A program made the translations under genes and the position numbers. A stretch of 35,485 nt of DNA from Thelocarpon superellum (Eukaryota): NCBI GenBank assembly GCA_026025795.1, contig JAPEUG010000155.1, positions 1 to 35,485 on the forward strand, written 5' to 3'. The notes beneath the pieces were generated by a model. It was not told where the DNA came from. It did not search any database and worked only from the letters and a program-made list of their open reading frames with translations. Positions 1 to 35,485 of this stretch are shown here, piece after piece; positions within the stretch are counted from its first letter, which is position 1, and the number at the start of each line of letters is the position of its first letter.

Positions 1-108
1 GTACGGCTCGTGGAGTCTTCTACTAGAGGGAGAGTCTCATGACTGAACTGAATGCCGTCACGAATATGGAAGCGGGTCCCTATTTGTACGTTTGTTTGAT
101 TTAATAAG

Positions 109-129
109 GATGATGATGATGATGATGAT
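109..129. repeat. (GAT)7 microsatellite
   Basis: Seven perfect GAT units, downstream of the minus-strand gene ending at 513. Confidence 0.9.
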
Positions 130-512
130 GGGAAGTAAGCAAGCAAGCGGGGCCCGTCTGTTCGAGAGATCCCACCATCTTCTTCCTTTTCCCACTCGTG
201 GATCCCTGACGTGAACCGTGCCCCATCCTCGTACGTCTTGAGTTGTCCTGTCTCGATGGGACGCGAGAGCGAGCAGGGAAAGCGGGGGAAGTGCAAGTGC
301 AAGCGCGAGGCAGAGGGATGAGGAAGGAGGAAAGGGGAACGGGGAACGAGGGAGGTGGTGTTGGGGAATGGAATCTAGACGGGCAACATCAGAGAGATGG
401 AGAAAAGGTTGGGACAAAGTCTGGGTTGAATGGTCAACGCTTAGAGTCGTTGGTCTCCCTCCTCGCTCCTTTCTCATCCCGCGTCACTAGCATCCGGCCC
501 TCCGTGTGCGCA

Positions 513-2335
513 CTAAGCTGGGTCGTCAAGCAGCTCCTCGAGTGGATTAGCACATGGATCGGGCACGAAGCTGATACGGAGGGCACGGTAGGCGTGCTTG
601 GTCTTGAGCTGGGTCTTGGCGGCGGCAGCGGCTTGGATGGACGAGAAGCTTATGCGAAGGGCATCCGAGGGGCGCAACTCCATGAACTCCACCACATCGT
701 AATCCAGCGCCGCATGCGGTTGCAGATCTTCCTTCAGAATTTTCTTGCTGATGTCCCGTGGGTACTTGGCCATCTCAAGGCATCGCGTCAGACCCTTCGT
801 GCTGATGTCTTCGGCGAGCTGTCTCGAGACCGGCCAGGTTGGCGTCGTCACCTGCTCGGCGTAGACACGGCAGCCCCGGATGACGATATTGTGTGTCTGG
901 ACGAAATTGGCAAAGGCGGCCGCCGAAGATCCCTCGAGAAACTCCACCATGGCCGAGGAGCTCCCAGTCACGGCCCTCGTGTCGGCTAACTTGGCGGAGA
1001 CGACCGGCCCACCACGAACGTGACCGAGCAGTGCCTTCATTGGAATCTTGCGAGGCAGGTTGGTCATCAGCACCGTGCGGTAGAAGCCTGCGTCGTCCTT
1101 CTCCGGGACGAAGCGGATGCCGAAATTGAAGAAGTCCGGCAAGTCCGTGTGTCCTTGTTCCGAGCGAAAGCCCTGCAGGCGGACGACATTTTGAAACTCC
1201 GGTTCCGAGTCGAACAGGTGGTCGCTCGAGAGCCATCGAATGCTGATCTTGCGGTCGCCGCTGCGCCGCACAGGAGTTGGACCAGGCCGAGACGGCAGGA
1301 AGGAGGTAGATGAGCCAGAGAGCGTGGATGGCTGTCGGTTGGTCTGCTCTCGCTTGACCGACAAAGGTTTCTCGTGAGGTGGATCTGTACCAGCCTTTGT
1401 CGCCGGAACATCGTCCTAGTAGAGAGTGGATCTCATTAGCAACGTCATAACCATCGTCGAAGGTGGTTGAGCGCCGCGTGCGCTTGGCTCACCTTGGTCG
1501 TCAGCTTGAGGTCCACACACGCCGGAGGTCCATCTTCCTTCGGGCCATCCCCAAAGTGATAGGCGTAGCTATCGGCAGGAGTTTTAGGGCGAGTAGGCCG
1601 AGGTTCTGGACTCCCAAGCGGCAGGAGGAACTGATCGAGCAGATAGATGTCCGGAGGTTCTTCTCGCGTCTCGCTGGCCGCAGTACTCAACAGCCGGCCT
1701 GACGAAGACGACGGCAGACTGGGTGCGATGGAGAATAACTCTGGGACCGGGCTGTCGATGATGTTGCCGCCGCCGGGCTCATCGGCACTGGAAAAATGAG
1801 AGCACTGATGGCACGCTGCCGTTCGTTGGGGATCAAAGGATGGGAGGGGTGTTGCGTCAAGGAGACTGTAGGTACGCGAGGAGGATGAGGCTGTTTCGAG
1901 CCGTGCCAGGCGCGCGGTCGACACGGATGACATGGCCTTCCGCGCCTTGATCTTCAACTTTGCGTTTTCCTGCTTCAGAGCCGAGAGGCGCACCTTCAGC
2001 TTGACTTTGTCTTTGAGTAGACGTCCCCCACTGGCCTCGCCCGCCTTGAGTCCATCTCGAAGGCATTGCAGCAAGGTTTCATTGGCGGCCTGCACCGACG
2101 CGGTTTCGGCGGTGGCTCGGTCCAGCTCGGCTTGAAGCGCAACGATACGACTCTGCAAGGCCTTGATCTCGGGGCTCTGTGAGCTCTCGGGATTCGCCGG
2201 AATCATGGGTACAGGCTGGCGGTGGGCTGGGACGCCAAAGGCCCACGGGTGCCCTGGAGCCGGGGTGAGGTGTGTGCCCTGAAAGGGAGGAGGATGAAAG
2301 GCATGTCCGGACGACAACTTAGGGAAGTAGGCCAT
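513..2335 (-). CDS. Fungal protein (~581 aa) with N-terminal coiled coil and C-terminal RRM-like (RNA-binding) region; exons 2335-1493, 1415-513
   Basis: ORFs 1445..2428 and 513..1364 join in frame through intron 1416-1492 (GTGAGC...GCTAAT...TAG, phase 0). First ATG is at 2335. Heptad-like IKALQSRIVALQAELDR; RTVLMTNLP...VRGG...SAMVEF pattern resembles fungal RRM-like domains. Confidence 0.75.
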
Positions 2336-3618
2336 GTCGGCAGATCGGCGCGGCAGAGGTGGGAACCGAGTGGTCTGAGGACCGACGGATCGCGAGACTT
2401 GCAAAAGGTAAGGGCTGGGCGATGACAATGGTGTTAAGGTCTACGACGAAAGTCAAGTGAGGAGCATGTCCGTGGAGCCAGGCGTGAGCGGGTCGACCGG
2501 GCCGGCTCACTGGCTGGGAGCAAAGAAACGCGGGCACGACGCAGGCGTGCCCGGAGCAAGACCCTTGACCTTTGACGTCTGGGTGAAAGCCCGTACCGAC
2601 CACGATACGCGCAGGCAGTCCGACGCGCGGAGGGTCAAGTTCACGTCAAAGAGAGTTGTCCGATAGGCCTCAGCCGACGAAAAATTCTGAAGGGGCAGGT
2701 ATGGTCGATCGAGCATCCTCGATCATCCCCATTCCCAGATAGAGGGGCGGTGACTCCTCGCCAGGGCAAGGGCAGGGCAAGGCTGAGCGAAACTGACCAA
2801 GATGGCCTGATAGGTCTTCATTTTCAAAGGGACATGCATTTACACGAAAAGCACGGTGAGCGTGTTGAGGGGCGAAGGTAGAGGTTCGACAAGTGGCTGG
2901 ATAGTCTCACGGATGCTATGGAACATGAGGCTTCTAAGAACGAGCCCCGCGTGGCGGGAGCTGGAGTTTGAAGGTGGAAGCCGTGGACGGCAACACACCA
3001 GAGCTTAGAGGGGCCGAGGGGCAGCTAGCGTGCCACGTTCCTCGGCGTTACTCAGCACCACCGGGCGAGACCCTGTCGCGTGCGGGGAGCGAGATGAGCT
3101 CCGGAGCAAAAACATCGCCTGGGGCCAATCGCGTCGAGGCTGATGCCGGTGCCAGATGCGGACCAACGTCGCCTTCCGTCTTGGTTCAATTTAAGCAACG
3201 CCAAGAGCTCCCGGTGCTGCCCTTCACCTACCCGTAGTTCCGCTACCCTGCGTGTATGTTAGTAGTAGCCGCAGTTGGACTGCAGATATGGGCGTCGAAC
3301 GGCCGGCATCGCAACGCAGGTCGTGCCTCTCGGCTGCTCCACCACCTGCTGTCCTCCGACACGTCGCGATCTGGATGGGAGCCGGTGTGACCGCGCCGAC
3401 GGCGAGCTGTCTCACCTGGGTTGCCATTCCAGGCACCGATACCGCCTCGCGCTTCCGAATCATGTCATCCACCGATTCTCACTGTTTATCCCGGCCGCTT
3501 GTCTGAGGACGGCGGAGCGGCTGCACCGGGTAGCCCGCACCCGCTGCTTTCGGGCTCCTCAGCGCGTCGAACTTGTCGAGAGTGCTACGCAATGCTTGCC
3601 CTGCGCCAATTCGTCGAG

Positions 3619-4427
3619 ATGAATCACGCCCTTTTCCTTATCGTCGCCGGGATGGGTGTTGCCTCGGGCCAGCAAAGCACGCAGCTTCTCGACTATGGCT
3701 CCGGCGCGTTACCGGATTGCGCGCACCAGTGCACGCCGTTGCAGCAGGCTCAAGGCGCCTGCGTGCCTCCAGCCGCGCCGACGTCGAGTGATTACACGAC
3801 TTGCTTCTGTCAATCCAACTTCCTCCAGACTTTCTACGGATCTCAAAGCGGCGTCTGTGACTCGGCATGCCCGTCGGACGGCCTCGGCCAGATCCGCTCG
3901 TGGTTCACCAGCTACTGCAAGCAACCGCAGGCGACCACATCGAGCACCACTCCGTCCTCTACCAAATCACCCGCTGCTAGCAACACTGCTGCTGCTGCTT
4001 CTATCGCTGCTGCTAGCTCGAATCCCGCGGCCTCAGGAACGAGTGCCGGAGTGAGTTGGTAAGTTGCCTCGCTCGACTCGCTGGTTGCCGTCCCCGGACT
4101 GACCGACGTGGAACTAGGTGGAACAATCACTGGCGTTACGTCTTGATGCTGATCGTCATCTTTCTCGTCCTTGGAGGTGCGGCAGCCGGCGGCATCTGGT
4201 ACCGGCGTCGACGGAAGCGGAGGGCGGCGGCCGTCGTGGCCGCCCCTATCGCCTGGGGCCCCCACCAACATCAACATTACACCCAGGGCCACGCCGCCTA
4301 CAACGCCAACCCGGAGAAGAGGGTTCGGACCATGCGTGGGCCCGATGGACCCAAGGGAAAGGGGAAGGAGAAGGCACGACTATCGGCGGCGGATCCCGAC
4401 AGTATCCAAGCTCCGGCCAAGATGTGA
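3619..4427 (+). CDS. Type I membrane protein (~249 aa): signal peptide, 8-Cys CFEM-like domain, S/T/A-rich stalk, one TM helix, basic tail; exons 3619-4058, 4118-4427 (alternative ATG at 3592)
   Basis: Intron 4059-4117 (GTAAGT...CTGAC...TAG) gives ...GVSWWNNHWRYVLMLIVIFLVLGG...WYRRRRKRR. Cys spacing PDCAHQC-x9-C-x13-CFC-x15-CDSAC-x15-C resembles CFEM. Confidence 0.85.
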
Positions 4428-4586
4428 TGTGAAGAAGCCCACTTCGAAATGTTCAATTCGTCGTCCAGGCCCAGCCCTCATATTGGCCCTGGCAGATCCA
4501 GGGTCCAGGCGTGTCGCAATTGCACTTCTCGCCTGCATCTCCTTGATTCATCAGGTTTTCATTTGCTCACTTAGGGGGCATTGGGT

Positions 4587-4610
4587 GGACCGGACCGGAC
4601 CGGACCGGAC
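4587..4610. repeat. (GGACC)n pentanucleotide repeat, about 4.8 units
   Basis: ggaccggaccggaccggaccggac seen directly. Confidence 0.85.
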
Positions 4611-5282
4611 AGGAGCTAAGGGAGGTCCGAGGTCCATAATCTTGATGATGGCGGGTGTTTTCATCTCATTGCCCATCCAGCGCATATCGCAATTGTCAGC
4701 CAGAGACGTTTCCCACTGTTTGATACCCCCAACGAATCTCATCCACTGCGCCGACGCTCAAGGTCGAGTCTTTCATGTACCATTATGGCATCTCCACCGT
4801 GCAATGCAGTGCAGTGCACCGTGCAATTCATGATTGATGTCTCACAGTGCACCACATCCTTGGCTCCTCGGTCTGCAGGCTGGCAGGCTGTACAAGTGCG
4901 AATACAATAGCACCGGAGGCTCACCGATCCCATGGCTCTGGCTGCGAGTGGAACCAGAGAGCCTTGAATGCTGTGTATGCAGTATTGTGACGCCAGAGCT
5001 CCACGCCTTGCCGCAAGGGTAGGAGAGGTCATGTGATGAACACCTGATTTGACACGTGACCTGGCACGGTGCATATATATCGCGTCCCGCTGTGAGCTAG
5101 CAGAGCCTCAGCGTTCAACTCGAGTGACACGAGGAGGCCAGACCTAGGTCTACGAGCCCTATCGAGTTACAACGTCGACTTCTATTGACGACGTCCACTG
5201 TTTCCGCCTAGCTGTAGGCCTCGTCGTCACACCAACAGTATAACCAGGTTGGCGGCAGTTTCCTATAACGCGATACTGTTCC

Positions 5283-5307
5283 ATCCCGATCTGGGCCAGA
5301 TCGGGAT
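5283..5307. repeat. Perfect 12-bp inverted repeat with 1-nt spacer
   Basis: atcccgatctgg-g-ccagatcgggat. Confidence 0.9.
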
Positions 5308-5416
5308 CTTCTCTTCATAATCCCTTCCGTGCCGTTCCAACGGTCAGCCTACCCGCAAGGTATGAACGGAAGTAAAGCCAAGGGCTACGCCTAAAATCTC
5401 GCGACGGAAAAAGCCA

Positions 5417-7451
5417 TCAGTCATATCGGGAAAGCGCGACGCCGTACATCAGATTCAGGTCCAGATGAAGCTGTTCAGGCCGCGAGAAGTCTTGCCCGTT
5501 GCTGTTGACGTTGTCGTCAGGCGTCGCGGCACGCGTGAACCACACGGTACTCTGCGAGTCGGGGCTGGCGAGCGGCCAGGGATAGACGCCCGAAACGGGA
5601 TCTGGGGGAGCGTAATCGACGCGGCGGAGCGACGAGCGTACCACACCGCCCTCCGCCGGATCCATGAGCAGCGGGGCCAAGATATCCTCGACCTCGATGC
5701 GCGAATGCGCGGCTGGCGCCAAGGTTTTCCACTCGAGGAGGAGCAAATCGGCCGTCTGCTTCACGTTGAGTGGGTAATCGGTTCGGCGGATGCGCCGCCG
5801 AAGCCTGTCCATGCGCGCCTGCCATGGGGTCAGCAAGGCCCTGAAGGATGGCCCTAGCTTCACTGAAATCTGCGATATCATGTCTGCCTCGTTCAGTAAC
5901 CCGTCCGCATAATCCAGTCCGTCCTTCACGTTCGCAGCCATCTGTGAGGGCGCGTAGTGGTTCATTATGTTCCTGAATGCCGACCGCATAGGCACCAGGA
6001 GCCCATCGTTCCAATCCTTGGTCGCCATCGAGAGCTGGTCCCGGAGCTCGCTGTATTCCGATCGCCGGAATTGCGCCCATACTAGCGATTGTGTCAGGGC
6101 CGAGAAATCCTCCCTCGCGTGATCCTGGTCCGCCGGCGGCGAGCCTTTAAGCATCGTTTCTCGATCCGCAATGAGAAAAGCCTGCGGCCACTGCACAAAC
6201 ACCTCTTCGAGTGCGTTGGACGCGCTGGTGGCGTCGCGTACATCGGAGGACAGAATTTGTCGGCCTGAAGCACGTTAGAATTATCGGTGACGGGGAAGCG
6301 GTGAAGCGGTAAGTGGAGGGAGGGGCGGGTTACGGAAGAAACGTCCAAGCTCGTGGAGATTATAAGTCCCTTGATGCATGAGGATAGTCGACTTGCGAAA
6401 GACGTCAATCAGACCCTGAAACTGTTCGGATGACCAGGCGAGCCTGCGGATCTGATCCTCATATGTCGCGTTGTTAAACAACTCCACCATGTGCCGGGTA
6501 GACTCGCGGTATCCGACGGCGAACTCGAAGATGGGCCGCATCGCTACTACAAGGGGCGCATGCTGTGGACGTAGCGTCGCCTCCACTGCTGCGAGACTGG
6601 ACATGGTTGTCGAAAGGAGATCTTGGTCGGGATCCTGCGGGGAGTGTCGAAGTTGTCCGAACGACCAACCCCAGCGGTCGAAGCGATTGACGGAGATGTG
6701 AAGTGTTTGTTCCAACCCGTCCTGCTCGGGGTCAACGGCCTTGGCAGACACCGGACCAGGATGTACCTGACTAGCGATGTCAAAGGCGATGTCAGGAATG
6801 ATTCTGTATGACTTCAGATAACCCAGATACTCTTTCAACATGTCATGGGTAATGTCCGAGTTGAAGCCGCCGCCGCCAAAGACCGCTTTGACTGGGTATT
6901 TATTATGCGGACATTGAAGGGTGTGGTATGTAGATGTCGCTTTGGAGAAGATGGCGATCAATGCCCACAGGTCGTCGGGTTCCGTGTCCGTAAAAATGTT
7001 CATCTCCAGCTCGCAGTCCCACTTCACCTCTGGCAGCACCAGGCTGGAGGGGCATTCATTTGTCACGGCCGAGTTCCCATTCATCAGCGGAACCGTCACC
7101 TGCTGAGTGAGGAGTCGAGCCAGGATCCCGAGGCCCGTGAGAGCGGCCGTCGAGGAGGCCTTGGAGGCTGGATTGGCGCACCACATCGCGGCGAGTACGT
7201 CGGCGTAGGATGGGTGAGGACGAGTGGCTGTTGACACTCCTCAGAGCTCCAATGACAGCCAAGCGGAGCTGACGCCTCGATGATGGAGAGACGTCGCTGT
7301 CATGTCCCTCCACGAGATCGCCGTCGCGCTGGTGCTGTGCGCGTCGACTCGCTCGTCGAGAGAGCTCGATGAAGAGACATGTTGGGGACCAGCTCGAGGG
7401 CTGACGTGTCGTCGAACGTTCCGCCTCGAGCTCAGAACAGGCTTGCACCAT
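5417..7451 (-). CDS. Hypothetical protein (~639 aa), possible nucleoside-hydrolase-like fold; proposed exons 7451-7274, 7227-6334, 6264-5417 (5' end uncertain)
   Basis: Intron 6265-6333 (GTAACC...CTAAC...CAG, phase 1) joins ORFs 6281..7237 and 5417..6202 in frame. A weaker intron 7228-7273 (GTCAGC...CTGAG...CAG) links to the ATG at 7451. Motif NIFTDTEPDDLWAL. Confidence 0.6.
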
Positions 7452-8337
7452 TCACCCGACCTTCTTGCCTCATCCGGACGAAACTTTGGGACGGGATCCA
7501 CAGGCACGACCCGTCCCATAGAGATCTCGGAGATTGGGACCGCGCCCGGTGTGAATCCCATGGCAGTGCCCCACGCAATTGCGGTGTTTGTCTGTAATGC
7601 GGTACGCGCAACGCGAGGATCGAGCGCGACTCATGAGGAAGCGCGCTAGGACACGGACCGTGCTGCTGGTGACAACGTGCCATTCCGACATTTAAGCCTT
7701 GAGGGAAAGTGGAGAGTGTGGGGGCCGCCGATGAAGGGGAGGGTTGATCATGGGATGAACGTGCGTGGGTGAGTCCTACTCACAGATGCGTGACGGCACG
7801 CGAGCAACCAGCGGGATCTCCCTGGTAGGGATGACATGTTGAACGCAATTCCCAGTGTTCCAGAGAAGAGCCCGGGGAAGTCAGTTCAAGACGGATGTCG
7901 AGAAATCCCGAGAGATCAGAGTTTATGCCAGGAATACGCGATCTACTTCTCCGCAAACTCTATCTGGAGGGGCATTGTGGGCACAGGAGGTGGACTATCT
8001 ACGTATCATAATACCTCCGGTGATGTTTGGTCGCTGCTGGTCGAGATCCCGAGTAACGGCAGTAGTACTGTCGGGAGCAATTTGATGCACTAGCTGAGGG
8101 GATCTACTCGTTACTTAGGGAGGTATCTTTGACCGACCATGCTACCTTACTCGAGTGGTGTGATCGAGCCAAGGGAAGAGTTTCCGTAGTTTTCGGTCCC
8201 GCTTCAGCTAGTAATCTTTTATTGTAGGACGAGAGGCCATGACACATCGAAGGCCCGAGGCGGGCAGAAGCCCGTACCAGCCGGGAGGTGCCGACACCAC
8301 CAACATTCTGGCCTGAGCTTTCGAAGGCCGCCTCGGC

Positions 8338-10325
8338 TCAGTCTTCATCCCCGTCTTCGTCGTTATCGCCGTCACCTCCCTCGTTGTCCGCGTTGTCCTC
8401 ATCGCCATCGTCGTCTTGATGCTCCTCGTGGTCATCGGCGCCGTCATGTTCTTGGTCATCAGCGCCGTCTTGATGGTCAGCATGCTCCTCGCCCTCATCA
8501 CTTCCAGGAGCCGGGGGGGCATCTGTGTTCATCGAAATCAGCATGAGACACTCCTTCTCCAAAGTCCAGTTAGGTGGCGCTTACCTGTATCCTGTGTCTC
8601 CGTGGTAACTTCAACATCGACTTCTTTTTGTTCGTCATCGTCATCGTCGACTTTATCCCCTTCAATCACGTTTTCCCCGTCGTCTTGGTCCACCTCTTGG
8701 TCGTCAACCGTTTCGCCCTCCCCTTCTTCCACCTCCTCTCCGTCCTCCCCTTCTTCCACCTCTTCGACCTCTTCGACCTCTTCCACCTCTTCCACCTCTT
8801 CCACCTCCTCTCCGTCCTCCCCTTCTTCAACCTCCTCCACTTCTTCACCGCCCTCCCCATCCTCATCCTCGCCGGTTTCTTCCTCGGTATACTCAATTTC
8901 GTTTCCATCCTCATCATACTCGACTTCATGTTCCTCGTATTGCACCTCATTTCCATCTTCGTCATACTCGACCTCCCCAGCCTCATCGTCGGTCACTTCC
9001 ACTTCTTCATATTCGGTAATCTCTTGTTCCGTGCTGGGCTCTCCATCCTCCCCCGTCCCATGATATTCATGTTCGACCACTTCGTACGCTGCCGTTGCGC
9101 CACCAGCGGCTGCAACACCGCCGACCACCGCCTTTGCACCGCCGGCATGAGGGGGAACCGCCGTAGTGTAGGTTGCTTCTCTCGTCGCCGTGACTGTGGA
9201 CCCATCAGTATCGCCTTTGATTTGAGTTGCAAAGTGTACGCACCGCCTGCAGGGATGGAACCGGCTCCACCATGGTGGGCACCATGAGGCGCTGAGTGGA
9301 AGGTAGCATGCCCCTTGGTATTGCCCACATGCCCGTGCAGACTCACGTCTGGCGCTTGGATGGCCCTTGCCGAGGTCGCCGGTGCTGGCGCACCTTTCGG
9401 GGCGGCAGGCGCAGTGGATGCATCCTTTGGCTTCGCAGCGGCGGGTGCAGCGGTTGGCTTGGCGGCGGCGGGTGCAGCGGTTGGCTTGGCGGCGGCGGGT
9501 GCAGCGGTTGGCTTTGCAGTTGCCGGTGCGGCCGCTGGCTTAGCAGCGGCGGCAGGCGCAGCAGCCGGAGCGGGCGTCCCACCAGCCTTGATGGCAGCGG
9601 CTTGCCTACTTGACATCAGCGCCACCGTAATCATATCATCACCATCATCATCATCATTTGTCTTACACAACTCCCTTCTGCACCTCACTCAGCAGCTGGT
9701 TGATGCCGACGGCGACACCGAGCGCTGCCTCCACGCCATGCGTCACCTTAGCACCCGGAGGGCCCGGGGAAGCTCCTGGGGCTGTGGAGGGAGCTGGACC
9801 ATCTAGCCCGCGGGCCGTGGTGACTGGGGCCGGTGTCGGCGTGGACTTTGCCGGCGCGGCAGCAGGCTTGGCTGGGGCAGCAGCTGGCTTTGCGGATGGA
9901 GCCGCGGCATTGTCAATCCCTCTACTGGTGGTGACGGGCGCGGGCATGGTCGCCGACTTGGCTTCAGGCACGGGTTTTGGTGCGGCGGGGTGCACGGGCA
10001 GGGCCGTGGGGACTGCCCCTGGGGCAGCAGCAGCTGCTGCTGCTGGCGCGGCGGGCGTGGCAGGGGCAGCAACTTTCTTCACCACCTTCTTGACCACTTT
10101 CTTCGTGGGTGGAGCGCCAGGGACACCGCTGTCGGGCTTGTCGGATTTGACGGAGACGACAACCTTCTTGACTACCTTCTTGGCGCCAGCAGCCGGTGCT
10201 GCCGTGGCTCCAGCGGCGGCGGCGGCGTCTGGACTCGTGGAGGCGGGGACTTTCTTCACGACCTTCTTGACGACCTTTTTGGTGGGGGCCGGAGCGGCCG
10301 GTGGGGCAGCGGCTGTGTCCGCCAT
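8338..10325 (-). CDS. Low-complexity protein (~604 aa): K/V repeats and Pro/Ala/Lys-rich N-half, Glu/Asp-rich C-half; exons 10325-9667, 9605-9244, 9193-8585, 8522-8338
   Basis: Three canonical introns (9606-9666 GTAAGA..TAG; 9194-9243 GTGCGT..CAG; 8523-8584 GTAAGC..CAG), each with a CTGAT branch point, join four ORFs in frame. Start context CCACCATGG. Confidence 0.85.
8723..8850 (-). repeat. Coding 9-bp-based repeats encoding (EEV)n and EEGEDG units
   Basis: Tandem tcttccacc/tcttcgacc units on the + strand. Confidence 0.8.
9434..9541 (-). repeat. Coding 27-bp minisatellite, four units (KPTAAPAAA-like)
   Basis: Units 9434-9460, 9461-9487, 9488-9514 and 9515-9541; the middle two are identical. 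Confidence 0.9.
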
Positions 10326-11610
10326 GGTGGCAATCACGATTCAAGCTCGACGAGAAATGCGATTCTCCCTGTAGCTGGATACGATGATTCAAATGCTTGT
10401 TCGAGTAGCAGGGAAGAGAATGTCGACTTTGCGAAGGCAGACTCAGGACGCGCGGGGCAGCTCATCATAATAAGGGAACATGGAGATAGCAGCGGAGCTT
10501 GGCAGGGCTGAAGCCTACGCAAGCGCGAGTCAACACAGGTGGGGGCCAAAAGCGTAGCGGGCAGATGCAGCGTCCGAAGGTTCATGCGGAGCTAGAGATG
10601 GCGAACGCCCCCAAATCTCCGTCGTCACGCTGATAGGCATCCACCCGGCTTCGGGTGCCCCGAGGACCCCGAAGCCAAATCCCGATCAACTCATTGGATG
10701 GCGGGCACCGTGAGAGGTGGTCGTGGAATTACTGAGTCGTAGCACGACCGAACGTGACAGCATGATGCGGAACAGAAATGACACAATCCGGTCATACTCT
10801 CCTCATCATTGGACGCATGCCGGCAGTGGCTTGCCCTTCGCCTTAGAGGCCGGGGTGGCGGGGTTTGAACGACGTTCGCCCAGTGGGCTGCAGCAGGGTC
10901 CAAGCTGGGCCGTGGGTGCACACCAACGTTGGGTAGCGTTGGAGCTATTCGACCGGCCCACTTTGCAGGTGCAGCAGTAGTATCGATGGAGGTCGTCATT
11001 CACTAAGATGGGGTCCGTCCTAGTATTTGTCGTCTCGGGGTCTTGGGGCATGCGTGACACGTACGGCCAGCCGTTGGGTAAGACCAGCTGCGGAGAACTG
11101 ACTAATAGTAGACTCGCTTAGTGTCGAAATCACCAGCACCATACTTCGTACCGCCGCTGCAACCACGAAAGCATATTCCGACCGGCTGGTTGCTATGACA
11201 TGCTGATCGTTATCCTGCCGTCAGAGCCAATCCGACCGAAAACCCCTCCTCCAAACACATTCTCGGCCACACAGTTGGACTGTTTCACGCCCCTCATCGA
11301 CAGTTGAAGTCGAAGTCGAATGATGGCGACTACTCGTGCATGAGAGTCGACAGTTCTTCACCAAAGGCGAATAGCGTAAGTGGCGCAAGCTTACCTACGC
11401 AAGGTCTCTTCTACTAAGCCTTGTTTCGTCTCCGCGTGCGGTGTTTGTTATGCATCATGCCATGTTCTCACAACCCCAAGCGAACATGTATGAAGACGTT
11501 CTGGTCTTCTCCATCCAGAAGATGAACTCATGTCATCAGGATCCTCTGTCATCTCGTCACGGCTACAGTAACCCTTGAAAGAGAGTTGTACCACAGCCTC
11601 CATCTCCACC

Positions 11611-12195
11611 ATGAGCCTCTGGCACATGCTCTGGCCAGCGGTCTTCGCGACCGTCGCGGTCTGCACGGCAGAGAGGATTGAACAGCCCACTTCGAGCGTC
11701 AGCCTCGACGCAAGGCTCACCCAGATCAACCAGACGCATGCCAGCGTCGAACTGACCAACCACAACATCACCATCGATGTGCACCTCCCCACCCACGCCC
11801 CGGATCAATCATCGCTCACGACCATCGACGCCGCGTTCGACGTCAGCAGCGTAGGCGCGACCGGGAGGACGACGGAGCTAGCGGGAGGCTCGGGCGTTGT
11901 GGGTGCCCCCGCTGCAGGAGGCACCCGGCCACTGGGTGGTCTAGGGGAGCTGACAGCGCAGCCGGGGCCCTGCGACCTCATCAAAGCGGGGACCAGCTGT
12001 ACCGAGACCGTCGAGCTCACGCGTCTCTTCGATGTGCCTGCGCCCGCGAACTATAGCGTCAGCTTCGACTTGCACGCGACCGGCCGAACCACAGAAGCAG
12101 GGTCGACGGGGAATGATGCAGTAGGTGGCGTGGTTAGCCTGCTGGTGAGCGCTACAGCTGGCCCGGTGAGGATGATGCTCGAAAAGTCTGCTTGA
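11611..12195 (+). CDS. Secreted protein (194 aa) resembling the propeptide of deuterolysin (M35) metalloproteases, with no catalytic domain
   Basis: CCACCATG start and hydrophobic signal peptide MSLWHMLWPAVFATVAVCTA. SLDARLTQINQTHASVELTN and LIKAGTSCTETVELTRLFDV...YSV resemble M35 prodomain motifs. No HEXXH. Confidence 0.65.
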   Translation: MSLWHMLWPAVFATVAVCTAERIEQPTSSVSLDARLTQINQTHASVELTNHNITIDVHLPTHAPDQSSLTTIDAAFDVSSVGATGRTTELAGGSGVVGAPAAGGTRPLGGLGELTAQPGPCDLIKAGTSCTETVELTRLFDVPAPANYSVSFDLHATGRTTEAGSTGNDAVGGVVSLLVSATAGPVRMMLEKSA

Positions 12196-12425
12196 TCTCT
12201 CGTCCTATATCATGAGCACGGCCGGGTTTCGTGTACACGTCATACATAACCATCCCGGCCCACCAATGCCAATGCATAGAATTATGAATGAAGCGCCATC
12301 GTATTCGTACATGGCACTCCCCCCGCAGTCCACTCGCCAACCAACCATGCACCCATGCAGAAGACAAAGAAGGAAACGCAGATCGAGCAACCGGTATGAT
12401 AATAATCACAGTATGATATGACTCC

Positions 12426-15122
12426 TTACCTACGCTCATCCTCGCCGCTGTCCTCTTCAACGAGGGCGGGCGTACGACGCTCAGTGCGTCGTTTGGGCCG
12501 TCGCATTCTTGAACTGCTCACGTTGCTCGCGGAGTCGTCGGGCCATACTTCGCTGCTCGCGTCGCCGCCCATGGCCCATCCGGCCTCGGACTCGCTCTCC
12601 CACTCCGCCGTGGGGTTTACGCCCATGCCCATGCCCATGCCCATCCCCATCGCCGAGCTTCTGGCCGGCGTGCCCGCGACGACCTCGATGTCGCGGTGAT
12701 GTATGCCGAGCGCTTGCCGCCGGGCCTGCGTCGCCATGGAGAGGCCGGCTCCACGTTCGCGCAGCGCCGTCCGCACCTCCTCGGCCTGCCGATGCAGTGC
12801 TTCAAAGGCGTCCTCGAGTGCTTCCATGCCGACGTAGATCTCGCGTTCTACCTCGGCGAGAGTTGCAATCTCCGTCTCCTCGTCGTGCGGTACTGGCGGG
12901 CCAGGCGGGGGCGGCGTGCCGTGGGAGGCGGCCGTAGCAAGCACGTGGAAGGGTGTGCTTGATCGGGCCGGACCGTCGACCCCGACCCCAACCCCTGAGA
13001 GGGGAGTCGTTGGTCCTGTGGAGGCCGTCGCACCTCGAATGGCGGGATTGGAATTCCGTGAGGCGGGCCAGGGCGAGGCCATGGTCGATGGGTCTTCGGC
13101 TCCGCTCCAGAGGAAGCCGTCGAAGCGTCCAGAAGTCAAGACGTCCCATTCAGACGAGTTGATACTCGCGAGCGCCGCCAGGAGAGGGTGTAGCGTCGGT
13201 TGCTTCAGGAGAAAGACGGCCGTCTCGGGGTCGCGGGGGGGGGTCGTGAGGCGATAAAGCCGCTGGAGCGCAACACTCGAGCGGACTAGCACCTCGGCAC
13301 GCGAGTTGGACCCCGACCTCGCCAGCCCTGCCTCCCACGCGCCAGGGGGTGCTGGAACGGTCGAGGGAGTGGACAACAAAGCGCTGAAGAGCGGTTGCTC
13401 CTCCTTGCTCAGATGCGTCAGGATGGTAAAGGTCAGGGTTTCGTCGTCAACTTCGATGGGAGGAGCCGCCGCTGTTTCCGGCTGCGCCGTGAGCCACTGG
13501 TCGACGCTCCGCATCGTTTTCTGCGATTGTCGCACGTAGTGCTCGTGAAACTCCTCCGGCACATCGGCGTCGATAGGTGGGACAGAAGCACGACCGCTCT
13601 CCTGGCTTGGGCGGGGTGATCTGGCAGGACCCCAGCCCATCCGCCCGTCGATCTGCTTGATTGGCGCGCCCAGACCGGCAAAGTCGAACGCGGGCCATAT
13701 CGGAAGCTCTCTCCGTCCGCTGACCCACTCCAGCACCTCTCCCCAGCCCACTGCGGGCTCCTCCGATCGCTCGCTCGGCCGCTGCGTCTGACAGATGACG
13801 CACGTACATCCTTCCGCCGAGATATTACGCGCGAAGACATTCTCCAATCGGTCGAGTAGTCTCCGGGCGACGGACTTGTACCCCGTTGCGACGGCGATCG
13901 ACCCGTTCTTCGACAGCACCGTGTGGTAGTCCTGCAGTACGCGCTGAAAGGGGGTAAAGATGGTATCGGCAGCGGGTCCGGCCGGCGCGGGCGTTCGGGA
14001 AGGCGTAGAGAAGTTGGACGAGTGGGTGGGTAGGGCGGATGGTGCGACCGCCAAGAGGGTTCGTGGAGCAGGCCGTATAAGTCCGCCGTTCTGTAGAAGA
14101 TAATCGACCTTGGGAATATTGAGGGGCATGGTTGGGGGTGGAGGCGGTGGCGGCGGCTGGGGCGACAGGAACGCCGCGCCTGGGTTGATGTTGGCCGACG
14201 TTTTGCCGTCTGCGCCATTTAGGTTTGAATACGGTGCGGTCTGTGGCGGCGTTCGAGGTAGTGAATCTTCCACCGAGGCCGACGACGATTCATTCGCAGT
14301 CTCGACGCACGGGGAGGGCTGACGGCGGAGGTGTTGGGGGTGGTCGCGTGCGAGCGACGTGGCATCGGAATCCAACGTCGACTCCGTCTCTCGCGACAAG
14401 TCCGACGAGGCGTCTCGCTCCTTGCCACTGGTCTCCTTATCAGCCGGGCGGCCCTCATTCGACTTTCTTTTCGTGACGGATGGTCGCGGTGGGGACGAGC
14501 GCGACGTCGTTCGACTCGCAAGCTCGCTGCCGCGTTTGGAGGAGGACAGTCTCGAAAACCACGACTGTGAACGCTCTTCCACCACCTTCTTCTTGGTCGT
14601 TCGGGCCCCCTCCGAGCTTCTCCGGGACTTACCCTCCCCTCCTTTGCTCTTGGGCGTCGTCTTGCCCACGGGCCCAGTGGTGGCTGTCAGGGGAGGACTC
14701 GGAGGTGCAGCGCCGCGCGTGGCACCGTCGCTACTGCTCTCCTTCCGCCCCGTCTCGTCCTCTGTACTCTCATCGGCTTTTTCTCTGCGCCCAGCGCCCC
14801 CACCCACGTCGGTGGGATCAGGCGTGATGATGCTGGGAAGCTTCACATCCCGGGCGACGGCTTCTTTGGAATGAGCCTTGGAGAAGGAAGGGTATGGGAG
14901 TGAGGCTCGGCTCGAGGACGGTGAGTCGGTGGAAGCCATCATGCGTCCGTCGGGGTCGACTCGACTGTCTTTCCTCTTCCGACGGGCGGACGGGCTGGTG
15001 GGAGAGGAGGGTCCTAGGTCGGGCGAGGCGAGCGACTTCTTGCTCGAGCGGCCTGCTTTGCGTGTGCGATCTCGATCTTTGGTGTCATCCTTGTCGAGCT
15101 CTCTGGTCTTGATCATGGGCAT
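12426..15122 (-). CDS. Uncharacterised fungal-type protein (~898 aa), intronless: disordered S/R/K-rich N-terminus, CxCxxC motif, C-terminal coiled coil
   Basis: Long uninterrupted ORF; first ATG at 15122 in CCACCATG context. Ordered-looking blocks VDYLLQNGGL, AVATGYKSVARRLLDRLE, CTCVIC, SGRFDGFLWSGA, GMEALEDAFEALH, PDDSASN. Confidence 0.85.
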   Translation of the reverse strand: MPMIKTRELDKDDTKDRDRTRKAGRSSKKSLASPDLGPSSPTSPSARRKRKDSRVDPDGRMMASTDSPSSSRASLPYPSFSKAHSKEAVARDVKLPSIITPDPTDVGGGAGRREKADESTEDETGRKESSSDGATRGAAPPSPPLTATTGPVGKTTPKSKGGEGKSRRSSEGARTTKKKVVEERSQSWFSRLSSSKRGSELASRTTSRSSPPRPSVTKRKSNEGRPADKETSGKERDASSDLSRETESTLDSDATSLARDHPQHLRRQPSPCVETANESSSASVEDSLPRTPPQTAPYSNLNGADGKTSANINPGAAFLSPQPPPPPPPPTMPLNIPKVDYLLQNGGLIRPAPRTLLAVAPSALPTHSSNFSTPSRTPAPAGPAADTIFTPFQRVLQDYHTVLSKNGSIAVATGYKSVARRLLDRLENVFARNISAEGCTCVICQTQRPSERSEEPAVGWGEVLEWVSGRRELPIWPAFDFAGLGAPIKQIDGRMGWGPARSPRPSQESGRASVPPIDADVPEEFHEHYVRQSQKTMRSVDQWLTAQPETAAAPPIEVDDETLTFTILTHLSKEEQPLFSALLSTPSTVPAPPGAWEAGLARSGSNSRAEVLVRSSVALQRLYRLTTPPRDPETAVFLLKQPTLHPLLAALASINSSEWDVLTSGRFDGFLWSGAEDPSTMASPWPASRNSNPAIRGATASTGPTTPLSGVGVGVDGPARSSTPFHVLATAASHGTPPPPGPPVPHDEETEIATLAEVEREIYVGMEALEDAFEALHRQAEEVRTALRERGAGLSMATQARRQALGIHHRDIEVVAGTPARSSAMGMGMGMGMGVNPTAEWESESEAGWAMGGDASSEVWPDDSASNVSSSRMRRPKRRTERRTPALVEEDSGEDERR

Positions 15123-15733
15123 GGTGGATGTTGGTGCAGCCGTGCCCACGGATGGAAGGCGAATGACAACAGCTCGGGGCCGTGACGCAGTCGTGCGGCG
15201 CAGCCGATCAAACCCCGCCGCTGCATGAGCATCGGCCGACCAGCGAAAGCCGACCAGCGGTCGATCAAGTGGCGTAGGGCACTGGAACTAGGGAGCTGGG
15301 CCGACGCGAAGCAAGATGTGCAAGAGCGAATGCGGACACGAGCACTGGTATAGAAAGACAGGATCGAATGGGAGGTCGGGTGGAGAATTGAGTCTCGAAC
15401 GGGATCTTGTGGGCCGCAGCTCAGGCAAAACATGTTTGTTCCTCGCATGCGACCTGGAACTGCCCAGCCATACGCCGAGTGGCTGCAGGGCGTCGTTGCG
15501 AGGGACTTTTTGCCGAGTCTACAGTCGGCCATAGCGGAGCCGTGGGTCACCATGGCTTGATTCGATTGCTCAGACTGGAGCGAGAAGCGATTCTGTCCCG
15601 GCCCGACCGACTATGGTTGGGCACCTGTGTTTCTTCGCCCCTAATCCCAGGCAACCGTATGTCCCCGTCTCAATCGTACCTCTGAATAGATTCGCTCTAG
15701 CTTTACGAGTACACGCCTCTCTCCTGCAACCAG

Positions 15734-16879
15734 TCATGACGTCGCCAGAGTACATGCCGCGTTTTCGTCCCGGCCCTCGTCCATGGCTTCCTCCCAGACA
15801 ATGGTCCCGTCCATGGCGTGCTTCATGAGCTCGTCGCTCGCTCGCGCGCGATGGCCTGTGCGTGGATCCCATTCCCATCCCTCTTTTAACCACATCCATC
15901 GCAAAAACGCTCGTAACTCCTTGTCGAGAGGGACGACGCGCTTCCATTCGGGCTCAAAGTCCGTCGTCGCGGCGTCCTCGCTATTCCATCCGGTCGCGAC
16001 GCCCCGCAGCCGGTCTCGACAGAAGATACGCCAGCTGTCGAGCGCGTACGGTCCGGCAGTGGGGAGATGGGCAATCTCAAAGGCGCCGTCCCGCGCGTCC
16101 TCTGTCTCATCGGGGACAACTCCGCGAGGCTTGATGGCTCGGCCAGCTCCCAAGGTCGGATAGTTGAGCCGCCGGTGCCGACGACCCCGGATGGGGGGAT
16201 CCTCTACCCATGCCTTGGCCAATCTCACATATCGACGCGCGCGCGTGTTCTGCAGCCCCAGGTGACGAATGAGCTCAGCGACGGCTTGCTCGTCGGCCGA
16301 CGCCAGCGCCTCGGGGGTGGGATATGCCTCCATCAGCCGATAGAAGACGGGAATCGCCTGCAGGCCCCGCGTGCGATTGAGGAATGTGACGGCAACGAGA
16401 AGTCTGAACGGATCCTCGGCCAGTCTTTCTTGCACCAGACCAAAGACCGCACTTGATATGGGCGTAAAAGGGATGCAGGACGCCGTCCCCGCGAGCGACC
16501 GTCCATTCTTCGCCCCAAGCGCAGATGTAAAGTACGGTGAATGCACCGGCATCCGCGGGCGTTGGGAGCGCTTTCGTCGAACCATCGGCGTGGGTGCGTC
16601 AATGCAATCCTGTGCATGCCCATGCAGCCGGTGGGTGCTAAGAGTCTGCGGCGGCGACGGAGGACGGACGGGGCTCGGGGGGGTCACCTCTGGATCAGAA
16701 GCTGCCGTGCTGGTCTCCGAATCTTCCTCTTCCTCTTCCTGCCTTGGTGGATTCTTATGGCGGGCCCCCTCATCACTAGTCATGTTCGTGAATCCTTGGG
16801 GGTCCAAAAAACCGTGGCATTGGCGGTATGAAGGTGCTGCAGGGTCCGTATATGTTTGCTCTTCTTCCCAGAATTCCCG
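15734..16879 (-). CDS. MBD4-like HhH-GPD (G:T/G:U mismatch) DNA glycosylase, catalytic part; frame open from 16879, first ATG at 16783
   Basis: FGLVQERLAEDPFRLLVAVTFLNRT, YPTPEALA, LGLQNTRA, HhH-like LPTAGPYALDSWRIFC, and EWKRVVPLDKEL containing the Asp expected to be catalytic in MBD4-type enzymes. Confidence 0.88.
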   Translation of the reverse strand, partial: REFWEEEQTYTDPAAPSYRQCHGFLDPQGFTNMTSDEGARHKNPPRQEEEEEDSETSTAASDPEVTPPSPVRPPSPPQTLSTHRLHGHAQDCIDAPTPMVRRKRSQRPRMPVHSPYFTSALGAKNGRSLAGTASCIPFTPISSAVFGLVQERLAEDPFRLLVAVTFLNRTRGLQAIPVFYRLMEAYPTPEALASADEQAVAELIRHLGLQNTRARRYVRLAKAWVEDPPIRGRRHRRLNYPTLGAGRAIKPRGVVPDETEDARDGAFEIAHLPTAGPYALDSWRIFCRDRLRGVATGWNSEDAATTDFEPEWKRVVPLDKELRAFLRWMWLKEGWEWDPRTGHRARASDELMKHAMDGTIVWEEAMDEGRDENAACTLATS

Positions 16880-17520
16880 TCATCTTTCGCGGGAAGCGCG
16901 TGGGGTTTTGGTATCAGTCCATCATGACCAACTTTTCCCAGCACCTTCCCGGACTCGCTGTCCCGGATCCGCATGAGCTCGCCCCCCACGGTCCGGCCTT
17001 CTCCTCGCGCCATGTCAATCCACTCGAGAATTTGCATGAAGCGCCGCGCCTGCCGGAACTCGAGCCCGGCAAGCTTAAGGTCCACTTTTGCCGCCTCTGA
17101 GGTCCAGCCCAAAGCTCGCGCCTGGTCGTAGATGTCTCGGGTGTACTTCCGACAGGCCGAGGTCATTGGGGGGCTCAAGGGCTCGCGGTAGAGCTCGCGG
17201 TAGAGAGGACGTTGCTGCCCGTATTGTTTGAGTTGGGAATAAGGGTCGTCGTCACTGGCGCTTTCGAAAACGACATCGAGGTCAATTGCCACATCCGTGG
17301 ACCGTTTGCGGCGACGAGGCGAGTCGATGACCCGCTGGGCCATTTCAATCTCCTCTGGAGGTGCCGCGTCAACCATGGCTCGGAACTCCTGCTTTGACAT
17401 GCCGTGGGTCTCGAACTGTTCGTAAAGCTCCTCGGCCACCGAACTGTGATCATCCATACTCTGATTCACATCCCCGCCACTTTCTTTCCCCATGCTTGGT
17501 GTGCGACTCGGTGAGGTCAT
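16780..17520 (-). CDS. 246-aa ORF overlapping the glycosylase frame; probably the N-terminal half of the same gene
   Basis: ATG at 17520 (CACAATG). Protein-like helical block RKYTRDIYDQARALGWTSEAAK. Overlaps the downstream open frame by about 100 nt, and no consensus intron joining the two was found. Confidence 0.6.
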   Translation of the reverse strand: MTSPSRTPSMGKESGGDVNQSMDDHSSVAEELYEQFETHGMSKQEFRAMVDAAPPEEIEMAQRVIDSPRRRKRSTDVAIDLDVVFESASDDDPYSQLKQYGQQRPLYRELYREPLSPPMTSACRKYTRDIYDQARALGWTSEAAKVDLKLAGLEFRQARRFMQILEWIDMARGEGRTVGGELMRIRDSESGKVLGKVGHDGLIPKPHALPAKDDGNSGKKSKHIRTLQHLHTANATVFWTPKDSRT

Positions 17521-18136
17521 TGTGACTACCTCTGTTGCCAGAAAGCCAGCCCGCAAGACCATGCACCCTCGACGGGGGCCCACAAGTATGGAGAAGTCCC
17601 GAGTCACACTTGACGAGATGCTGCCTAGGGCCGGAGCTGCTAGCCTGTGGGCGGCAACCTTTTCTTGGTTTCCAGCAGCCTTACAGTGTTTCTACAGTAG
17701 GACTCCCATACGGTGCTCGTAACGAGCACGGTACTCGTCCTCGTACCAAAGTTGGCGCTACTTCGGTTCCAGGGAGGTGTCATCCTGATGGCACTTGTGC
17801 GTACTCGCATGCTAGTGCCAGGGTAAGTGGAGCATGAGATTGCGCCGCACCTTTGGACGTCCGTGAAACGATTGTACTCGTGGATGGCCTCAACACCTAT
17901 TGGGTATTATTCCTACTACGCAGCCGGCAAAACATGCTCGGCTGCCGAGGGTTACCAGACCGTGGAACCATCACACTGGACGCCACCGGTAGATTTACAC
18001 GATATGCCAAGCTGATCTCGATCAAAGGTCTCATCTGATTCGCGACTGCTATACAGTGCTGGCAAGATGACAATGCACAGCCGGTACCATGGTGCGAGAA
18101 AAATCAACTCGCTTCACCAAGTCACGATGCGTGACG

Positions 18137-19155
18137 TCACGCAAAGGCCAACGTCTTCTTGATCTCCGCGATGGCCTTGCCTGGATTTAAGCCCTTAGGA
18201 CACGTCCTCGAGCAGTTGAGGATGGTGTGGCACCGGTAGAGGCTCATGGAGTTATCCAGTGCCGACTTGCGCTCTTCCGTGCGCTCGTCGCGAGAATCGG
18301 CGAGCCAGCGATACGACTGAAGCAGAACGGCGGGGCCAAGATACTCCTCCGAGTTCCACCAGTACGAGGGACATGACGTAGAGCAGCAAGCGCACAGAAT
18401 GCACTCGTAGAGACCGTCCAACTTCCGTCGCTCTTCCGGACTCTGCCGATACTCACGGCCCTAGCACGCTCGTTAGTCATGACCGGAACGGCCTCGATGG
18501 AGGGCGCACGCACATCTGGTGCAGGGGATGTCCGCTGCAGATATGGCTTGATCGACTTGTATTGCTTGTAGAATTGAGTGAGGTCCGGGACAAGATCCTT
18601 GACCACAAAAGTGTGCGGCAATGGATAGATGCGGCTCTCCTGCTTCGTGTCGCTTGGGATCCGGCCTACCCAATCATGTCAGTACCGAGCCTCCGTATCG
18701 TCCGCTTCCCGTCGGGATAGGGCGCGCCACGTACAGAGACAAGCCAGCGTGTTGACGCCGTCAATGTTCATGGCACAGCTTCCACAGATTCCCTCACGAC
18801 AGCTCCGACGGAAAGTCAGAGTCGGATCCACTTCGTTCTTGATCCGGATCAACGCGTCGAGCATCATGGGTCCCGTCCGATTTAAGTCGAGCGTATACGT
18901 CTGCATCTTTGGCTTGGACGAGGGATCTTCGGGAGACCAGCGGTAGATGTGAAAGGTCTTGATCTTGGCCTCGCTCGATGGACTAGGCTCGGCGACGGTC
19001 GACGTCTTCGATGGCGGCACAGGCGAGCGTGATGGGCGAGTCTCCGCACCATCGGCGACTTTGACCGTGGCAAGCGATCGCCGCGCCATGGAAGACGAGA
19101 TCCGAGGGCGGGAGGCGGCCAAGAGGCGAGTGGTGGAAGAGCGGAGCGCGGCCAT
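18137..19155 (-). CDS. SDH2: Succinate dehydrogenase iron-sulfur subunit, mitochondrial precursor (~298 aa); exons 19155-18735, 18665-18514, 18460-18137
   Basis: Fe-S motifs [24 protein letters not shown] and [12 protein letters not shown]; Arg/Ser-rich presequence; introns 18666-18734 and 18461-18513 have canonical signals. Confidence 0.98.
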
Positions 19156-19420
19156 CCTGGACCTGTAATGCACGAATCGAACCGCCGACGAGGCCGAAGG
19201 TCAGCCCCACGTATGCGTGGAGTGACGGGTGGAGGATTCCAAGGAGCGATTGGAATCGAGAGGCAGTGATACAGAGGTGCGAGGCTCCTGATATTGGAGA
19301 TCTGAATTCCTCCGGCGGTGAGAGATCTGAGGGTATATGTAGGAAGAGATCGAGGAGGCGATGATGCGACAATCTCGGGCGTCATGCCCCTCGGCTGAAG
19401 AGTGGTGAGGTAAGACGGGT

Positions 19421-19440
19421 ATTGTCTGGACTGTGATTGG
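19421..19440 (-). promoter_or_regulatory. Candidate CBC:HapX bipartite site (CSAAT-N12-RWT) upstream of SDH2
   Basis: Minus strand reads CCAAT-cacagtccagac-AAT, about 270 bp upstream of the SDH2 ATG. Confidence 0.55.
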
Positions 19441-19453
19441 CCCATACAGAGTA

Positions 19454-19476
19454 ATCACGTGCAACTTATCACGTGC
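19454..19476. promoter_or_regulatory. Tandem ATCACGTGC E-boxes (bHLH-type) with an overlapping GATAAG (minus strand)
   Basis: atcacgtgc at 19454-19462 and 19468-19476; cttatc at 19465-19470. Confidence 0.5.
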
Positions 19477-19618
19477 TGCACTCGCTTCTCCCGGAAGCGT
19501 CCGCTGTTCGTGTCTACAACGCACATGGCCTGGTCAAGATTGAGAGGTACGACCCATGGACCTGAATTTGAATTGACGTAAACAAGCCAAGACCAGGTCG
19601 ATTACCCATCAGCCCCGT

Positions 19619-20581
19619 TCAACCAGTATACTCCATCTCTGCGGAACTTCGTCTAGGTAGACAAGATCCTTGGTCGGATCCTCGTGGATTCCTGGCATCA
19701 CACTGGGCAGAGGCATTTCCGGGGTCTGGAGGCTGGTCCGGTCGCCTGTATTTCTCCCGACTCTTCCGCCCTGTTGTTGTGCGACCAGCTCTCAAACGCT
19801 TCATGCTCTCGAGGAGCGCTTTGGCTGCTCGACCATTGTTGAACCACCCATCGGTCGTGTCCGGGCGGCCCATCAGCTCCATCGCAACGTCGTTCATTAC
19901 CGTTCTGTGTCTATTGCCAAAATCCGTATTTTTCTTTGCCGCACCGGTCACGGAGATACCAAGAAACGAGCCTTCGGGATCTGGGCGGGGCTTGAGCAAC
20001 GAGAGTTGGGAGCGGAGGGTTGACGAGCGTGCGAGTTACCTTCGATCAGATACCCAGGCTGGTGCTGAAGCTGCCTCTCGATGGACCGATTGCGACCGAG
20101 CGTGGCAAATCCTCCTTGCTGCCTGCTGACACAGTGGTACGTGACCCATCCAGCTGCTTTCCGAATATCGTCAGGTCTGAAAGAGTAAAACGTCCGCGGC
20201 CAGCCGACCGGCTGCACTGTGATCGCCACCGACCCGTCTCCTGCGTCCCATATCAGTTGCTGGGCAGTGTCCGCGAACCAGGAGAGCGTGCGTACCCGAT
20301 ACGTATTGGGCAGGGAGATAAGTCGCCTGCTCGCTCCACACGGTCTGATATACAAGCTCGTTGGGGCCGATGACCAGGTTACTTGGATTGCCAGCGTCGT
20401 GCACGGCGTCGGCGTTCTCGATGACGCCAAACAGTGCCGCGCTGCAGTAGACTCGCTCGCCCTCGTCAACTGGGGTGTCTGGAAGCTTGACGCCCCACGA
20501 GGTGCCTCGGACGCCAGGTGGCATTAGAATGTTGGTCCACAGAAGCATATATCCCAAGACTAGCACTGCTCTTGCCGCCAT
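19619..20581 (-). CDS. Putative secreted protein (~282 aa), effector-like; exons 20581-20296, 20240-20040, 19980-19619
   Basis: Hydrophobic N-terminus MAARAVLVLGYMLLW. Introns 20241-20295 (GTACGC...CTGAT...CAG) and 19981-20039 (GTAACT...CAG), both phase 1, join three ORFs. Motif LPAQYVSGDGSVAITV...IRKAAGWVTYHCV...GGF. Confidence 0.7.
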
Positions 20582-22587
20582 GATAGAAGTTGATTTTATT
20601 CACCGAGAAGATTCCGGACGCCGCGCGAGGCGTCCCTTATGGTGGACTTCATCAGTCTCAGAGCTCGAGGAAGAATTCCGTAAAGGGCTGCGTGAGAGAT
20701 TTAACTCGCGCCACGCCAGGTCCATCCAGCATATCCCAGTTGACTTGCGAGGCCAGGCGGCAACACGGACGGGGGCACTTTGGGCGGCGGCTGGTCCTAG
20801 AGTCCACCTTGGCGTGGCGGTAGAGTCATGATCAGCATGCCATCGGCTTTTCTCTCATGGTCGAGGATCTAGCGTCGAAGGCACTTTGATCTCACAGTCC
20901 CGGCCACAATAGGCATGGGATTGATTGAAATCTTCCATTGTTCTCAGGCTTACGGTATATCTCTCCGGATGGGTCCCCCTTGACATCGTCGGACATGATC
21001 ACAATCTGTTACATGGTTGCTTCTCCACACTTCCTGCTCGATGGTAGCGAGTAGGGAGTAAAACAGTCTGGGTCGCTGTGTCATTCGAACGCATTCAACT
21101 GCATTGGACCTCGTCAACATTCCAATAGAAAGGCTCACGCAAACACGGCATGCCCATCGTAACAGGGCCAAGGGGCGGCATGGCTGAAACTTGATACACC
21201 CCGCTTCTTCGTCTCATGAAGCTCCTCAGGTCAATGGGTTCCACCCGTCCGCCTAGGAGAGTAACGCGGAGCAGAAGACAACGACACGACAATCCATGTA
21301 CAGTGCCAGCTTCTTGCACCACCACGGAGCGAACGGCTTGGAAAGCTGAGCTCATGACTAAGAGAGCGCACAGCCCTCGCAAATTTGCCGAGTCTTTCAA
21401 GTGATGGAGCTTGCAACACCATGCTCTGGCGTTGCAAACACCTTTATTTGACCGCACTACTGAGTACTACTTGGCTCGTCCCGCTGCCGCAGCGTCTGAT
21501 CCCGTGCATTCCAGGAGACAGCGTCGGCCGTCGTATCGACGTTGAAGGCCACGACAAGTGCACGATATGCAGCTGGATAGCCCTCTGATCCAGCTCTAAC
21601 CTTGGATCTAACCCATCTCTGCTCATTTGGCGTCGAGCATCCTAATATTCGCGCAATCGTGATGGGGAGAGGAAACGTCGGGCGGAGTTGGTCTTCGCCT
21701 AGGTGGGAAGACGCCTGATTGGTGCGAGCTCGGTCCCCACTTACATTCGCGCGAGTGACCCGAAGCTTCCGCAGCTTACCAGAAAAACAACGATCAGCCC
21801 GGCTTTCGTTGCGGTCGCCGCCCGCCGCCGCCGCCCTCGCCCTTGCCCTCCGCCTCGTAGACTCCGCTTCCCCAACGCGCGCTCAAGTACCGCCGTTTCC
21901 GTCTCGCTCGTGTACCTTTACCCAACCATTCTCCGCCGCGCCGACCGTGTCAGCTGTGACTCTGTACCCGCACATTTGTCCTTTGTTAATCAATCCACTG
22001 CTGTGCACAGTCTAATCTCGGTGAGTGATCGCTGACTCGTGTTTTGATCTCGTCGGGTGATGGGCCGCTTGGGGGCGCCAAGATCGAGCGACGCCCGGTC
22101 GCGGAAGCCAAGCTTCTGACGGACGTCATCGGCCTTCAGCTCTACCCAGCGTCCCTTCATCCCCAGGATGCGGGCCGCACAGCGCGTCGTAACGCGTCGG
22201 CCCCATCCGATCGCTCCATTCCAAAAAATTCTTTCCTCGTCTATCCTTCGATCACCAACTGTCCGCTTTACGCGCAGGATATTGACGACTAATCGTTCGC
22301 TAGACACGCGCCCAGATCCAGCGTGCCCGCTGCCCACCGCCTTCCTACTCTCAGTCCCCTCTCGACCCGTTTGAGATCTTCCGGTAAGTTGACATTGTTA
22401 AAGATTTACTGCGTGGTCTGGGTGAAAGGAGGCGCAATGGCCTGGTCGCGGTGCGACCAACATGTCAAGCCCAAGCTCACCACCTGATCGACCCCCGCCA
22501 ATATCTCCATTTCGTCGAGCACAACATCACTAACTTGTCTGCGATATGAGTGACCATTTCGTCTTCCTTGACGCGTTGAGCATCATC

Positions 22588-22788
22588 ATGCCAGCCATCC
22601 CAAACCAACTCGTTGCTCGCAACGCCGAATCGGCGCTTCACCAGCTCACGCGACGAGACACATGGCCACACCAAAACCCCGGCGTGATGGTTGTGTTCTG
22701 CATCATTGCCGTGCTCGTGCTCGGGGCCATTGCCATTTTCATCCAGCGGTGGTTCCAGAAGCGGCGTTTGCGCAAACAAACGCTATGA
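22588..22788 (+). CDS. Small single-pass membrane protein (66 aa)
   Basis: CATCATG start; WPHQNPGVMVVFCIIAVLVLGAIAIFI TM segment followed by a basic QKRRLRK tail; preceded by a long pyrimidine-rich leader with intron signals. Confidence 0.75.
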   Translation: MPAIPNQLVARNAESALHQLTRRDTWPHQNPGVMVVFCIIAVLVLGAIAIFIQRWFQKRRLRKQTL

Positions 22789-23124
22789 GCTGCTAGAGCG
22801 GTATTGTTGCGGCGCGGTGGCGGTGGTATTGAGAGATGACGGATGGAGGAAAGCACCTGGAGCTAGTTGGCGATGAGGAACCCAGCAGGCGTGACTCGGC
22901 CGTGGATGCACAAAACGAGAAGGGAGGCGGGAAGGAGGGAAGGAAAGGAAGGAAGAAATGGTCTGTATGGCTGGTAATTCTGCCTCGTCTCTGTCTCCCA
23001 CTCTCCGTCTCGTCTTTTTCCAATCCCCAGCCAAGCCACCGTTGTGTTTCATTATACCAGAGAGATAATAGATACCGTACGCGACACCACTAGTGCAGAG
23101 CTCGTGATTGGGCCCGAAGTTTTT

Positions 23125-23143
23125 GGGGGGGGGAGGGGGGGGG
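23125..23143 (+). repeat. G9-A-G9 run (G-quadruplex-capable)
   Basis: gggggggggaggggggggg seen directly. Confidence 0.7.
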
Positions 23144-23485
23144 CCGAAGGTCACGTCGACTATACGCAGCGGATTCGAAAAACAGAATTCCTCCATGACC
23201 CGCTTTGTGTGCAATCAACTACCATCAACTACTACCTACGGCCGTCTATAGAACACGAAGAAGAGCCACGGTAGAGGAGGAAGAGGAGATGAGGGAAAAC
23301 ACCCCCCACCCCGAATGCTGATCCCAATGCCAATGCGAGTGCCAGTGCAAGTGCCAGTGTCAGTTCCAGTGTCACTTTGTTTCTATCGAGCTCCGCCCAC
23401 CACTGTCCCACGCTCTTGTCTCATTCTTTCACACCCAAGCGGAGAGATCCACAACCATACCGCAGAATAATGAGAGCAAGCAAGC

Positions 23486-25328
23486 CTAAAACTTAACCGT
23501 GGACCGCTTTCGGATGCGCTCGCCATAGCGGTAGAAGATGACGGGGACAGGACACAGCGCGAGGGCGATGAAAGCCAGCAGGCTGTTGCCCCAGCCCAGC
23601 CCGAGCGCAGAGTACATCGGTTGCCCTGCCAGAGGGAGGATGGCGCCGCAGAGGGATCGGAGGACCGTGTTGGCGGCCAGTGCCGACGCGGCGTAGATTG
23701 TGAATGCGTCGATGAGGTACGTTAAGATTGCCATCTGAAAAGAGGCGAGTGAGAAGATTAGCGTGGACGAGATGGTAGTGGGGGTCAGGATGGGGAGGGG
23801 GATAATGCATACCCAGCTCGCAATCATGCTGAATCCCGTCAAGCCGGTGCCGATGATGGGCACGATCCAGTGCACGTGCTTCTCCGCCGACCAGCCGTAC
23901 CAGAAGAGACTGACCGGGAGAAGGGGCGCCGCCCAGATCAGAGGCGGGAGGCGGTACTCGGGTTTCATCTCGCCTTTGGCCGACTTGGACTTGACGATGC
24001 GGTCCGAGACGATGCCGACGAACAGCAGGCCTAGCAGACAGCCGACACCAATACCCAGGAAGCTTAGGCCCACCGTGCCGCTTGAGAAGCCGTATTGGTC
24101 TTCGAAGACGATGGTGAAGGTCGTGAAAAGCAGGTATAGGTAGCCGTAGGAGATGGCCAAGTAGATGGACAGTAACAGGACGATGGGACTAAATAACAGC
24201 ATCTTGGTCGGACGCACAATCGCCGTCCAAAAGAGCGTCTTGGCAGAGATGTTCTTGTCGAACTTGGACCGCAGCGCCGGGTTGCCCGTCGACTTCCGCA
24301 GCGCGGCCGTCTTGCGCTCCAGTAGGACGACTCCATACGTCTCGCGCATGAAGACCAACGTCGAGATCACGATGACACCGCTCTACCGAAATCAGTCGAG
24401 TTCCAGTAACGAGAGAAGAGGAAACCCACGATGATGGCGAGCAGCCAAAACACCCATCTCCACCCCTTGGCCTGTGTCAGGAATCCGCCAATAACAGGTC
24501 CGATGACCGGTCCCAGCAAGGGACCCATGGCATATATCGCCATCGCAGCGCCTCGTCGGGCCTGGGGGATCAGATCGGCAATCGTGCCGCCGCCAATGGT
24601 CAGCGGTGCGGAACCGACACAGCCGGCCAGGAACCGGAAGGCGATCAGCATGCCGAGACTCGAGCTGACGGCGCAGGCGATGGTGAAGATCAGGAAGAGG
24701 ACGTTGCAGCAGTGGTAGATGATCAATCGACCGTAGAGCTCCGACAAGGGGGCGAGCACCAACGGGCCGATGGCGAAGCCCAGGATGTATACCGACACCA
24801 CGAACCCGGCCAGGGTCTGGCTATCGGAGTGAAATTCGGCCATGAGCTCTGGGACGCCCGGTGCGAACATGGAGGATGCTAGTGGTCTGCCCTGACGTTA
24901 GTTTTTCCGTCGCGTGTCGCTGCGGTCGCTTTTGCCTACGTGACAAATGTGATGCCGCTGATGATGGCGACATGCCCCCACCGCGCCGTGGCGGACCAAT
25001 TCATGGGATTATGCGGGTCATCTTCGCCATTCCACCCCACGATATTCGCGTCCGCCGCCGGTTCGGGTGCTTCATCCAAAGTCGAGTCGCTGTGAGCCTT
25101 GCCCGCCTCCAGGTCGGAATTCGCCGCTTCCTTCTCGTCTGGGCGCTCTGGCGGGTCCGCCACACTCTCGTGGTAGGGGACGTTGCCATTCAGTTCGGCC
25201 TTCTTGGGGTCCGTGATGGCGGCCTCGGGCGGCGAGGTGCTGTTGGAGGCTGGTCAGCGGCCGTTCAAGGTTGGTGCATACTGGCGCCCTCAAGCTCACC
25301 TGGCCTTCGCTTCGGCGTTGGAGTCCAT
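23486..25328 (-). CDS. MFS drug:H+ antiporter, DHA1 family (~534 aa); exons 25328-25300, 25239-24940, 24886-24430, 24382-23813, 23734-23486
   Basis: [53 protein letters not shown] and [10 protein letters not shown] motifs; four canonical introns. Confidence 0.95.
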
Positions 25329-26257
25329 GCTTTCGCGTCAAATCCTTCGCGGCAGCACTTGGCCCAAGGAAGCCTACGTGAGGAGGAACAAAGACAGAGG
25401 GCGACGAGTCAATGGCTTATAAACGCTCATGACCTTCGCAGATACGAGATCATCATCGAGACGGATTGTCCCCGTGGCAGATTGAATTCACAATATTCTG
25501 TAACAAAGGCTCTCCGGGTGGACGGCATCTTTATCCCGAGCCAGCATTGGCGGCCCTGCACATCATCGCGAACATGCCGACCACGAGACCAATCAGGTCG
25601 CCCGCCCGAGTGCCGGAACCTAGAGTCAGATCGACCGGCCGTAAATCCGCTAATCGCCGTGCCCTCTCTTCGGAAGTCCAACCTCTCCCATGCCGCGTTC
25701 GAAAAGGGACAACCAGGGCTTTTGGCGGAGGCCAGTCCGCATGCTTGAGCAAAGCATGCAGTAGCGCGAGCTGAAAGCGAATCAATCGCGAAGCTTTTTC
25801 GCCATGCGTTTCGGGCACGCTATGACGGCATGCGCCCTTGGCTTCCGTCCTAACCGATGGAGGCTCGGGGTGCGACCGAGGCCGAGATACCTCTGGGAGT
25901 GGTTGCCGTAGCGTCCTTTAGCAGGTACCTGCAATCGCTAGTGACTCACGGTGGGCCGACGACCGGACGAGCATTTCGTCCGGGCGCCACATTGGAGCCG
26001 CTGATCCGACCGATACGAGCTTTTACCACGTGGGAAACATCGCTACGACCCTCGTCTGGAAGGCCTGACAGCGGTCGAGATTCAGCGGCGATCAGAAATC
26101 AGGCGCTATGTCAGAGATCAGGCGATCGTATCCCAGACGGTAAAGGAGAGCGGTGTGCGCTCGGCGCTATTGCCTCTACCAAAACAGGCGGACGAGCTTG
26201 GGAAGGACGTAAGGAGTCACGTTTTCGCTTGTGATGCCCCTCTCTTTTCATTGCTGC

Positions 26258-28640
26258 TTAGAATCCGCCTGCTCCCCGTACCCTCTGCACTGCGCCCACG
26301 AATCCCTTTGCCCAGGCAAAACGACCCGGGTCGATCCCGATAGCGCCTTCAGCCTCTTTGCCTTCGTGATCTCGCCACATCCCGTCCTTGGGGTCCAGCG
26401 CACCGTAGAGATGAGTGTTCTGGTTTCGACGCAGAGCCTGGATCCACGAGGCACAGATGGAAGGTGAGTCGATCATGACATTGACCTCCTGACTGTGATA
26501 CCAGGACTGGGTATCCTGGTTACCATTGCCTTGGATCCCGATGTGCTCGTCGACGATCAGAAGCTTGACTACGCGTCACCGTCAGCGTGGCGAGAAATCA
26601 TTCGGGACAGTGGGGGCCTACCATGGCAGCTTCTCTTCTTGAACTTGTTGTGGATGGGCTTGGTCATATCCTTGGCGACGTAGAAATAGTAATGAAGATG
26701 CTTTTTGTCCTCCTGTGCCAGGCCTTTGTACAGACCGTGCGCAACCATCTCATTCGTCCCACCTTGGAAGGGTAACAATTCGCCCTGAAACAGCCATCAG
26801 GTCGTCGTCGCCACCAAAGGGCATGTCGCAACATCACTCACCGCGTCATTATATCCCAAGCACACGTATATCACGACATCCACCCCACGACGACAGGCCT
26901 CCTGCAGCGCCGGCAACAAAGGCTCGGCGTTGAGATTGGGTGTTTGAATAAACACACTTTTGGTGGCATTTCGAATCGCCGACAGAAACGCCTCGTTCTG
27001 TGGCGTATGGACACACGAGTGATTGGCCGCTACAACTCGTGAGCAAAGATTGGTCAAGTCGAGCAACACCATTCCTACCTCCCCAAGGCTTTCGGTTTAC
27101 CATGGCCATCGGAACCGGTTCGTGGGCGGGATGAGGGATGTACGGGGTCATCTCTTCCGTGGCCGGATCCTCTGGGGCGTCGCCCTTGGTGTTTGGTTGA
27201 AGCGTGGTATCTGAGGGCGACCTTGTGAGCTGACGTTCCTTCTCCACCGAGGCTCAGCACACTCACTCAAATGTCGTGTCACGGCCGCCATCTTGCTCTC
27301 CCCGTCCCGAGGGCGAAGCGACGCTTGGATTCTTGCCACCTCGCCTGCGATATCGACGTCATAATGAGGATCACTCGACGTATGTGGTGGCAGCTGGCCC
27401 GAGGCAGGAGGAGGTTGCTCGGGCTGATCCGAATGCACCGTCTGATCTTGCAGATTGACCAACCTCGAATCGGCGTTGCTCTGCGGCTCGTTGTACGTCG
27501 AGCTGAGGGGCTCTTGCGCTGGAACCGTTGGGCCCTGTCGCGGTTCATTCGTCTCTGCTGGTTGGTCTTGACTTGACGGTACGAGGCCGGAGATCCCTCC
27601 GGCCGCCGCTGGTGAGTTGTGGCTCGGGAGAGGAGGCGTCAAGGCATTGTGCCAGGTGATTAACGACATATCATAGAGGGAATCCACAATCGGGCCCTCC
27701 AGGTGCGTCATCATCTCACAATTGTCGTTGTCCTTGTATTCGATGAGCCACCACAGGACCCCTATCACAGAGCTCCGACCACATACCTGAATGTTGTTGC
27801 TACTCAGGATGGCAATCTTGCGGTCCACAACCATGAACTTGGAATGGAAGGTCCCGAAGATTGGTCGATGATAATTCACCACTTGCATGTCCAAGTGAGG
27901 CACTTCCTTTGCCGGAGGAAGCTGCACAGCTTTGCCGGTCCATTCCGATTCTGGCACGGTCTGATGATTGTCCAGGAACTAGGTGGACCGCGTCCATTCG
28001 TTAACCATGATGGAGACGAATGAGCCGCCAAGACTGCATACCTGCTTTGGATTGCCCCGATCATACATGATCTTGACCACCACCTTCTGACCTCGCTCGC
28101 CCGCACGCCGAGACAGCTCCTTGAGGCTGTTGGTGATGATTTTGGAAGCGTCCGAGGCTTGCCAATAGTTGGTCGCCAGGAAGACCTCTCGCTCCGCACG
28201 CGCAATGCAATTCGACATGTGCCGGCAGATGTCCGGAAGCACCGAGATGATGGTGAGCGGAACCACCCCGGAGCCCCCCATCAGCGGAGGCGAGGTGACG
28301 CCAACCATGGAATCCTTCTCCAGTGTAGCTAGTGCGTCATGGTAGATCTACGGTACCGTCAGCTCATGAGCGCTTGCGATTATCACTTCACTCTGACCCG
28401 CAGGAACAGTTCGCTCGGACGAGTCGAGCCCCATTTCCCACATTCGAACGCCCGCTGCAAGTCATCTGCGGTCGCCGAGGGCCGCCCGGCCGATGCGGAC
28501 TCGGACAGGTTGGGAGTCGATATATTCTCATGGTACAGACGCTTGACCACCGCGCCCGGGGCCTGTGTAGGGTCCTTAGCCAGCTCGCCCGAGACCGTCT
28601 CCTCGGCTCGACACAGCTGGTACAGTTTGTCCGAAATCAT
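26258..28640 (-). CDS. Phospholipase D/nuclease superfamily protein with two HKD motifs (~666 aa); 8 exons 28640-28398, 28347-28042, 27978-27787, 27732-27267, 27210-27079, 27029-26842, 26784-26622, 26568-26258
   Basis: HSKFMVVD...SSNN and (spliced) HVKLLIVD...GNGN motifs; seven GT-AG introns give a continuous 2001-nt frame. Confidence 0.92.
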
Positions 28641-29751
28641 CTTGATCAGTGTCGACGACGATTATTCAACTCTCCAATCGATTGACGGGACCCTGTATGA
28701 TCGTCGTAAGGAAGCCGGCGAACAGGGTGTATACGTCTGCCCCACTGTTGCTCAAACATCTACCTTGGCAGGGACGGGATTGCGGGTCAGGCCACTAGTC
28801 CCTTGGCCATCCACAAAGAGCTAGTCACAAGTGATGTCATGGCCACCCACAGGGCGGTTTCGCCCTCACACGCCCACATACTAAAAAGTACTGGACCAAA
28901 GACAACTTCATCTCGATATCAAAATCTCATGAGCACTTTGTCGATCAATGGGGAGCACTGTTACTCGTATGCCGTAGTCCATGCCGCGGACTGGGTTCCT
29001 GGGTGTGACTGTCGCGAGGATCTTACGGAGCTCCGGAGCTGGAGCTTGCGGGAAATTTTGCCCCACCGTGTTGAAGAGCTTACGCTATCAGATATTAAGA
29101 GAACCACCAGTGTCAGCCCATCATACCGGCCAGGATGGTGGCAAAGAGCGCTTCCGCGTAGAACCACCTACTGCGTCGCTGGTCTCTCCGAAGAATACGA
29201 GAGCTCGTGTTAGTCTATCGGTGAGGAGCCTTGCACGAAAGACGGCCGCGACGGATCTCCAAGCCATGAACGACAACAAGGCGATGATCAATTAGCACCG
29301 TATGACCTTCATCCTGTGCATCATCTTGGTGCTTCACAGACCCGAGAGGGACTAGCAGAAGCCAAACAGCTCATCGTACTTGGAAGGCTCGTCAATCGCG
29401 TTGTTATGCATCGGATTCGAGGGCCTGGTAGCGTCGAGTCATCCCGCCACGCTAGCGACTCTCCCAGGATTTTTCGAAGGCGCCTCAGATGCAGCTGATG
29501 AGCGATGAAGCCAAATTCTCGTTGGATGACAACCTGAATGTGCATTGCGGGCCTGCCGAAGCTGGTCATGCCTGGGTGCTACCGTATCTTACGAACGTGA
29601 GATGATCGAGGTCGCACAGGGCTAGGGCTCGATCTGTTCCTACCAATTTTCTGGATCATCACTCATTATTGAGAAGCGCTTAGCTTATCTACTCAGCTGA
29701 ATGGCCGCGATCGTATGCTGATCGGACAAAGAGTCTTGTCATCTTGAGTCA

Positions 29752-31120
29752 TCAACTGGAAATCGCGACACCCCCCGAGGTCGAAGTGGTCATCGAAGCT
29801 GAGCCACGTGCCTTTTCTTCCAGTGCCTGTTTGTTCGTCTCGTCGTTCATCAGCGTCTGCTCCGGGACATTCAGCGTCGGGGCCGCGGGCGCGGACGATG
29901 TGCTTTCCTCCAGACGACGCATCACCGCCACGACCTCCCTCCGCGGTTTTCCTCCCACCTTTCCGATGAAGAGCGCCTCCATCTCTTTTTCATTACGATC
30001 GACCCATTTGGCCGGCCCCAAGGGAAAGGTTGGCTCCTCGCCAATCTTCGGCGGGGAGGTCCAGTCCAACATGTTGACGATGGCGGGATCTAGTCTTGGT
30101 GGATTACCAAACGCAAATTTCAACGATCCACCGTACTGGCTTGGGATGTTTGCCGAATCGATGTGCTCCGCCAGCGTCGCGTGGGTATCTGCCGCTGAGA
30201 CAATGAAAATCTTGGAGACCGTAATCGGATCGAACCACGCTTTAATCCAGGACCACACGATCGGGAAGAAGGAAGGGGCCCCGATGATCTGGCCGTCATT
30301 AGTGACTGGACTCGAGGCTCAAGCACGGATGCTTACGAAGATCTTGTCCAGGACCTCTGGGTAGTGTGCGGTAGCCAACGTGCTGGCATCCTGCATATGA
30401 CTCCGCAAATTCCAGAACTGGCGCAGTCCTACCCCGGAGATGTCCACAATGTTACATGATTGGGTTACAGGTGTCGCGGGATATGGACGATCCGGCAGGG
30501 CGGTGCACATGGGCATGACGAAGTGAGTCAGCATCTCGTAGAGGCAAAACAGTCGCAGCATCTTCGGCGGGGTTGACGACGCGCCCCCGGCCGTTGCGCT
30601 GTTTGCCGACTTTTTCCAGTTCTGCTCGTATGTATTCATCGTCTTGGCGTCGAGTTGCTGCACCTTGTAGAGATAGACCGGCGAGCCTCGGCGATCTCGT
30701 CGACCGGTCCATTGCGGATACTACGGGCGATCAGTCTTGCGTTCCTCTCATGACCCAGCCGCCGGATTCCTCACGAGTCGTCTCGTTTCCTCAAATTCCT
30801 CAGCTTCGATATTCTCAAACACGGTATCGAGCTCGACCTCCTGGCGCCATTCCACCGTGTCTTTGAACTGTTGGAAGGCATCCTGGACATGGAATTTCCG
30901 CGCGCGGAGAAAACGTCTAGAACGCCATTAGATCGCCTCGCGAACGTCTGGGAATCGTGGCATACAGCAGCGTCGCATCGTCATGACTCGGTTTCCCCGG
31001 TGGGTCGGCTTCCCTGTACAGACTCTGCTCGCGACACACCTGCTTGAACTCGTCGAGGGTCGATTGCTCCTGCGGGGTGAGGTTTCCCAGGTGGCCCGCG
31101 AGGGGAGCTGGAGTTGTCAT
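29752..31120 (-). CDS. Sec14-like CRAL-TRIO lipid-binding/transfer protein (~405 aa); exons 31120-30966, 30916-30775, 30720-30337, 30288-29752
   Basis: GHLGNLT, DDATLLRFLRARKF, YPQWTGRRDRRG.PVY, AHYPEVLDKIFIIGAP, WIKAWFDPITVSKI and IPSQYGG motifs; three canonical introns. Confidence 0.95.
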
Positions 31121-32108
31121 GGTCCGTCCTCCCCAGCGATGCCGATAGTCCTCCCCCTGACGAGGCGGCGACTGTCTCGAGTGCCGGAAGCAGTCCGCCC
31201 GGCTGACCCGCACTTAACCCGGGCGGCATACGAGGCCTTAAGAGTCGTGCATGACATGCTGACCCGCCAATCCCGATTAGCTAATCAACTCAAGTCGTTG
31301 TCGCTGCGAGGCCTCGAGTCAGAATTTAGTCATTGGCTCAAGCATATATAGTTTTCCAGCCTTAGTCGGTTAGCTAGAACTACCATCCAACCTTAGCGTA
31401 GGTTACTCAGCTAGGGCTGGGGGGTCCAATTGAACCCGATTGCTCACATCGCTGAGCCCGCAGGCGTGCTCGTGATGGTACTCATACAAGTAAAGCTCGC
31501 GATAGAAGTACAACAACCTTCGAAAACATGATTAACGGCTTCATTGTAGTCCATCTCCAAATTTGATATATGGAATTACTTGCAACAAAGCGACCGCTCT
31601 CTCTACGATAGATCGCCGGCTTTTGTCATACCGCGTAATTACCTCATCGAACACATCGATTTGCGCGTTTTGCCATATCGTAGAATAGACAATTTTGTGG
31701 AGAAAATTGGCCAGATATCATCCAACTCAGGACCAAGGCAACAACATTCTCGATCTTTTACTACATCGGTGAGCGTCTACCGGCTCGAGAATCAAAATCG
31801 AATAATCCGCATGTTACTGTTTAGAATTAGACACGAACGCGTCATAAGTAGGTCCTTAATTTGTAGTGATGCAAAATATACAGTCTATGGAAGCATTCTG
31901 GTTCATGAACAACCTTCGCGCCGACAGAACATGCAGGTTTGGCAGGCTATGAAAGTCCTCTGATCAAATGGCCCAGTCACACACGATGCTGGAGACTGCA
32001 CAGACCGTAAGCCCGGCGGTTTGGAACTCGGACCGGCAGCTAAGGTAGACGCGGAATAGCAGGAACAGATATTCAAAGGGTCGACCTCCATGGACCGGTC
32101 CGCGCAGA

Positions 32109-33080
32109 CTATAGCATTCCATCCCGCCCACCTCCACGGGTGTTGCGAAATGCTGGGTTGAGACACAGATCGACTGGGTTGAGACCGGATGGAAAGGGTC
32201 GACGCTGAGGAATTCGTCTGAGCTCGGGTGGCTGCAGAGGGATGTTTTCCGCCGACACCTCAATAGTTCCAAGGATCTCGGCAGGATTGTCTGGATGGAA
32301 GATTATCGCGGTAAATGCACCAAGTCGTCCTTCCAGAGCTGCGCCTCCTGCAAGCTCGAGGAGAATTCGGCCCAGAAGTATAGGCCGGACGCCGCCGTTT
32401 GCGCCAGTCGAAGTAAAAGTATATCGCCATCCGCTCGCAGCCAAAGTATAGTTTGGGGATGTACCATGCGCTGATAAGCCCCCTCGTACTGCCTCGAGCA
32501 CTCCCCTTCGAGATTGCAGGAGTACGTGATCGATATTCGCGCGCACCGGCTGTTCTGCGGGAAGCAGCTGATGCCCGCGGAATCTCACGGTATAGTAAAC
32601 CCGTTCGGGGGGATAAAGGACATTTATGTCGGGAAAGTTGTCACCGTTGGGTAATCGGGAATAGGTAGGCGCGACTTGACGGGGAGGGGTGGATGGATCA
32701 CATTGTTTCCGGGCTACCAGCGTCTGGTGACTTGATTCCACGAGATCGACATCTTGAACGGCATATTGTGCCTCGATTGGAGCGTCTGGACGAGCCTTCC
32801 ACCGCACTTTGCCTCGCCACACATCCTGGTCGACGGTCGAGGCTCGAGTCGTATCGAGTACGCCTTGGTCGCTCTGCGTGGCGAGCATCGCCGGTGCCTC
32901 TGAATGTGAAGACCGTCCCTCGAGCTGTCCAGCAGACGTGCGGCGGTTCAGCCTCGATGATGACCCGGCCCGACCCTGCGTCTGTCCGGGATGAATCCTT
33001 GTCGCACAGACGTCGGCCTGATGGAGGGAGAGGAGGGTTAGGATCAGGGAGATGCACGTCCGGGGAACGGTCAGCAGCAT
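32109..33080 (-). CDS. Putative secreted protein of unknown function (~323 aa)
   Basis: GCCACCATG start at 33080 within ORF 32109..33254; signal-like MLLTVPRTCISLILTLLSL; dibasic sites (LNRR, VARK) precede a globular-looking C-terminal domain. Confidence 0.65.
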   Translation of the reverse strand: MLLTVPRTCISLILTLLSLHQADVCATRIHPGQTQGRAGSSSRLNRRTSAGQLEGRSSHSEAPAMLATQSDQGVLDTTRASTVDQDVWRGKVRWKARPDAPIEAQYAVQDVDLVESSHQTLVARKQCDPSTPPRQVAPTYSRLPNGDNFPDINVLYPPERVYYTVRFRGHQLLPAEQPVRANIDHVLLQSRRGVLEAVRGGLSAHGTSPNYTLAASGWRYTFTSTGANGGVRPILLGRILLELAGGAALEGRLGAFTAIIFHPDNPAEILGTIEVSAENIPLQPPELRRIPQRRPFPSGLNPVDLCLNPAFRNTRGGGRDGML

Positions 33081-33961
33081 GGTGGCTGTCGTCGGTTTGA
33101 ACCGTGTCTCGATTGCCAACTTCTCAACGACGACATATGTATTGACAAGAAGACCGAAGGATACAGCGAAGGGAAAGAAGTCGACGAAGATGAATATAGG
33201 CGGCTGGAGCATAACAGCGCCTGGAGGAGGAAAACTTCGCATAGAGGAGACCACTTCCCACGCGACACCTGACCCAGCGCCAACGCAGCAACGTCCGCTG
33301 TCATGATGGACGGTGGAGCTTAACCGAGCGGGTGGGACGATTCTCGATGATTCCTGGCCATGCGACTATCACGAGGATGACCAGGATTCGAATCCTTCGT
33401 GTGTCAGTCTAACGTGGATGCGCTGTTTCTCGAGAACAAGGGAAGAGGCAGAACAAGACGGTCTGTGTTGCCATGGCCCATATGGCAATGGCTTTGACTC
33501 ATAAACCTCACCCTGTCGATGGTTAGGTAACAAGGATGAAGCCGGATGATCATAATGCCCATATATCCGTCACCAATCAAACGAGGCGGGGTTACATAAC
33601 CATAGCCTAGAAAGGTTTGGCGCTGCAGTGATTGTAGCCGGCGGTCCATGCCGAAGGAAAACCTTACACAAGGAACGTGAAATCCTTTCGAGGCGAAGAA
33701 GATTCGTTCTCGACATGCCATGACACTAATCTTGGTGGACCTTACTACCACGCGGTGAACCCATGCAACATATGTATATGCCATAGCGAGGAGACGGGCG
33801 ATGGCGCCACTCAAGCTGGGGGGAAGGGATATTAGCCCCGACTCTTCCAGTCCAGCCCTGAGGCAGGATAGGGCTTGTCGTATTTCTCCACATCGCACCT
33901 GAACCGTCCACGTCCATCGTCTGAAGTCCACAACCAAGTCTACCACCGCCAGCCCTCGAAG

Positions 33962-34879
33962 ATGAAGTTAAGGACAGTGCCCTATCCTCGGGCAGGCCTA
34001 CTAGGACTTTTCTTGGCATTCAGTAATGCTCTTGTCCAGACCGCCAAGAACAACACCATCAGGTAGGAGCACGTCTGCGCTTGGAAAAGTACTGTTGAAG
34101 GGTCATGCTGATGGCAATTCAGCGACGACGACCGATTCCTCTACCCGTTCAGCGATGACACGATACAATTCGCCTCCTACTGGGATAACGGAACAATCGC
34201 TGCGCTGTGGAATCTTAGCGATCCGCTCAGTCGAGACATCGTCGATAAGAGCAAGCGGCCACTCCACGTTTGGGACCCGGACAGCAAGGACGCCACGCGA
34301 TATCTACCACCGGCGGACGGCGATATGTTTGAGGAAGAGAGGGTCTCATTCCTTCCCGAGGCGGTCGTGAATATTTACAACACCAGCCATGGGGCCGTCA
34401 CTCGATTAACCGGCGAGGACCCGTTTTGGCCACCAGCATGCGAACGCATCGTGACAGAGCTGGACCGACTCTGCACTCCGGATCGGATGCCGACGAATGG
34501 AAGCAATACGATGGGCGTCACATTAAAGCATTACGGATACTCCTTGCCTGACCGCCAGAACCGCAGCATGTACGTTGACAGCTACATATCGGTTGCTGTC
34601 CTTCATGCTGGCCCAGATATGATCGCCACGTTCAACGCAAGTTGCAACATGTGGTTTGCTCATCTCATCGATTGCGCGGTTATTGAACAAGATCCCCCTA
34701 AGAACTACCAACTGACGCCGTTGACGTACAACGGCACAGAAATCAAGTACGACAATGGAGAGACCGTCATGCTGTGGCCGGAACTACAGGTTGGGACATC
34801 TGGGGGCATCTCATCGGTTGACACAGATTCGCAGTTCTTGATCGGACTCACGCCCTATCGAGAAGTCCAATCTGATTGA
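33962..34879 (+). CDS. Putative secreted glycoprotein (~285 aa), last gene before the telomere; exons 33962-34062, 34123-34879
   Basis: Signal-like MKLRTVPYPRAGLLGLFLAFSNA. Intron 34063-34122 (GTAGGA...GCTGAT...CAG) joins in frame to ORF 34325..34879. Multiple N-x-S/T sequons and 4 Cys. Confidence 0.75.
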
Positions 34880-35375
34880 GCAATCCAAGGCTATGTTTAT
34901 GTAGTAGTAGACCCCCAAAACAGGGCCTAGGTGTAGGGCTAGAGTAGACCCAAAATAAAACTTTAGGAGTTAGACTAGGGTAAGCAGACTACCAAATTTT
35001 TTTAGTAATTAGTACAACACACTAATGGGCTACTAGAAATTTTTAGTAATTGGTGCAACACCAATTTCTAGTAGCACACACCCTAGTACACCTAGCTGAA
35101 CTTATAATACAAATATTGAACATGTTTGATGTAGAAGAGAACTAGAAAATAATAGAAAAAATGTGTACTTTGAGTCTCTATAGTCTACCCTACTAACCCT
35201 AACCCTAGATTCTACATACTTGGTCTCTATAGTCTACTAATGGTTGTAACCCTAACCCTAAGATGACAACCCTTCAGGGTTGTCTTTCTGGTGCAAAGCC
35301 ACCAAGTATCTTGCTTTTGAGTGTGGGGAGAAGGTGAAAGGGGGTGTTAGAGAAGAGGGACATGAGGGAGCGTCA
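34880..35375. repeat. Short AT-rich subtelomeric segment with short direct and inverted repeats and inverted telomere-like tracts
   Basis: Abrupt TA-rich composition; duplicated gtctctatagtctac (35174, 35223); taaccctaaccct tracts near 35194 and 35247. Confidence 0.8.
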
Positions 35376-35485
35376 TTAGGGTCGGTAGGGTTAGGGTTAG
35401 GGTTAGGGTTAGGGTTAGGGTTAGGGTTAGGGTTAGGGTTAGGGTTAGGGTTAGGGTTAGGGTTAGGGTTAGGGTTAGGGTTAGG
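35376..35485 (+). repeat. Telomere (TTAGGG)n; perfect array 35391-35485 preceded by degenerate units
   Basis: 15 full TTAGGG units plus TTAGG run to the end of the window, G-rich strand 5'->3' toward the end. Confidence 0.98.

Follow-up and report, generated by a model that had tools for sequence, protein, structure and literature searches.

A probable programmed -1 ribosomal frameshift, with a kink-turn-like RNA element, conserved in the MBD4-like glycosylase gene of Thelocarpon superellum and its relatives

Programmed -1 ribosomal frameshifting is known mostly from viruses and, to our knowledge, very few chromosomal genes need such a shift. In the literature found for filamentous fungi, YIP3 alone has been described in detail (PMC3777964). 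The -1 frameshift of PaYIP3, in Podospora anserina and other Pezizomycotina, was demonstrated by experiment and has a spacer of 2 nt (PMC3777964). Published lists of viral -1 sites count the first triplets G_GU and G_GA among the exceptions to the pattern X_XXY_YYZ (PMC5009743). A second motif of relevance here is the kink-turn, in which a 3-nt bulge is followed by tandem G-A pairs; the kink-turns of U4 snRNA and of box C/D RNAs are bound by 15.5K/Snu13/L7Ae (PMC10573300, PMC5579392).

The locus described here lies in a 35,485-nt stretch of T. superellum DNA (assembly GCA_026025795.1, contig JAPEUG010000155.1), referred to as the window, and its features are collected in Table 1. ORF1 and the glycosylase frame are offset by -1 and overlap by 32 codons, and a -1 shift at the heptamer would join 238 codons of the one to 357 of the other, giving 595. 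The initial annotation of this DNA had reported both frames, their overlap, the register of the heptamer and a fusion of about 595 aa, and all of these hold on recomputation. The glycosylase frame matches PF00730 (Pfam, E 4e-9) and the solved structures of the human and mouse MBD4 glycosylase domains (E 1.5e-19), and a search of the T. superellum genome gave one match. The motifs G-x-Y-x-x-DS(W/Y)RIFC and EWK align between the predicted protein and MBD4, with the Asp of DSWRIFC opposite that of DSYRIFC; this Asp we take to be the catalytic residue in MBD4-type enzymes. Judged by these alignments the -1 frame encodes an MBD4-like HhH-GPD glycosylase with intact motifs. It differs from MBD4 in having a fungal helical N-terminal domain, encoded in another frame, and no methyl-CpG-binding domain was found in the predicted protein. 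Some glycosylase homologues (P0031, P0039, P0074, P0079) have Pfam matches to C2H2 zinc fingers.

Table 1. Features of the glycosylase locus, in coordinates of the window
Feature	Position	Strand	Remark
ORF1 (0 frame), 246 aa, short product	17520-16780	minus	homologous to the N-terminus of long MBD4-like fungal proteins
Conserved all-helical N-terminal domain, about aa 26-187	16960-17445	minus	no Pfam family, no clear fold match
-1 frame: disordered linker and predicted MBD4-like HhH-GPD glycosylase	15734-16879	minus	single copy in genome
Slippery heptamer G_GUU_UUU	16807-16813	minus	in ORF1 frame
C stem, 5' strand CCCCC	16798-16802	minus	invariant CC is 16799-16798
Kink-turn-like bulged strand: 3-nt bulge AAG, GA, then UUCAC	16788-16797	minus	
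Apical loop of 11 nt, against 15 nt in relatives, with invariant N-UGAC	16777-16787	minus	
Non-bulged strand GUGAU-GA-GG(GGG), closing NC stem, tandem GA pairs and C stem	16765-16776	minus	
AUGA: ORF1 stop UGA overlapping glycosylase-frame AUG (16783-16781)	16780-16783	minus	would give 349 aa
GCCAU, possibly paired with the loop (AUGAC, 4 of 5 pairs)	16757-16761	minus	inferred
GAAUCC, 3' arm of stem 2 of the initial annotation	16749-16754	minus	not positionally conserved

The N-terminal domain of ORF1 is predicted by AlphaFold to consist of confident helices (mean pLDDT 81.5). ORF1 belongs to no family in Pfam or the protein atlas, and fold searches with its domain returned generic helical matches that were not informative (best Z 6.6, Foldseek E 1.4). 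Among 1.84 billion representatives ORF1 matches the N-terminus of seven other proteins, five with a C-terminal glycosylase and two that end without one. Because it matches the N-termini of glycosylase-bearing proteins, ORF1 and the glycosylase frame are regarded as parts of the same gene. A dedicated search found no stand-alone homologues of ORF1 size. The linker is short in T. superellum, and a search through the three frames did not find the GWDTDEMEG-type motif that relatives have. Three short models (P0008, P0014, P0015), in which the glycosylase is joined to no more of the N-terminal domain than its first helical hairpin, are possibly artefacts of intron prediction. Upstream lies the gene for the iron-sulfur subunit of succinate dehydrogenase (18137-19200, minus strand; Fer2_3 and Fer4 matches) and downstream a 953-codon ORF without a Pfam match (12426-15287, minus strand).

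The frame break is genomic and not an error. A contig from run X1, at 145x and probably the source of the assembly, spans the junction with no difference and no gap. The same break is found in strain X4, 2%-divergent and from the moss metagenome of a separate study, where one 344-nt contig of depth 2.6 covers 16650-16987 and differs from the reference by eight substitutions and a 6-nt in-frame insertion at 16721, with no indel in the overlap. The evidence from X1 and X4 consists of assembled contigs, not raw reads; runs X2 and X3, which share near-identical contigs and do not cover the junction, were used for variants alone. Variants of ORF1 in the moss strains look near neutral, being synonymous in three of 13 codons, in low-depth contigs.

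The public proteins of relatives are continuous across the junction, in a comparison made at the level of protein models. The element described below is read in the 0 frame by two of them (P0123, P0125) and in the -1 frame by four (P0003, P0006, P0121, P0124), a mixture that would be expected from gene predictors crossing a break at arbitrary places. P0123, which is from Caeruleum and is one of the two ORF1 homologues that end without a glycosylase, has the C-terminus FHSPKDSLK*, in the same register and with the same stop position as the FWTPKDSRT* of T. superellum ORF1, and this variant is therefore common to the two. A shared break hidden by gene prediction is thereby suggested. A peptide profile of class A (defined below) gave weak scores against named relatives (P0124, E 0.045; P0003, E 0.74), and the match at protein level is suggestive. 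P0121 and P0005 come from one 12,654-nt contig and resemble the halves of a Peltula-like gene split downstream of the element.

The offset is conserved. Of 148 metagenome loci with a glycosylase core the best 80 were compared, and their N-terminal domains were sought with an HMM for which only database proteins and the T. superellum sequence had been used (threshold E<0.01). The domain was found in the frame that needs a -1 shift at 29 of 30 loci, in frame at one (L075) and never in the third frame; after near-duplicates were merged the -1 offset stood at 16 of 17. At the 19 junctions listed for ORF length, the upstream ORFs have 271-836 codons. Either of two RNA elements marks 41 of the 80 loci, class A 26 (10 distinct sequences) and class B 15 (12 distinct and one cut), while 16 end before the junction and 23 have neither element. 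Three of these 23 retain a long ORF offset by -1; the other 20, a few of which have little upstream DNA, show neither the N-terminal domain nor the offset ORF. Dothideomycete-like loci at L026:2827-2869, L049:4371-4389 and L051:1466-1532 have neither class but retain the long upstream ORF in its -1 register, with an AUGA overlap in L049 and a GTAAGC donor inside the overlap in L051.

Placed by a FastTree tree and by their nearest named proteins, the class A loci fall near Pleopsidium, Acarospora and Blastomyces, and the class B loci mostly near Hyaloscypha, Rhexocercosporidium, Lachnellula and Bisporella. From the class labels of these genera we take class A to be Lecanoromycete- and Eurotiomycete-like and class B to be mostly Leotiomycete-like. 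Chaetothyriales-like and several Sordariomycete-like loci have neither class, and other clades show stand-alone glycosylase ORFs. In L075 (5568-5640) a full class A element is present and the gene runs in one frame through a 7-nt spacer, so that either the shift has been lost in evolution or one base in a C run is wrong. In three divergent pairs synonymous change is in excess in the 0 frame before the junction and in the -1 frame after it (for L013/L024, 35/56 vs 11/53 upstream and 47/28 vs 11/67 downstream); four close pairs had too few changes or no frame signal.

A slippery run stands at every distinct junction. There are 22 of these, namely T. superellum, nine of class A and 12 of class B, L075 being left out as in frame. 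In all 22 a UUU or AAA core is invariant, the heptamer stands in the 0 frame and one of the two RNA elements lies 3' of the run. The heptamers of class A relatives are G_GGU_UUU, G_GAU_UUU, G_GAU_UUC and G_CAU_UUU, and the patterns are G_NNU_UUY for class A and N_NNA_AAM for class B; many P-site triplets in relatives (G_CA, G_UC) are non-canonical. At all 22 junctions the heptamer has a 0-frame stop 0-8 codons behind it and, 1-43 codons ahead of it, a stop in the -1 frame, so that the window for a shift is tightly bracketed. Taken alone the signal in T. superellum is modest: a slippery heptamer would be expected by chance in about 6% of 32-codon overlaps, and in stability the local fold does not stand out from shuffled sequences (z -0.01 to -0.85). 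The significance of the site comes from its conservation in relatives and not from local statistics.

In class A the element downstream of the heptamer is a hairpin. Nine sequences were aligned without gaps, and RNAalifold returned, unprompted, a hairpin whose 2-bp base and 4+3-bp upper stem are separated by a 6-by-3 internal loop. In its lower part this hairpin is also the minimum-energy fold of T. superellum itself. The internal loop reads CC-RAU-GA / GA-GG in the alignment, and the pattern CC-NNN-GA / GA-GG is found in all 11 class A sequences. Double changes occur in six of the 14 hairpin pairs (16 cells), and the covariation is 0.437, against 0.199 when shuffled (0/500) and at most 0.183 when slid, for nine sequences and with shuffles that ignore relatedness. 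The four NC helix pairs 22-44, 23-43, 24-42 and 25-41 are paired in 9/9, with four, zero, two and four double changes respectively. C15, U18 and G48 are invariant in the nine aligned sequences although they are third codon positions of the -1 frame. After the GA pairs the next pair is U-U in seven of the nine and in T. superellum, a trait of box C/D-like kink-turns. On the alignment, the class A hairpin fits the kink-turn consensus of C stem, bulge, GA pairs and NC helix, and it may fold as a true kink-turn. A search of Rfam gave nothing near a gathering score for the element. The loop UGA (16779-16783 region, columns 31-35) reads as a stop in the 0 frame throughout class A, even after an earlier stop, and the U in it never varies although no fixed partner pairs with it. 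A palindrome ACUAGU at 16779-16774 on the minus strand is not conserved in relatives and is probably due to chance.

The T. superellum copy is divergent. A covariance model built without it ranks 16813-16753 first of five matches on both strands of the 35 kb, with a match that starts exactly at the heptamer (17.4 bits, rough E 0.026). A loose class A sequence pattern also matches at 26098 (minus strand), where the covariance model gives no match. Other class A sequences score 56-78 bits with the class A model, against 17 bits for T. superellum, which diverges in its bulge (AAG, with G at position 3), in a spacer longer by 1 nt, in a loop shorter by 4 nt and in an altered tail. At the third bulge position of kink-turns U is preferred. 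The heptamer, CC/GG, both GA, the U-U, four NC pairs and UGAC are kept, and the net change of -3 nt in length preserves both frames. The invariant CC follows the heptamer by 7 nt, compared with 6 nt in nine of 10 distinct relatives; the distance to the base of the stem is 4 nt, as short as the initial annotation had it.

Two further pairings have been considered. The class A loop can pair with the tail as (U)GAC/GUC(A), for which 89% of cells are paired, no double change is seen and two pairs never vary. Near-invariance of the loop GAC and the tail GUC fits a pseudoknot but yields no covariation, and such a loop-tail pseudoknot is perhaps present; the GUC(A) of relatives lies two bases nearer than GCCAU does in T. 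superellum. The initial annotation had instead proposed an H-type topology, in which CCCCC pairs with GGGGG (16769-16765) as stem 1 and GGAUUC (16795-16790) with GAAUCC as stem 2. The sequences of both stems are present, but stem 2 has no equivalent at that offset in relatives, where its nearest analogue has 78% of cells paired and a covariation of 0.108, below that of a slid control. Stem 2 was rejected as a conserved fold; it uses bases that the conserved hairpin needs and is thus excluded by it, and could be a local alternative fold in T. superellum.

At the same junction in another clade (L002, L009-11, L013, L015, L016, L018, L020, L021, L024, L029, L031, L037, L066) lies class B, which is unrelated to class A. 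It is an A-rich slip site (G_GGA_AAA or N_NCA_AAA) followed by a plain H-type pseudoknot with stems CACUC/GAGUG and CCAGG/CCUGG, in which 94% of cells are paired and two pairs show double changes. The occurrence of two unrelated RNA cassettes at one junction argues that the shift itself is selected.

Of the systems described, YIP3 is the closest. It too is a chromosomal gene of filamentous ascomycetes with a short upstream product and a long -1 fusion, an imperfect U-rich slip site, a short spacer, and conservation with compensatory changes and occasional loss. It is another gene, however, and in the glycosylase gene the shifted part is the conserved catalytic domain and there are two unrelated cassettes, one of them kink-turn-like, with the shift predicted from sequence. 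T. superellum keeps the known YIP3 -1 site, which was counted in favour of frameshifting at the glycosylase gene. At that locus (L082, G000:C438, minus strand, about 1510-1460) a 233-codon ORF overlaps a 460-codon ORF at -1, with U_UUU_UCC and a downstream sequence that resembles the published Podospora element; the class A model gives no match there. The parallel with cardioviruses drawn in the initial annotation extends to the heptamer. G_GUU_UUU and G_GAU_UUU fit the exceptions listed for cardio-, luteo-, umbra- and dianthoviruses, whereas cardiovirus spacers are 11-14 nt and cardiovirus shifting depends on infection (PMC5009743); in T. superellum the site is in a host gene with the shorter distances given above. 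The class A hairpin resembles the kink-turns of U4 snRNA and box C/D RNAs in its canonical stem, 3-nt bulge, tandem G-A/A-G and G at -1n, in 11/11 sequences, and differs in lying inside a coding region, directly after a slip site, and in having a canonical stem of just two invariant pairs.

The initial annotation had held that one base missing from the T6 or C5 run would explain the split equally well. Evidence at the level of contigs does hide rare variants, but the 145x source contig is gapless, neither it nor the independent strain X4 has an indel at the site and the same break occurs in 29 of 30 relatives, so that an assembly error is scarcely credible. Transcriptional slippage or editing could add a base in the U or A run and leave the mRNA itself in frame, and the homopolymers at the site (T6 in T. 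superellum) would suit this. These runs are just 4-6 nt long and alternate between U and A, however, and the structure stands at a ribosome-like spacing and covaries as RNA; we judge this most improbable. The frame might also be restored by a cryptic or regulated intron, whose splicing a kink-turn could regulate. The public T. superellum model P0001 bridges the break in this way, with an intron from 16932 (GTTGGT, a passable donor) to 16739 (CAG); three YAG/AAG acceptors are in phase and the models of relatives are continuous. Yet this intron lacks a CTRAY branch site, it would excise the conserved RNA element, and the models of relatives read that element in differing frames. As the initial annotation had noted, the T. 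superellum junction has no consensus intron: none that combines donor, branch site and YAG would restore the frame there, and only two of the 22 distinct junctions offer such an intron, at unrelated places. An intron is very unlikely.

It is also unlikely that the glycosylase is made separately, by stop/restart or by independent initiation from the N-UG of the loop (AUG 16783), with the hairpin serving reinitiation. The AUGA overlap, absent from the initial annotation as was the kink-turn-like fold, is the restart motif of victoriviruses (PMC6631646) and recurs in L048 and L049, and the loop codon is AUG, GUG or UUG in 11/11 class A sequences, with a U that is constant although its pairing partner varies. 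Against this, the 0 frame ends before the loop UGA in eight of 10 class A junctions, and the victorivirus pseudoknot lies immediately upstream of the AUGA, whereas in T. superellum the fold surrounds it. A restart would also leave unexplained why the G...UUU run is invariant and keeps a distance of 6-7 nt from the stem, and four of the 22 junctions have no -1-frame AUG ahead of the catalytic core. Finally, the element may be ancestrally real and now decaying in this lineage, with the glycosylase made from AUG 16783 or from a downstream promoter. The low class A model score, the near-neutral ORF1 variants, the lost GWDTDEMEG-type motif, the short linker and the stand-alone glycosylase ORFs of other clades would agree with decay. 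The retention of heptamer, CC/GG, GA, U-U, NC pairs and UGAC, the preservation of the frames and the sharing of this variant with Caeruleum P0123 speak against decay, and X4 has no listed difference in 16813-16765, where about one would be expected, so that this last point is weak. We regard decay as distinctly improbable.

The best reading, and a likely one, is that this chromosomal gene uses a conserved, programmed -1 ribosomal frameshift, because the offset, the slippery run and the RNA element are conserved and the covariance model finds 16813. The possibility raised by the initial annotation is thus supported, relatives keeping the break and the slippery run at a fixed distance from an RNA element. 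The shift itself, its rate and its purpose we infer from these comparisons. Ribosomes would translate ORF1 and most would terminate shortly past the slippery site, giving the 246-aa helical-domain protein. A fraction would pause at the fold directly downstream, slip back one base on G_GUU_UUU and make the 595-aa fusion ending in the MBD4-like glycosylase as a minority product. The likely effect would be a low ratio of glycosylase to short protein, fixed or regulated, and the repair enzyme is probably made only when the ribosome takes this -1 step. The literature search, mostly without subscription journals, found no paper on a frameshift in this gene; the table of 14 candidate recoded genes in PMC2441463 may include an orthologue.

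More tentatively, and with rather less chance of being right than wrong, class A may be a natural kink-turn frameshift switch gated by a host protein of the L7Ae family (Snu13/15.5K or eL30), the unrelated pseudoknot of the second clade giving the same control. Such a protein would bind and bend the hairpin, perhaps docking the loop on the tail, and so set the amount of glycosylase. The literature search found no natural kink-turn frameshift stimulator, and the class A cassette fits a protein-binding motif for which no report in that role was found. In public gene models this glycosylase family is probably represented with spurious introns or with starts that are cut short. The cassettes measure about 60 nt each, and the candidate is kept across several fungal classes and would act on a DNA-repair enzyme that is single-copy in T. 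superellum. If the switch reading is true, a chromosomal gene would here depend on a -1 frameshift gated by a host protein.
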